A DNA stretch of 63,771 nucleotides, filler included, from an uncultured Gemmatimonadota bacterium (GCA_964576115.1; 4 parts of 4 records of this genome joined end to end with filler, not necessarily neighbours in it), one strand, 5' to 3'. Positions 1 to 63,771 are shown, counted from the first letter of the whole stretch. The notes: generated by a model not told the origin, from the sequence alone. Program-made: numbers and translations.

Positions 1-2
1 TT

Positions 3-1226
3 CTAGAAATACACCCGGGCCCGGATGAAGCCGCCCTGGCCCTGGGAGCCGAATTCGGTGCCCTCGTCGCCGGCCGATAGATAGCCGTAGAGGGTCAGGT
101 CGACGTTCTGGGCGAAGGAATAGAGCACGGTGGGGATGAGGACGAGACTGCGGTCGCCGGTGTTGGCCAGGCCCGATACGGAGAAGGTCCAGAGCTGCCA
201 GGCCGGGTGGCTCAGGGTGGCGAAGAGCATGCCTTTGCCCAGCGTGCGTCGGGTTCCGGTCAGGCGTGAAAGCCAGGTGGTCAGCGAGTAGGGCTCGTCC
301 CACTGACCCCGGCCGTCGTAGTAACCCTCGACCGCCAGCAGGGTGCCCCACGGCAGGGTTGTATTTCCTCCCACGGTCGCCTCCCACCAGGTGCTGCCGG
401 CGTGCCGGTTGTAGGTGGCCTCGCCCCACAGCCCGAAGCCGAGAACCTCTCCGGTCACATCCCCCCCCAGCACGAGCCGTCGTTCGGTTCCGCCGACCGG
501 CCGGCCCATGAAGTCGAGACTGGTCGATTCGTGCAGTTCGGCCACCAGGGCCGAGAGATCCCAGCCGCTGATATGGTGGCGCAGTCGCAGCGCCTTCGCG
601 CTGGAACGGGGTCCGCCGTCGGGCACGTAGACCAGACTGATGTCCCCCAGCGGTCCGGTGGGCAGACTGGCCTGCACCGCCCCGACCCCCTCGCGTTCGT
701 AGGTCGGTTCGAGCAGGTTCTTGGGTCGGAAGAGCTCGGTGGGATTGAAGACCATCCCCCGGCCCCAGGCCAGGTACTGCTTGCCGGCGGTGATCGTGAA
801 CGGCCCGGGTCGCAGGACGACATAGGCGTGGTTGAGGAAATGCTGATCCTCGATCGGAATCGGAAAGGTCGGCGCCAGAGCTTTATAGCGCTCGGGCAGC
901 AGGTCGCGCAGGCGGATCGAGGTGTTGCCGCGGTAGATCTGCCAGACGACCGCGGCCGAAGCCCGGGTGCTGCGCCCGGCGGTGACGTCGACGTCGGCCC
1001 GCAGGCGGTCGTAATCCAGATGGCTCCAGGCGCCGTCGTGACGGGCCAGGCTGTACTGGTGCTCGAAGTAGCCGGTCAGAACGGCTCCCTCCTGGGCCCG
1101 GGCGGTCCGCGGCCCGGAGACGAGCGTTCCGGCGAACAGGAGCAGGATGGAGAACAGGTGCGGGAGTGAGCAGGGAAGGATGAGTGGTAAGGCGATGAGT
1201 GACCGTCGGCTGGAGGATCGCCTCAC
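3..1226 (-). CDS. Secreted protein, probable outer-membrane beta-barrel of the Lol-like ABC cluster
   Basis: Signal peptide (...TARA|QEG), alternating amphipathic strands, C-terminal aromatic residue (RARVYF); overlaps stop of the upstream LolA-like gene. Confidence 0.6.
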   Translation of the reverse strand: MRRSSSRRSLIALPLILPCSLPHLFSILLLFAGTLVSGPRTARAQEGAVLTGYFEHQYSLARHDGAWSHLDYDRLRADVDVTAGRSTRASAAVVWQIYRGNTSIRLRDLLPERYKALAPTFPIPIEDQHFLNHAYVVLRPGPFTITAGKQYLAWGRGMVFNPTELFRPKNLLEPTYEREGVGAVQASLPTGPLGDISLVYVPDGGPRSSAKALRLRHHISGWDLSALVAELHESTSLDFMGRPVGGTERRLVLGGDVTGEVLGFGLWGEATYNRHAGSTWWEATVGGNTTLPWGTLLAVEGYYDGRGQWDEPYSLTTWLSRLTGTRRTLGKGMLFATLSHPAWQLWTFSVSGLANTGDRSLVLIPTVLYSFAQNVDLTLYGYLSAGDEGTEFGSQGQGGFIRARVYF

Positions 1227-2017
1227 AAATCCCCTCCCTCGAGATAGCGCAGCGTGAAGATCTCCTCGGGGACCTCAACATCGAGTTCGAACTCGATGAG
1301 TTCCAGGGTGGTCGAGGTATCGGCCTGCAGGGCGTTGTCGAGGGTGATCCGGAAGGGATACCAGCGCTCACCCACCCGGCGTACGTCCCCCAGGGTGGCG
1401 GTCTTGAGCAGACGGCCGCTGCGGGCGTAGCGCTCTTCTTTCAGGGGTATCCAGCGTTCGGTGTCGATCCAGAGCCGCTCTGAAGGATAGGCCAGACCGC
1501 TGGTCTTGCCGGTGAGGTGCAGCACCCAGGCAGGGCGGCCGTCGATCTCCTCTTGACCCTCGATCACGGCGTCGTAGTCCTCGATCAGGCTGGGATTCTC
1601 CGAGGCGTCGCCGTAGGAGAAGTCGCTGCCCATCAGTCCCTGGCGCAGCATGTGCCCCTGTATGCGCACGCTCTTGCCCACCCGGGGCAGGTAGATCCAC
1701 ATCAGGTCGGGGCCCAGGCGCAGGAAGCGGCTGCCGGCATCGCGGGCCGGGGCGGTGAACTCGAGGAAAGAGCGGTCCTCGCCCTGCGACCACGAGCTGA
1801 ACTCGAGCTCGCGCACGTCGCCGTCGGAGTAGGTAATGATCATGCGGGCGGTGGACCGGGCGCTGGTGAAGGTCATGTTGGCATCGACCCGGCGCAGGAT
1901 CTCCTCGGCCGAGGGCTGGGCCCGGACCGTCGCCGGCAGCAGCAGACAGCCGAAGAGGATCGCGGACAGAAGAACGATCGGGTATCTCGGAGCGGGCTTC
2001 AGGACGGCAATGATCAT
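1223..2017 (-). CDS. Outer-membrane lipoprotein-sorting (LolA-like) protein
   Basis: Signal peptide; motifs F..PARDAG.RFL, MWIYLP, MGSDFSYGD, FTLRYL typical of the LolA-like family; ATGA-type coupling on both sides. Confidence 0.8.
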   Translation of the reverse strand: MIIAVLKPAPRYPIVLLSAILFGCLLLPATVRAQPSAEEILRRVDANMTFTSARSTARMIITYSDGDVRELEFSSWSQGEDRSFLEFTAPARDAGSRFLRLGPDLMWIYLPRVGKSVRIQGHMLRQGLMGSDFSYGDASENPSLIEDYDAVIEGQEEIDGRPAWVLHLTGKTSGLAYPSERLWIDTERWIPLKEERYARSGRLLKTATLGDVRRVGERWYPFRITLDNALQADTSTTLELIEFELDVEVPEEIFTLRYLEGGDL

Positions 2018-3264
2018 TCTCTCAAGGCCTCCGCCGGCTTCATCCGGATCGCCCGTCGGGCCGGCAGCAGAGTGGCGGCCCCCGCGGTGAGTACTCCCAG
2101 GCCGATCCCGATGATCAGGTGGCTCAGTTTCCAGTCGGGGTAGAATATCGCGCTCACCGGCCAGTCCATGCCCTCGAAGGCCTTGGACATGTTGAGGCCG
2201 GTCTTCTCGAGCCAGAGGGCGAAACCGCTGCCCACCAGAGCGCCGATCACGGCTCCGATGAGACCGATGATCATCCCCTCGCTGATGATGAGTCCGAAGA
2301 TATGCGAGGTGCGCATCCCCATCGCACTCAGCATCCCGAACTCCTGGGTGCGTTCCATGACCGTCATGAGCATGGTGTTGACGATGATCAGTCCCGCCAT
2401 GAAGAGGAAGATGAACATGATGACCGCGTAGATGGCATCGGCCATGTCCAGCAGCTGGAAGATCTCGCCCTGCTCTTTCCAGGGGGTAACTGCCACGCCA
2501 CCGGGAACGAGGGGATCGAGTTCGGCGTGCAGAGAGACGGCTGTCACATCCGCCTCTTCGAAATCCTCGACGAAGACGAGAATCTCGGTTGTCGCATCCT
2601 CGAGGTAGGTCATCTCCTGGGCCTGGTCGAGGGGCAGGAAAACGGTCACCCGGTCGAGCGGATCGACTCCGGTGGCCGCCAGCCCCGTGATCGGCGCCCG
2701 CAGGCCGCCCAGCGAGCGATAGGCGGTCTGCCCCAGCAGGGTCAGGGTGTCGCCGACTGTAAGCCCCAGATGCTCGGCCAGCAGGTGACCGACCAGCAGC
2801 CCGGCTTCACCCGCCTGCGGCGCCCGTCCCTCCGATACCATGGCCAGGATATCGAGGTAGCCGACCTCCCGCTCCAGGTCGGCTCCGATGAGGATGGCCG
2901 CCCGGTTGTCTGTGCCGTTGTCGGCCAGGACAGCGGTTCTGATCCGGGGCAGGGCCTCGACGACATCGGGGTGGGAGCGGATGACGGGCAGGAGCTCGGA
3001 GAGATGGGGCACATTCAAATGCAGGGGAAGAAACCGCTCCCGGTCCGGATACTCGCTCTGGGTGATCCGGATGTGTCCCGACTGGATCCTGGCCCAGCTA
3101 TCCAGGAAATCGTCGAGGAGACCGTTGATGTATCCGAAAGCGAAGGTCACGACGGCCACCGCGGCCAGGACCGCGGACATCGTCAATAGAGTGCGCCGGG
3201 TGTTGCGCCGGGTGTTGCGTACCGCCAGGCGGAGCAGGGGGAGGCGCCGGTTCGGATCAGACAT
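2014..3264 (-). CDS. ABC transporter permease, FtsX/MacB/LolE type
   Basis: LAVRN..RN.RRT N-terminus, NTMLMTVMERTQEFGMLSAMG motif, C-terminal PARRA..M.P.EALR; start moved to ATG 3264. Confidence 0.85.
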   Translation of the reverse strand: MSDPNRRLPLLRLAVRNTRRNTRRTLLTMSAVLAAVAVVTFAFGYINGLLDDFLDSWARIQSGHIRITQSEYPDRERFLPLHLNVPHLSELLPVIRSHPDVVEALPRIRTAVLADNGTDNRAAILIGADLEREVGYLDILAMVSEGRAPQAGEAGLLVGHLLAEHLGLTVGDTLTLLGQTAYRSLGGLRAPITGLAATGVDPLDRVTVFLPLDQAQEMTYLEDATTEILVFVEDFEEADVTAVSLHAELDPLVPGGVAVTPWKEQGEIFQLLDMADAIYAVIMFIFLFMAGLIIVNTMLMTVMERTQEFGMLSAMGMRTSHIFGLIISEGMIIGLIGAVIGALVGSGFALWLEKTGLNMSKAFEGMDWPVSAIFYPDWKLSHLIIGIGLGVLTAGAATLLPARRAIRMKPAEALRE

Positions 3265-4528
3265 GGCGTAGCGCCTCCACGGCATCGAGTCGGCTCGCCC
3301 GGGCGGCCGGATAGAGCGCCGCCAGCGTCGCCAGCAATCCGGTCGCGAGCCAGATCACGACGATCATGACGAGGTTGAAGGCGGGATAGATGACCCCCCG
3401 GACGGGGTAGCCGATATCCATATCCCCGTAGGTGGCGGTGAGGTCCCAGCCGTTGGTGGCCAGCCAGATGATGGGAATGAGCGCGATCAGGGTTCCGACA
3501 GCCCCGCCGAGCAGACCATTCACGGCGCCCTCGACGAGGAAAATCCGGCGCACGCCCTGCCGGCGCAGTCCCATGGCCATGAGCATCCCGATCTCCCGGG
3601 TTCGCTCGTAAGTGGCCATGAGGATGGTGTTGGTGATGCCGACCACGGCCATGAGCAACAGGATGCCCAGCATGACGCCCTGCCCCGAACGCTTGATCTT
3701 GGTCAGGGCGATGAAATTGTCCTCGATCGAGCGCCAACCCTTCACCTCTACGTCACCGGAGCCCGCCAGGGCTTCGTTTACCCGCTGCATGGCTGCCTCT
3801 TCCCGCACCCCCATCCGGAACCGCAGGGCGAGTTCGGTCACCGACTCCGGCATCTCCAGCACCTCCTGGGCTCCGTTCAGGGAGATCAGGAACGAGTTCT
3901 GGTCGATCAGGGGATTGCCGGTACCGATGACGCCGATGACCGGCAGATCGAGCGCTTCGTACGCACCCGCGGCCGTCTTGGTCAGGACCGTCAGCCAGTC
4001 GCCGGGCGCGACCGCAAAGAGATCGGCCAGCCCGCTGCCGAGCAGCATGCCCTCCTCCGCGGGATCGAGATAGGCCCCGTCCACGATCGCCTCCGGGATG
4101 CGGAAGACGTCGGTGTCGCTACCCGAAAGGTCGATGCCGATGCCCTGGCAGGGGATCTGATCCACCCCGTTCGAGAGCTGGGCGAAGAAGGTCAGGCGGG
4201 GAGTCGTGGCGGCCACGCCGGGTACCGACTCGATCGTGGCCCGAAGTCCGGCGAAATCGTCCAGAACGGGCTCCAGGGGTAGCTCGTTCCTCTCGTCGAA
4301 GTATCCGGCGGCATAGACCTTGGCGTGACCGGTCTGAAAGTTGATCAGGTTGTCGAAGCTCTGCTGTTCGAGACCCGCCATCAGGGAGAAGCTGAACTGC
4401 ATCAGGACCACGGCGATGGCCACCGTCGAGGCGGTGATCAGGGTGCGCCGCCGGTTGCGGAACAGGTTCCTGATCCCGAGCCGGAAGGTGGTCCCGAAAT
4501 CCAGGGTACCGGGGACGATCTCATCCAT
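3257..4528 (-). CDS. ABC transporter permease, FtsX/MacB/LolC type
   Basis: RNLFRNRRRT, NTILMATYERTREIGMLMAMG, YPAARASRLDAVEALRH; start 4528 (alternative 4549) overlaps ATPase stop. Confidence 0.85.
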   Translation of the reverse strand: MDEIVPGTLDFGTTFRLGIRNLFRNRRRTLITASTVAIAVVLMQFSFSLMAGLEQQSFDNLINFQTGHAKVYAAGYFDERNELPLEPVLDDFAGLRATIESVPGVAATTPRLTFFAQLSNGVDQIPCQGIGIDLSGSDTDVFRIPEAIVDGAYLDPAEEGMLLGSGLADLFAVAPGDWLTVLTKTAAGAYEALDLPVIGVIGTGNPLIDQNSFLISLNGAQEVLEMPESVTELALRFRMGVREEAAMQRVNEALAGSGDVEVKGWRSIEDNFIALTKIKRSGQGVMLGILLLMAVVGITNTILMATYERTREIGMLMAMGLRRQGVRRIFLVEGAVNGLLGGAVGTLIALIPIIWLATNGWDLTATYGDMDIGYPVRGVIYPAFNLVMIVVIWLATGLLATLAALYPAARASRLDAVEALRHV

Positions 4529-5225
4529 GGCCGTTGCCTCTCCGCTCATCCGATTCCACCATCCCGTCGCGCAGCATCACCAGCCGGGAGGCGTGTCCCA
4601 TCACCAGGGGATCGTGGGTGGAGAAGACGAAGGTCGTGCCCCGGCGTTCGTTCATCTCGTGCATCAGGGCCATGAGTTCCTCGGCCGTGGTCGAATCGAG
4701 GTTGGCGGTCGGTTCGTCGGCCAGGACCAGCGTGGGCTCCTTGACCAGCGCCCGGGCCACCGCAACCCGCTGTTGCTGACCTCCGCTCAGTTCGTTGGGG
4801 CGTCGGTCCGACAGGCCGGCCAGCCCCACGTCCTCGAGGATCTCCTCGACTCTCCGGGCCCGTTCACCGGCATCGGTGACCCCTTTCAGATGCAGGGGGA
4901 ACTCCACGTTCTCGAAGGCGGTCAGCACCGGGATCAGGTTGAAAGTCTGGAAGACGAAGCCGAGGTGGGTGTTGCGGAAATCGGCGATGGCCTTCGACGA
5001 GAGCCCCTCGGTGGACTCGCCGCCGATCCGGATGGTTCCGGCGGTCGGAGTGTCGAGCACGCCGAGGAGGTTCAGCAGGGTGGTCTTGCCCGAGCCGGAG
5101 GGGCCCGCGATGCTCATGAAGGAGCCGTCTTCGATCTCGAGGGTGAGCCCCCTGATCGCGGGGACGTCAACCGCCCCGACCCGGTAGGTCTTCTCGACGT
5201 CGGTCAACGATGCGGCTGCGGCCAT
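4521..5225 (-). CDS. ABC transporter ATP-binding protein (LolD-like)
   Basis: Walker [18 protein letters not shown] signature, [14 protein letters not shown]. Confidence 0.9.
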
Positions 5226-5282
5226 GGTCGCTGTCCTTTCTGGCGCCCGGTTACACAGGAGCGTTCAGTCCGGCGGGAGGCC

Positions 5283-5846
5283 TCAGTGCAGGCCGCCGTC
5301 CCCGAAGATCTCCTGATTGATCGTTTCGACTTCGGTCCCCGGAGCGACCACGGGGATGGTAAAGGTGAAGGCCTTGGTGGTCGGCATCAGGCAGACCTGC
5401 TCGGTGCAGGTCTGATAGTACAGACCCATCGGTACTTCCAGCTCGCCCGTTTCGGCATCGGCAGGCAGGCGGCCGACCAGTTTGATGACGATCCGGTCCC
5501 AGTACTCCTCGCCGATGAGCCCGGGCAGGTCCTCATCGGGTTTCTTATAATCCTCGGGGTAGCGCACGAAGGGCCAGGCCACGGGCGAATCCTCGGGGAT
5601 CTTCAGGTCGGTCGCGATCACCATCGGATCGGTCGTGCCGTGGGCGTAGAGATGGTAACCGGCGGCGATCTCGACCACGACTGCGGCCTGGAAGGTGGCG
5701 CCCGGTTCGAAGCCGGTTTTCGGCAGAGCCGGGGTGAGGTTGACGACCTCCTCGGGTTTCATGATCTGCGCCCCGGCCCCGGCGGGCAGGGCGAGCAGAC
5801 AGGCAGCGAGCAAGCCGGCGGTGAGCAGAGTATTCCGGGTGTGCAC
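5283..5846 (-). CDS. Secreted stand-alone DsbD N-terminal-domain protein
   Basis: Signal peptide, IAAGYHLY and YQTCTEQVCLMP (DsbD-alpha dicysteine motif). Confidence 0.7.
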   Translation of the reverse strand: MHTRNTLLTAGLLAACLLALPAGAGAQIMKPEEVVNLTPALPKTGFEPGATFQAAVVVEIAAGYHLYAHGTTDPMVIATDLKIPEDSPVAWPFVRYPEDYKKPDEDLPGLIGEEYWDRIVIKLVGRLPADAETGELEVPMGLYYQTCTEQVCLMPTTKAFTFTIPVVAPGTEVETINQEIFGDGGLH

Positions 5847-6107
5847 GGTCAGAGCCTCCTGAGGGTGGGGGTGTTCTCCTACCCGATCAAAGATAGGATC
5901 GAATCCGTATCCGTGCTACACCTCAGGATACGGCACGGATCGGAGCTTCTTCACTGCCGTCCGCACCGCCGCCGGTGCGGGCCGGTCGAATCGGGATCCG
6001 GTCGGGCCCGGGTTTCACCATTCTCATCGCGCATTTCTTTGTATAACGTTACAGGTTGGTTCTGTCACGACCGCCGGACCTGTATTCCGCACACCGAGGA
6101 GGCTCAG

Positions 6108-8585
6108 ATGAAGCACGCCCCATTTTGTACCCGACTGCTTTCCCCTGCTTCGCTACCGTCCCGCGAGCGCACCGCTCGCGCTGCCGGTTTGCTCGCGCTC
6201 GCGATCCTCGCCCTTCTCGCTGCGGCGCCCGCTGCGGCCCGGGCTCAGGCGGGGGCCGGCCGGCTCGACATCGAGACAATCATGCAGGATCAGTCGTGGG
6301 TGAGCTCGCCCCCCTCGGGGATCGTCTGGAGCGAGGACTCGCGCTTCCTCTACTTCCAGTGGGATCGGGAACGGACCGGTGAACCGCAGGTCTGGCGGGT
6401 ACCGGCTGCCGGAGGAGAGCCCGAAATGGTCCCACTGGATGAGCTGCTGGCTCTGCCGGCGGTGGTGCGATCGGGCTACAGCGGGGGGGTCTCGCTCTCC
6501 TTCGCCGGCGTCTGGGATGAAGCCCATCGCCGGAGGGTTTTCACCCGCGACGGCGACCTGTGGATCTGGGACGCCCGGCGCGGCGAGCAGACCCGTCTCA
6601 CGTTCACAACCGACGCGGAGAGTTCGGTGCAGTGGTCGGCCGATGAAGAGCGCCTCTTTTTCACCTCGGGTACCGATCACTTCAGCATCACCCCCGCCGG
6701 GGGCGAGCTGCGCCAGTGGATCCGTTTCGAGAGCGGCCGCGAGGCAGCGGGAGAGCGCGGGGCCCCGAAGACCGAACTGCAGACCTGGCTCGAGGCCCAG
6801 CAGCTCGAGCTGTTCGATATCGTCCGCAGCCGGCGCGAAGCGGCCGAACGCAGCCGGGCGGCCCGGGAGCGCTTCCCGAATCCGGAGCGCCCGCTCACGG
6901 TGCGGCCCGGGGCGGGAGAGCAGTTCGCCGGGAGCACGATCACCTCCGACGGTCGCTTCGTCCCCTACCTGCTCTATATCCGCCCCCGGCAGCAGGGACA
7001 GCGGACGATCGTGCCCGACTACGTGACCGAAGACGGCTTCGTCCGCGACCGCAACTCCCGTACCAAGGTGGGCGAACCGCTCGGGCGCTACCGGCTGGGC
7101 ATTGCCGATACCGAGCGCGATACGAGCTTCGCGGTCGATCTCTCCCTGCTCGACGATCTGGTGGCCGAACCGCTCGGGCCGCCGAATGCCGACGGCAACT
7201 GGAAAGAACAACAGGGAGCGGTCCTGCCGGTACGCATCAGCCTGCCGCAGATCGGGCCCGACAACCGGCGGGGCATCGTGGAGGTTCGCTCGCTCGACAA
7301 CAAGGATCGTTTCCTGCTCGGGCTGGAGCTGGAATCGGGCCGGGTTCACCTCATCGACCACCAGCACGACGACGCCTGGATCGGGGGACCGGTGTACGGT
7401 CTGGGATGGATGCCCGACGGCGAGAGCCTCTGGTATCTGTCCGAGAAAACCGGCTATGCCCACCTCTATGTGAAGAACTTCGACGGCTCGGGCGAGCGAG
7501 CCCTGACCGCGGGCGCCTTCGAGATCTACAACGTCCGGCTCGATGAGGAGAACGATCGCTGGTTCTTTGCGGCCAACGACACCCACCCCGGAGTACGGCA
7601 TTTCTATTCCATGCCGCTTGCCGGCGGCGAGTGGACCCGCTACACCTCCGGGCAGGGGGCCCATAATGTGTCGGTGAGCCCCGACGGACACTGGTTGGCC
7701 GATCTGTGGAGCCGGGCCGATCATCCAGCCGAGCTCTACGTCAAGCGCCTGCGCCCCGGTGACGAACTGGTTCAGGTAACCGAATCCACCAGCCCCGAAT
7801 GGCGTTCCTGCGACTGGATCGCGCCGCCGGTGGTGACGTTTGCCGCCCGGGACGGCGCCACGGTCTACGCCCGTCTGTACCGCGACGAAAACTGGCAGCC
7901 CGGGGGGCCGGCGGTGATTTTCGTTCACGGCGCGGGGTATCTGCAGAACGCCCATACCTGGTGGAGTTCGTATCAGCGCGAATACATGTTCCACCACTTC
8001 CTGATGCAGGAAGGTTACCTCGTACTCGACATCGACTACCGGGGTTCGGCCGGCTACGGCCGCGACTGGCGCACCGGTATTTATCGCTGGATGGGGGATA
8101 AAGATCTGACCGACCAGGTCGATGGAGCCCGCTGGCTGATCGACGAATACGATGTCGATCCCGACCGGATCGGCATCTACGGAGGATCCTATGGCGGGTT
8201 CATGACCCTGATGGCGATGTTCACGACCGATACCTTTGCCGCCGGAGCGGCCCTGCGGCCGGTGACCGATTGGGCGCACTACAATCACGGCTACACCGCG
8301 AACATCCTGAACGTCCCCCAGGCCGACTCGGTGGCCTATGCGCGCTCATCGCCGATCTATCACGCCGAAGGGCTCGACGGGGCTTTACTCATCTGTCACG
8401 GTCTGGTAGATACCAATGTACACCCCCAGGATTCCATTCGGCTCGCCCAGCGCCTCATCGAACTCCGGAAGGAGAACTGGGAACTCGCGCTCTATCCCGT
8501 TGAGGGTCACGGTTTCACTGAACCGACCTCGTGGATGGACGAGTACAAGCGTATCTTCAAACTCTTCGAGACCTGGCTGAAATAG
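6108..8585 (+). CDS. S9 family (DPP IV-like) serine peptidase
   Basis: GGAGG RBS before ATG 6108; propeller region then GIYGGSYGG (Ser), DTNVH (Asp), EGHGF (His). Confidence 0.9.
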   Translation: MKHAPFCTRLLSPASLPSRERTARAAGLLALAILALLAAAPAAARAQAGAGRLDIETIMQDQSWVSSPPSGIVWSEDSRFLYFQWDRERTGEPQVWRVPAAGGEPEMVPLDELLALPAVVRSGYSGGVSLSFAGVWDEAHRRRVFTRDGDLWIWDARRGEQTRLTFTTDAESSVQWSADEERLFFTSGTDHFSITPAGGELRQWIRFESGREAAGERGAPKTELQTWLEAQQLELFDIVRSRREAAERSRAARERFPNPERPLTVRPGAGEQFAGSTITSDGRFVPYLLYIRPRQQGQRTIVPDYVTEDGFVRDRNSRTKVGEPLGRYRLGIADTERDTSFAVDLSLLDDLVAEPLGPPNADGNWKEQQGAVLPVRISLPQIGPDNRRGIVEVRSLDNKDRFLLGLELESGRVHLIDHQHDDAWIGGPVYGLGWMPDGESLWYLSEKTGYAHLYVKNFDGSGERALTAGAFEIYNVRLDEENDRWFFAANDTHPGVRHFYSMPLAGGEWTRYTSGQGAHNVSVSPDGHWLADLWSRADHPAELYVKRLRPGDELVQVTESTSPEWRSCDWIAPPVVTFAARDGATVYARLYRDENWQPGGPAVIFVHGAGYLQNAHTWWSSYQREYMFHHFLMQEGYLVLDIDYRGSAGYGRDWRTGIYRWMGDKDLTDQVDGARWLIDEYDVDPDRIGIYGGSYGGFMTLMAMFTTDTFAAGAALRPVTDWAHYNHGYTANILNVPQADSVAYARSSPIYHAEGLDGALLICHGLVDTNVHPQDSIRLAQRLIELRKENWELALYPVEGHGFTEPTSWMDEYKRIFKLFETWLK

Positions 8586-8600
8586 CCCGGGAGGTTCGCT

Positions 8601-9453
8601 ATGGGCAGCGCATCCGAGAAACCGGCCGCAAGGATCCTTCTGGTCGACGACAACGAAGCGATCCAGAATTTCATGACCGAGGTCTTTACCAGCTGGGGGC
8701 CGTTCGAGAACAGTCCCTGTGCGGTCACCACAGCCGGCAGTGTGGTCGAAGCCGACGAGAAACTCGGGACCGGCGAGTTCGATCTGATCATCCTCGACAT
8801 GGTTTTGGGCGACGGGAACGGTCTGCAGGTCCTCGAAACGGTCCGGACCCTGACCTCGCCGCCGCCGCCGGTGGTGGTAGTCTCGGCCGACGATCCCCCC
8901 GACCTGCAGCGACGGGCGATGGAACTGGGGGCGCACAGTTTCCTGCGCAAGGGTGACGGTGTGGAATCGCTGGTCCGGACCACGCTGACCGTGCTGGACG
9001 CCGCCCCGTCCCGCGCTCCGGAACCGGAAACACTGGATGCTGAGGACCGCCGAACGCAGGAGTCGGGCCCTGGCCGGATTCTCATCGTGGATGACGACCC
9101 TCTGGTATCCGATGCTCTGGGGAGCATGATCAATCTGCTCGAGGATGTCGAGGTGCGCCTGGCGTTGGGGGGACGGGAAGGTCTTGCAACCGCCGGGGAG
9201 TGGAACCCTCACGTGATTCTGCTCGATATCGCCATGCCCGACCTCGACGGCCGGCAGACATTGCAAATACTGACCGAACAGGGAATCAAGGCGCGGGTCA
9301 TCATGGTCTCGGCCTTCCGGGATTCTGAGATCGCCCAGGAGTGCATCGATCTGGGGGCGGTGGATTACATTCCCAAACCGGTCGACTTTCCCTTCCTGAA
9401 ACGAGCCGTGGCAGGTCATCTCGCCCTGGCCCGACGGGAGGCGGTGCGGCGCG

Positions 9454-9458
<5 letters not shown>
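8601..9458 (+). CDS. Response regulator with two receiver domains and no output domain
   Basis: Two repeats of ILxVDD...LD(M/I)...VSA...(F/Y)xxK. Confidence 0.85.
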
Positions 9459-10136
<678 letters not shown>

Positions 10137-10140
<4 letters not shown>

Positions 10141-11480
10141 TCGGGCGCGACGCTCTCGGCTATGCCTTCTCCCATCTCGGCAAAGCCCGCCTGCGCACCA
10201 TTCTGACCGCAGCCGGAGTCTCGATCGGTATCGGGGCCATGACCAGCATGGTTTCGGTCGGTACCGGCACCCAGCGCCGGGTACTGCAGGCCTTCAACGA
10301 GGAAAACCTGCTGACCGCCATCACGGTCAGACCCGATTCGGGTATCATTCTCGATGACGCCGCAGTGGAAGAGCTGCGCCGGCTGCCCGGCGTGCGTGAC
10401 GCCTGGCCCCAGATCACTCTGCCCGGCCTGCTCCTGTTCGACTCCGAACGCACTCTGCGCACTCTCGAAGGGCTGCCCGCCCGGGTGGTGGCCGAGCAGG
10501 TGGCGAGCGGCCGGATCACACTCGTGGCCGGAAGGATCTACGAGGCGGGCGAGGAGGGGGTCATCATGCTCTCGGCCCGGGCTGCCGAAAGCCTGCTTCC
10601 GGAGGGGGCGGCTCCCGACACTCTTCTCGGCCGACGGGTTTCCTTCGTGGTGGCCCAGGCACCGGGGAGCGGAGAGGAAGAAAGGGAACTGACGCCGCCC
10701 GGCGGACTCGAGTCGCTGCCGATCGCCGGAATGCTCCGCACGCTGACCGGCCGGTTCATCTCTTCGGTCACGCTCGAAGTGCAGATCGTGGGGATCGTCG
10801 AGGGCCAGGCCACGCTGACCGACATGCTGGGAGTGAGCCTCTGGATTCCGCCCGCGGTGATCGAACCGCTCTACAGCCGGGCATTGCGCAGTCTGGAAAC
10901 GGTACTGACCGGCGAGATCTATGGCGGGGAGTACCCGTCGCTCCAGATCCTGGCTGAGGACGTCCTGCAGGTCAGGGCAGTTCAGGACCGTCTGCGCCAG
11001 CGCGGTCTGCGCGGGGCCTCGATTCTGGATCAGATCTCCGAGATCAGGACCGGTTTCGTGATTCTGAACGGCTTTCTGGCGGTTCTGGGCGGGGTGAGTC
11101 TCTTTGTCGCCGCCATGATGATCGTGAACACCCTCGTGATGGCGGTTCTCGAGCGCACCGGCGAGATCGGCCTGCTCAAGTCACTGGGAGCGTCGAATGC
11201 CGACGTGATGCGGCTGTTTCTGACCGAGGCGGCCGTGATCGGCCTGTTCGGCGGAATCGGCGGGCTCGTTCTGGGCAAGGTCGTGGCCGAGATCACGAAC
11301 CTCTTCGCCAACTGGCAGTTCCAGCGGGCGGGGGAGGTACAGGTCGACCTGGTGGCCTTCCCCCTCTGGCTGATTCTTGGCGGGCTGCTCTTCGCGGTCG
11401 GCGTCAGCCTGGCGGCGGGCTGGTACCCGGCACGGAGGGCCGCCCGGGTGGACCCGGTCGTGGCCCTCCGTCACTATTGA
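10137..11480 (+). CDS. ABC transporter permease (MacB-like)
   Basis: LRTILTAAGVSIG, NTLVMAVLERTGEIGLLKSLGA, PARRAARVDPVVALRH; GTGA overlap. Confidence 0.85.
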
Positions 11481-11535
11481 GTTGCCAGGCTCCTGGCAGG
11501 AGTCGAGTCGAGTCGAACTACCGGTACGATTACCC

Positions 11536-12174
11536 TCAGCGGTTCTCCAGACGCCTCTTCGAATAGGCCAGAACCGTGGCAGTACCGCCGCCGCGACCGC
11601 CCCCCATACGACCGCCCATCCGGCCGCCTCCCCGGGAACTGGGCAGGTCTGCGCCCCGCTGCATGCCTCCGGCCCCGGGGACGCCGCTGACCGGCATGGG
11701 GGGCTGGACGAAGATAGCCAGAATGGGACTGCCGTCTTCGAGCTCACCTGCCTGCCAGGTTTCATGCTGTTCCATGACCATGGTCCGGCCCTGCATCTGC
11801 ATCTCAGTCCGCCGGGTGATGACCAGGTTGTCGCTTTCCCACTTGGCGGTGATGACGCCGGTTCCCCCCTCGTGTTCGAAGGGGTACTCCTCCCCGTCGA
11901 TGGCGAAAGTGTCGGTGTAGCGCTGCAGCGTACCGCCCCGCAGCTCCTTGCGGACCGTGATGCTCAGGGTGTCAGCCTCGATCTCGATGTCGATGCGGTT
12001 GGGCACTCCGGTCTGCACGGTCGGCTGGCCCTGTTGCTGAGGGGGGACACAGCGTTCCCTCATGATGACCCAGCGGCCGCTGAATGCCTCGATGCCCTGA
12101 GCGGCAACTGCGGGAGGCAGGGCGAGAGCGACCAGGATCGCTCCGCCCAGAGAAAGAAGAACGGTTTTCTTCAT
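11536..12174 (-). CDS. Secreted hypothetical protein (lipocalin-like beta-barrel, Gly/Arg-rich loop)
   Basis: Signal peptide MKKTVLL...AAQ, FSGRW motif, similar to neighbour; start moved to ATG 12174. Confidence 0.55.
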   Translation of the reverse strand: MKKTVLLSLGGAILVALALPPAVAAQGIEAFSGRWVIMRERCVPPQQQGQPTVQTGVPNRIDIEIEADTLSITVRKELRGGTLQRYTDTFAIDGEEYPFEHEGGTGVITAKWESDNLVITRRTEMQMQGRTMVMEQHETWQAGELEDGSPILAIFVQPPMPVSGVPGAGGMQRGADLPSSRGGGRMGGRMGGGRGGGTATVLAYSKRRLENR

Positions 12175-12185
12175 CGCCCCTCGTC

Positions 12186-12713
12186 TCACTTCTTGTCGTA
12201 GACCATCGTCTGGGTTCTGGTGCCGCCGCCCTGGAAGCCGGGCATCTGACTGACGACCTCGAGGACCTTGCCCTCTTCCTTCAGGGTGTAGGTCGAGGTG
12301 GTGGTGAAGGTGCGGTCGCCGAATCCCATGGTCGCCGAGACGTGCAGCACGCCGTCTTTCCACTCGGCCGTATATTCGCTCGAACCCCGGCCCGTCTCCT
12401 GGGTGTGTTTCTCGCCGTCGCAGATGTAGGTCTCGACGCGTTCCATCGGGCCTTCCCGGCCCTGGAAGGTCCGCGTGATGCTGATGCTGTTGCCCTCGGT
12501 GGTGATGGTCATGTCGCCACCACCGCCCATGCGGCCGCCGCCGCGGCCGCCGGTCCGGCCGCCGCCCGGAGCCTGCCCCATCTGACTCTTGTCGGCATTG
12601 AAGGCCCAGGTGCCCGAAAGATCGGGGTTCTGCGCCTGCATGGTGGCCGGCAGGATGACAAGCATGGCCAGTGCCGCCAGTGCGGCGGCTGAGATCTTTA
12701 CGATACGGTTCAT
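12186..12713 (-). CDS. Secreted hypothetical protein (lipocalin-like beta-barrel)
   Basis: Signal peptide, PDLSGTW..N.DKS, C-terminal MVYDKK; GAGGAG RBS. Confidence 0.6.
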   Translation of the reverse strand: MNRIVKISAAALAALAMLVILPATMQAQNPDLSGTWAFNADKSQMGQAPGGGRTGGRGGGRMGGGGDMTITTEGNSISITRTFQGREGPMERVETYICDGEKHTQETGRGSSEYTAEWKDGVLHVSATMGFGDRTFTTTSTYTLKEEGKVLEVVSQMPGFQGGGTRTQTMVYDKK

Positions 12714-12917
12714 CGATTTCGCCCTCCTCGTGAGCGAGGTGTGTGCCGGTACTACCGCGTGCCGGCCGTCGGGCTTCGGACCGGGGGGATCACTTTTTCG
12801 ACACCGGACCGGCTCTCTTCCTTACGCTTTGACCCGCACTATCCCGAACCCGAACGGGTGGAGAACCGGGCGGTGATCGAGCGCGATTCACGATCGTCGG
12901 CGACCCCCGCCTGAGAG

Positions 12918-12933
12918 GCGAAGAATACGCGAA
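12918..12933 (+). promoter_or_regulatory. Candidate LexA (SOS) box GCGAA-N6-GCGAA upstream of mrfA
   Basis: GCGAAgaatacGCGAA; same spacing as the motif in the lexA promoter. Confidence 0.6.
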
Positions 12934-13029
12934 CATGCAGGGACACGCGATTCTGCGCGGGCTCGGGTCTGAGGAGCGCGTGAGGCAGGGGGCCTGCTGT
13001 CGGGGGCCGGTCGTTCTTTGACTTGCGCG

Positions 13030-15606
13030 ATGAACGGACAGGGGGCAGAGAAAGGGTCCTTCGAGGCCTTCCTGGAGCGGGTGCTCGCGCGGCCGTGGGC
13101 GCGCGAGTGTGTCACTGCCGTGCGCACTCTCGAGGCTCGCCCGGCCCGCTACGGCGAGTGGCCGGCCGGGATCGAACCGGCCCTGCGTACCGCCTACGAA
13201 AAGCGCGGCATCGCCCGGCCGTGGATCCACCAGAGCCGGGTCTGGGAACACGTGCTGGCCGGCCGTGACGTTGTGGTCGTCACCCCGACCGCCTCGGGGA
13301 AAACCCTCTGTTACAACCTGCCCATCCTGCAGAGCGTACTGGCCGATTCCGCCGCCCGGGCCCTCTACCTCTTCCCGACCAAGGCCCTGAGCCAGGACCA
13401 GGTCAACGAGCTGCAGGAAATCATCGACCGGCTCGGGGCCGACATCAGGACCTTCACCTACGACGGCGATACCCCGTCGGATGCCCGCCAGGCGATCCGG
13501 GCCCGGGGACACCTCGTGGTGACCAATCCCGACATGCTCCACCAGGGGATCCTGCCCCATCACACCCGCTGGCAGAAGCTTTTCGAGAACCTGCGCTACG
13601 TCGTCATCGACGAGCTGCACACCTACCGGGGGGTTTTCGGTTCTCACCTGGCCAACCTGATCCGCCGCCTGCGACGCATCTGCCGCTTCTACGGCTCCGA
13701 GCCGCTCTTCATCTGCGCCTCGGCCACGATCGCCAATCCGCGCCAACTGGCCGAAGCCCTGCTCGAACGGCCGGTGGCCCTGGTCGAGGAAAACGGCGCT
13801 CCCCAGGCCCGCAAGCAGTTCGTGCTCTACAACCCGCCGATCGTGAACGAACAGCTCGGCATCCGGGCCGGCAGCCTGAGCCACGCCCGCAAGTGGGCCC
13901 GTCTCTTCCTGCGCGCCGGAGCCCAGACGATCGTCTTCGCCGGCTCGCGCCTGCACGTGGAGATCCTCACCCGTTACCTGAAGGACACCTTCGACCGCAA
14001 ACGGACCGACCGGAGTGTGATCCGGGGTTACCGCGGCGGCTACCTGCCCCTGATGCGGCGCGAGATCGAGGCCGGCCTGCGTTCGGGGCAGGTGCGGGGG
14101 GTGGTCTCGACCAACGCCCTGGAACTGGGGATCGACATCGGGGATCTGCAGACCTGCGTCATGGCGGGCTATCCGGGTTCAATCGCCAGTGCCTGGCAGC
14201 AGGCGGGTCGGGCCGGGCGCCGGACAGAGACCTCGGCCGCGGTACTGGTCGCGTCCTCGCGGCCGCTGGACCAGTTCATGGTGACCAATCCCGGCTACTT
14301 TTTCGGCCGCAGCCCCGAACACGGCCGCATCAATGCCGACAACCTGCTGATTCTGGTCAGTCACATCAAATGCGCCGCCTTCGAACTGCCCTTCGAGCAG
14401 GGCGAGAGCTTCGGCTCGGAGCCGCTCGAGGAAATCCTCGACTACCTGGTCGAACAGAAGGTTCTCAACAAGGCGGGCTCGCGCTGGCACTGGATGCAGG
14501 ATGCCTATCCGGCCGACGAGGTCAGCCTGCGCAGTGCCGATCCGGAGAACTTCGTGGTGATCGATCGCAATCGCCAGAGCCGGGTGATCGCCGAAGTGGA
14601 TTTCGATTCCGCCCCCGAGACGCTGTACGAAGGCGCCATCTACATGGTGCAGTCCGAACAGTACCAGGTCGAAGAACTCGATTACGAGAACCGCAAGGCT
14701 TTCGTACGTCCGACCGACACCGATTATTTCACCGACGCCGTCAGCTACACCCGGGTGCGGATCCTCGATGTCTTCGATTCCTCGTTTCCCGGAGCCCGGA
14801 TCAGCGGCGAGTTCCTGACGCCGGAAGAGGACGGCGAGGTCCGGGCCGAGGAGCGCCCCCTGGCCGGTGTGGGAGTGACTCCCGCCGGAGGTCCCACCGG
14901 GGTGCGCGGCGTGGGGGGACGAGCCGAATCGCCGGAGGGGAACGGAGGGCGAGAGCCGTTCGTCGAACGGTATCTGGTCGAGAACGGTGAGGTACACGTC
15001 CTGACCCATGTTTCCGGTTTCAAGAAGATCAAGTTCTACACCTCCGAGAACGTCGGTTTCGGGGACGTCAACCTGCCCGACCACGAGATGCATACCACCG
15101 CCGTCTGGGTGACGGTGCCCGAGTCGACTCTCGTTGCCCTGGAGCGTTCGCGGGCCGACATCGTCGACGGCATGTTCGGAATCGCGTACGCCCTGCAGGA
15201 AGTGGCCTCGCTTCACGTCATGTGCGATGTTCGCGATCTGGGCCGCAGCGTGGGAGACCAGTCAGCCACCTGGCACGCCACTCTGGGCCGGGGGGGGCGG
15301 GGGGTGCGCTATTCGGCCGGGATCGGACGGGGAGAGCGCGATATCGATCTGGACCGTCTCGAGACCTTCCAGCCCACCATCTTTCTCTACGATCGGTATC
15401 CCGGCGGGATCGGTCTCTCGACCGCTCTCTACGATCTGGCTCCTCAGCTGCTCGCGGCCACCCGCGACCTGATCGCCGGCTGCAGCTGTCTCGAGGGTTG
15501 TCCCTCGTGCGTGGGCCCGGTCGGCGAGGTGAGCCGGCAGGGCAAGGCCACCGCGCTCGAGATCCTCGATGCCGTTCTGGAACCGGGCGGGAGAGACGTG
15601 CCGTGA
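13030..15606 (+). CDS. mrfA: DEAD/DEAH helicase with C-terminal DUF1998 (MrfA/YprA/Hrq1 family)
   Basis: TPTASGKT, PTKAL, TNPDMLH, DELH, SAT, QAGRAGRR, and DUF1998 cysteines MCD...CSCLEGCPSC. Confidence 0.85.
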   Translation: MNGQGAEKGSFEAFLERVLARPWARECVTAVRTLEARPARYGEWPAGIEPALRTAYEKRGIARPWIHQSRVWEHVLAGRDVVVVTPTASGKTLCYNLPILQSVLADSAARALYLFPTKALSQDQVNELQEIIDRLGADIRTFTYDGDTPSDARQAIRARGHLVVTNPDMLHQGILPHHTRWQKLFENLRYVVIDELHTYRGVFGSHLANLIRRLRRICRFYGSEPLFICASATIANPRQLAEALLERPVALVEENGAPQARKQFVLYNPPIVNEQLGIRAGSLSHARKWARLFLRAGAQTIVFAGSRLHVEILTRYLKDTFDRKRTDRSVIRGYRGGYLPLMRREIEAGLRSGQVRGVVSTNALELGIDIGDLQTCVMAGYPGSIASAWQQAGRAGRRTETSAAVLVASSRPLDQFMVTNPGYFFGRSPEHGRINADNLLILVSHIKCAAFELPFEQGESFGSEPLEEILDYLVEQKVLNKAGSRWHWMQDAYPADEVSLRSADPENFVVIDRNRQSRVIAEVDFDSAPETLYEGAIYMVQSEQYQVEELDYENRKAFVRPTDTDYFTDAVSYTRVRILDVFDSSFPGARISGEFLTPEEDGEVRAEERPLAGVGVTPAGGPTGVRGVGGRAESPEGNGGREPFVERYLVENGEVHVLTHVSGFKKIKFYTSENVGFGDVNLPDHEMHTTAVWVTVPESTLVALERSRADIVDGMFGIAYALQEVASLHVMCDVRDLGRSVGDQSATWHATLGRGGRGVRYSAGIGRGERDIDLDRLETFQPTIFLYDRYPGGIGLSTALYDLAPQLLAATRDLIAGCSCLEGCPSCVGPVGEVSRQGKATALEILDAVLEPGGRDVP

Positions 15607-16970
15607 CCCGCGATATCCGCCATCGCCTTTCCCGGGCGCTCGATCGGGGGGAACTCCGTTCGGCGGGCAACAGCCTGAGCCCGGCCATGCGGGAGCGACT
15701 GGAACGGGCCCTGTATCCGGCCGCTGACCCCGGAGACGGCGGAACCCCTCTGCCGCGGGTGTATACGGCTGCCCGGCTGGCGGGAGAAATCGCCGCCGAC
15801 CGGCCGACTCCCTACGGCGGCACCTTCCGGGGCCGGGAGATCGAGAACGAGCGGGGCCGGATACAGCAGTTCCGCTGGCGGGTGCCGCTCGCAGCCCTGG
15901 AACCGGTACAGGATCTGGAGGTGCCGGCAGGTTCGGCCGGGGTTCTCGCAGCCCTGCTCGAGAATCCCGACCTGGCCGATTTCACGCTGCAACGGGCTCT
16001 CTTTCTCGATACTGAGACCACCGGTTTGGCGGGAGGTACCGGGACCTACGTCTTTCTGCTCGGACTGGGATGGATCGAACGGGGAGACTTCGTCGTCGAA
16101 CAGCTGTTCCTGCGCGATTTCGAAGATGAAGGGGCGCTGCTCTACCGGGCCGGGGAACTGGCCGAACGGTTCGAGGTCCTGGTGAGTTTCAACGGCCGCC
16201 GCTACGATCTGCCTCTGCTCGATACCCGTACCGTTCTCAACCGCCTGCCCCCCGGTTTCGGTACCCGGCCGCATCTGGACCTTCTGCAGCCGGCCCGGTT
16301 GCTGTACAGCGGGACTTTCGAGAACTGTCGCCTGCAGACCCTCGAGCGCGAACTTCTGGGCCAGCACCGTGAAGGAGATGTGCCGGGAGAGGAGATTCCC
16401 CGCCTCTATTTCACCTATCTGACCGGAGGCGATCCTCTCCCCCTCACAGGTGTTTTCGAACATAACTTCCTCGACGTGGTGACCCTGCTGACTCTGACGG
16501 CTCACTTCCTGCATCTCTGCTGTCGCCCCGAACTCGATCCGCGGGCGCTGGCGGGACTGGGCCGCCTGCACGGTCGGCGGGGGGATCGGGAAACGGCCCT
16601 CACCCTGCTCGAAGAGGCCCGCTCGCGACGGGCGGCCTCGTACCGCGATCTGCGCGACCTCGGTCTGCTCTACAAACGGACGGGGGAATACAGCAAGGCG
16701 CTGGAAGTCTGGAAATCCCTTATCGCCCGCCAGGAAAGGGTCAGTGCCGAGCTCGGTTTCGACGCTACCCCGTATGTCGAAGCGGCCAAGCATTACGAAC
16801 ATCGCAACCGCGATTTCACACGGGCTCTCGAAATGACCACCGCCGCCCTTACCCAGGCTGATGCGACCGGAAACGGCCACGTTCCATCAACCCGGCTCAG
16901 ACGGGAACTCGATCACCGCGCCGCCCGGCTGCGGCGGTTTCTGGAGAAGGAATCATCGGGTCGGGGGTGA
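15603..16970 (+). CDS. mrfB: RNase H-like exonuclease with TPR-like C-terminus (MrfB/YprB family)
   Basis: LFLDTETTGL, SFNGRRYD, HLDLL, HNFLDV; GTGA overlap with the helicase stop. Confidence 0.8.
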   Translation: MTRDIRHRLSRALDRGELRSAGNSLSPAMRERLERALYPAADPGDGGTPLPRVYTAARLAGEIAADRPTPYGGTFRGREIENERGRIQQFRWRVPLAALEPVQDLEVPAGSAGVLAALLENPDLADFTLQRALFLDTETTGLAGGTGTYVFLLGLGWIERGDFVVEQLFLRDFEDEGALLYRAGELAERFEVLVSFNGRRYDLPLLDTRTVLNRLPPGFGTRPHLDLLQPARLLYSGTFENCRLQTLERELLGQHREGDVPGEEIPRLYFTYLTGGDPLPLTGVFEHNFLDVVTLLTLTAHFLHLCCRPELDPRALAGLGRLHGRRGDRETALTLLEEARSRRAASYRDLRDLGLLYKRTGEYSKALEVWKSLIARQERVSAELGFDATPYVEAAKHYEHRNRDFTRALEMTTAALTQADATGNGHVPSTRLRRELDHRAARLRRFLEKESSGRG

Positions 16971-17017
16971 AGACCGGATCGCCCTGCCCGGAAGATGATG
17001 CGAAGAAAGGATCGGTC

Positions 17018-17332
17018 ATGAATTTCGCCGAACTGGCAGCGAAACTCGGGCTTGAAGAGGAGGAGTATACCGAACTCGTCGAACTCCTGCTCGCCACAGC
17101 CCCGAATGATCTGCAGAACCTGAGCATGGCCCTGGAGAACGACGACGTCGGAGCCGTGGCGGGAGCGGCCCACTCCCTGAAGGGAGCCGCCGCGAACCTC
17201 GGATTCGCCGAACTGGCCGACATCGCCGGAGAGATCGAGGCCCAGGCCCGGATGGGTCTGCTGGCGGGCCTGAACGCCAGGGTTGCCGCCCTGCAACAGG
17301 GTTTCGATGAGATCGCTTCCGCCCTGGGCTGA
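17018..17332 (+). CDS. Hpt (histidine phosphotransfer) domain protein
   Basis: AHSLKGAAANLG motif; AAGGA RBS before ATG 17018. Confidence 0.85.
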   Translation: MNFAELAAKLGLEEEEYTELVELLLATAPNDLQNLSMALENDDVGAVAGAAHSLKGAAANLGFAELADIAGEIEAQARMGLLAGLNARVAALQQGFDEIASALG

Positions 17333-17398
17333 AGCGGATCTGCCCGATCCGGCGTCAGCTGTCACCCCCGGGGGAGGAGCGGTGCCATACCCTTCTCC

Positions 17399-19479
17399 CT
17401 ACTTCTCCCCTTCCGTCCCTGTCTCCCCTTCTTTTCCCCCGATGTCGGGGGTCGGCCCGGCCATGATCCTGTCGGCGAATTCCGGGTAGAGTTCCTTCAG
17501 ACAATCGGGACAGAGTCCGTGACTGAACTCGGCTTCGGAGTGCTCGTGCACGTAGGTCTCGATCTGGTTCCAGTAGCCGTCGTCGTCACGGACTTTCTTG
17601 CAGCGAGAGCAGATCGGCAGCATGCCCCGCAGGGTGCTGACCTGTGCCAGAGCTTCGTCGACACGTTCCTGCAGAATCCGCTCGTTGCGCTGTATCGTCC
17701 GCAGACGCCTGTGGATGACGACGCGTACCCCGCCGGCGATGGCAATCGCTCCCAGCAGATAGAAGAGTAACGTTTCATAGAAAGCCGGACGGATTCTGAA
17801 AGACCAGACCGCGGCCTCGTTGCTCCAGGTCGCGCCGTCACGGGAAGCTTCGAGCAGGAAGCGATACTCGCCGGGAGCCAGATGGGTGTACTGGGCGATT
17901 TGCTGTGACCGGCTTATGATCCAGCCGGTCTCGAAGCCTTCCAGCCGGTAGCGAAAGAGAGTCCGTTCGGGGTCGAGAAAGTTCACCGCCGAGAACCTGA
18001 ATTCGACCCGCTGCGGATTGGCGGCCAGGATGCGGGAAGCGGAATCGTCGATCGTCCGTTCGTCCACGGTCACCTGCTCGAGGATAGCCGGCGGAGCCGG
18101 AGCGGGATTCTCCAGACCGGTCGGGTCGACCATGGCCAGACCGCCCAGGGTGGGGAACCAGAGCCGGCCGTCGGTGGTGATCAGACCGCCGGGGCTGCCC
18201 CCGTTGCACTCCCGGTTCGGCATGCCGTCCGATTCGGTGAAGGTGATCGGGGTGATCCGGTCGATCCGGCCTTGCGCGAAACGGTTCAGTTCATCGAGGG
18301 AAATCCGGCACAGACCGACATTGGAGGTCATCCACAGTCCGCCCCGGCGATCGTCGATGACCTGATAGAGACCGTCGCTCGGCAAGCCGTCGGCGCTGGT
18401 GCAGGCGATGAAGGAGTCCTCGCGGAATCTGAGCAAGCCGCCGCCGTAGGTGCCGATCCAGAGCGTGCCGTCGGCCGTGGCGGTCAGCGACCGGATGTAC
18501 TCGGCCTGCTGCGAAGGCAGTCCGTTGCGGCTGGTATAGGTATGACAGCCCTCCTCGTCGACCAGCGTCAGCCCCCCGTAGGTGCCGATCCAGAGGCGGC
18601 CGGCGCCGTCGCGCAGGATGGCGCGAACCGAACCCGACCGCAGATCGGGAGTCGAGTAACAGGGAAGAAGACGGGTGCCGTCGATGGTGAAAACGCCCGC
18701 CCCATCGGTTCCGACCAGGACCGTCCCGTTCTCGTCCTGGTAGAGGGTTCTGATCGGAGCGGGAGGGGGCTGTCCATCGAAGGTGCAGTGGCTGAGCCGT
18801 CCCCGGCTCCAGCGGCAGAGCTCCACGTCGGTCCCGATCCAGAGATCGCCGCCGGAGTCTTCCAGAATGGTCCTGATCCGGGTGGATCCGAGACTCCGGC
18901 GGGGCAGAACGTTCTCGAAGGCGCCGTTGTGGTAGCGATCCAGGTCGCCGGCGAAGGATCCGGCCCAGAATCCGCCGCCGGGTGAGGGAGCAACGGTGTA
19001 GATGATGTCATTGGTCAGGCCGTGCACGTTCGTAAAGCCGGTAATCCGGGGATCCCGGATCATATTCAGCCCGCCGCCGTGGGTGCCGATCCAGAGGATC
19101 TGACCCTGACCCACCAGGAGCGAGGCTACCATGTCGGCGCTCAGACCCTGGGCGGCCTTCAGGGTGGCGATGGCCCGGTCGGGGTCAAGCCGGTTCAGAC
19201 CGACTGTGGTGCCGACCCAGACGGTGCTGTGAGCATCGATCCGGATCACCTGGATGAAGTTGTTGCTCAAGCCGTCATCGACGGTACAGGTGCTGATTCC
19301 GTCGCGACCGAGACGGTTGAGACCGTGCCGGGTGCCGATCCAGAGATCGCCCTCAGGATCTCGAGCCAGAGCGGTGATGTCGGCATCGGTCAGGCCGTCG
19401 GAAACATCGAAGACTGTGCCCCTGTCGCCGGATCGCCGGTACAGACCTGCTGCGGTGCCGACCCAGAGGGTGCCGTCGG
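17399..19479 (-). CDS. Beta-propeller (Reg_prop) + YYY membrane sensor with Cys-rich C-terminal domain; 5' end lost at contig end
   Basis: Repeated LWIGT..GGL blades, FRYRLEG...YTHLAPGEYRF, one TM, then LPICSRCKK...SHGLCPDC; frame stays open to the linker. Confidence 0.8.
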
Positions 19480-19579
19480 NNNNNNNNNNNNNNNNNNNNN
19501 NNNNNNNNNNNNNNNNNNNNNNNTTAATTAATTAANNNNNNNNNNNNNNNNNNNNNNNNNNNNNNNNNNNNNNNNNNNN
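19480..19579. other. Artificial contig linker
   Basis: N run with central TTAATTAATTAA (stops in six frames). Confidence 0.95.
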
Positions 19580-19720
19580 AAGGCAGCTGTAGGGCGTAAT
19601 GCACGCGGGTGGCAAATTCGAATGTCTTATCCTTAATCGTACGATATCGCTCCCATTTTCCACAGAGAGGGCATTCCGATCTTTATCGTCGGAGCAGGAT
19701 CCTGCTACCAGTCAAATCTG

Positions 19721-19767
19721 TGAAACAACACCGAAAGTGAGAACGTATTTAGACTAGCAATTATAGT
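19721..19767 (+). promoter_or_regulatory. ECF-sigma-like promoter plus weak palindrome upstream of padR
   Basis: TGAAAC(19721)-N17-CGTA(19744); ACTA-N7-TAGT at 19753-19767. Confidence 0.6.
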
Positions 19768-19793
19768 GAATTATTCGTTCCAGGAGACGCTCA

Positions 19794-20123
19794 ATGACGA
19801 GAAAAGCTCTGGGTGACCTCGAACATCAGGTCCTGCTGGCCGTGCTTCGCCTCAAGGATGAAGCCTACTCGGTCTCGGTCGTCCTCGAGATCGAAGAACG
19901 AACCGGGCGCCAGGTCGCCCAGTCGGCGGTCTTTATCGCCATGCGTCGTCTGGAAACCAAGGGATTGCTCAAATCCCGGGTCGATGATCAGCCGGCTGAG
20001 AAGGGCAGGGTCCGGCGCTATTTCGATCTCACCCCCGAGGGTGTGGAAAAGCTCCGCGAGATGCGGCAGGCGCTCATCAGCCTCTGGGATGGCTTTACCA
20101 CCGAACTCGATAGGGCCCGATGA
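19794..20123 (+). CDS. PadR-family transcriptional regulator
   Basis: LGDLEHQVLLAV, RLETKGLL, RRYFDLTPEG; AGGAG RBS. Confidence 0.85.
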   Translation: MTRKALGDLEHQVLLAVLRLKDEAYSVSVVLEIEERTGRQVAQSAVFIAMRRLETKGLLKSRVDDQPAEKGRVRRYFDLTPEGVEKLREMRQALISLWDGFTTELDRAR

Positions 20124-22840
20124 ACCGGCTCACTGGCAGAATCCTGCGTCTGATACTGGGTGAGGCGGAGGCACGCATCCTGCGGAGCGAACTCGTTGAG
20201 ATGCACGATCACAGAGCCGCCACGGGAGATCGGGCGGCAGCGGGGCGCCGGTACCGGCGAGAATTGCGACGGGCGTGCTTGCGGACCGCCCTGACAAGAC
20301 TCAGATACGGGCGGATCCGTGATGAGTCGGTGGTCATGAACGCCCGACGATCCCGTAAACAGAACCACCCGGATCCCGGGAGACCCGAGAGAAACCTCCG
20401 CTTCACCATCACCCGGGATATCCGCCACACAACCCGCATGCTCATGAAGAGTCCGCTCTTCTCACTCACCGCCATCCTCTGCATGGGTATCGGTATCGGC
20501 GCCAACGTCGTCTGCCTGCCCTTTCTGAAAGGCGTCCTGCTCGATCCGCTGCCCTATGAACAGCCGGACCGGCTCATACACTGTCTGGTGGCGGAACATC
20601 AGGCCGGATACAGCCGGATGGCCGTGTCCTATCCCGATTTCGAAGACTTCCGGTCCCTGAACCGGACCTTCGACGATATGGGCGCCACCCGTTGGGGCGC
20701 GCTGACATTGACCGGTCGGGAGGAGCCGGAACGGATCATGGGGGCGTGGATCACCCACAACCTGCCCGCCCTTCTCGGACGGGAGCCGGTTCTGGGACGA
20801 TCGATCCGCCCCGAAGAGGATCGTCCCGGATCTCAGCCGGTGGTTCTTGTCAGCGAGGATCTCTGGCGACGGCGGTTCAGGGCCGATCCGGAACTGATAG
20901 GGGAATCGATCCAGCTGGACGGCATTCCCCATACGGTGATCGGGGTCATGCCCGCCGACTTCCATTTCCCCTCGACGGCACTGGTCTGGATGCCCCTGCA
21001 GGGTGATCCCCACGGATCGCGGGGAAGTTACAGCCTGAGTGTCATCGGTCGGATGAACGAGGGGATCGACCTCGACCAGGCCCGGAACGATCTGAATGAA
21101 GTCGCCCGACGGATAAACGCCGCTCATCCCGATCTCCCACGGGAAATCGGGGCGGTCCTTGAAACCATGCAGACGATGGTGAAAGGAGATGTCCGTCCGG
21201 CGGCTCTGCTCTTTCAGGGGGTGGTGCTGTTCATTCTCCTCCTGGTCGGTGCGAACCTGGCCGGCATCCTGCTGGTGCGTGGTACGGCCAGGAGCCGGGA
21301 AATCGCCATCAGGGCCACCCTGGGGGCCGGACGGGGCCGGATCTTCCAGCTCCTGATAACCGAAAGCATGTTGATTGCACTGGCCGGTGGAGGGGTGGGA
21401 CTGCTGCTGGGATGGCTGGGACAGAACCTTCTTCTGGCGGCCATCCGATTGCCCATTCCGCCTCATTTCGATTTCTCGATCGATCTCACGGTCCTGGCCA
21501 TTCTGACCGGTCTGACGGCCCTGTGCGGTGTCCTGTTCGGGCTGTTCCCGGCCCTCGATCTGTCCCGTTCCGATCTGGCCCCGCTTCTCAACAGCGAGAG
21601 CACCCGATCGTCAGCCGGTTCCCGGACGAATCGATTCCGTTCCTGCCTGGTGGTCGGTGAGATCGCCCTGACGCTCACTCTGCTCACCGGCACGACCCTG
21701 CTGGCGAAAGGATTTCTGTCGCTGAAGCAGATAGATCAGGGCTTCGAGACTGAAAACCTGCTGACGGCACCGATCCCGCTCGCCGGTCCCCGGTACGAAG
21801 AGGATCACCAGCCTATCGCCTTTCACGAAGATCTCTGTGAGCGACTCACGGCCATACCGGGCATCGTGAGTGCAGCCGCAACCTCCGAGATCCCCGACGG
21901 TTTTCTCGGGCTGGGAGCACCTGTCTTCGTGGAGGGGTCAGATCCTCCCGAGGGACCTTTCCCGCCCGCCGTGACGCACCAGATCATCACGCCGGACTAT
22001 TTCACCGTACTCGGTATTACTCCCCTGGCCGGACGGTCTTTCGAATATCGGGACCGGGCAGGTGCCGGGCCGGAAGTGGCGATCGTGAACGAAGCTTTTG
22101 TCGAGCGCTGGTTTCCCGAGGCTGATCCGATCGGTCGGCGCCTCGCCTACTGGGGACCGCCCGATCGGGACGAGGACTGGATCTACATCGTCGGTGTGGT
22201 TCCCGACATCCATAATCGCGGTTTCGGTCAACCGATCCGGCCGGCGGTATATCGACCGTACGCCCAGAGCCCTCTCATGAGCCGTCCCGCGCAGATGCAG
22301 CTGCTCCTGCGCACCGGCACCGATCCGATCGCTCTGGCCGAGACCGTGCGGACAGAGATTCGCGCGATCGACCCTGGTATTCCTCTCCCCCGGTTCTTCA
22401 CCCTGGAACAGGCTCTCACGGAAGAGAACTGGGAACAGCACCTTTTCATGGTGGTGTTCGGGGTCTTTTCCGTCATCGCCCTGATTCTGACCGTGGTGGG
22501 TGTCTACGGTGTCGTGGCGTATTCGGTGGAGAAACGACTGGGCGAGATCGGCATTCGTTCGGCCCTGGGCGCCGGGCCGGGAGATATCATCACCATGATC
22601 ATGCGGCAGGGGGCGGGTCTGACCGCCCTCGGTCTCATGACCGGGCTGATCCTGTCCATGGCCCTGATGAAGTTTGTGTCCAGCATGGCTTTCGGCGTCG
22701 CGACAACCGGTCCGGTACTCTACGCCATCGCCACTGGCACTATCACCGGAGCCATGCTCCTGGCTACGTATCTGCCCGTTCGCCGGGCGACGCGTCTTGA
22801 TCCGGCGATCATACTCCAGCGGAAAGGACCGGATAGATGA
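20120..22840 (+). CDS. Duplicated orphan ABC permease (ADOP-like; two MacB-PCD/FtsX halves)
   Basis: PLPY..PDRL, SYPDFED, REIAIRATLGAGRGR, EIGIRSALGA; ATGA overlap with padR. Confidence 0.85.
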   Translation: MNRLTGRILRLILGEAEARILRSELVEMHDHRAATGDRAAAGRRYRRELRRACLRTALTRLRYGRIRDESVVMNARRSRKQNHPDPGRPERNLRFTITRDIRHTTRMLMKSPLFSLTAILCMGIGIGANVVCLPFLKGVLLDPLPYEQPDRLIHCLVAEHQAGYSRMAVSYPDFEDFRSLNRTFDDMGATRWGALTLTGREEPERIMGAWITHNLPALLGREPVLGRSIRPEEDRPGSQPVVLVSEDLWRRRFRADPELIGESIQLDGIPHTVIGVMPADFHFPSTALVWMPLQGDPHGSRGSYSLSVIGRMNEGIDLDQARNDLNEVARRINAAHPDLPREIGAVLETMQTMVKGDVRPAALLFQGVVLFILLLVGANLAGILLVRGTARSREIAIRATLGAGRGRIFQLLITESMLIALAGGGVGLLLGWLGQNLLLAAIRLPIPPHFDFSIDLTVLAILTGLTALCGVLFGLFPALDLSRSDLAPLLNSESTRSSAGSRTNRFRSCLVVGEIALTLTLLTGTTLLAKGFLSLKQIDQGFETENLLTAPIPLAGPRYEEDHQPIAFHEDLCERLTAIPGIVSAAATSEIPDGFLGLGAPVFVEGSDPPEGPFPPAVTHQIITPDYFTVLGITPLAGRSFEYRDRAGAGPEVAIVNEAFVERWFPEADPIGRRLAYWGPPDRDEDWIYIVGVVPDIHNRGFGQPIRPAVYRPYAQSPLMSRPAQMQLLLRTGTDPIALAETVRTEIRAIDPGIPLPRFFTLEQALTEENWEQHLFMVVFGVFSVIALILTVVGVYGVVAYSVEKRLGEIGIRSALGAGPGDIITMIMRQGAGLTALGLMTGLILSMALMKFVSSMAFGVATTGPVLYAIATGTITGAMLLATYLPVRRATRLDPAIILQRKGPDR

Positions 22841-24096
22841 AGGTATTCTCCCGGGGCCTGAAGGTGATACATATCCCTCAGAACACGGTTCTCTTCACGA
22901 TCGCGTTCCTGGTCTGTTTCGGCTGTGTTCCCCCGTCCGCCCCGGCCGACCAGCACCAGACTCCGACCCGTACCGAACCCCTGGTGAATGTCTATCACCA
23001 ACCGGTCCCTTTCACCAGCGGCGGCAAGACCCTTCTGACCTATGAACTGTGGCTTTCCAATCTGTCGTTCGAGGACATGGTCCTGGATAGTATCGCGATC
23101 GTCGATATCTCGAAGGACCGGGACACACCTCTGAAAACGTATTCCGGGTTTCTGCTCAATCGATGCTCGGCCCGGCTCATGAAGCGCCAGAAGCACTCCG
23201 AAGTACGCTTGGTTGCAGGTTGGACGATGGTCGTCTTTCTTCAGCTGGAATTCGAGGACCGGGCGGACGTACCTGACACCCTGCAGCATCGGATCGATTT
23301 CACGACTATCGAGAGGAAGCGGTGGCTGTTCCTGTTCGGGTGTGACGGCGGGCGTACCCCGGCTTCGATACGGATCGAGACTGCGGTCGCTCAGGAAGAG
23401 CCGGTCATCATCGGTCCACCCCTCCGGGATGGTCTCTGGATGGTCTACGGATGCCCGGGTGAAGAAGGATTCCTTCGTCACCGGGGATCGCACCGTCCGC
23501 ACGCCGGTCGACCGGTCGATCGGGCCCGCTATGCGATCGACTTCATCGGAGTGAATGAGCAGGGTCGTGAACACGAAGGCCCCCCCGATCTGAACAGCAG
23601 CTGGTTCGGCTATGGTGCCGATGTCATCGCCTGTGCTGAAGGAACCGTCGTGGCCGTCCACGACGGCATTCCGGAGAACCGAGGCCCGGCCCGCGCCGTT
23701 CCGATGAACTCTTATGAGAACATCGCGGGCAACTTCGTGATCCTCGATATCGGCAGTGGTCGATACGCACACTATGCCCACCTGAAGACCGGCGGCATCT
23801 GCGTCCGGCAGGGTGAGAGGGTCACCACCGGGCAGCTCCTGGGACAACTCGGCAATTCAGGCAATTCCACCGCTCCCCATCTGCATTTTCATATCTGTGA
23901 CAGCGATGACCTGATCGGTGAAGGTCTGCCCTTCGTGTTCCACGAGTATGAATATCTGGGCGGCGGTGAGGCTGCTGACCCGGTTCTCAGAGCCTTCGAG
24001 CGCATGGGTGTGTCACCACCCGTGCCCGCGGTAACACCGGGGATTCGACGCAACGAGGTGCCGGGAGAGAGGTTCATCATACGTTTCTTCCGTTGA
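22837..24096 (+). CDS. M23-family metallopeptidase, probable lipoprotein
   Basis: YAIDF, YAHLK, GNSGNSTAPHLHF; ATGA overlap with permease. Confidence 0.8.
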   Translation: MKVFSRGLKVIHIPQNTVLFTIAFLVCFGCVPPSAPADQHQTPTRTEPLVNVYHQPVPFTSGGKTLLTYELWLSNLSFEDMVLDSIAIVDISKDRDTPLKTYSGFLLNRCSARLMKRQKHSEVRLVAGWTMVVFLQLEFEDRADVPDTLQHRIDFTTIERKRWLFLFGCDGGRTPASIRIETAVAQEEPVIIGPPLRDGLWMVYGCPGEEGFLRHRGSHRPHAGRPVDRARYAIDFIGVNEQGREHEGPPDLNSSWFGYGADVIACAEGTVVAVHDGIPENRGPARAVPMNSYENIAGNFVILDIGSGRYAHYAHLKTGGICVRQGERVTTGQLLGQLGNSGNSTAPHLHFHICDSDDLIGEGLPFVFHEYEYLGGGEAADPVLRAFERMGVSPPVPAVTPGIRRNEVPGERFIIRFFR

Positions 24097-24178
24097 TTCA
24101 CTTACAGATCAACATCTTATAGGAACTCTCGTCACACCGCTAACTGGTCGCAGTTCCGGCTCCTGAAACCGTTTCCAC

Positions 24179-26881
24179 TCACTCCCGTCTGAGTGCTTCG
24201 ACCGGATCCACCCGGGCCGCCCGGCGCGCCGGGAGATAGCTCGCTGCCAGGACGGCCGATAGGAGCAACAGCGCCACCAGGACCAGCGTTCCCTGATCGA
24301 GGGGATCGACCTCGAAGAGGAAATCCTCGATGACGGGAACGGCCGTCAGCGTGACCGCCAGCCCCACTGCCATGCCGAGACCCAGATAGGCGAGGCTGCG
24401 ACGCACGATGTCACGCACGACTTTCCTTTTGTCAGCACCCAGCGCCATACGGATACCGATTTCGCTGGTGCGTTGCGAGACCGCGTGGGCGAGCACGCCG
24501 AAAACGCCGACGACCGATAATAGGATCGCCAGGCCGGCCAGGGAACTCAGGAGCACCGTCCTGATTCGCGGCCCGGTAACGGATCGGCTGATATGCTCTT
24601 CCACCGTGGAGAGCGAAGAGATAGGCAGGTCGGGGTCGAAACTGGATACGGTTTCCTGCACCGCGGGAATAACTGATTCTGGGGGAATCGTGGTTTTGAG
24701 CAAAATCACCTGGTTGCTTCTGGCCCACATATCATCATCGACCGGAAAATAGACCGTCGGATACGGTTCGGCATTGAGTCGCTCACGCACATCGCCGACG
24801 ATGCCGACGATAATGGACCAGGGATTGGTACTGTCAAGGTGTCCGAGTTTCAGGCGTTGGCCGATCGCATCCTCATGAGGCCAGTAGGTCTGTGCCAGGT
24901 TGGCGCTCACGATGGCCGCCGGTACGGCGCCGTCGATTTCCTCGGGAGTGAAAGGTCGGCCTGAGAGCAACGGGATCCCCATGATCTCGCCGTACGATTC
25001 TGAGATCATATTGACGCGCAGATTCGTATCCACCGGACCGGTTGGCGTTACGACGACGGCGCCGTTGGACCAGGACCACCCCCCCAGGAAGGGACCGCAG
25101 GTGGACCGGGCAACCGCGGTGACTCCCGGCACTGCCTCGAGTGCCCGCTGGAGTTCGCGATAGGCTGTCGTCACCTGATCAGTTGAGGCGTATCGCTCGC
25201 CGTGTATCTGGAGCCGCAGGGTGAGAACACCCTCAGCCTCAAATCCAGGCTCGATCGTGATGAGTCGAACAAAACTCTTGGTGATCAATCCCGCCCCGGT
25301 AAGCAAAACGAAGGTCAGGGCGATTTCACAGACGAGCAGGATCGACTGCCGGCGGGTGCGGCGTCTGCCACTCGACGTCCCCCGGCCGGAGTCCTGCAGA
25401 ACAGTCGTCAAACTTGTGCGCACGGCACCCAGGGCCGGCATCAGTCCGACGATGACGCCGGTGAGGACGGATAAAGCTGCCGTGAAGATCAGAACGCGAT
25501 GATCCAGACCGACCTCGACCAGGCGGGGTGTTCCTGCCGGCATGAGGGCAACGAGAGGTCTCAATCCTGCGACAGCGAGCAGCAGACCCAGCATGCCGCC
25601 GGCGACCGAAACCGCCACGCTTTCGGTGAGCAGCTGTCCGAGCAGCCGGGCGCGGCCGGCGCCGAGTGAGGAGCGGATGGCGAGTTCGCGGCGGCGTTCT
25701 GTAGCCCTCACAAGGAGCAGATTGGCGATGTTGACACAGGCAATGAAGAGAAAGAGCCCGACAGTACCCAACAGGAGCAGCAGGGCGGGTCGGATATCAC
25801 CGACGACCTCATCGTACAACCACTCGAGATGGAAACCGTAATTCCGGTCGGGGATGGGGTGAATCTCATTGAGCCGTTCCTGCAGCGCCGCCATGTCGCG
25901 CTGGGCTTGCTCCAGAGTAATGCCGGGCCTGAGACGCGCCACCGATTCGGCGAACTGATTGTTGCGGGGACGCAATCGGTCCGAGTCGGGAAATGTCACC
26001 CACAGCTCACTATCGTCGGGAAAGGAGAAACCCCGCGGCATGATACCGACGATGGTGTAGCTCTGCTCATCCAACGATATGGTCCGGCTGATGACATCGG
26101 GATCTGCTCCGAAGCGTTGCTGCCACAGACCGTAACTCAGAAGGGCGAGATTCGGACCGCCCACCACATCTTCCTGCGGCAGAAAAGTGCGGCCGAGCAA
26201 CGGCGCCACCCCGAGAGCGTCGAAGACACCATGGCTTGCCCGGATGGCCTGAATCACCTCGGGTCGGTCGCCTCCCGTGAGAGTATAGTTCGCAGTGCAG
26301 TAGAGGCCGAGGGCCTCGAAAACGGTATTCATCTCGAGCCAGTTTTCATACACCGGGTACGCGATACCGAGCCGGTTCCAGGCGGCACGCAGGCTCGGAT
26401 TGGGACTTTCCAGCCAGTGGGGATGCGTCTGCCAGGGAGTAACCAGGCGGTCGGGTTCGGCATAGGGGAGCGGCCGGAGCAGAATACCGTTCACCAGGCT
26501 GAAGATGACCGTGTTCGCACCGATACCCAGGGCGAAGATCATCATCACGGTACAGAAGAACGCCGGTTTGCGAGCCAATGACCGTATGGTATAGCCGAGA
26601 TCCTGTCGCAGGGTGTCCCCGATCGAGTTCGTTCTTTTCCCGCCGGGGTCGCGGGGGTGTCTGGTGAAGCGCTCGAGGGTGCCGTCGCGTACCGCGTGCC
26701 AGAGGGCGCGTGTCATCACTCTCGCCCGGGCGAACCTGATGCCTCGCATCTGCAGCGAAGCCAGCTGGTCGGTATAGGTGTTGACGAGATCCTCGCCGTA
26801 GGCATCGCGGAACGTCCGGGGGTAGGCGTACAGCAGAAAGAGTAGACAGCGTCGGAAGAGTATCTGTCGGTTGTTCTTCAT
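24179..26881 (-). CDS. Duplicated orphan ABC permease (ADOP-like)
   Basis: YPRTFRDAYGE N-domain, QDLGYTIRSL, RELAIRSSLGAGR, PARRAARVDPVEALRRE; start moved to 26881. Confidence 0.85.
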   Translation of the reverse strand: MKNNRQILFRRCLLFLLYAYPRTFRDAYGEDLVNTYTDQLASLQMRGIRFARARVMTRALWHAVRDGTLERFTRHPRDPGGKRTNSIGDTLRQDLGYTIRSLARKPAFFCTVMMIFALGIGANTVIFSLVNGILLRPLPYAEPDRLVTPWQTHPHWLESPNPSLRAAWNRLGIAYPVYENWLEMNTVFEALGLYCTANYTLTGGDRPEVIQAIRASHGVFDALGVAPLLGRTFLPQEDVVGGPNLALLSYGLWQQRFGADPDVISRTISLDEQSYTIVGIMPRGFSFPDDSELWVTFPDSDRLRPRNNQFAESVARLRPGITLEQAQRDMAALQERLNEIHPIPDRNYGFHLEWLYDEVVGDIRPALLLLLGTVGLFLFIACVNIANLLLVRATERRRELAIRSSLGAGRARLLGQLLTESVAVSVAGGMLGLLLAVAGLRPLVALMPAGTPRLVEVGLDHRVLIFTAALSVLTGVIVGLMPALGAVRTSLTTVLQDSGRGTSSGRRRTRRQSILLVCEIALTFVLLTGAGLITKSFVRLITIEPGFEAEGVLTLRLQIHGERYASTDQVTTAYRELQRALEAVPGVTAVARSTCGPFLGGWSWSNGAVVVTPTGPVDTNLRVNMISESYGEIMGIPLLSGRPFTPEEIDGAVPAAIVSANLAQTYWPHEDAIGQRLKLGHLDSTNPWSIIVGIVGDVRERLNAEPYPTVYFPVDDDMWARSNQVILLKTTIPPESVIPAVQETVSSFDPDLPISSLSTVEEHISRSVTGPRIRTVLLSSLAGLAILLSVVGVFGVLAHAVSQRTSEIGIRMALGADKRKVVRDIVRRSLAYLGLGMAVGLAVTLTAVPVIEDFLFEVDPLDQGTLVLVALLLLSAVLAASYLPARRAARVDPVEALRRE

Positions 26882-26888
26882 CACGCAC

Positions 26889-27263
26889 CTATTCCGCTCG
26901 GGCGGCGAGCGTCTGCACCAGGCTCGTTTCAGAAAGTGCCACCAGTCGGGCCGCCTCGGCGGCAAGGACGCGGTGCCCGAAATCGGTGAGCCGGTAGTAG
27001 CGCCGGCGCTCATCGTCCTGGCCAGCTGCCGGACGCCGGTCACTCTCGGCGACGACCCCCGCCTGCACCATTCGCTTGAGGCGGCGATAGAGCGGGCTGG
27101 GATTCAGAGTGATTTCCCCCCCGGTTGTCTCTTCCACAGCCTTCATGATTCCGTACCCGTGGCAGTCCTCTTCACTCAGGGCGAGCAGGATGTGAAACAG
27201 GTCCGGTGCGAGCGGCAGGAACGATCGGGGATCGGGATCGGTTCTGTTCCGTGATCGGGTCAT
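26889..27263 (-). CDS. PadR-family transcriptional regulator
   Basis: FHILLAL...HGYGIM, RRRYYRLTDFG. Confidence 0.85.
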   Translation of the reverse strand: MTRSRNRTDPDPRSFLPLAPDLFHILLALSEEDCHGYGIMKAVEETTGGEITLNPSPLYRRLKRMVQAGVVAESDRRPAAGQDDERRRYYRLTDFGHRVLAAEAARLVALSETSLVQTLAARAE

Positions 27264-27292
27264 AAAGCACTCCCAATTGGGGACCGTGGTAC

Positions 27293-27345
27293 TATAGACC
27301 GTTGGGCTATAATATCGGTACGGCGGTTGCCCCGGAAAGGTTGCC
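27293..27345 (-). promoter_or_regulatory. ECF-sigma-like promoter plus palindrome upstream of padR
   Basis: Minus strand GGCAAC(27345-27340)-N17-CGTA(27322-27319); TATAGAC-N5-GGCTATA at 27293-27311. Confidence 0.6.
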
Positions 27346-27600
27346 CTTTTTGATGCCTGCGTCGCCCGCGGCCTTCACGGGCATCCGGAGAACCGCGATG
27401 GTCGCTGCTGAACGCAGGATCGAACAGGTTCCCGCGATTCCGTCCCAGGAATAACGCTTCTGATCTTTCTTTGTGCTCAGAGTACATACGCAGGAATCCA
27501 CAGGGGGTTCTCTGCAACGCTGTGTCTGGTTGATGCAGGGCATCCAGTTGTAGGCTATGATCTGCGCGAAGACCCTGTGCTCATCACAGTGCGAGGAATC

Positions 27601-28436
27601 ATGAAGAGAATCTGTCTCTGCCTTCTCTCCGGTCTGATCCTGCTCAGTGCCTGTTCGACCAACAGGCTGGCTCGTTACGAATTCCGGGACACGACTACTG
27701 CGGCGCAGACATTCATGCCTCCGGGTGCGAATGTCTTCACCGATCTGGATGTCATGATCGATCCGGACGATCTTCTCGGCTCCGCCCTCCGGATCGGTAC
27801 CACCGTCGCACGGGAAGTCGAAGCGGAGAAGGCTCGAGCCCGACTTGACAGCGCCATGGCGATGGTGGATGTGCCGGCCATCATCGAAGAAAGGGTGCTT
27901 TTTCGAGCCGCAGAAATGCTGCATTTTCGGCCGGTGAACGAAGTCCGGTCGGCTGACTTCGTCTTCACGATTGACATGAAACGCTACGGCATCGATGCCA
28001 GCGGTTGGGATTCCGGTACCTTTTTCGTCATCGACGCCCGGATCGAACTGATCGACAATACCGCGCATCGCCGGATCTGGCGGGGTAACGTGAACGAGCG
28101 CGAACCGCTGTCGCCGCGCTTTTTCGATCTCGATCGTCCGCTCGAAAATGTCCTGGATGCCGTTACTCTCTCAGAACTATCCGTCCATGAGATGGTCACC
28201 GGTCTGTCGAANNNNNNNNNNNNNNNNNNNNNNNNNNNNNNNNNNNNNNNNNNNNNNNNNNNNNNNNNNNNNNNNNNNNNNNNNNNNNNNNNNNNNNNNN
28301 NNNNNNNNNNNATGCCGTTACTCTCTCAGAACTATCCGTCCATGAGATGGTCACCGGTCTGTCGAATCTGGCTGAATACGGCGCCGGTCTGATGGCTGAG
28401 AAACTGTACCGGGATTTCATCAGGTCGCACCGGTAG
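27601..28436 (+). CDS. Hypothetical lipoprotein, split by a spurious scaffold gap
   Basis: Lipobox LSAC; collapsing the 55-bp duplicate flanking the gap restores ...VTGLSNLAEYGAGLMAEKLYRDFIRSHR*. Confidence 0.65.
28157..28366. repeat. 55-bp exact direct repeat flanking the 100-N gap (assembly overlap)
   Basis: 28157-28211 is identical to 28312-28366. Confidence 0.9.
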
Positions 28437-28594
28437 GTACAACCGGGAGACGCATCAATCTTCCTGGAACCATCTCTCGGCCCTGCGGTCTGTACTCATA
28501 CCAATGCCTTGCGCGTGCAGCCCGATTCTGTGTTATGGATAGAGGAACGATCCGTCCCGCGGACCCGTGAGGTTCACTGCTGAAAGAAGCAACA

Positions 28595-29825
28595 ATGCCC
28601 GGATCCCATGACAGGCCACCCTGGATCACGCGCTCTGTTCGCTGGAGCACACTCCGTTCCCGCAGGGTCATACCCGGCCTGGTTCTGCTTCTCGCGGCGG
28701 CAGGCTGTTCGAACACTCCTCCGGACGGTCACCGGTTCCGCGAATACGTCGAGAACGGGGTGGAAGTGGCGGAGAACTCCGGGGGGCCGCGCTTTGCGGA
28801 CGACCTGTTCACATACGAGGAACTCGTCACGCTGCAGCAGGATACGAGTCACCCGGAATCCCTGATCTACCACAGCGGACGTCCCCTCTTCCCCTGGGAT
28901 GAGAAGGGATTCTTCGTCGACGAGCAGGGGCGCTATTTCATCCGGGACCGGGGCAACTACCGGATCGCGGTCTTCGACCCGGTCGGCTGTTATGAGAGGA
29001 GCATCGGGCGTCAGGGGCAGGGGCCCGGCGAACTCTCCGATGCCTTCGACATGATCGATCTCTCCGGGGGCATTCTCGAGGTCTACGATGTGGCGATGTC
29101 CCGCACCTCGTGGTTCGCCACAGACGGTGGATTCATCAGGTCGGTGCGCGGCCGGGGCTGGCCTGTCCCCGGGCAGGATGCGTTCCTGCGTATCGCCGAG
29201 GCGGGTGAGTATGACGTGGATCAGAATCTGTCGCTCTGTGCCGGTTTCCTGGCCGCCACAGCGCAGGGCGATACGCTCGGTTTCGTTCAGACCGAGCAGG
29301 TCCGCCACAAGTACGCCTTTGCCTCACCGGCAGGCGGGCGGGGGGGTATGTCGCGGCCCGATCTGCCCTTCACCTCCCGTCCCGTCACCCGGCTCCTGAC
29401 CGACGGCAGTGTGATTCTGACGACGGGGATCGAGCCGGTCCTGCACTGGTATTGTATTGATGGTTCTCTGCAGAAGAGAATCGTGCTGGGCTTTCCCCCC
29501 CGGCCGGTGACGGCTGCGGACCGCCAGGCTTTCATCGCCGATCTTGAATCCCGGATGGCGTCAGCCGAGGGCGTGGAGCGGGAGCATCTGGCGCAGATGC
29601 GGGATGCCGTTCCGTTCCCGGAATACAGGACCTTCTGCAGTTACATCTTCCTCGATGACAAAGGGTACCTCTGGCTGGAGGTATACGAGGAGGCTTATGA
29701 GCGCGCAGCCCGGGGGGGCGTTCTCTACCACGTTCTCAGCCCCGGGGGCGAATATCTGGGCGATACCCGGGCCCCGGCTGTCGGGCGGGTCATGCGCGAC
29801 CGCCTGCTCGGTCAGGTGACCGATC
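28595..29825 (+). CDS. 6-bladed beta-propeller lipoprotein; 3' end in gap
   Basis: Lipobox AAGC, FIRDRGNYRIAVFD, IGRQGQGPGE, LDDKGYLW. Confidence 0.7.
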
Positions 29826-29925
29826 NNNNNNNNNNNNNNNNNNNNNNNNNNNNNNNNNNNNNNNNNNNNNNNNNNNNNNNNNNNNNNNNNNNNNNNNNNN
29901 NNNNNNNNNNNNNNNNNNNNNNNNN

Positions 29926-31943
29926 AGATTCGAATAGTCGTCGGTCCAGAGACGGGTCGCGGGGTCTGTTCCGAGAACTCGCCACTGCGGGTCGGCGGCA
30001 AATGCAGCCAGGTTCTGCGCCCGGGAAGCAAGAACGACCCAGGTCGATGCCGCTCGTTCCCGGCGCTGATCCTCCGGTGCAATGGCATCATCGACTCTGA
30101 TGAACGAGACCCACCCCAGGGAGCGGGAAAGGGCGCCCAGGACCGGTTCCAGGTCGACATGCGTGTTGGAGATATGGAACGCCAGCAGTCCGCCGGGAGA
30201 CAGGCGCGACATATACAGGGCGACCGCCTCACGGGTGATTGTGTGGACCGGAATGGCATCTGATCCATAGGCATCAAGGACGATCAGATCGAAGGCGCCC
30301 TCCGCACGTTCCGCAATCGAGATCCGTCCGTCCCCGAGGACGATCTGCCAGGTGGCCTTACAGTCGGAAAGGTAGCTGAAGAAGCGGGGCTCGACGGCGA
30401 TCTCGGCCACCGCCGGATCGATCTCGAAGAAGGTCCACCGCTGGTCTCGAGTACCGTAGGCCGCCAGCGTTCCGGCTCCGAGCCCGATGACACCGACCCG
30501 GGCCGACGGGAACCGTTCTGCCGCGACCGACATGATATCGCCGGCCGGCCCGCTCGGATGGAAGTATAGGAGCGGAGTCGCGCGCTGTGATTCCGCTTTA
30601 TTCTGCAGCCCGTGCCGCGTCGTGCCGTGCACGAGGCTGGTAAAGGTGTGTTCATTCTGCTCATAGCGGATCACCCGACTGACACCGAAGAAGGAACGCC
30701 TGGCGTGGATCGATCTGCCGGCGCGTCCGAAGCCCCAGAAGATCATGCCGGCCGCCAGAATGCCGCCGACCGCATATCCGAACCGCCGCCGGTTGCGACG
30801 GGTCAATACACCGGCCCCGGGGATCGTGAGTGCCAGCAGGAGGAGTGCGAGCGGGTATTCCAGAACCCGGGTGAAGAGAAGCGGTGCAACGAGAGCGTTA
30901 AAGAGACCGCCGATGGCCCCGCCGGCAGCAATCCAGACATAGAATCGGGTCAGATCCTCCGCAGGAGGTCGCGACCGGTGGAGTTCTCCGTGACAGAGCA
31001 TGGCGGCCAGGAAGAAGGTGACGAGGTGCAGCGGGTAGACCAGGGCAACCGGACGGGTGGCCTGAATGATCAACAGCAGAACGAGGGGGATCAGGGCAGC
31101 GGCAAAGATCCGCACCACCAGCCGCTGCGAGAGCAGTGTCCGGCGTGCGAAGACCAGGACGAAGGTGAGCAGATAGAGAGCCAGCGGTATCACCCAGAGA
31201 AGAGGAATGACGGCGATATCGGTGGTGATGTACTGCGTTACCCCGAGCAGCAGGCTCGAAGGCAGAAAGGCGTACCAGATCCAGCGCAGGGTCGTACGGG
31301 TCGACCTGTTGGTTCGAACCGCTCCGGTCGATGAAACCTCTCTGATGTCCTTCCGCCTCGAGGCAATCACGCCGCTGATGACGATCGCAATCACGGCCAG
31401 GCCGTAGAGCAGGCTCCAGATACGGCTCTGCCCGCTCAGGGGCAGGATCCACTCCAGCAGGAATGGATAGGCGAGCAGGGCCGAGAGGCTGCCGAGATTG
31501 CTGGCTGCATACAGAAAGTACGGATCGGGCGCATCGGGATGCCCGGTTCGAACAAACCACTTTTGCAGCAGCGGGGCGGTGGTGGTGACTGCGAAAAAGG
31601 GTAATGCCGCCAGCAGGGTCAGCCTGACCAGAAGCCAGAAGGTCGGGTTCCGGACTCCCGCCGGCGGACTCGCCACGGCCAGGGTGATCGGCAGAAAGAA
31701 GAGGGGGAGGCAGAGCACGACGATGTGAACGAGGAGCTGGCGTCCCGGTGACAGACGGCTGACCAGGAAATGGACCCAGGCGTACCCGGCGAGCAGGACC
31801 GCCTGGAAGAAGAGCAGGCAGGTGGTCCAGACCGCCGGGGCGCCGCCGAGCAGGGGCAACACCATCTTCCCGACCATCGGCTGCAGGGAGAAGGCGAGAA
31901 AAGCGCTCAGGAAAAGCGCGCTCACGTAGCAGAGAAGAATCAG
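29926..31943 (-). CDS. Membrane protein fused to spermidine-synthase-like SAM-binding domain; 3' end in gap
   Basis: QPMVGKMVLPLLGG.PAVW, HGTTRHG, VIGLGAG, EIDP, GDGR, LDAY, LWTDDYSN; probable CTG start at 31943 (GTG 31925 alternative). Confidence 0.8.
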
Positions 31944-32114
31944 GGAGAGAACTCCTTTATCCCGGATCCCGAGCCTGGTATTCCGTCGAGGTTCCGCGCC
32001 ATACTCTACCTGCTGAGCGCGTGGCTGAGAACCAGGGAAAAAAACAGGTTTCGGCGCAGGTGGCGGGATTCCGCTGTCGACAGGTGATGATTTTAAAAAA
32101 CATTCATTGCACGC

Positions 32115-32143
32115 TTTTCAATTATTATCAAATATGATAATAT
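32115..32143 (+). promoter_or_regulatory. Sigma70-like promoter with palindromic operator, TA pair 1
   Basis: TTTTCA-N17-TAATAT; perfect IR TATTATCA-aata-TGATAATA at 32123-32142. Confidence 0.55.
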
Positions 32144-32149
32144 GTGTCT

Positions 32150-32668
32150 ATGGTTATCGTACCGGACAGAGCCCTGTATCCGATCGGATCCCGGATCCGG
32201 GAGATCCGCCTCAACCTGGGTCTGAGCTTGAAGGAGATAGCCGACCGGGCTGGTACCAGTGCGCCGACGATGCATCGCTATGAAAGCGGCTACGACGGAT
32301 ACACCTTTTCGACCCTGAAGAAAATCGCCGCAGCCCTGGATTGTGATCTCGAGATCCGGTTTCGACCGCGCCACAGGCAGGAGACGGGTCGGGGAACAGG
32401 GGCGGAGATCCCCGCGGTCAAGCCCTCCCGCGATGATCTGCATGAGAGTGTCCATTCCCTCTTCTGGGACCGGAAGATCTCGGCCGCTGACCTGGATGAG
32501 TATGCGGTCTGGGCCCTCCGGCGGATCCTCACAGAGGGGAACCTCGAACAGGTTCGACTGGCGACAGCCTACTACGGCACGGAAAGGATCGCCGAGGTCC
32601 TGCGGAGTCGAGGCCTGGACGAGAAGACACGGTCCTTCTGGGAACATCAGCTCAGGGGAAGAAGGTGA
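32150..32668 (+). CDS. XRE-HTH + DUF6922-like putative antitoxin
   Basis: IREIRLNLGLSLKEIA...RYESG HTH, then SLFWD...RILTEG...YYG; overlaps toxin start. Confidence 0.7.
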   Translation: MVIVPDRALYPIGSRIREIRLNLGLSLKEIADRAGTSAPTMHRYESGYDGYTFSTLKKIAAALDCDLEIRFRPRHRQETGRGTGAEIPAVKPSRDDLHESVHSLFWDRKISAADLDEYAVWALRRILTEGNLEQVRLATAYYGTERIAEVLRSRGLDEKTRSFWEHQLRGRR

Positions 32669-33285
32669 TGCACCCCCGCGTTCTCGATCAGCCGACCTGG
32701 CAAGTGGTGCGCGAGCTGGTGAAGGATTCGATCCTGGAGGGCTGGACTCTTTGCGGCGGGACCGGACTGGCCCTGCAGTTCGGACACCGGATCAGCGAGG
32801 ATCTGGATTTCTTTCGAGCGGATGATTTCGAGGTCGATGAACTGCTGCGACAACTCGCCGAATCGGGTGATGTCGAAGTGACGGGGAGAGCCGGGAATAC
32901 CCTGCACCTTTTCCTGGATGGTACCAGGCTGAGCTTTCTCAAACTCGAGGCCCCGCTGCTGTATCCGGGGACCCGCTACCGCGGCCTGACGATCGCCGAT
33001 CCCTGTGATATCGCCATTCTCAAGATCATCGCCATCGGCGGCCGGGGCAGCCGGAAGGATTTCATCGACCTCTATGCCTATCTGCAGCAGGTCCCCGGAC
33101 TCACGCGGCTGCTCGATCTGCTCGAGAGCCGGGATTCGACCATCGACTGGAACCGTTATCACCTGCTCAAGAGCCTGACCTGGTTCGAAGAGGCCGATCG
33201 GGAGCCGATGCCCGCCATGCTCAGAGAACTGGACTGGAGTGTGGTGAAGGAATTCTTCCTCGAGCAGATCCCCCGCCTTGGCTGA
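32665..33285 (+). CDS. AbiEii/AbiGii-family nucleotidyltransferase toxin
   Basis: GGTGLALQFGHRISEDLDFF, K..A..GRG.RKDFIDLY. Confidence 0.85.
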   Translation: MMHPRVLDQPTWQVVRELVKDSILEGWTLCGGTGLALQFGHRISEDLDFFRADDFEVDELLRQLAESGDVEVTGRAGNTLHLFLDGTRLSFLKLEAPLLYPGTRYRGLTIADPCDIAILKIIAIGGRGSRKDFIDLYAYLQQVPGLTRLLDLLESRDSTIDWNRYHLLKSLTWFEEADREPMPAMLRELDWSVVKEFFLEQIPRLG

Positions 33286-33414
33286 GACGATTCTGGCCCG
33301 GCTTCGTGCCCCCCTGCCGGTCTGGGAAAGCTACACCGCCGAATGCTCCTGCTCTGCGTGTGAGAGACCTGCTATGCTGATCGGCGTACCGGTATCCGAA
33401 AAAAAGAGGATGAC

Positions 33415-35115
33415 ATGAATTCGAAGACTCTGGCCTTGCTCCCGACATCGAAGACTCTGTTCCCGCTGCTTCTGGTGATCGGTCTGCTGGCTTCGGGCAG
33501 CAGCTACCCGATCACCGATTCCTCTGTGGTCCCGTCACAGCCGCAGCCCGCGACGCGAATCGCCCTGGTACCGGCCGGGCCTGCCCTGGAGCAGACCGCC
33601 GGGCTCAGCTTCGAAATCTCCTATGCCCGTTCGGTCAATTCAGGTCCGATCACAGGGCGGGTGTACGTCATGCTTGCCGACAGCGAGCGCCGGGAACCGC
33701 GGTACATGGTCTCGACCGGTGGCATCCCGTTCTACGGGGAGGACGTGGAACGGCTTGCTCCGGGCGAGAAGGCTGTCATCGACGAAGACACCTTCGGCTA
33801 TCCGGTCGAGAGCCTGCAGGATATCCCTGCCGGCGACTACTTCGTGCAGGGCTTTGTGAACATCTATACCGAGTTCAGGCGTTCGGACGGGCACGTTCTC
33901 TGGATGCACAAGGATCAGTGGGAGGGCCAGCACTGGAACCGCTCGCCGGGCAACCTCTACAGCGAGGTTCAGAAAGTGCACATCGATCCCGCCCGGGGCG
34001 GGACCGTCGAACTGGTCTGCGACCGGGTGATCCCGCCGGTCGAGGTACCCGAGGATACCGAGCACGTCAGGCGCATCAGGTTCCAGAGCCGCATCCTGAC
34101 CGAATTCTGGGGCCAGCCGATGTACCTGGGCGCCACCATCCTGCTGCCACGCGGGTATGCGGAGGAAACCGACCGCTCCTACCCCGTGAACTACATCCAG
34201 GGTCATTTTTCACTGCGCGCTCCCAACGGATTCAGAGAGGACGGCCGGGGCGAGTTCAGCAGCTACTGGCTCTCCGATGAGTGTCCCCGGATGCTGGCGG
34301 TCACCTTTCAGCATCCCTGCCCGTACTATGACGATTCCTATGCCGTGAACTCCCCCAATGTCGGCCCCTACGGCGATGCCATCATGCAGGAGCTCATTCC
34401 GTATCTCGAGGAGCATTTCCGGATCATCCGCGAACCGTACGCCCGGGTGCTCTCGGGCGGTTCGACCGGCGGCTGGATATCGCTGGCCATGCAGATCTTC
34501 TATCCCGACTTCTTCGGCGGGGTCTTCTCGCTCTGCCCCGACCCGGTCGATTTCCACTACTTCCAGTGCATCGACATCTACCGCGACGAGAACGCCTACT
34601 ACAAGCAGCGGGGCTGGATCCGGGTCGAGACCGCCAGTGACCGCCGCACCGACGGCATCGTCACCCTGACCAGCCGGCAGCGTAACTACTACGAACTGGC
34701 CCTGGGCTCACACGGCAGATCGGGCGATCAGATCGACATCTTCGAGGCCGCCTACGGTCCGATCGGGTCCGACGGGTACACCCGGCCGCTCTTCGATCCG
34801 ATCACAGGCGTGATCGACCGGGAGGTAGCCGAGTACTGGCGGGAGAACTTCGATCTGAATCACATCCTGCAGACCCGGTGGTCCGAATTGGGGCCGAAAC
34901 TGCGGGGCAAGATCCACATCTACACCGGCGATATGGACACCCACTACCTCAACAATGCCGTGGTGCTGATGGAAGAGTTCCTCGAGAGCACCACCGATCC
35001 CTACTACGACGGGGTAGTGGAGTACGGCGACGGTCAGCCGCACTGCTGGGGCCCGCGGGGCATCGACCTGCTGCAGTTGATGGCCCGGCACGTCGAGGCA
35101 ATGGCCGGACGGTAG
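33415..35115 (+). CDS. Secreted alpha/beta hydrolase (putative esterase)
   Basis: Signal peptide, ELIPYLEEHFR, GGSTGG nucleophile elbow, GDMD, PHCW. Confidence 0.7.
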   Translation: MNSKTLALLPTSKTLFPLLLVIGLLASGSSYPITDSSVVPSQPQPATRIALVPAGPALEQTAGLSFEISYARSVNSGPITGRVYVMLADSERREPRYMVSTGGIPFYGEDVERLAPGEKAVIDEDTFGYPVESLQDIPAGDYFVQGFVNIYTEFRRSDGHVLWMHKDQWEGQHWNRSPGNLYSEVQKVHIDPARGGTVELVCDRVIPPVEVPEDTEHVRRIRFQSRILTEFWGQPMYLGATILLPRGYAEETDRSYPVNYIQGHFSLRAPNGFREDGRGEFSSYWLSDECPRMLAVTFQHPCPYYDDSYAVNSPNVGPYGDAIMQELIPYLEEHFRIIREPYARVLSGGSTGGWISLAMQIFYPDFFGGVFSLCPDPVDFHYFQCIDIYRDENAYYKQRGWIRVETASDRRTDGIVTLTSRQRNYYELALGSHGRSGDQIDIFEAAYGPIGSDGYTRPLFDPITGVIDREVAEYWRENFDLNHILQTRWSELGPKLRGKIHIYTGDMDTHYLNNAVVLMEEFLESTTDPYYDGVVEYGDGQPHCWGPRGIDLLQLMARHVEAMAGR

Positions 35116-35183
35116 TCGCGGGAACGCGCCGGCCGCCCGGACCGGATGGTGACAACCGGATTCTGGTGGTAACGGATTGCCGA

Positions 35184-36407
35184 TTACAGTTCCCCGAAGG
35201 GGAGAGCGGTCACATCCGAGCCCAGAGGCAGTCGGACATCTCCGGTATGGATCACATAGCCCGGCCCGGTCCGGTCACCGAGGTCCTGCTGAACGCTCCT
35301 GATCGAATCTGCCATGGCCGGGCGGGGTGTGGCCGAGAGTTTCACCTCTATCGGGGTAAGCCCACCGTTGCTCTCGATGAGAAGGTCCACCTCCCTGCCG
35401 GTTGATGTTCTCCAGAAATAGACCTGCGGGTCGATACCCCGATGCGTGAGCATCTTGACGACCTCGGAAAGAACGGCTGTTTTCAGTATTGCTCCACCAA
35501 GGGGACCGGACGCAGCATGCCCGGGATCTTTCAACCCGACCAGGTAGCAGAGGGTGCCGACATCGGTGAAATAGACCTTCGGTGTCTTGACGAGCCGTTT
35601 TCCGATATTGGTGAAATAGGGGCGCAGAATGATCACCTGGTAGGTTGCCTCCAGAACCGACAGCCAGGCCTTGACCGTATTGACGGCTACGTCGAGATCG
35701 CGGGACATCTCGGTCAGGTTGAACAATTGTGCTGAACGGGCTGCCATGGCTCTGAGGAAATTCTGGAATTGCGTCAGATCACCCACCTGACGCAGGGTTC
35801 GCAGATCCCTTTCGAGATAGGTCTGGACATAGCTCGCATGCCACAGGTTCAGATCCCGTTCAGGTCCGGCGATCAGTTCCGGGTAGCTGCCGCGCAGGAA
35901 ATGAGCCCAGAGTTCCTCGCCGGTCAGTACCGCCCTGACGTCAGGCTTTTCTTCCCGCTCCCATGGCAGAGCAGCATCGGGATGCCCCGCGATTTCACAA
36001 CGCGAGAGAGGCAGGAGCCGGAGAACTGCCACCCGGCCGGCCAGTGACTCAGTGATCTTTTCCGCGAGCAGGATGTTCTGCGACCCCGTCAGGAGGTACT
36101 GCCCGGTCTCATCCCGGTGGCTGTCTATCCTTTCCTTGATATAGGGAAGCAGATCCGGCGCATACTGCACTTCATCGAAAATGACCGGGGGTGGGTAGAG
36201 GTCGAGAAACCCGCGGGGATCTTCGACAGCTGAAGCTCGGACATCTGGTAGCTCGAGAGAGATATAGGCGTATTCAGTCCCGAAGAGATGCGTGAGCAGA
36301 GTGGTCTTGCCCGACTGACGGGGACCGGTCAGCAGAACCGCGGGGAATTGGGATGCCGCCCGCTCCACAACCGGTTCCAGTGACCGTGTGATGTACCGGT
36401 TGTTCAT
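35184..36407 (-). CDS. AAA_14 ATPase with DUF4143 C-terminal domain
   Basis: GPRQSGKTT, FDEVQ, LTGS, KTPKVYFTD, FWRT...EVDLL...IEVK; AAGGAGG RBS. Confidence 0.85.
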   Translation of the reverse strand: MNNRYITRSLEPVVERAASQFPAVLLTGPRQSGKTTLLTHLFGTEYAYISLELPDVRASAVEDPRGFLDLYPPPVIFDEVQYAPDLLPYIKERIDSHRDETGQYLLTGSQNILLAEKITESLAGRVAVLRLLPLSRCEIAGHPDAALPWEREEKPDVRAVLTGEELWAHFLRGSYPELIAGPERDLNLWHASYVQTYLERDLRTLRQVGDLTQFQNFLRAMAARSAQLFNLTEMSRDLDVAVNTVKAWLSVLEATYQVIILRPYFTNIGKRLVKTPKVYFTDVGTLCYLVGLKDPGHAASGPLGGAILKTAVLSEVVKMLTHRGIDPQVYFWRTSTGREVDLLIESNGGLTPIEVKLSATPRPAMADSIRSVQQDLGDRTGPGYVIHTGDVRLPLGSDVTALPFGEL

Positions 36408-36427
36408 GATTACCTCCTTGGCGTGAT

Positions 36428-36455
36428 ATTATGCATTTTAAATGCATAATTGCAA
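36428..36455 (-). promoter_or_regulatory. Sigma70-like promoter covered by a perfect 11-bp inverted repeat
   Basis: TTGCAA-N16-CATAAT on minus strand; ATTATGCATTT-t-AAATGCATAAT at 36428-36450. Confidence 0.65.
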
Positions 36456-36562
36456 GGAGATAGTCGGCAAACGGAAAGGTTTGTATTCGGCTGATTGAAA
36501 CTTCATAGCCCACTCTACCCATCCTGTCGGGCAGAAGGAGGCGTTCCTGCCGTATTTCTCCT

Positions 36563-36592
36563 TTGTGTCATTATCGTAAGCGGCTTATGATA
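36563..36592 (+). promoter_or_regulatory. Sigma70-like promoter with palindromic operator, TA pair 2
   Basis: TTGTGT-N17-TATGAT; IR TATCGTAAG-cgg-CTTATGATA (1 mismatch) at 36572-36592; ATG 6 nt after the -10. Confidence 0.6.
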
Positions 36593-36597
36593 TATGA

Positions 36598-36864
36598 ATG
36601 GAATCGGCACTGCGGAAATATCTCGCCGAGATCGGGCGGCGGGGTGGCAAAGCCAGCCGGCGCACGTTGAGCCCCGAGCAGGCCCGAGAGATGGTCCGGA
36701 TCCGCGAAGCGCGGCGGGCCTATCACCGGTTCTACCACCGGTGTTTCTGGTCGTATGCCCCCGATCTGATCATCGGGTCGGCCGATATTCCCTGGGTCAT
36801 CGAGCAGTTGCGCAAGCACGGCGGCCGTAGGGCCTGGGAGGTGGCAGCCAGGTTATGCCGGTAA
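36598..36864 (+). CDS. Small basic protein, putative antitoxin
   Basis: 88 aa, overlaps downstream nucleotidyltransferase; EIGRRGGKA and CFWSY...WVIEQLRKHG motifs. Confidence 0.6.
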   Translation: MESALRKYLAEIGRRGGKASRRTLSPEQAREMVRIREARRAYHRFYHRCFWSYAPDLIIGSADIPWVIEQLRKHGGRRAWEVAARLCR

Positions 36865-37643
36865 CGGACTTTCAATATGAGATCGGCCGTCTGCTGGCCG
36901 CCAACCGGAGCGAGGACAGCTATCTGGCCGGCGGTACCGCTCTGCTGCTGGAGCCGAACACGAAACGCATCAGCCAGGATATCGATTACTTCCAGGACAG
37001 TGCCGAGCGGGTGACCTCGGCCTATACAGCCGATCGCGAGACATTGGTTACCCACGGATTCGAGATCGAACCCGAGAACATTTTGCCCGGCTACATCCGT
37101 GTCATCGTCCGACGCGGGGAGCAGGCCACCAAGGTGGAATGGGCTCGGGATTCGGCCTGGCGCTTCATGCCCGTGATCGCCAGCGAGGAATTCGGCTATC
37201 GGTTGCATCCGATCGATCTGGCCACCAACAAGGTGCTGGCCCTGGCGGGCCGCGACGAGGCGCGGGATCTCGTGGATACCCTCTATCTGAACGAATACAT
37301 CCTGCCTCTCGGTCCACTGGTCTGGGCCGCAGTGGGTAAGGATCCGGGATTCTCGCCGCTGTCTTTGCTCGAATTGCTGCGTCGCTGCGGGAAGGTTCAA
37401 CCTGAAGAGGTCGCCCGCCTGCACCTGACGGAACCGCTCGATCTGCAGGCGATGAAGAAGGATTGGCTCGCCGCCCTGGATGAGGCCGATGAATTCGTGC
37501 ACGGCCGACCGGCCGAAGAGGCCGGGTGCCTGTATTACTCGCCCGGGTTGCAGGACTTCGTCGATCCGAACCGCGACAATGTGTCAGATGCCGTTCCGCA
37601 CTTCGGCCGGCCGGGTGGGGTGCTGCCGCAAACTGGTGTGTAG
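36855..37643 (+). CDS. AbiEii-like nucleotidyltransferase
   Basis: YLAGGTAL...RISQDIDYF, NKVLALAGRDEARDLVD. Confidence 0.75.
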   Translation: MPVTDFQYEIGRLLAANRSEDSYLAGGTALLLEPNTKRISQDIDYFQDSAERVTSAYTADRETLVTHGFEIEPENILPGYIRVIVRRGEQATKVEWARDSAWRFMPVIASEEFGYRLHPIDLATNKVLALAGRDEARDLVDTLYLNEYILPLGPLVWAAVGKDPGFSPLSLLELLRRCGKVQPEEVARLHLTEPLDLQAMKKDWLAALDEADEFVHGRPAEEAGCLYYSPGLQDFVDPNRDNVSDAVPHFGRPGGVLPQTGV

Positions 37644-37788
37644 CGGTCTGCTGTCGGTCGGACAGAACTCGCCTCGGGCCTACCCTTTCCCGATATGACA
37701 AAACCGCTGAAACCGTACAGGTCGCCGGCACTGCCGCTGCGCAGCTGGGCCTCATCGAAATACAGGCCGGGATCACAGGGCCGGGATG

Positions 37789-37814
37789 CGAAACAAGGAG
37801 GTGGAAGAAGCGTA
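37789..37814 (+). promoter_or_regulatory. ECF-sigma-like promoter
   Basis: CGAAAC-N16-CGTA, matching the motif before the padR genes. Confidence 0.5.
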
Positions 37815-37871
37815 CCAATAAAGCATAGAATTTCTATGTATGGAGCGTTCTGACGGACGGGAGCTGTGTTC

Positions 37872-38765
37872 ATGATGAGAAAGATCGCATCGGGGCTGAT
37901 GCTGGGCATTCTTCTCCTTCAGTCAGGCCGTATCGAGGCCCAGGTGACGGATTTCCCGGTCCTGCGAGGTCCCTATCTGGGACAGAACCCGCCGGGAAGG
38001 ACAGCGCAGATATTCGCCCCCGGAATCGTCTCCATGGATCGATTCAGTGAATTCATCTGTATCTTCACGCCCGACGGTCGGGAGTGTTATTTCGACTGGT
38101 ATGGAGATGATGAGTACCCGCGGGGAGCGGTGCTCACCACCCGGATCGAGAACGGGGTCTGGACCGAGCCCGAGATCGCCGATCTCTTTCACGGTTTCGG
38201 CGATGTATTCCTGCCGACCCTCTCCCCTGACGGTAGATACTGGTTCTTCACCTCGACCTCATTGCCGGTACCGGATGAAGTCGAGGGTCGGATACCAATG
38301 TTCTTCATGGAGAAAACCGAAAGCGGTTGGACGACACCTGCCTACTTTGCGGATACCATCCATGCCTCAGCTACCCTGGATGGTACCGTCTACATCAGTT
38401 CGGGACGCCAGATCAGGCCCGGGCATCCCTTCGAGAGGGTTGTCGAGCTCTATGATGCGTTCCCGTTCGATATTGGGCATTCCGTCATCTCTCCTGACGG
38501 TTCATACCTCATTTTCGACAACAGCGATCTCCCCCGTGTGGGTGACTGCCGGTTGTTTGTCATTTTCAATGATGACGGTACCTGGAGCGATCCTGTCTCT
38601 CTGGGCGACCATATTCAGCAGCACGCCTTCTGTGCCTGGATCTCGGCCGACGGGAAGTACCTCTTCTTTCACTCCTTGGATAATGCGAAAGGGAATATCT
38701 ACTGGATCTCGACCGATATCATCGCTGACATCAGAGCCGGCCGTCTCGATAACATTCGGAGGTAG
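37872..38765 (+). CDS. Secreted TolB/PD40-like beta-propeller protein
   Basis: Signal peptide, YLGQNPPG...FAPGIVS, repeated (S/T)PDG.Y..F. Confidence 0.7.
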   Translation: MMRKIASGLMLGILLLQSGRIEAQVTDFPVLRGPYLGQNPPGRTAQIFAPGIVSMDRFSEFICIFTPDGRECYFDWYGDDEYPRGAVLTTRIENGVWTEPEIADLFHGFGDVFLPTLSPDGRYWFFTSTSLPVPDEVEGRIPMFFMEKTESGWTTPAYFADTIHASATLDGTVYISSGRQIRPGHPFERVVELYDAFPFDIGHSVISPDGSYLIFDNSDLPRVGDCRLFVIFNDDGTWSDPVSLGDHIQQHAFCAWISADGKYLFFHSLDNAKGNIYWISTDIIADIRAGRLDNIRR

Positions 38766-39038
38766 ACGGAATCCGGTCCGGTTGCGTCGTTGGTATCCTG
38801 TCCCGGCGCAGCCCGGGCTGTTCGGACTCACCAATGCCCGAGCGGCCGAGAGCTGCCTGCGGACCGCCGTCGAATACGCTTTCGGATTGCTGCCCGACGA
38901 GTTTGGCGCCTTCCGCAGCGCCACGGAAGCTACCTGCTGGAACTGACCGTGACGGATAAAATCAGCGGCGACGTCGTACAGAACTCCCTGTTCTTCAGAA
39001 CGTTACCGACGATTCCGTAAATCTGACACGGGCAGATA

Positions 39039-39138
39039 NNNNNNNNNNNNNNNNNNNNNNNNNNNNNNNNNNNNNNNNNNNNTTAATTAATTAANNNNNN
39101 NNNNNNNNNNNNNNNNNNNNNNNNNNNNNNNNNNNNNN
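39039..39138. other. Artificial contig linker
   Basis: N run with TTAATTAATTAA. Confidence 0.95.
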
Positions 39139-39234
39139 GGCGGCGATTTCTTCCAGGCTGGGGCTGTAGCCGTTCTGGTCCATGAAGTCCTCGATGAAAT
39201 CGAGGATCTCGCGCTGGCGGCGGGTGAGGTTCAT
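39139..39234 (-). CDS. lexA: LexA repressor, N-terminal 32 aa only (cut by contig end)
   Basis: MNLTRRQREILDFIEDFMDQNGYSPSLEEIA is a typical LexA DNA-binding-domain start; GGAGG RBS. Confidence 0.75.
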
Positions 39235-39283
39235 GACGGGCCTCCGCGGCGACGGTGGGACCGGGATCGGTCCACCTGAGGCC

Positions 39284-39312
39284 ATCATGAGCGAAAGGGA
39301 GGCGAAAGTCAA
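39284..39312 (-). promoter_or_regulatory. lexA promoter with TTCGC-N6-TTCGC direct repeat in the spacer
   Basis: TTGACT-N17-CATGAT; spacer reads TTCGCctccctTTCGCt. Confidence 0.65.
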
Positions 39313-39374
39313 GCCGGAAAGGCGAACATCCTTTCACCTACCCCAAATGCGAGCGCACTTGCGAAATGACATAC

Positions 39375-41828
39375 TCAGAAGGCGGCGCTGACCGAAAAGG
39401 CCACATTCCGGCCGGTCACAGGTTCGAGGCGCCAGCTCAGGTCGAAACGCAGCATCCCCATGAAACGGCCGACCCCCACCCCCATTTCGGAGTAGATTTC
39501 CTCGCTGGCCCGGGCACCGTAGGCGGTCAGATCGGTGTTCGACACCCGCAGGCCGCACCACCCCACCGTACCGTGGAGGATGATATCCAGATCGAGCCGG
39601 CTGCCGGCCGGCACACCGAGCAGCCGCATGGGGATGCTCGAAAAGTTATGTTCGACCCAGAGCAGGCCCAGACGATCGCCGACGAAATCGCCGGGACGCA
39701 GGGTCATGAAGGCGCCGCGGCGGTATTCCCCCCCGCGGGCGCCGTGCAGATCGTAGAGACGCTGGGGAGGCATATCACCCCAGGCGTTGCCGGCCATGGC
39801 GATGACATCCAGATAGGCCGCCCCGAGTGTGTGCAGGCGCACCTCGGCCAGGGCCTCGCCGCGCATGAAGGAGAAGTCGCTGCCCCAGGTCACCCGGTCG
39901 GACATCTCGAAGTCGCCGCGCAGGATGATGTAGTTGCGTCCCTGGGTGGTGATTTCCTCGCCGGCGTACTCGACCAGGCGGCGGGTGTCGAGCTGGGCCG
40001 AGAGCGTACCGCTGCGCAGCCGTCCCTCGATGATCGGGGGATTCTCTCGAAAGGTGCGGCGCCGCTTGAAGGGTGATGCGGTGACTTCACGCGTCACGCT
40101 GCGGTGGCGTTCGTCGCGGTAGAGAAATTCCAGGCTCTGGGAACCTGCGGGTTTGAGCTGCAGACCGACAGTAAAGCCCTCGCTGCGGTAGTAGTCCACC
40201 GGATCGCTGCCGTAAAGCAGGGCCTGCCAGGTGATCCCCCCCGGAGTGTAGATCTGCATCCCCTCCCGGTACGCCAGCTCGCGGCCGTACCCGACCGAGA
40301 TATTTACTTCGGGAACGGCGATCAGGCGCTGGCGGCCCTCGAGACGCCAGGTGAGGTCGGCATCGGCAAAACCGAAGCCCGTCTGTGCCTCGAACGCCGA
40401 TCCGGCAATCCGGTTCTCCAGCTCGAGACCGATCCCGGGCCGCAGGCCCTCGATACGGTTGAAGCGCAGGCTCGGATGGATCCTGAGACGTCCTTCCCGG
40501 CGGCCTCCCCCGCCTCCACCAATCATGCGTATCATTGTGCGCATGAAGGGACTGGCCTCGGCCCACTCCCGCTCGATCTCGATATACGCCTCTTCTTCAG
40601 CCCGGGTCAGGGGCAGGATCTGGTGTCCCTCCCAGCGGGTGGAATCGGCGCTGTCGGCGGCCGGATCCACCTCCAGCTGATAGCGACCGAACACACCCGG
40701 CGGAAGCTGTTCGTTGATCGCATAGTCGTAACGCACGGCGTGCATTTCCATGAAGATGGGCAGGAAGTCCATGCCGATATCGAGACGGAAACGGATCAGA
40801 GAATCGATCGGCAGCCAGTAGCGGTCTTCGTAGAGCGCGAACTGCTGGCACAGCCGCCATTCGAGCAGGGGGGGCCGCTGGGTGGCCTCGTTGCCGGTGA
40901 CATCCACGTCGAGCAGGAGCCAGCTGTCATCGGCGATGACCATCGTGCCCCGGAACAGGGGCAGGAGCCGGGAACGCGGTTCGATCCCGATCCGGAAAGC
41001 CCGGCCGCCTCCGGCGGCGATGGTATCGAGGAGAGTGAAGACGTAGTGATCGAGAGCGCTCGTGGCCAGCGGGCTCAGGATCCGGATGGTGCCGATCTCG
41101 ATCCGCTCGCGGTTGAAACTGGGCAGGCGGCCCGAGGCGAAAATGTTCTGCTCGGCGGTATACATCGCCGACTGCCGGCGGGCCACGATCCGCTCCAGGT
41201 ATTCGTCGGGGGTCCGCCAGAAACCCTCGGTCTGCGTCTCCAGAATACCGCCGATCTGCTCCCCGGCCTCGACCGTATCGGGATCGATGTAGGTCATATC
41301 GGTTCGGGTATAGGCCTCGAACCGCAGGGTGCGCAGCGAGGCCATCATCTCGCGGCGGGCGAGGATGGCCCGGCGGACCACCTCCTGGGCCATATCGGTA
41401 ATACCGGGCCGTACGGTCACCGGCGGCATCACGATCGGGGCCGGCAGCAGAGACAGGTCTTCCTGCCGTCTTTCGCCCTCCCGCAGAGTCACCGTCAGGG
41501 TGTCAGGATCGTAGCCGATGACCGAGAAGGCGATCCGCCAGGCGCCCGGATCGAGCAGAAGCAGGTAGCGCCCCTCGGCATTGGTGATGGTGCCCCGGGA
41601 AGTTCCCAAAACCCGGATATTGGCCCGGGGCAGAGCCTGCCCGGTGGCGCCGTCGGTGACGGTGCCGGTCAGACGGGCCGGAGTCTGGGCAGAGGCCGGA
41701 GCGCATCCGATGGATACCAGGCCCGCGAGAAGACACAGTCCGACAACGCTCCGGCACCGCAAACCGGACCGGGGGCCTGCGCCGACCCCGGTCAGCCGTC
41801 GGTCCTGTCGGCGTTTCCTTTCCGGCAT
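39375..41828 (-). CDS. Carboxypeptidase-regulatory-like domain + DUF5686-type outer-membrane protein
   Basis: Signal peptide, LTGTVTD.ATGQALP.ANI, GTITNAEGRY, FNRIEG, C-terminal F. Confidence 0.7.
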   Translation of the reverse strand: MPERKRRQDRRLTGVGAGPRSGLRCRSVVGLCLLAGLVSIGCAPASAQTPARLTGTVTDGATGQALPRANIRVLGTSRGTITNAEGRYLLLLDPGAWRIAFSVIGYDPDTLTVTLREGERRQEDLSLLPAPIVMPPVTVRPGITDMAQEVVRRAILARREMMASLRTLRFEAYTRTDMTYIDPDTVEAGEQIGGILETQTEGFWRTPDEYLERIVARRQSAMYTAEQNIFASGRLPSFNRERIEIGTIRILSPLATSALDHYVFTLLDTIAAGGGRAFRIGIEPRSRLLPLFRGTMVIADDSWLLLDVDVTGNEATQRPPLLEWRLCQQFALYEDRYWLPIDSLIRFRLDIGMDFLPIFMEMHAVRYDYAINEQLPPGVFGRYQLEVDPAADSADSTRWEGHQILPLTRAEEEAYIEIEREWAEASPFMRTMIRMIGGGGGGRREGRLRIHPSLRFNRIEGLRPGIGLELENRIAGSAFEAQTGFGFADADLTWRLEGRQRLIAVPEVNISVGYGRELAYREGMQIYTPGGITWQALLYGSDPVDYYRSEGFTVGLQLKPAGSQSLEFLYRDERHRSVTREVTASPFKRRRTFRENPPIIEGRLRSGTLSAQLDTRRLVEYAGEEITTQGRNYIILRGDFEMSDRVTWGSDFSFMRGEALAEVRLHTLGAAYLDVIAMAGNAWGDMPPQRLYDLHGARGGEYRRGAFMTLRPGDFVGDRLGLLWVEHNFSSIPMRLLGVPAGSRLDLDIILHGTVGWCGLRVSNTDLTAYGARASEEIYSEMGVGVGRFMGMLRFDLSWRLEPVTGRNVAFSVSAAF

Positions 41829-42162
41829 CCCGCGCTCCAGATCCTCCTGCCAGGCCGATGACCAGGCCGATTCCCTTCCCAGGAACCCGGGCCAGCCATA
41901 ATCCGTTCATACCATAGTACTATATGGTGCGTGGCGCGGGTTGTTTTCATAGTATAATGGCACCGACTCAACCGCGTCCCCGGACGCAGGCCAACTTCCT
42001 GCCCGCGTCCGGCAAACGGACGAGACAGCTCCCGGCGAACGGATCGACAGCATGGCCGAACANNNNNNNNNNNNNNNNNNNNNNNNNNNNNNNNNNNNNN
42101 NNNNNNNNNNNNNNNNNNNNNNNNNNNNNNNNNNNNNNNNNNNNNNNNNNNNNNNNNNNNNN

Positions 42163-43999
42163 GCTACGGGCCGGGATGGAACTGCAGAGCGTCGAGGGCC
42201 TGCCCTCCCTGCCGGCCGTCGACGAGCCGCCCGAAGTCGCCGGGGTCGAGATCGAGGAGGTCGAGGTCCTCGTCATCGGCGCCGGTCCGGCGGGTCTGTC
42301 GGCCGCGATCGAACTGGGCCGGGAGGGGGTGGAAGTCCTCATCGTCGACGACAAGGACCGCCCCGGGGGCAAGCTGGTCCTGCAGACCCACAAGTTCTTC
42401 GGTTCGGTCGAGGACTCGTGGGCGGGCACCCGCGGTTACCAGATCGCGGAGATCCTGGCCGAAGAAGTGGCCGGGCTGCCCACCGTGCAGCTGGCGCTGG
42501 AAACGACCGCGGTGGGGGTCTTCAGCGACCGGATCGTCGGCCTGGTCAGCGGGGGCCGCTACCGCCTGGTGCGCCCGCAGGGCCTGCTCGTGGCCGCCGG
42601 CGCGCGTGAGAAGATGCTCCCCTTCCCCGGCAACACCCTGCCCGGGGTGATCGGCGCCGGGGCTTTCCAGACCCTGGTCAACCGCGACCTGATCCGGCCC
42701 TGCGAGCGGCTGCTGATCGTCGGGGGAGGCAACGTGGGTCTGATCGCCGGGTACCACGCCATCCAGGCCGGCATCGAGGTGGTAGCCCTGATCGAGGCCC
42801 TGCCCCATGTCGGCGGGTACGTGGTCCACGCCGACAAACTGCGCCGGCTGGGCGTGCCGATCTTCACCCGCCACACCGTCACCGCCGCTCACGGCACCGA
42901 TCACGTCGAGGCCGTGACGATCGCCGAACTGGACGAGAACTGGCAGGTCGTCGAGGGCACCGACCGCACTTTCGAGGTGGATACCGTTCTGATCGCCGTC
43001 GGCCTGACCGAGGTCAACGAGTTCGCTCTCAAAGCGGCGGCGTTCGGCCTGCCGGTCCGCAGCGCCGGCGACGCCCAGGAGATCGCCGAGGCTTCGGCGG
43101 CCATGTTCAGCGGCCGGATCGAGGGGCGGGAACTGGCACGTCTGCTGGGCCGCGAGGTCGGGGAGATACCCCGGGAGTGGCGGGAAAAGGTGACGGTCCT
43201 CAAATCCCTGCCCGGCAAGGTGGAGCCCTTCCGGCACCCCGAGCCCGATAGCGGGGTCATGCCGGTGCTGCACTGTCGCCAGGAAGTCCCCTGCAACCCC
43301 TGCACTTCGGTCTGCCCGCAGGGCGCCATCCACACCGAGGACGACACGATTACCGGCCTGCCCTTCTTCGACGAGGGCGCCGGGTGCACCGGATGCATGA
43401 ACTGCGTGGGCATCTGCCCCGCCCTGGCGGTCACCCTGGTCGACTACCGCAATGATCCCGAGCACCCGACCGTGACCCTGCCGTATGAAATCTGGCGCGA
43501 CAAAGTCGAAAAAGGCCACCGGGTCATGATCACCGACGAGGAAGGGGCCGTCCTGGGCGAGTACGAGGTCCAGCGGGTGATGGCGCCGAAGAAATACCCC
43601 GGCACCCTGCTGGTTCAGGTGGCCATGGAACCCGAGAAGGCCAAGCTGGCCGCCGGGGTGTGGGTACAGGAGGCCGACCGCGACCCGCTCGAGGTGTGGC
43701 AGACCGAACCGCTGCCCGACGAGGCCATCGTGTGCCGCTGCGAGCGGGTCACAGCCGGTGAGATCCGGGCCCGGATCCAGGCCGGCCTGCGCGACCTGAA
43801 CGAGATCAAGACGGTCACCCGGGCGGGAATGGGCGCCTGTGGTTCGAAGACCTGCCGACCGATGATCCTGCGCCTGTTCGCCGAAGAGGGGATCGATCCC
43901 GGCGAGGTCACCGACCGCACCGACCGGCCCCTCTTCGTCGAAGTGCCGCTGGGCACCCTGGCCGGTCTGACCGAGGAACAGGATTCCGATCGTGCCTGA
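42163..43999 (+). CDS. FAD oxidoreductase with 2x[4Fe-4S] and BFD-like [2Fe-2S] domains (proline/sarcosine dehydrogenase alpha-like); 5' end in gap
   Basis: GAGPAG, GGKLVLQTHKFFG, GGGNVG, PCNPCTSVCP, CTGCMNCVGICP, CRCE...MGACGSKTC. Confidence 0.8.
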
Positions 44000-45143
44000 A
44001 AGGGATGTCATCATCATCGGAGCCGGCTCGGTCGGCACTCCCCTGGCCCTCGCCCTGGCCGAACGGGGCCTGCGGCCGCTCATCATCGATTCGGCCGCCT
44101 CGACCGGTCAGGGCGAGAACAAACATGCCATCGGCGGGGTGCGGGCCACCCACTCCGACCCGGCCAAGATCCTCGCCTGCCGGCGCTCGATCGAGATCTT
44201 CTCGACCTGGGAGGAGCGCCACGGCGACGATATCGAGTGGCTGCAGGGCGGCTATACCTTCCCGGTCTACCGCGAGCAGGATGAAGCGACCCTGACGGGC
44301 CTCTTTGAGGTCCAGCACGCTCACGGTCTCGAGATCGACTGGGTCGATCCCGACACGATCGCCGAACTGGTGCCGGGCATCGCCGTCGAGGGTCTGCGGG
44401 GGGGCACCCACAGCCCCGGTGACGGGAGCGTCAGCCCCCTGCTGGCCGGCAACGCCTTCTACCGGCGGGCACGGTCTCTGGGGGCCGAATTCCGCTTTCA
44501 CGAGACCGTGCAGCAGATCGCGACCGCCAACGGCCGCGTGACCGGGGTGGTGACCGACCGCGGCACCCATCGGGCACCGGTGGTGGTCAACGCCGCCGGC
44601 CCGAACGCCCGGGCCGTCGGCGCTACGGTCGGTCTCGACCTGCCGGTCCAGCCCGACAGCCACGAAGCGGGAATCACCGAACCGATCGAGCCCTTCTTCC
44701 GGACCATGGTCGTGGATCTGCGCCCCGCCCCCGGCTCGGCCAACTTCTATTTCTACCAGAGCCGCCACGCCCAGGTGGTCTTCTGCCTGACCCCCGATCC
44801 GCCCGTGATCGGGACCGACATCCGCGAGACCTCGGTGTTTTTACCGATGGTGGCCCGCCGGTTGGTGAAATTGCTGCCCCGTCTGCGTCACCTGCGGGTG
44901 CGCCGGGTCTGGCGGGGGCTCTACCCCATGACCCCCGACGGCTCGCCTCTCATCGGACAGGCCGACGGACCCGAGGGTCTGCTGCACGCCGTCGGCATGT
45001 GCGGTCAGGGTCTGATGCTGGGTCCCGGTCTGGCCGAGACGGTAGCCCGCCTCATCACCGGCGAACTCACCGACACTGACCGGATCATCCTGGAAGGTTT
45101 CGCACCCGACCGGGACTTTGCAGGCACCGAAGCCCTGAAGTAG
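43992..45143 (+). CDS. DAO-family FAD oxidoreductase (proline/sarcosine dehydrogenase beta-like)
   Basis: IIIGAGSVG, VNAAG, WRGLYPMTPDGSPLIG, GMCGQGLMLGP; overlaps upstream stop. Confidence 0.8.
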   Translation: MPERDVIIIGAGSVGTPLALALAERGLRPLIIDSAASTGQGENKHAIGGVRATHSDPAKILACRRSIEIFSTWEERHGDDIEWLQGGYTFPVYREQDEATLTGLFEVQHAHGLEIDWVDPDTIAELVPGIAVEGLRGGTHSPGDGSVSPLLAGNAFYRRARSLGAEFRFHETVQQIATANGRVTGVVTDRGTHRAPVVVNAAGPNARAVGATVGLDLPVQPDSHEAGITEPIEPFFRTMVVDLRPAPGSANFYFYQSRHAQVVFCLTPDPPVIGTDIRETSVFLPMVARRLVKLLPRLRHLRVRRVWRGLYPMTPDGSPLIGQADGPEGLLHAVGMCGQGLMLGPGLAETVARLITGELTDTDRIILEGFAPDRDFAGTEALK

Positions 45144-45158
45144 CGGGCGGTCCGACAC

Positions 45159-46535
45159 GTGCAGCGACGCGAAGAAAATCGAACCCGCCTCCTCGAAGGA
45201 CCGATCGGCCTGACCCTGTTGCGTCTGACCGTGCCGATGATCGCCGCCGTCATGGCCATGGTGGCTTTCAACCTGACCGACACCTTCTTCGTCGGCCGTC
45301 TGGGCACTGCCTCGCTGGCGGCGATGAGCTTCACCTTTCCGATCGTCTTCATCGTCAATAGCCTCACCATGGGAATCGGGATGGGTGTCTCGGCGGTCGT
45401 GAGCCGGGCCATCGGAGCCGGTGACGAAGAGCAGGTCCGCCGCCTGACGACCGACAGTCTGCTGCTGGCCGTGATCATGGTCGCGATCCTGGCCACGATC
45501 GGACTGCTTACCATCCGCCCCGTCTTCACCCTGCTCGGCGCCCGGGCCGAGATCCTCGAACTGGTCCGGGGTTACATCTCGATCTGGTTCGCCGGCGTGA
45601 TCTTCGTCGTCATCCCGATGGTCGGCAACAGCGCCATCCGGGCCACCGGTGACACCAAGACCCCGAGCCTGATCATGATCACGGCGGTGGCGGTCAATAT
45701 CGTGCTCGATCCCCTGCTCATCTTCGGGATCGGCCCCTTTCCCCGGCTGGAGCTGGCCGGGGCCGCGGCGGCTACCGTTGCAGCCCGAGCCGTCACGATG
45801 GTGGTCTCGCTGCGGATCCTGATCAGGCGCGAGCACATGATCAGCTTCCGGCGCCCCCGACTGCAGGAAGTCCTCGCCTCCTGGAAGAGTGTGCTCTATA
45901 TCGGCCTGCCCACGGCCGCGACCCACATGGTGATCCCGCTCGGGATCGGGATCATCACCCGACTGGTCGCCGGGTACGGGCCGGCGGCGGTGGCGGCCTA
46001 CGGTGTGGGTGGCAGGATAGACCCGATCGCCATGGGCACCATCATGGCTCTGGGCTCAGCCCTGGGGCCCTTCGTGGGCCAGAACCTGGGAGCGGGTCAG
46101 ATCCCCCGGGTCTGGACCGCCGTGCGATACAGTCATGCCTTCTCGCTCGTCTGGGGAGCACTGGCTTTCGGGCTGCTGGCGATCTTCGCCCGCCCACTGG
46201 CCGATGTCTTCAGCAACGACCCCGAGGTCGTGTCCATCGTCACCCGCTACCTGCACATCATGCCGCTCGGCTACGGCTTCTGGGGTATCTCGATGCTCTC
46301 GAACACGACCCTGAACGTCCTGCACCGACCGTGGCACGCCTCGGGTGTGACGGTCTTCTACATCTTCGGTCTCTACATCCCCCTGGCCCTGCTCGGCTCG
46401 CATCTCATCGGACTGCACGGGATCTTCTGGGGCGGTGCCTCGGCGGCCCTGGGGGGCGGCACGATCGCGTATGTCGTCCTGCGCCGGGTGGTCCTGGCCG
46501 AGTGCCGCGAGGCCTGTATCGAACCGGTGGCCTGA
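45159..46535 (+). CDS. MATE-family efflux transporter
   Basis: NLTDTFFVGRLG, RATGDTKTP, NIVLDPLLIFG, GQNLGA; about 12 TM segments. Confidence 0.9.
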   Translation: MQRREENRTRLLEGPIGLTLLRLTVPMIAAVMAMVAFNLTDTFFVGRLGTASLAAMSFTFPIVFIVNSLTMGIGMGVSAVVSRAIGAGDEEQVRRLTTDSLLLAVIMVAILATIGLLTIRPVFTLLGARAEILELVRGYISIWFAGVIFVVIPMVGNSAIRATGDTKTPSLIMITAVAVNIVLDPLLIFGIGPFPRLELAGAAAATVAARAVTMVVSLRILIRREHMISFRRPRLQEVLASWKSVLYIGLPTAATHMVIPLGIGIITRLVAGYGPAAVAAYGVGGRIDPIAMGTIMALGSALGPFVGQNLGAGQIPRVWTAVRYSHAFSLVWGALAFGLLAIFARPLADVFSNDPEVVSIVTRYLHIMPLGYGFWGISMLSNTTLNVLHRPWHASGVTVFYIFGLYIPLALLGSHLIGLHGIFWGGASAALGGGTIAYVVLRRVVLAECREACIEPVA

Positions 46536-46580
46536 GATGGAGGAACCCATCCGGCGATCGCCGGGTAGCAGGAGAAGAAC

Positions 46581-48521
46581 ATGAGGAGCAGAGCCCTCAG
46601 TCACCTTTACTCCAGGGAGAATGAATCTCTCATGTTTAACCGCCTCACCACCCTTCGCCGGCAGCGCTCCCTCCGACCAAACCGGACCGGTCGCTCGCTA
46701 TGGTCGGCCGGGCTGCTGCCCGGTGCCCTCCTCATCGCCAGCCTCGTCGCCTGCACTCAGGCCCCGGCCCAGGAGTACCCGGTCACCTTCACGGTCACGA
46801 TGGAGAACCCGCAGCTGCATTACTACGGGGTCGAACTCCGGGTTCCCGAGGTCCCGGCCGGCGAACACATCGACCTGATCATGCCGGTCTGGATCCCGGG
46901 CTCGTACATGATCCGGGAATACCCCCAGTACGTGAACGACGAAGCCGCCCGCGATCTGACCGGCACCCCCCTGCCCTTCGAGAAGGTGACCAAGAACCGC
47001 TGGCGGGTCGAGACCGAGGGCGCCGACGGACTGATCTTCACCTACCGGGTCTTCGCCTGGGAGAAGACCATCCGGCACTCCTATCTGGATGAAGACCGGG
47101 CCATCATCAACGGGCCGCACATGTTCATGTTCCCCGAGCCTTTCAAGGACTCCCCCGTGCGGGTCGAGATCCGCCCCGGCCCCGGCCATCCCCGGATCGC
47201 CACCGGCATGGATTCCGAACCCGGTTCGCCCTTCACCCTGCACGCCGATGATTTCGACCAGATGTTCGACTCCCCCATCGAGATGGGCGATATCGAGGTC
47301 CTCCGCTTCCGGGTCGGGGGGGTACCCCACGAGATCGCGGTCTCGGGCCCCGGACCGGTCAACGGTCCCCTGCTCACCCGCCACGTCCGGCGGATCGTGG
47401 AGACCGCCGTCTCGATCGTGGGCGAGATCCCCTATGACCGCTACGTCTTCATGATGGCGCAGGACGTGGACGGGGGCGGCCTGGAGCACGCCAACTCCAC
47501 CTTCCTCGGCTTTCCCGGCGGGTATCTGGGCTCGGAGAACAGTATCCGCCAGCTGCTCGGGCTCATAGCCCACGAGTTCTTCCACGTCTGGAACGTCAAG
47601 CGCATCCGGCCGATCGAACTGGGACCCTTCGATTACAGCCGGGAAAACTACACCCGCTCCCTCTGGGTGGCGGAGGGACTGACGGTATACTACGACAAGC
47701 AGATCCGCCTGCGGGCCGGCTACCTGAGTCCGGAGGAATTCCTCGGTGAACTGCAGAACGAGATATTCCAATACCTCTTTCAGCCCGGTCACCTGCGTCA
47801 GAGCCCCGAAGAGGCCAGCTTCGATGCCTGGATCAAGACCTATCACTCCCACGCCGAGACCTTCAATACGACCTTCTCCTACTACACCAGCGGCAGTCTG
47901 ATCGGGGCCCTGCTCGACCTGGACATCATTGCGGCGACCGGGGGCGAGAAAAGCCTCGACGACGTCATGCGCTACCTCTGGCAGGAGTATTACGAGCGCC
48001 TGGACCGTGGTTACACACCGGCCGAGTTCCAGGCCGCCTGCGAAACGATCGCCGGCAAGAGCTATGAAGACTTCTTCATCCGCTACGTGCGCAGCCGGAC
48101 CGAACTGGAATTCAATCCCTTCCTGGCCCACGCCGGCCTTCGGATCGTGCGCGGACCAGGCCCGTCGGTTGAAGGCCCCTACATGGGTGTGAGCCTGAAC
48201 ACCGAGGGTGGCCGGGTGCGTATCACCGGTCTGATCGACGACACCCCCGGCTGGCACCAGGGCCTGAGTGTGGGGGATGAGATCGTGGCCCTGAACGGGG
48301 AGCGGTTCGACGACTATGCCGGGTACCGGGCCCTGTACGGTCAGTCCGAACCGGGTGACACCATCCGGGTGACGGTCGTGCGCAACGGCACTGAACTCAC
48401 CCTCCCGATCACCCAGACCGGGTGGCCTCTCTCGGCCGCGATCGAGCCGGTCGAGAATCCGACCCCGGAACAGATACGGATCTACGCCCGCTGGCTGCGC
48501 AGCGGCGGCAACGCTCCCTGA
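46581..48521 (+). CDS. M61 glycyl aminopeptidase with C-terminal PDZ
   Basis: MPVWIPGSY, GGLEH, HEFFHVWNVKR, WVAEGLT.YY, GL.VGDEIVALNG; start may be 46632. Confidence 0.9.
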   Translation: MRSRALSHLYSRENESLMFNRLTTLRRQRSLRPNRTGRSLWSAGLLPGALLIASLVACTQAPAQEYPVTFTVTMENPQLHYYGVELRVPEVPAGEHIDLIMPVWIPGSYMIREYPQYVNDEAARDLTGTPLPFEKVTKNRWRVETEGADGLIFTYRVFAWEKTIRHSYLDEDRAIINGPHMFMFPEPFKDSPVRVEIRPGPGHPRIATGMDSEPGSPFTLHADDFDQMFDSPIEMGDIEVLRFRVGGVPHEIAVSGPGPVNGPLLTRHVRRIVETAVSIVGEIPYDRYVFMMAQDVDGGGLEHANSTFLGFPGGYLGSENSIRQLLGLIAHEFFHVWNVKRIRPIELGPFDYSRENYTRSLWVAEGLTVYYDKQIRLRAGYLSPEEFLGELQNEIFQYLFQPGHLRQSPEEASFDAWIKTYHSHAETFNTTFSYYTSGSLIGALLDLDIIAATGGEKSLDDVMRYLWQEYYERLDRGYTPAEFQAACETIAGKSYEDFFIRYVRSRTELEFNPFLAHAGLRIVRGPGPSVEGPYMGVSLNTEGGRVRITGLIDDTPGWHQGLSVGDEIVALNGERFDDYAGYRALYGQSEPGDTIRVTVVRNGTELTLPITQTGWPLSAAIEPVENPTPEQIRIYARWLRSGGNAP

Positions 48522-48607
48522 CGCTTCGTACACCGTTTCGTCATGACGCTCGCATTCGAGGGCCGACGCATTCCACCCGTCAGCAGCCCTGAAGAGGCTG
48601 TGAGCAA

Positions 48608-49483
48608 TCAGTCGAGCCGGGAGAGCAAACGGTCGAGGGAGGTTTCGTTCAGATCCAGGGCCAGATCGGTTTCGGGATCGGCCCCCAGAGCCAGACCCAG
48701 AAGCTGGGGATAGAGCAGCGTCCCGATCCGGTACTGCGTACCGTACTTTTTGTTCACCTCGTCCTGCATGGTGCCGTACATGAGGTAGCAGGTCGGGCAC
48801 TGCACCACCAGCGCGTCGACCTCGCGCTCGGTGAGATTCTGCAGCTTCTTCCGTACGAGCGCGAACGAGATATCCTTGGCGACCGGGAAAGCCTTGCCCC
48901 CGCAGCACAGGGTCAGGGTCTCGTAGTCGACCGGCTCGGCCCCGGTCAAAGCGATCAGGCGGTGCAGGGTGAATGGCGCGTCGGGGTCATCGGGCCCGTC
49001 GAGGATCGCCTCGGGTCTGAGAGTGTGACAGCCGTAGTGCGGAGCGATGCGGATGCCCGAGAGATCCCTGGCGAGTTCGAGAGCCCGACCGGCGCCCTCG
49101 ATCTCTTCGTAGAGGACGTGGGAAAAGTGCCTGACCCGAACCCCGCCCTCATAGGCCAGATCGAGCGCCCGGAGCCGGTCGTTGACGGCCTCGCGGACGG
49201 TCTCATCCTCCAGTTTCTGCGCCGCATCGGCCAGTACCCCGGTGCAGGTGGGACAGAGCGAGAGGATGTCCAGACCCATCCGGGAAGCCTGGACCAGATT
49301 CACGGCGGCAAGCTGCAGGGCGCCCTCGCCGTCCAGGTCGATCTGACTGAACCCGCAGCAGATGAAATCGGTGCTGTCCACCAGATCGATGCCGAGCCGT
49401 TCGCAGACCCAGCGGGCCGCCACCTCGTACTGCACGACGTGGACCGGGGTCGTACACCCCAGAAAGAGAGCATAGCGGCTCAT
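48608..49483 (-). CDS. hdrB: Heterodisulfide reductase subunit B-like
   Basis: Two CCG domains: FLGC/ICCG/CPTC and HYGCH/LCCGG/CPTC; YPQLLGLALG. Confidence 0.85.
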   Translation of the reverse strand: MSRYALFLGCTTPVHVVQYEVAARWVCERLGIDLVDSTDFICCGFSQIDLDGEGALQLAAVNLVQASRMGLDILSLCPTCTGVLADAAQKLEDETVREAVNDRLRALDLAYEGGVRVRHFSHVLYEEIEGAGRALELARDLSGIRIAPHYGCHTLRPEAILDGPDDPDAPFTLHRLIALTGAEPVDYETLTLCCGGKAFPVAKDISFALVRKKLQNLTEREVDALVVQCPTCYLMYGTMQDEVNKKYGTQYRIGTLLYPQLLGLALGADPETDLALDLNETSLDRLLSRLD

Positions 49484-50076
49484 CGGCGCCGGCGCCTCTC
49501 GACCCTGCGGCCCAGATCGGAGGCTTCGATCACGGCCCGGGCCTTTTCGCCCTCGCAGGCGAGCTCGGGCAGAGAGCGGGCGCGTCGCTTCTCCCGAAGC
49601 GACTCATCGGTGCGGTAAATGACGCCCGTCCGGGCCAGATTGCGGGTCTGGATGATCCAGGGATAGGGCGTGTGGCCCTCCCGGGCCGCCATGTTCTTCA
49701 GGACATTCAGGATGTGGTAGAGCTGGACGTTCTGCGGGCAGTGCTCCTCGCAGCTGTGACAGGCCGTACAGGCCCAGAGATGCGGACTCGACAGAACCGC
49801 GGTTCTCAGACCCAGCTTGACCATCAGGGCCAGCTTGCGGGGATCGAATTCGGGGAAGACCTCGTGGACCGGGCAGCCGGCCGTGCACGAGGCGCAGGCA
49901 TAACAGTGGTTCAGCCCCCGGGCTTCCTCATGACTCATGACCTCGCGCGGGAAATCGGGATCCAGATCGTCAATGGTGAGAGAGGCTTCGGCACCCTCCT
50001 CCTGAGCCTGCCCGGGCCCGTCCCCGGTCTCCGGTTCACGCTTTGGCGGCGGTTTCTGTTTCTTATTCGAGCTCAT
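49480..50076 (-). CDS. hdrC: Heterodisulfide reductase subunit C-like
   Basis: CYACASCTAGCP, PRK, WACTACHSCEEHCPQNV, LKNMA. Confidence 0.85.
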   Translation of the reverse strand: MSSNKKQKPPPKREPETGDGPGQAQEEGAEASLTIDDLDPDFPREVMSHEEARGLNHCYACASCTAGCPVHEVFPEFDPRKLALMVKLGLRTAVLSSPHLWACTACHSCEEHCPQNVQLYHILNVLKNMAAREGHTPYPWIIQTRNLARTGVIYRTDESLREKRRARSLPELACEGEKARAVIEASDLGRRVERRRRR

Positions 50077-50323
50077 CGAGGATCGCCTTCTTCAGCTCCT
50101 CTTTCTCCGGCAGCCCGATGAATTTCAGGATCCCGTTAATGGCGATGGCGGGGACCGACATGATCCCGTATCCGGCGGCCCGCGTCGGGTCGACCGTGAT
50201 ATCCACTTCTTCGACGATCAGCTCGCAGTCGAGCTCGCCGGAGAGGTGCTCGAGCAGGGCCTTGACCGCCGGACAGTCGACACACCCGGGAGAGCTGAAG
50301 TCCTCGATGAACACTTCCTGCAT
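50063..50323 (-). CDS. Small thioredoxin/glutaredoxin-like protein (MJ0307/MTH807-like)
   Basis: FSSPGCVDCP, YGIMSVPAIAING..FIGLP.KEEL; AGGAG RBS. Confidence 0.8.
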   Translation of the reverse strand: MQEVFIEDFSSPGCVDCPAVKALLEHLSGELDCELIVEEVDITVDPTRAAGYGIMSVPAIAINGILKFIGLPEKEELKKAILDELE

Positions 50324-50337
50324 TGACGTCCGACTCC

Positions 50338-52122
50338 TCAGTTTGTCGTGGCTGCCCTGACAAGCACTTCGGGCAGTGAGATCTCGCCCTCTCTCAGTTC
50401 GCCGTCCACCCCCGAGGCGGCGGCCCGGGCCTGGACGATCGCGTTGGGAATGTCCTTGGGACCCTGGGCGGCACCGCAGATATAGATGCCGCGTACGGCG
50501 GTATCCACCGGGCGCAGTTTGGGATGGACCTCCCGGTAAAAACCGCTCTCATCGCGGGCCACGCCCAGAATCGCGGCCAGCTCCCCGGTTCCTTCGGCGG
50601 GGATCATGGCGCAGGAGAGAGCCACCAGGTCCACCTCGAGGTTGAGGTGCCGGCCCAGGTCGGCATCCTCCACCTTCACGATCAGGTTGCCGGAATCGGC
50701 CCTCTCGACGATCTCGCTCGGACGACCCCGGATGAAATGGACCCCCAGTTCGCGCGTCGCCGCGTAGTACTCCTCGTAGTCCTTACCCGGGGTGCGCATG
50801 TCGATGTAGCAGATGTAGACCTCGGCTTCGGGCGCCACCATCCGCTTGATGATCTGGGCGTGTTTGAGGGCGTACATGCAGCACACCCCCGAACAGTAGG
50901 GATTGGTGTTCTCGTCGCGCGAACCCACGCACTGGATCATGAGAATGCGGTCGGGTCGGCAGCCGTCGCCCGGCCGCAGAAGCTCCCCTTTCGTGGGGCC
51001 GTCGATATCCAGAATCCGGGCCAGCTGGTACTGGGTGATGACGTTGGCGTAGCGGTCATAGCCGTAGGAGGTCAGAACCGAGGGGTCGAACTCGTCGAAG
51101 CCGGTGGCCACCACGACGGCCCCGACGGTGAGTTCGATATGCTCTTCCTCTTCCGCGAAATCGATCGCCTCGGTCGGGCAGGCCTTCTCGCACAGGCGGC
51201 AGGCGCCGGTCCGGAAGTAGAGGCAGTTGGCCTCATCGATCGCGGCCTTCTTCGGGATCGCCTGTTCATAGGGGATATAGATGGCTTTGCGCTCCCCCAT
51301 TCCGGCGGCGAAGATCTCGTCGACGACTCGCTGGGGGCAGGCCTCGACGCATTCCCCGCACCCGGTGCATTTCTCTTCGATCACATAACGGGGGCGGCGC
51401 TTCACTCCCACCGTGAAACGACCCACATGGCCCGTGAGACTGACGACCTCGGAGTTTGTCCTCAGGTTGATCCGGGGGTGCATGTTGGCATAGGCGGTCT
51501 TGGGAGCCAGGATACAGGGAGCGCAATCGTTGGTCGGATAGACCTTGTAGAGCAGGCCCATCTTGCCCCCGATCGTCGGCAGGCGTTCCACCAGTTCGAC
51601 CTGATAGCCCTTCTCGGCCAGATCGAGGGCGGCTTCGAGCCCGGCGATCCCGGCGCCGATCACCAGCACCGATTGTTCGGCCTCGATCCGCACGTGCGGC
51701 ACCGGGCGTTTGAGGGCCATCCTCTTCACGGCCAGGGCGATGAGCTGGCGGGCTTTCTCCAGCGCCTCGGCCGGTTCGACCCGCTCGTTGCTCGAGGCCA
51801 TGGTCCATTTCCGGATGTCGATCAGATCCACGAAGGCGGGATCGAGCCCCACCTGTTCGCCGCAGCGCTGGAAGGTCATCAGGTGCAGGCCCGGATCGCA
51901 GGCGGCGACGATGACCCGGTCGAGGTCGTGGTCGGTGATGGCCTGCTTGATCTCTTCCTGGCCGTCTTCGGAGCAGGAGAACTTGTTGTCGACGACGTAG
52001 TCGACCTGGTCCAGCTCGCCCGTGCTCGCGAGCAGAGCCTCGATATCCACCCCTCCGGCGATGTTCTTGCCGCAGTGGCAGATGAAAACCCCGATCCGCT
52101 TCCCCTCCCGGTCACCCGCCAT
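50338..52122 (-). CDS. hdrA: Heterodisulfide reductase subunit A-like, lacking the C-terminal ferredoxin domain
   Basis: VFICHCG.NIA, GAGIAG, YPTNDCAPC, inserted 2x[4Fe-4S], QCVGSRD, YCS.VCCMYALK, HPKLRPVDT, GPKDIP. Confidence 0.9.
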   Translation of the reverse strand: MAGDREGKRIGVFICHCGKNIAGGVDIEALLASTGELDQVDYVVDNKFSCSEDGQEEIKQAITDHDLDRVIVAACDPGLHLMTFQRCGEQVGLDPAFVDLIDIRKWTMASSNERVEPAEALEKARQLIALAVKRMALKRPVPHVRIEAEQSVLVIGAGIAGLEAALDLAEKGYQVELVERLPTIGGKMGLLYKVYPTNDCAPCILAPKTAYANMHPRINLRTNSEVVSLTGHVGRFTVGVKRRPRYVIEEKCTGCGECVEACPQRVVDEIFAAGMGERKAIYIPYEQAIPKKAAIDEANCLYFRTGACRLCEKACPTEAIDFAEEEEHIELTVGAVVVATGFDEFDPSVLTSYGYDRYANVITQYQLARILDIDGPTKGELLRPGDGCRPDRILMIQCVGSRDENTNPYCSGVCCMYALKHAQIIKRMVAPEAEVYICYIDMRTPGKDYEEYYAATRELGVHFIRGRPSEIVERADSGNLIVKVEDADLGRHLNLEVDLVALSCAMIPAEGTGELAAILGVARDESGFYREVHPKLRPVDTAVRGIYICGAAQGPKDIPNAIVQARAAASGVDGELREGEISLPEVLVRAATTN

Positions 52123-52167
52123 GCCGGATCCAGACTCCTGATGAAGTGGTATGAGGCCGGAACATCG

Positions 52168-53139
52168 CTACTGCCGCCCGGTCAGAGATTGGTAGATGTC
52201 GGCCGCCGCCGCCGAGGCCTGCGCCAGAGCCGCGACGACCATCTTCAGCGGACCCGCGGTCACATCCCCGACGGCGTAGATGCCCTCGATATTCGTCCGG
52301 CCGCGGGCGTCGGTGACGATATAGCCTTCTTCATCGACCTTGACGCCGGCGCTTCGAGCGATATCGCTGTTGGGGTTGTCTGTGAGCTGGAAGAAGACCC
52401 CGTCGGCTTCTATGACGGTCTCTTCTCCGGTCTCCCGATCGGCGACCAGAACGCTCTCGACGCTCTCCGAGCCCCGGATTTCTTTCAGCTCGACCTGCTC
52501 GACGACATGGATGCGCCCGGCAGCACTACCGGAGGAATCGTCAGCGGCACTCTCGGCCTCATCGTCTGTGTTGCGCTCGGCTGCGGCTTTCCCGAGCGCC
52601 GGGTGAGACCGGCCGGGGCAGACCGCGGTCACCTCGCTCGCCAGCCCCGCCAGATAGGTGACCACCTCAACGGCCCGCCGGTCGCAGCCCACCACGACCA
52701 CCCGCTTGTCCTTGAAGAACATGCCGTCACAGACCGCGCAGTAGCTCACCCCCCTCCCCCGCAGCTCCGTCTCCCCCGGAATCCCCAGCAGTTCGTGACT
52801 GCGCCCGGTGGCCAGAACGAGGGTTCGCGACCGGTAGCTGCCGCTATCGGTCGTGACGACCTGTTCGCCGCTCCCGGGCTGGATCTCGACCGCTCCCTCG
52901 AACAGTTTGATCTCCACCTCCGCCCGCTGGCTGCGCCGGACCATATCCTCGATCAGATCGCTGCCCGTAGAACCTTCCCGATACCCGGGGAACTGTTCGA
53001 AGCTGGGGATCTCGGAGGCGTTGCCGCCGGGAACGTTCTTTTCCAGAATCAGGGGGGTGAGGCCGTAGGAGGCGGTACTGATGGCCGTCGCGAGACCGGC
53101 CGGGCCGGCCCCGACCACTATGACGTCGTATTCGGACAT
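52168..53139 (-). CDS. trxB: Thioredoxin reductase-like flavoprotein (atypical nucleotide-binding domain)
   Basis: GAGPAG, ATG, GRGVSYCAVCDG, TNIEGIYAVGD; start moved to ATG 53139. Confidence 0.8.
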   Translation of the reverse strand: MSEYDVIVVGAGPAGLATAISTASYGLTPLILEKNVPGGNASEIPSFEQFPGYREGSTGSDLIEDMVRRSQRAEVEIKLFEGAVEIQPGSGEQVVTTDSGSYRSRTLVLATGRSHELLGIPGETELRGRGVSYCAVCDGMFFKDKRVVVVGCDRRAVEVVTYLAGLASEVTAVCPGRSHPALGKAAAERNTDDEAESAADDSSGSAAGRIHVVEQVELKEIRGSESVESVLVADRETGEETVIEADGVFFQLTDNPNSDIARSAGVKVDEEGYIVTDARGRTNIEGIYAVGDVTAGPLKMVVAALAQASAAAADIYQSLTGRQ

Positions 53140-53286
53140 CGCCTGTCTCCCTCGTTTCAACCCCGACGGCTGGCGCAAGCTATCGCTGGAGAATGCCGAT
53201 TACAACCGTATATTCGCCCCCGGACACGCCCCGCTCCCGATCCGCCGCGAAAGACGGGGATCGGACCGCAGCGGCCGGGAAAAACA

Positions 53287-53314
53287 TTGAAATCTACCAT
53301 CGGGCGGGTATGAT
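53287..53314 (+). promoter_or_regulatory. Sigma70-like promoter of the usp gene
   Basis: TTGAAA-N16-TATGAT, followed by AAGGAG RBS. Confidence 0.45.
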
Positions 53315-53348
53315 TGGTCCGGCTGTGGGATAGTCAAGGAGTCAGACA

Positions 53349-53780
53349 ATGAAATGCGTTCTCGCCACTGACGGTACCGAAGCCAGCCTGAAGGCCGCGA
53401 CCTGGCTGGCCGGAAATTTGTGTATCGATCCCGGATCCGATATCTATCTGGTCTACGTCTTCCCGATCCCCTCTCATCCCGAAGCCTACAGCGAACTGGT
53501 GTGTCTGCCCAAATACGCCTCCGACGAACCGGTCAAACGGATTGCGGAGCCGATCATGACGCGCACGCGGGAAGCTCTGGGAGATCTGGAAGCGAATATC
53601 CACGACATCATCCTGGTCGGCAATCCCGCCCACGACATCGTCGAAACCGCCATGATGCAGAAAGCCGACCTGATCGTGACCGGTAACCGGGGCCTGAGCA
53701 CGCGGAGCGAACTCTGCCTGGGGAGCACCTCGAATGCGGTCGCCCACCTGGCCCTCTGCCCCGTGCTCATCGTCCGGTAG
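53349..53780 (+). CDS. Universal stress protein (UspA family)
   Basis: VLATDG, GNPA..I, ADLIVTG.RG...LGSTS...CPVLIVR. Confidence 0.9.
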   Translation: MKCVLATDGTEASLKAATWLAGNLCIDPGSDIYLVYVFPIPSHPEAYSELVCLPKYASDEPVKRIAEPIMTRTREALGDLEANIHDIILVGNPAHDIVETAMMQKADLIVTGNRGLSTRSELCLGSTSNAVAHLALCPVLIVR

Positions 53781-53871
53781 CCCGGCACGCCGAAATCGTC
53801 CATACGGTTGTCACATCGACGTCGGCTATGCGTCGTTCGACCAGTGTCATGTCACGCAACAACTGTCGTAT

Positions 53872-54894
53872 TCACGCGGCGCTGCGTCCCGGCGGCCGGA
53901 GCCGTTCGAGGGCGTCGACCGCCCGCTGATAGCCGGGTATTTCGCGCAGGGTGGCTTCATATTCGGCGATAGCCTGATCGGTCCGGTTCAGATGCTCGTA
54001 GAGGCGTCCCAGCTGATAATGAATCCGGCCCGGTGAGGGCATCCCCTCGGCATTTTCAAGATCCAGGCAGGCCTGGAGGTGCTCGATCCCCTCTTCTGGA
54101 TGCAATCCCGATTCAGCCGCGATCCAGCCGTAGTAATACTCTGCGACATGCTCGTCGGGAAGATCACGCATGGCATTCTCGCAGATCTCGAAGGCTTCCT
54201 CGTGCCGGGTGAGCCTGACCTGGTAGCTGGCCAGGTTGAGCCTGAAATCGATGTCCTCAGGATAAGTGGCGATGAGTTCGCGATATTCGGCCACCACCCG
54301 GTCGTGTTCATCTTTGTTCCGGTAGACCAGAATCAGGGCCTCGCTTCCCAATTGCCGGTCAATAGTCTTCAGTTCTTCGGCGATCTCACGGGCCTTGCGC
54401 GCACTGCCACCGAACATGCCGGGCACCTCGAGGTAATACTCAACCAGCCGGTAGCGGGCATTGGCATGAGACGGATCACATTCGATCGCCCGTTCGCATT
54501 CCTTCTTCATGCGGCGGGCGTGGAAAAGACCCCCGGGCACCCCCGCTTCCCGGGCCAGACCACCGTACGCACTGCCCAGCCAGTAGTGATAATCGGCATG
54601 GCTTTCATCCCCTTCGATCGCCCGTTCCAACCACTCGGCAGCCTGCTCATAATTTCGATTCGGCATCCACTCCAGGGCGATCCGGCCGAGGTAGGCGGCG
54701 GCTGCATGGTTATCGGGTTCGCTTTCGATCAGATCGGTGAAGATCGACCGGGCGGTGGCCCATTCACGGGCTTCAAAGGCGGCGACGCCTTGCTCGAAGG
54801 TCGTATTGTTCTGAGCCTCAACAGTACAGCGCGGAATAGAGAGCAGGATGCTGAGAACCAGGAACACCAATCCGTTTTCTGAAGTCTGACACAT
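53872..54894 (-). CDS. Secreted tetratricopeptide-repeat protein
   Basis: Signal peptide, repeated YHYWLG/HYQLG...A...Y helical units, PGMFGGS. Confidence 0.75.
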   Translation of the reverse strand: MCQTSENGLVFLVLSILLSIPRCTVEAQNNTTFEQGVAAFEAREWATARSIFTDLIESEPDNHAAAAYLGRIALEWMPNRNYEQAAEWLERAIEGDESHADYHYWLGSAYGGLAREAGVPGGLFHARRMKKECERAIECDPSHANARYRLVEYYLEVPGMFGGSARKAREIAEELKTIDRQLGSEALILVYRNKDEHDRVVAEYRELIATYPEDIDFRLNLASYQVRLTRHEEAFEICENAMRDLPDEHVAEYYYGWIAAESGLHPEEGIEHLQACLDLENAEGMPSPGRIHYQLGRLYEHLNRTDQAIAEYEATLREIPGYQRAVDALERLRPPGRSAA

Positions 54895-54895
54895 G

Positions 54896-57565
54896 TTATT
54901 CCTCCCGCAGTACATCGACCGGATCGATTCGGGCGATCCGGCGGGCCGGCATCCAGCTGGCCAGCAGGGTGACCGTGATCAGGAAAGCGATGACGAGGAC
55001 ATAGATGACCGGATCGTGCGGATCGGCATTTTCAAGAATCCCGGACAGGAACCGCATGGCGACCAGAGTGACTGCCAAACCGGTTGCGATCCCGATCCCC
55101 GCCATGATCGCTCCCCGACGCATGACACTTCGCGTAATCGAGCCGAACGTGGCTCCCAGAGCCATCCGGATACCGAACTCGTGCCGGCGGTTGGTGACCG
55201 AATAGGCGACCACTCCACCGATTCCCACCACCGTCAGAAGCAGAGCGAAAATCCCGATCACGCCGAGAACCCAGGCGAACACGACGGTGCGCCAGTTTCT
55301 CTCCCGGAGCAGTTCGGCGACTGTCCGGGGAGCCGTCAGAGCCAGATGCGGATCGAGATCTCTGATGGTCTCCCGCAGAACCGGCGCCAGATCCCGCGGT
55401 TCGCCGCCTGATTGCACCACCAGCCAGCCGTATCCGCGGCTGGTGTCACGGACGAGGGGCAGATAGAACCGGGGCCCGGCTGCCCCTTCCGAACTGCTGA
55501 ACTGCTCATCGGCGATCACTCCCACGACGGTGACGATATGCTCGGGATCCGGTTCACGCGACCGGTAGCAGGAACGACCCAGGGCCTCGCCGTCGGCCCA
55601 GAGCCGGCGGGCCAGAGCTTCGCTGACGATGATCGCATTCGACCTTTCACCCTCGCTCAACTCGGTGAAGGTGCGACCCGCAAGCAGGGAAACACCCGTC
55701 GAGGCGAAGTAGCCGGGGGAAACGGTCCAGAAATCGCAGACCAGGTAGGGTCGCTCACTATTCCGTACGGTCTCGTCACTGCAGATCCCGGCGCTACCAT
55801 CGGCGCGATCTGAAAGAACCGAGGTTGTATACCAGGCGTCTTCGGCACCCGGGCTGTTCCGCAGCTTCTCAACCGCTTCACGGAAGAACGCCAGGCTGGA
55901 CTCCTGCTCCGGATAGGCCCAGGATCCCAGGCTCACATACTGTGCCAGCAGACGGTTGTTCTCGCCGCCCAGCCGGGCCGTATGACCCGCGAGATAACTC
56001 TTCATGACCATACCGGTGACGACCAGAACGATCGTCACCAGAAAGATCTGAACCACGACCAGTCCGGACCGGATCAGAACATGCTTCCTGCCGCTGCTCA
56101 TCCGGACCGTATCGCTGCGCAGAGAGGATCCCAACGCCCCCCGCCGTACTGCCAGCGCCGGGGCGAGCCCGAAGATGAAGGCAGAGAGAAGGACAAACCC
56201 CGACAGTGCCGCCAGCACACCGGGATTCAACTCGAACTGCATGAATCCCGGCAGCTCGATGGGGACATGGGCCAGGAGCAGTTTCAATCCCAGACGCCCG
56301 AAGACGATCCCGAGAACGCCTCCGGCCAGGGCGATGACAAGACTCTCGATCATCACCTGCTGGATCAGGCGACCGCGTCCGGCACCGAGTACGGCCCGCA
56401 ACGAAAGCTCACGAGCCCGGCCCGTGGCCCGGCTGAGCATGAGATTGGCCAGGTTCGAGCAGGCCAGCAGCAACACCAGGCAGGCCACGATGAAGATGAT
56501 CAGAAGCGGCTGGCGCAATGGGTCTGTGAGGAATGGTCCGAACCGGACCACCCGCACCTCTCTGCGTCCCTCGATCTCCGGGTGTTCCGCCGCCACCTGA
56601 ATCCCGATCTGGTGCATTTCCGCCCGGGCCGCATCCAGTGAGACCCCGTCACGCAGACGGCCGAAGGTGATGTGTCGCGCGAGGCCGCGGGGACCGGGTT
56701 CAGCTGGTCGGAAGGGGATCCACAGATCGCGGTTATCCGGAAAGGTGAAATGAGGCGGCATGACGCCCACCACCTGATACCGGTTCACCCCGTTCAGGGT
56801 GATCCGGCGTCCGAGGATGTCGGGATCACCACCCCAGGCACGCTGCCAGATCCCGTGAGAGATCAGAACGACCGATTCAGCACCCGGCCGATAATCGTCG
56901 GGAGTGAAGCTGCGACCCAGCACAGGGGTGACAGCAAGGACATCGGTGAAGGCGGCGGATACCTCATTACTGGCGACGCGTACGGGATCGTCGAGGTCGG
57001 TAATGGTAAAAGCCCCCCAGACAAAGATCGCCAGGTGCTCGAAGACGTGGTTCCCGGCCTCCCAGTCCAGGAAATCGGGGTAGGAGGAACTCATCCAGTG
57101 CCCGTCACCCATCCGGGAGTCACGTGTTCCCACCATGACCAGTTCGTCGGCGTCTTCAAAGGGGAGCGGATGGATGATGGTGTCATCCAGGACGGTCCAG
57201 GTCACGGTGATGAAGGTGATCCCGACCGCCAGGCAGAGGGAGGCCATGATCGCGAAGAGCGGGCTGATCCGGAAGATGTTCAGAGCGTATCTGAAATCTG
57301 CTGCAATCGAACCGAGAACGTGTCCCGCCCGTTCGCTTAGCAGCCAGTTCCGGTCAGTTCGCTCACACTTGCGTGCCGCCAGTTCGGTATTGCCGATCAG
57401 GGCTTCGGCCCGGGTCCGGGCATCTTCCTCACTCAGCCCCTCGTCCCTGAGTTGCTCGACCAGCATGTCGAAGTGCGTGTCGAATTCGGCGTCGATGTTC
57501 CGGGCCAACTGTCCTGTGGTATCTTCGCGCCGAAACAACATCCGCCACTTCTCCCCGGCGTTCAT
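54896..57565 (-). CDS. Duplicated orphan ABC permease (ADOP-like)
   Basis: IDAEFDTHF...GLSEEDAR N-domain, SSYPDFLDW, RELSLRAVLGAGR, PARRIARIDPVDVLREE; ATGA overlap with padR. Confidence 0.85.
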   Translation of the reverse strand: MNAGEKWRMLFRREDTTGQLARNIDAEFDTHFDMLVEQLRDEGLSEEDARTRAEALIGNTELAARKCERTDRNWLLSERAGHVLGSIAADFRYALNIFRISPLFAIMASLCLAVGITFITVTWTVLDDTIIHPLPFEDADELVMVGTRDSRMGDGHWMSSSYPDFLDWEAGNHVFEHLAIFVWGAFTITDLDDPVRVASNEVSAAFTDVLAVTPVLGRSFTPDDYRPGAESVVLISHGIWQRAWGGDPDILGRRITLNGVNRYQVVGVMPPHFTFPDNRDLWIPFRPAEPGPRGLARHITFGRLRDGVSLDAARAEMHQIGIQVAAEHPEIEGRREVRVVRFGPFLTDPLRQPLLIIFIVACLVLLLACSNLANLMLSRATGRARELSLRAVLGAGRGRLIQQVMIESLVIALAGGVLGIVFGRLGLKLLLAHVPIELPGFMQFELNPGVLAALSGFVLLSAFIFGLAPALAVRRGALGSSLRSDTVRMSSGRKHVLIRSGLVVVQIFLVTIVLVVTGMVMKSYLAGHTARLGGENNRLLAQYVSLGSWAYPEQESSLAFFREAVEKLRNSPGAEDAWYTTSVLSDRADGSAGICSDETVRNSERPYLVCDFWTVSPGYFASTGVSLLAGRTFTELSEGERSNAIIVSEALARRLWADGEALGRSCYRSREPDPEHIVTVVGVIADEQFSSSEGAAGPRFYLPLVRDTSRGYGWLVVQSGGEPRDLAPVLRETIRDLDPHLALTAPRTVAELLRERNWRTVVFAWVLGVIGIFALLLTVVGIGGVVAYSVTNRRHEFGIRMALGATFGSITRSVMRRGAIMAGIGIATGLAVTLVAMRFLSGILENADPHDPVIYVLVIAFLITVTLLASWMPARRIARIDPVDVLREE

Positions 57566-57912
57566 TGCAGATCCTCCGGTTGGATTTCGAGCACCTGCTC
57601 CATCGCACGGGTGTGGGCAGTCCATTCAGCGAGCGCCCGGGCCAGTGCCTTTTGCCCGGCCGGTGTGATCTGGTAGAATTTCGCCCGGCGTTTCTTATCC
57701 GAAATCCGCCACTCTCCCGTGAGTAAACCCTTGCGATGCAGACGGTGCAGGGCGGGATAGAGGGCGGCATGCTCGATCTGCAGGTACTCGCCTGAATTCT
57801 CGCTCACGGCATTGATGATCGCCAGGCCGTGCATCGATTCACCGCCACTGAGGATCTTGAGAACGAGAATCTCTATTTCACCGTAAAAGCCCCGATTCCC
57901 TATGAGTGTCAT
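57562..57912 (-). CDS. PadR-family transcriptional regulator
   Basis: ILVLKIL...MHG, LYPALHRL, RRAKFYQITPAG. Confidence 0.85.
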   Translation of the reverse strand: MTLIGNRGFYGEIEILVLKILSGGESMHGLAIINAVSENSGEYLQIEHAALYPALHRLHRKGLLTGEWRISDKKRRAKFYQITPAGQKALARALAEWTAHTRAMEQVLEIQPEDLQ

Positions 57913-57943
57913 GATCAGCTCCGCACGTTATTATGGTATCTGC

Positions 57944-57990
57944 TTACACAACTAGATTATGTAAACGGTTGTTAGAAACTGAATGTTTCC
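57944..57990 (-). promoter_or_regulatory. ECF-sigma-like promoter plus palindrome upstream of padR
   Basis: GGAAAC(57990-57985)-N17-CGTT(57967-57964); TTACATAA-N5-TTGTGTAA at 57964-57944. Confidence 0.6.
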
Positions 57991-58056
57991 CGGAATTCGA
58001 TCCAAAATGTCCTCTTCTGCACAAACCGCACCACATGCCAATACATCCACATCGCG

Positions 58057-58108
58057 TGAAACACATCAATCCATCCAATCGTACATATCGATGTAGACAT
58101 TGTCGACA
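58057..58108 (+). promoter_or_regulatory. ECF-sigma-like promoter plus palindrome upstream of padR
   Basis: TGAAAC(58057)-N17-CGTA(58080); TGTAGACA-t-TGTCGACA at 58092-58108. Confidence 0.6.
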
Positions 58109-58170
58109 GTATGGTGGCGGGAACGGTCTTTGCCCATACCATCACAATCCCCGTCGTTTTGGAGGCTTCA

Positions 58171-58489
58171 ATGGCTCACCGATTTCTGGGCGAATTCGAG
58201 CAGATGGTCCTTCTGGCCATCCTCCAGTTGAGAGATGACGCCTATGTCGTCTCCATCCTTCGAGAACTGGATACCAGAGCCGGTCGATCCGTATCCCGCG
58301 GCACGTGTTACAAAACACTGGAAAGGATGGAGACCAAGGAGCTCCTGGAGTGGACGGTCGAGGCCGGTCCTCCGGAGAGGGGCGGACATCCCCGGCGCCG
58401 CTTCACCGTCACCGCAGCGGGCGCCTCGGCCCTTCAGAAATCCCGGAAGGCTTTCGACCGTCTCTGGGAAGGATTGGAGATGGAAGGAG
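58171..58489 (+). CDS. PadR-family transcriptional regulator (stop lost at contig end)
   Basis: LGEFEQMVLLAIL, ERGGHPRRRFTVT; GGAGG RBS. Confidence 0.85.
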
Positions 58490-58589
58490 NNNNNNNNNNN
58501 NNNNNNNNNNNNNNNNNNNNNNNNNNNNNNNNNTTAATTAATTAANNNNNNNNNNNNNNNNNNNNNNNNNNNNNNNNNNNNNNNNNNNN
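58490..58589. other. Artificial contig linker
   Basis: N run with TTAATTAATTAA. Confidence 0.95.
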
Positions 58590-59159
58590 GTCGGGGATAT
58601 CCTGCCGACCCGGAAATTCGTAGTCGGTGTCGATCGAGGAGACCCACCAGCGGCCCTCGTGCAGGACCAGCGAGACCGAGTCCACCCCCCGCTGCAGCGG
58701 GCTCTCGGCGGTGGGATCCAGCCGAATCTCGAAGACTACATAGCTGTGGGCGATCCGCCCGAAGGAGGTCGTCTCGTGCCGCCCGACCCGCTCGTGGAAT
58801 CCGGTCCGTCCCATGTCGTTCCGTTCGATGTCATCCTTGAAGAACTGGATAAAGGCATCGAGATCGTACGCGGTGAAAGCAGTCGAACCTCTGCGGGGAG
58901 GCTGATAGAAAACCACATCGGGATGGCAGAGCAGGCGCAGGCGCTCCCAGTCGCACTCATTGCCGGGTCCGAAACTGACCGACTTGTAGAGGTCGGTCAG
59001 CACATTCTCGATCACGGTGTACTCACCGGCATACTGCCGCCATGGGTCCTGTTCGGCGACCGGACGGGGGGAGCTCAGGGCGTCGATGACCGGACCGCAG
59101 AGCAGTAACCCGGCCAGCAGAACACCGGCGATACAGGTGATACGGGGAACCGTACGCAT
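58590..59159 (-). CDS. Secreted NTF2/SnoaL-like protein, 3' truncated
   Basis: Signal peptide, LY..VSF...DWER, GFHE, FGRIAH, RGVDSV.LV...GRWWV. Confidence 0.6.
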
Positions 59160-59226
59160 ACTCTCATCCTTTCAGGTGTCATCACGTACCAAGTCAGGAT
59201 CCCGCCCGCAGGCCGGCTGTCCGCAA

Positions 59227-60561
59227 TCAGGTCCCCCCGATCTGCATCGAGCGCAGGCGCAGGGTCGGCGCGGTCGTGGTGCGGTTCAGATCCAGATCGG
59301 TCCCGATCACCTCGATACCGTTGAACATCTCTTCGGCGGTCGACGCGATGGTGATCCCCTTGACCGGGAAGGTTTTGCGTCCACGGCTGATCCAGAAGCC
59401 CTCGGCCCCGCCGCTGAAGTTGCCGCTCACCGGATTGATGCCGTAACCGGTCACCCCGGTCAGGTAGAGACCGCTCTCCACCCCGGCGACGATCTCGTCG
59501 GGGTCGGTATCGCCGGCCTCGATATAGAAGGCGTGCGACCCGATCCCCGGCAGGCTGGTGAAGCCGCCCCGGGAGGCGTTGCCGGTACTCTGCGTTCCGG
59601 ACCGCTCGGCGGCAATGGTGTTGTACATATAACCCTGCAGCACGCCCCGGTCGACGATGGTGCGACGCTGAGTCGGCACCCCCTCGCCGTCGAAGGGGGC
59701 GCTGGCCAGCCCCCGGGCCCGGGTGCCGTCATCCACGACGGTCATCAGCTCGGTGGCGATTGTCTCCCCCACCCGGCCGGCCAGGAAGCTGGCTCCCTGC
59801 AGGACCCGCTCGCCGTTGATGGCGCCGAGCAGACCGCCCAGCAGGCTCCCCGCCACCCGCGGGTCGAAAACGACCGTAGCACGCTGAGTGCGGACCAGGC
59901 GGGGGTCGAGCATGTCGACAGCCCGGCGGGCGGCCTCGGCGGCGACCTCTTCGGGAGCCGTCAGATCGGCGAAGAAACGCCGGTTGCACGACTCATACCC
60001 CGGACTGCGCTGCTCCCCCTTCTCGGCCACCACGGAGACCCCGTAGCCGACTCCCGAGCTGCGGTAGCTCTTGGCCAGGCCGTGGGAGTTGGCCATGAAG
60101 ACCTCGCCCTCGCCTTCGGTGTAACGGGCTCCGTCGCTGCGTGTGACACCGGTCCGGCTCATGGCCAGAGATTCGACCCGCCGCAGCAGTTCGATCTTCT
60201 CCTCCATCGGGATGGTGGCGATCTGCGGATCGTAGAGACCTTCGACCGCAGTCTGCCCGGGATCGTCGGGCAGGGTGTTGGCGTCGTCGGGAGTCAGATG
60301 CCCGGCGAACTCGATGGCACTCTCCATGGCTTCATCGAGAGCTCCGCGCGAGAGGTCGTTGCAGTGCGCAAAAGCCATCCGGTTCGCCACGAAGACCCTG
60401 ATCCCGACCCCGGTGGAAGAGGATTCCTGGACTGTTTCCACCTCGCCGTTGCGAATCTCCAGACTCAGATTGCGCCCCGTTTCGAGCCAGACCTCGGCGG
60501 CCTCGGCCCCCCTGCCCAGACACCGGTCGATGAGCTGTTCTGTCAGTCTGCCGTAATCCAT
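59227..60561 (-). CDS. pmbA: PmbA/TldE family protein
   Basis: GA.AAEV, PFDGEG, STGNASRG, NPVSGNFSGGAEG; no HExxxH; start moved to 60561. Confidence 0.85.
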   Translation of the reverse strand: MDYGRLTEQLIDRCLGRGAEAAEVWLETGRNLSLEIRNGEVETVQESSSTGVGIRVFVANRMAFAHCNDLSRGALDEAMESAIEFAGHLTPDDANTLPDDPGQTAVEGLYDPQIATIPMEEKIELLRRVESLAMSRTGVTRSDGARYTEGEGEVFMANSHGLAKSYRSSGVGYGVSVVAEKGEQRSPGYESCNRRFFADLTAPEEVAAEAARRAVDMLDPRLVRTQRATVVFDPRVAGSLLGGLLGAINGERVLQGASFLAGRVGETIATELMTVVDDGTRARGLASAPFDGEGVPTQRRTIVDRGVLQGYMYNTIAAERSGTQSTGNASRGGFTSLPGIGSHAFYIEAGDTDPDEIVAGVESGLYLTGVTGYGINPVSGNFSGGAEGFWISRGRKTFPVKGITIASTAEEMFNGIEVIGTDLDLNRTTTAPTLRLRSMQIGGT

Positions 60562-60593
60562 CGTTCTTCTCTCCTCTATTCCGGTTCCGGGTC

Positions 60594-62129
60594 TCAGGCC
60601 CTGCTGCCGCCGACGTTCATGCCGCGGATGCGCACTGTCGGCTGGCCGGCATCCACCTCGGCCGATTGCCCCTTGCCGCAGATTCCGGGGCCGAAGGCGA
60701 GGTCGGTCCCGACCGCATCGATGTTGGCGATCACTTCGAGGCAACTGCCCACCAGAGTGGCGCCCGAGACGGGGTAGGTCTTGCGCCCGTTCTCGATCTG
60801 GTAGGCCTCACGGCAGGTGAAATTGAAGACTCCGGTGATCGGGTTCACGCTCCCCCCGCTCAGGCTCTGCACGTACAGCCCTCGGGGTGTGGAACTCACG
60901 ATCGCCTCGGGATCGGAGGTGCCGGTATCGATGAAGGTATTGGTCATGCGGGGGATGGGAATATAGCGGAAGCTCTCCCGCCGGCCGTTGCCGGTGCGCT
61001 CCTGGCCGATCTGGCGGGCCGAGAGGATGTCGGTCATGTACTTGACGAGCACACCGTCGTCGATCAGGACGTTGCGCTGCATCTGGGTGCCCTCGTCGTC
61101 GAAGTCGGTCGTGCCGCGGTGGTTGGGCAGGCTGCCGTCATCGACCATGGTAAAGACATCGCTGGCGACTTTCTGCCCCAGCTTGCCGGTGAAGGCGCCG
61201 ACTTCGCGGGCGATGTTGTCGGCCTCGAGCGGGTGACCGACCGCCTCGTGGACCAGCACACCCCCCCACCCGTTCTGCATCACCACATCCAGGCGCCCGG
61301 CCGGCGCCTCGCGGGCGTCGAGCATTGCGATCGATTCCCGGGCGGCGGTGCGGGCCACCTCTTCGGGGGGTACCTCGTCGAACATCTCGAATCCGGAGTG
61401 GCGGCTGAGCCGCTCACGGCTCAGGTGGCGCCGGCCGTTGCCCGCCCCGAGAGTCTGGACGATGAAAAAGAGCAGGGGCAGTTCATCGGTCAGGTAGACC
61501 CCCTCGCTGGTGGCGATGATACGCGCACGGACTTCATCGTAGTAACTGATGATCGCCATCTGGATGCGGGGATCGTACTCCAGAGCGGCGGCATCGGCCC
61601 GCTGCATCACGTCGAGACGCCGCTCATCGGCGACCTCGCCCAGGGGGACTTCGACCGTGATGAATGAGTCGCGCGCGGAGAATGCGTCGATCGGCACCGG
61701 CTCGATCGCCCCCGAACCGGTAGCCACGGTCGCGGCCACCTCGGCCGCCCGCCGCAGGTTCTCGGGGGTGATCTCTTCGGTGTAGGCATAGCCGGTCCGA
61801 TCGCCGGCGATCACCCGCACCCCGGCTCCCTGGCTGACCCCCACGGTGGCACTCTTGAAAGTCGATTCCTCCATCTGGATGTTCCGGGAGATGCGGTGTT
61901 CGACATAGACATCGGCGAAATCGCCACCCCCGTCCAGAGCGGTGCGCAAGGTCCGGTTGAGCAGATCGCGGTCAACCTCGACCCCGCTTCCGGCCGACGA
62001 ACCGCAGGCCGAGATGGCACCGAGCACCGTCGGTGCCGCAGCCAGGGCCAGAGAACCGCGCGCGGCGCGGCCCAAGAACTCCCGCCGGGGGATATCGTCA
62101 ACGTAGTACGCGTAGTGCAGCATGTTCAC
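60594..62129 (-). CDS. tldD: TldD metalloprotease with Tat (lipoprotein) signal
   Basis: HEAVGH, DDEG, TGNGRRES, PRMTNT, CGKGQ; N-terminal PRREFL...AISAC. Confidence 0.88.
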   Translation of the reverse strand: MNMLHYAYYVDDIPRREFLGRAARGSLALAAAPTVLGAISACGSSAGSGVEVDRDLLNRTLRTALDGGGDFADVYVEHRISRNIQMEESTFKSATVGVSQGAGVRVIAGDRTGYAYTEEITPENLRRAAEVAATVATGSGAIEPVPIDAFSARDSFITVEVPLGEVADERRLDVMQRADAAALEYDPRIQMAIISYYDEVRARIIATSEGVYLTDELPLLFFIVQTLGAGNGRRHLSRERLSRHSGFEMFDEVPPEEVARTAARESIAMLDAREAPAGRLDVVMQNGWGGVLVHEAVGHPLEADNIAREVGAFTGKLGQKVASDVFTMVDDGSLPNHRGTTDFDDEGTQMQRNVLIDDGVLVKYMTDILSARQIGQERTGNGRRESFRYIPIPRMTNTFIDTGTSDPEAIVSSTPRGLYVQSLSGGSVNPITGVFNFTCREAYQIENGRKTYPVSGATLVGSCLEVIANIDAVGTDLAFGPGICGKGQSAEVDAGQPTVRIRGMNVGGSRA

Positions 62130-62189
62130 GGGCTCCTTTGTTCAGAACGGCACCGGCTTGCCCGGCCGCCACTCTCGGCAGTGCTCTTC

Positions 62190-63770
62190 CTACCAGCGGT
62201 TGTTGTATTTCGACCAGAGGTCGTCGCCGAGCTGCCAGTAGGCAGACACTGTCGAACCGGCCAGCTCGTGGCAGTAGCGGGTCAGGTACTCGCGGGCGGC
62301 GGCAGGATTCTGGCGATAGAGGCGCTGGGCCTCGGCGTCGATCTCGGCCTGCCGGGCGAAGGCCTCGATTTCGATCGGCTCCCAGACCGCCTGCAGGTCG
62401 CTCTTCATTTCTTCGTAGCGCATGTAGGAGAGCTTGCTGGCGCGCCGGAAGGCCCACCAGGCGCAGTCGGTCCGATACCCCGCCCGGCCATCGATCAGAT
62501 ACGACTCGGGCATCTGCGAGATGCCGATGTAGAAAGGCAGGTGCGGGGTGGTGGCCGGGTTGTCGTAACCGAGCCAGACCACCCCGCCGATCGGGTCGGG
62601 GAGCCAGTCGCGCGACTGGGTCACCTGCAGGTAGGTCGCCGCGGGGGAGCAGATGGTACGCTCGCGTTCGATCCCGAACAGGGTCCGATAGTCGCCGCTC
62701 ATGAAGGGATTGGCCACCGGGCTCTTGACGACCTCCCCCCGCCGGTTCACAGAGGTCAGGTTACGGGTCATGTCGAAGGGAGTATCCGCATAGGTGTCAC
62801 GGAAAATGGCCAGGATATCGGCCACCGTGACTTTGTGCTCCGGTTTGACACTGAAAGGGAAGTTCTCCGATTCGGGATGCAGACCGAGCGAGGGAGCCAG
62901 CAGGCTCAGGACCCGCCACTCCCGCCGCCGGCAGTACATGCTGTTGCGGTCTGCGTAGGCGTAGCAGAATTCGAACTCTTCGCCGCTCTCGGGATCCCAC
63001 CAACCCATCTCCTCGGCCAGGCTGAAGACGTTTTCCGAAGCCATGTAGTACTCGGGATCATCGAGGTCGATCCGGCGGATCCGGTGAGCGTTGGCCGACA
63101 CCCCGATCTCGTCGTCGGGGATCCGCACCGCCGCCCAGACCGCCCCGACCTTTCCCCGTCCGGGGCCGAGAATCTCGAAGTGCCAGACCTCTTTCGGATC
63201 GGCGAAGGTAAAGCACTCGCCCCAGTCGTTGTAGCCGTACTCCCGGGTCAGCTCGTCGGCGACCCGGATCGCTTCGCGGGCGGTACGGGCCCGCTCGAGA
63301 ACGAGCCGGTAGAGTTCGGGGGCATCGATCAGACCGTCGGGGCTCATCAGCTCGCGCTTGCCCCCGGTCGTGGTCTCGCCGATGGCGAGCTGGTGCTCGT
63401 TCATGACCGGATAGGCGGTGTTCATGAAGCTGTAGGTCTCGCGTACCTGGGGAATTTCTCCGACGGCGATCCTTTCCGGATCGTCGGGGCCCGAAGTCCG
63501 CTTGGGCCGCATCCAGATCGGAGCCGTCGCACCCGCGGGGTGCTCGCGGTGCGGTTCGATCGAGATCCAGGTGCGGTCGGTGCCCGAGTCGCACGAGTGC
63601 GAGGTCATGGTCGAACCGTCGGCCGAGGCCAGACGGCCGACCAGGATCGAGGTGCAGCTCTCGCCGTAGAAGACGGAATCGATCGCGGACTTCTCGCGCG
63701 GTACGATCAGAACGAGAGCCAGAACGAGCAGCGGCAGAGACGCCGCCAGGAACCAGCGTCGGCGGGAGAT
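62190..63770 (-). CDS. C69-family (Ntn) dipeptidase, secreted; start lies beyond window
   Basis: Frame extends upstream of 63608 as ISRRRWFLAASLPLLVLALVL...ESCTSILVGRLASADGSTMTSH; MNEHQLAIGET, TAREAI, WAAVRIPDD. Confidence 0.85.
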   Translation of the reverse strand: MSRRRWFLAASLPLLVLALVLIVPREKSAIDSVFYGESCTSILVGRLASADGSTMTSHSCDSGTDRTWISIEPHREHPAGATAPIWMRPKRTSGPDDPERIAVGEIPQVRETYSFMNTAYPVMNEHQLAIGETTTGGKRELMSPDGLIDAPELYRLVLERARTAREAIRVADELTREYGYNDWGECFTFADPKEVWHFEILGPGRGKVGAVWAAVRIPDDEIGVSANAHRIRRIDLDDPEYYMASENVFSLAEEMGWWDPESGEEFEFCYAYADRNSMYCRRREWRVLSLLAPSLGLHPESENFPFSVKPEHKVTVADILAIFRDTYADTPFDMTRNLTSVNRRGEVVKSPVANPFMSGDYRTLFGIERERTICSPAATYLQVTQSRDWLPDPIGGVVWLGYDNPATTPHLPFYIGISQMPESYLIDGRAGYRTDCAWWAFRRASKLSYMRYEEMKSDLQAVWEPIEIEAFARQAEIDAEAQRLYRQNPAAAREYLTRYCHELAGSTVSAYWQLGDDLWSKYNNRW

Positions 63771-63771
63771 C

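Follow-up and report, generated by a model that had tools for sequence, protein, structure and literature searches.

A conserved gene cluster joins a heterodisulfide reductase to a thioredoxin and a thioredoxin reductase-like protein

Five co-oriented genes lie on the minus strand between positions 48608 and 53139 of the 63.8-kb stretch of DNA analyzed here (the window), as proposed in the original prediction, and the families to which it assigned them hold. In gene order, they code for a thioredoxin reductase (TrxR)-like flavoprotein (52168 to 53139; 323 residues from the ATG; Pfam Pyr_redox_2, 9.4e-41, and TRX_reduct), an HdrA (50338 to 52122; 594 residues; matched by the HdrA models), a small thioredoxin (Trx) of the MJ0307 type (50063 to 50323; 86 residues; Thioredoxin_3, 5.3e-13; active site SPGCVDCP), an HdrC (49480 to 50076; 198 residues) and an HdrB (48608 to 49483; 291 residues; two stretches of Pfam CCG). 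HdrC contains the CxxCxxCxxxCP motif twice and is extended at its N terminus by a low-complexity stretch; this long N terminus is also present in the closest relative, L001. The open reading frame (ORF) call for trxR reaches a TTG codon at 53178; the ATG was taken as the start because the homologues begin there.

The junctions are as previously described: the ATG of trx lies 14 nt past the hdrA stop codon, trx and hdrC overlap by 14 nt, and hdrC and hdrB share an ATGA. The spacing from the trxR stop codon to the hdrA ATG, read from the sequence, is 45 nt. An M61 peptidase gene converges with hdrB and a universal stress protein gene (usp) diverges from trxR, both as claimed. The trxR-usp intergenic region (53140 to 53348) contains promoter-like hexamers on both strands, at 53337 to 53310 on the minus strand and 53287 to 53314 on the plus strand, weak matches from a consensus scan only. 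The reported lack of mvhD was borne out, as tblastn found no MvhD in the whole window, nor any DsrC or additional Hdr genes. Six ORFs scanned within approximately 10 kb of the module code for TPR, MacB/FtsX, MATE, DAO-type oxidoreductase, Pyr_redox_2+BFD and DUF5686 proteins, and a PmbA/TldD pair and a C69 peptidase are encoded farther away. Sediment and seawater metagenomes include four DNA runs that contain the stretch and from which it may have come; no RNA run is listed with it.

The TrxR-like protein keeps the FAD-binding GxGxxG and the redox-active CAVC, with G10, G12, G15, C134 and C137 invariant. Its alignment to solved TrxRs and 28 module homologues showed that the window protein lacks both NADPH motifs: GCDRRA occupies the GxGxxA (GGGDSA) site and CPGRSH the HRRxxxR site, and the former NADPH domain bears an acidic insert specific to the window. 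All 23 full-length bacterial rows have degenerate NADPH motifs together with invariant GxGxxG, CAVCD and GD, and the CxxC is conserved in 28/28 homologues. This pattern indicates a protein that is under selection without using NADPH in the usual manner. Its TIGR01292 score, 249.3 bits, is below the cut-off of 343.45. The module TrxRs of Bathyarchaeia, however, keep canonical NADPH motifs. Thus, to call the system pyridine-nucleotide-independent, as had been done, is reasonable for the window and does not apply to the family in general. In addition, loss of the classical motifs may leave NADH or F420H2 as a donor for TrxR.

In a phylogenetic tree, the module TrxRs, that of the window included, form one clade (support 100/99); the bacterial ones are again one clade (100/100), and the NADPH-competent proteins of Bathyarchaeia are basal. 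This topology suggests that the NADPH site was lost once, in a lineage already linked to Hdr. The tree did not include sequences of FFTR, the ferredoxin-dependent type that we take structures 6GNA to 6GND to represent; 5J60 is presumably a deeply rooted NADPH-independent type, and the PDB rows say just “Thioredoxin reductase.” Four bacterial genomes have a canonical TrxR (337 to 415 bits) besides the module copy (278 to 288 bits), arguing that the latter is a specialized second system. The canonical paralogues of the related genomes keep both NADPH motifs, and other TrxR-like paralogues devoid of those motifs are found away from Hdr genes (L090 and L091). The complete Bathyarchaeial genome G002 has no TrxR other than that of the module, and there an ordinary NADPH-Trx system may merely have been placed beside HdrA. 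Fusions of TrxR to Thioredoxin_3 exist elsewhere (the top 3 of 54 matches to longer proteins) and support, at the family level, Trx as the partner of TrxR. None of the 54 is a fusion of TrxR to an Hdr domain, which is a weak negative.

The HdrA of the window has an N-terminal cluster domain, an FAD domain with the TrxR fold and an inserted two-cluster ferredoxin domain, and it also retains the cluster that leads on to HdrC. It aligns to residues 2 to 576 of the 654 residues of 5ODC_A (E value of 6e-169), with the Cys197 region kept, and scores 678.8 bits with the NCBIfam HdrA2 model, below the cut-off of 1100. Because the match stops at residue 576, the C-terminal ferredoxin domain of approximately 78 residues is missing. 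All 31 HdrAs of the clade with an intact C-terminal end likewise stop 10 to 25 residues past the equivalent of position 576, the one from L027 being cut by a contig end. In methanogen enzymes that domain is the route by which Mvh/MvhD feeds electrons into HdrA, and its loss means that this entry route is gone. Cysteines C15, C17, C50, C75, C200, C203, C252-C262, C300-C315 and C398-C415 are conserved in 30 to 32 of 31 to 32 rows. In the inserted ferredoxin domain, the second cluster motif has a Cx7C spacing, which was rejected as a mark of the clade because 13/49 other HdrAs have 7 or 8 residues there. The equivalent of Lys409 is present in 32/32 clade HdrAs and in all others compared, whereas that of Glu356 is Ala in 31/32 (Ala368 in the window) and Gly in 1/32, with Glu in 46/49 other HdrAs. 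According to PMC12054007, the K409/E356 pair at the flavin N5 is a proposed marker of bifurcating HdrA.

The nearest solved structures to the small Trx are 1NHO (3.7e-19) and 1FO5 (2.5e-17), and C14 and C17 are conserved in 28/28 sequences. The protein matches the TIGR00411 family in fold and CxxC and differs in its active-site dipeptide, scoring 78.6 bits for a cut-off of 92.75. No fusion of this Trx into a longer protein was found at an E value of 1e-10 or better, also a weak negative. HdrC has eight Cys residues in two 4Fe-4S motifs, conserved in 25/25 rows, and scores 79.2 bits with TIGR03290 (cut-off of 160). The two CCG domains of HdrB hold all ten Cys residues of the two non-cubane [4Fe-4S] sites, conserved in 23/23 rows; the protein aligns to 5ODC_B and 9SFI_C at approximately 1e-52 and scores 202.9 bits with TIGR03288 (cut-off of 345.15). 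HdrA, HdrB and HdrC thus all fall under the NCBIfam equivalog cut-offs for subunits of CoB-CoM heterodisulfide reductase.

The neighborhood search suggested for this arrangement found it in 31 genome loci and approximately 66 metagenome loci from many phyla. Where HdrA is at least 62% identical to that of the window, 31/31 genome loci carry the partner set as far as the contigs allow: TrxR is present in 29, absent from one and indeterminate in one, and Trx is present in 27, the remaining four being contig ends or an N-run. Where HdrA is at most 51% identical, none of 49 loci has TrxR or Trx. Conversely, a search of metagenomes from the Trx side found HdrA directly upstream in 66 of the 69 loci with room for it, and TrxR upstream in 34/34. 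The layout is therefore far beyond chance, and the thioredoxin pair belongs with the Hdr genes to a single conserved unit that is inherited together across phyla.

The constant core of that unit is trxR, hdrA and trx. The position of hdrCB varies, since these genes may follow trx (type 1), precede hdrA (type 2) or be locally absent. In the metagenomes, hdrC is directly downstream of trx in 42 of the 71 loci with room, and type 2 order, in which trx still lies directly behind hdrA, occurs in L023 and 15 metagenome loci. One locus, L021, reads hdrA-trx-hdrC-hdrB with no trxR within 900 nt upstream. In three Bathyarchaeia genomes, trxR-hdrA-trx is present and the module HdrB has no orthologue, the best matches being at the paralogue level (46 to 47%). 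A single clade of type 1 and type 2 HdrBs is disfavored (p-AU of 0.024, in a quick tree), which argues that they are different lineages, and Trx remains 60 to 76% identical across the types. Beyond the five genes there is no constant neighbor, the commonest being a methyltransferase gene in 8/32 loci. Additional thioredoxin-family genes are close by in 14/31 related loci, with AhpD/CMD-like or Trx-Grx genes in some.

Genome-wide questions, concerning MvhD, DsrC and a second TrxR, were answered from related genomes. Four of five have MvhD genes elsewhere, and no match to MvhD was obtained in the complete Omnitrophota genome G001, which carries the module. DsrC was discarded as a candidate partner of the module, being present in only two of the five.

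Our tentative interpretation, which we hold at somewhat below even confidence, is that the five genes code for a single soluble redox module whose iron-sulfur/flavin chain, of the Hdr type, replaces NADPH as the partner of TrxR. Low-potential electrons would enter at the inserted ferredoxin domain of HdrA, most likely from ferredoxin, a donor proposed only because this domain is retained. They would pass from HdrA to the flavin of TrxR, then to the CAVC and to the small Trx, which once reduced would in turn reduce protein disulfides. FFTR provides a precedent for the reduction of a TrxR flavin by an iron-sulfur protein. The same flavin might be served by HdrBC as another port, for thiols or disulfides. 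Instead of bifurcating, the complex may simply conduct electrons like a wire. The model leaves the role of HdrBC unexplained. A structure prediction of the HdrA/TrxR-like pair, for which controls were not folded, gave a score of 0.00 in both runs and was given no weight in either direction.

The original prediction had cast the small Trx as the disulfide substrate or the donor of HdrB. In such a model, Trx, as disulfide or dithiol, would take the place of CoM-S-S-CoB at the non-cubane clusters, and the TrxR-like protein would be a second route to Trx. The position of trx between hdrA and hdrC, overlapping the latter, in the window and in type 1 loci is consistent with this proposal, as are the frequency of hdrC downstream of trx in metagenomes and the scores of all five proteins under the curated equivalog cut-offs. 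The ten cluster Cys residues of HdrB also call for some thiol or disulfide substrate, and HdrBC must be needed, since it accompanies the core even in loci where it is of another lineage. However, trx stays behind hdrA when the gene order changes, three Bathyarchaeia genomes do without an orthologue of the module HdrB, and Trx is well conserved between loci whose HdrBs are of two lineages. With hdrCB moved or absent, the proposal is weakened. Moreover, except at L021, the module comes with its own TrxR, in which the CxxC is intact. HdrB binds both sulfurs of a small heterodisulfide in a pocket between its two clusters, for which the helix-capping CxxC of a folded Trx would be a poor fit. We thus consider the proposal unsupported and unlikely, although it retains more than a marginal chance.

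A rather improbable alternative is that the two systems are separate, i.e., that an ordinary TrxR/Trx pair fed by NADH, F420H2 or, like FFTR, free ferredoxin is only cotranscribed with an HdrABC of unrelated substrate, for instance in a stress or thiol-homeostasis regulon. Stand-alone NADPH-independent TrxRs are known, and the FFTR structures 6GNA to 6GND are among the structure matches. TrxR-like paralogues without NADPH motifs away from Hdr genes, the thiol-redox neighbors in relatives, the divergent usp of the window and, weakly, the lack of any TrxR-Hdr or Trx-Hdr fusion among those found also fit with it. Nevertheless, the trxR-hdrA-trx order and tight coupling are kept in bacteria and archaea, beyond what is usual for coregulated genes. 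The changes specific to the HdrA clade, absence of the C-terminal domain and replacement of the Glu356 equivalent, coincide with the partnership. The FFTR match is also weaker (3e-25, N-terminal half only) than those of NADPH enzymes (1e-47).

Electrons might also flow in the opposite direction. Reduced Trx would then be a mid-potential donor that docks where the C-terminal ferredoxin domain was lost. From it the HdrA flavin would receive two electrons and bifurcate them, one branch leading to ferredoxin and the other to a disulfide of higher potential at HdrB; Trx would be kept reduced by NADPH through the module TrxR in archaea or a housekeeping TrxR in bacteria. This scenario seems improbable to us. 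A Trx gene of 86 to 87 codons does lie exactly at the 3′ site of the missing domain in 66/69 loci, the Mvh entry route is lost, G001 has no MvhD at all, and the module still has the other three redox ports of a bifurcating Hdr. The NADPH motifs of the basal archaeal TrxRs and the canonical TrxRs of module-bearing bacteria would account for the supply of reduced Trx. In contrast, the residue equivalent to Glu356, part of the bifurcation marker proposed in PMC12054007, is Ala or Gly in 32/32 HdrAs, and the scenario has no role for a conserved bacterial TrxR unable to bind NADPH.

Still more doubtful is a reading in which Trx, in the place of the lost C-terminal domain, is a stoichiometric partner of HdrA and exchanges two electrons directly with its flavin, its protein dithiol acting as a mid-potential port that links the thiol pool, the ferredoxin pool and the HdrB disulfide, and the NADPH-less TrxR as a built-in second flavin; if true, disulfide machines built on flavin and iron-sulfur centers would gain a new class, and Hdr its first defined substrate outside methanogens.

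Homologues of HdrABC are common among anaerobes that are not methanogens. [quoted passage not shown] An Hdr clade locked to Trx and TrxR across bacterial and archaeal phyla offers concrete, clonable candidate partners, and the module may show what Hdr enzymes do outside methanogens. If the Hdr-coupled, NADPH-independent thioredoxin system that we favor is real, strict sediment anaerobes would have a further way to power their thioredoxin system besides NADPH, F420H2 and free ferredoxin. The single loss of the NADPH site in an already Hdr-linked lineage would be a natural experiment on a flavoenzyme changing its electron source.

The claim that no characterized system has the trxR-hdrA-trx-hdrCB layout withstood a search of largely open-access full-text articles, in which none is described. 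HdrA(BC) modules are reportedly the subject of a review by Appel et al. in 2021. With the MvhADG-HdrABC and Fdh/Elp-Hdr complexes of methanogens (5ODC, 9SFI, 8RVU and 7BKB), the module shares the HdrA fold, all cluster Cys residues, the Cys197 region and Lys409, and its HdrB aligns end to end. Unlike theirs, its HdrA is devoid of the C-terminal ferredoxin domain and carries Ala for Glu356, its three Hdr subunits score under the CoB-CoM equivalog cut-offs, and its partners are TrxR and Trx; the operon codes for neither a hydrogenase nor an MvhD or Fdh partner. The nearest outgroups of the module HdrA, L029 (51% identity) and L030 (47%), point to the N-terminal half of type II double HdrA, a class taken from PMC12054007 and exemplified by L030. 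Both similarly lack Glu356, and the N-terminal half in L030 does not itself have a C-terminal ferredoxin domain. In L030, however, a second HdrA is fused to this half, which is encoded beside FdhA-like, MvhD and hydrogenase genes, with no TrxR or Trx.

The module TrxR shares its fold, length, FAD motifs and CAVCD with low-Mr NADPH TrxRs (TIGR01292; 7AAW and 1TDE), its best solved match being at 1.2e-47, but differs by GCDRRA and CPGRSH, the extra acidic insert and its score (249 versus 343 bits). The module Trx is of the same size and fold family as MJ0307 and MTH807 (1FO5 and 1NHO), with the CxxC at the matching position and a likeness of approximately 40 to 50% by eye. In contrast to these proteins, it is encoded behind hdrA, its active site is C-V-D/G-C or C-A-N-C rather than CPHC or CPYC, and it falls below the TIGR00411 cut-off. 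Lastly, FFTR and the 5J60 type combine the TrxR fold and a CxxC with the lack of a pyridine-nucleotide fingerprint, as does the TrxR of the window. The match to 6GNA nevertheless covers just residues 1 to 173 (3.3e-25), weaker than those to NADPH enzymes, and the module TrxRs are, in the tree built without FFTR, their own clade with NADPH motifs in its basal members. FFTR and the 5J60 type act alone with free ferredoxin, whereas the trxR gene of the module is locked to hdrA.

The five genes occupy 48608-53139 on the minus strand, in the order trxR-hdrA-trx-hdrC-hdrB, and form a unit. Their ORFs encode a TrxR-like protein of 323 aa, starting at the ATG at 53139, followed by HdrA (594 aa), a small Trx (86 aa), HdrC (198 aa) and HdrB (291 aa). 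In the window sequence, hdrA starts 45 nt after the trxR stop and trx 14 nt after the hdrA stop, trx overlaps hdrC by 14 nt, and an ATGA is common to hdrC and hdrB, bearing out the junctions of the original prediction. Pfam and NCBIfam assigned the expected families to all five proteins, with scores below the curated equivalog cut-offs of their NCBIfam models (TrxR-like, TRX_reduct [TIGR01292], 249 bits versus 343; HdrA, HdrA2 model, 679 versus 1100; Trx, MJ0307 family model, 78.6 versus 92.75; HdrC, TIGR03290, 79 versus 160; HdrB, TIGR03288, 203 versus 345).

The module is flanked by a gene for an M61 peptidase, convergent with hdrB, and by a divergent usp gene, and G+C content is even across the region. 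As had been claimed for its immediate surroundings, there is no mvhD; tblastn detected no MvhD, DsrC or additional Hdr gene in the entire 63.8-kb window. Farther neighbors encode TPR, MacB/FtsX and MATE proteins, a DAO-type oxidoreductase, a Pyr_redox_2+BFD protein and peptidases. At 41924-45143 on the plus strand, the gene for the Pyr_redox_2 and BFD-like [2Fe-2S] protein overlaps the start of the DAO-family FAD oxidoreductase gene by 8 nt, a pair resembling an amine or opine-type dehydrogenase of two subunits. Tandem PmbA/TldD-family metallopeptidase genes are found at 59227-62129 (minus strand), followed by a C69 peptidase gene at 62190-63608.

We scanned species-representative genomes for HdrA, placed the five window proteins at the resulting 80 loci by tblastn, and called ORFs. 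HdrA is 62 to 92% identical to that of the window in 31 loci (L001-L028, L031, L032 and L035) and at most 51% identical in the other 49. The arrangement proved to be conserved: the partners accompany the 31 close HdrAs as far as the contigs allow, and tblastn with the window proteins found neither TrxR nor Trx in any of the 49 distant loci. Among the close loci, TrxR is present in 29, counting L001, where only its last 37 residues remain at a contig edge; it is absent from L021, and L031 could not be judged. Trx is present in 27; of the remaining four, three are cut by contig ends and one (L024) by an N-run. HdrC was found in 24 and HdrB in 22; the loci without them are contig ends, except for Bathyarchaeia loci L022, L028 and L031.

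The nearest relative, L001, is from Gemmatimonadota (HdrA 92% identical). The other hosts, as labeled, are Aminicenantes, Planctomycetia, “Eubacteriales,” Acidobacteriota, Omnitrophota, Auribacterota, Desulfobacteraceae, Bathyarchaeia and one Methanobacteriota MAG; all 31 loci come from MAGs, none from a cultured host. The Methanobacteriota-labeled MAG (L021:1-902) carries a bacterial-type hdrA-trx-hdrC-hdrB without trxR upstream, a 628-nt gap and then an opposite-strand ORF standing in its place. In the small phylum that includes genome G003, two of nine genomes have a module-type HdrA and all nine have other HdrAs. Ten other HdrA matches, in G003 and G006-G013, each contain a single in-frame TGA, suggestive of selenocysteine-containing paralogues.

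A small-Trx alignment, used to scan metagenome contigs, gave a further 80 loci; L128 among them matches the window exactly and is therefore not independent. Of the 69 loci that extend at least 600 nt upstream of trx, 66 encode a module-type HdrA directly upstream; the exceptions, L201, L203 and L204, have a module-like small Trx (62 to 65% identical) and no HdrA in 1.1 to 2.2 kb upstream. Of the loci with HdrA, 34 extend at least 2900 nt upstream, and all of these have a TrxR. Where at least 700 nt were available downstream, hdrC directly follows trx, as in the window (type 1), in 42 of 71 loci; 15 of the other 29 have hdrB upstream of hdrA (type 2, trxR-hdrC-hdrB-hdrA-trx). The constant feature is therefore trxR ... 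hdrA-trx, and the position of hdrCB varies.

HdrBC is also tied more loosely than the core. In a quick 62-row HdrB tree, type-1 (27 rows) and type-2 (9 rows) proteins each form one starred clade, the latter among archaeal paralogues, and constraining the two to a single clade lowers the log-likelihood by 27.9 units (p-AU 0.024). Over this divide, Trx remains 60 to 76% and HdrA 62 to 70% identical to the window proteins. The core thus appears to have retained, or acquired anew, an HdrBC pair with another origin, which argues that HdrBC is needed without implying co-evolution of the pair with Trx. Three incomplete MAGs, the sources of L022, L028 and L031, lack an orthologue of the HdrB of type-2 modules; their top matches are 46 to 47% identical, the paralogue level in genomes whose own HdrB orthologue reaches 87 to 100%. 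Cluster cysteines are conserved in HdrC (8), HdrB (10) and throughout HdrA. The original prediction, that Trx exchanges electrons at HdrB, appears unlikely.

The TrxR-like protein has lost its NADPH site and remains under selection. Its FAD GxGxxG, CAVCD and C-terminal GD motifs are invariant in the alignment, and the CxxC is kept in 28 of 28 proteins. Relative to solved NADPH enzymes, GGGDSA has become GCDRRA and HRRDTLRA has become CPGRSHPAL in the window protein, and both motifs are degenerate in all 23 full-length bacterial module TrxRs; the four Bathyarchaeial rows are canonical (GGG(N/D)SA and HR(R/K)xQLRAE). In a careful tree of 34 rows from the same genomes, the 27 module TrxRs group together (support 100/99), separate from 5 canonical enzymes and 2 other paralogues; within this group the 23 bacterial rows are a clade of their own (100/100) and the archaeal rows are basal. 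With the root set at the midpoint between module and canonical enzymes rather than inferred, the NADPH site was lost once, inside a lineage already linked to HdrA.

A TIGR01292 census found four bacterial genomes with a canonical TrxR (337 to 415 bits) beside the module copy (278 to 288 bits); in a complete Bathyarchaeon genome, the module TrxR is the sole one and scores 357 bits, above the cut-off. The window protein sits on a long branch (0.9) and carries, at about 52511-52610 (minus strand), two extra acidic, Ser/Ala-rich stretches, one of about 6 residues and one of about 10, in what was the NADPH domain; both are absent from all 28 other module TrxRs. Genomes G004 and G001 each have a third TrxR-like paralogue without NADPH motifs (L090 and L091), not beside Hdr genes. 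That the thioredoxin and Hdr proteins are co-regulated but separate systems is unlikely. A fusion search found no TrxR or Trx fused to an Hdr subunit, a weak negative, and TrxR fused to a Thioredoxin_3 domain occurs elsewhere.

Module HdrA lacks the Mvh-facing domain and Glu356 and retains its cluster sets. It aligns to residues 2-576 of the 654 of 5ODC_A, from the methanogen MvhADG-HdrABC structure, and so has no C-terminal ferredoxin domain; all clade HdrAs with an intact C-terminal end stop shortly past the same point. That domain is the path from MvhD to the flavin according to PMC9012536. The Lys409 equivalent is kept in 32 of 32 clade HdrAs, and Glu356 is replaced by Ala in 31 and Gly in one. 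Glu is present in 46 of 49 other HdrAs, the exceptions including the nearest outgroups, L029 and L030. As the K409/E356 pair is a proposed mark of bifurcating HdrA in PMC12054007, the module flavin may be non-bifurcating, which is a suggestion and not a test. Trx as a mid-potential donor to a bifurcating HdrA is also unlikely.

MvhD genes occur elsewhere in four of five related genomes, the complete Omnitrophota genome having none, and DsrC occurs in two of the five. The L030 HdrA, which likewise has Ala in place of Glu356, makes up the N-terminal half of a double HdrA of 1092 aa. The cluster around it (L030:3568-13283) also encodes an FdhA-like molybdopterin protein, HdrCB, MvhD and proteins that by eye resemble hydrogenase subunits.

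The solved structures nearest to the module Trx are small archaeal thioredoxins (1NHO and 1FO5); its active-site motif is SPGC(V/A/T)(G/D/N)CP, CVDC in the window. No extra neighbor is general across related loci. An additional thioredoxin-family gene is present in 14 of 31, and some have Trx-Grx fusions, AhpD/CMD-like CxxC proteins or a methyltransferase, a set more indicative of a role in maintaining thiol redox state than of a catabolic pathway. Proteins of about 350 aa (L004:5264-6328, L005:10522-11571, L035:10519-11574, L032:4588-5643 and the cut L015:8669-9154) have a C-terminal classical thioredoxin domain (PF00085, residues 253-351) and roughly 250 N-terminal residues without a Pfam match. 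Their genes lie directly 3′ of hdrB, or upstream of trxR in L032, and the proteins are candidates for another partner or target. AhpD/CMD-like genes adjoin five modules (L006-L008, L025 and L026; e.g., L008:5470-5781) and small SAM methyltransferase genes eight (L003, L004, L011, L015, L018, L021, L032 and L035; e.g., L035:509-1066); neither is in the window.

Our leading, still tentative reading is that the Hdr iron-sulfur chain would serve the TrxR flavin, which would then reduce the small Trx. Electrons would probably come from ferredoxin, via the inserted ferredoxin domain that HdrA retains, and HdrBC would provide a second thiol/disulfide port.

We found no description of the trxR-hdrA-trx-hdrCB layout in the full-text literature, supplements excluded, or in the available text of PMC12054007 and PMC9012536. 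By alignment, module HdrA corresponds to a class without a C-terminal ferredoxin domain in the PMC12054007 scheme, and all parts of the module are members of known families.
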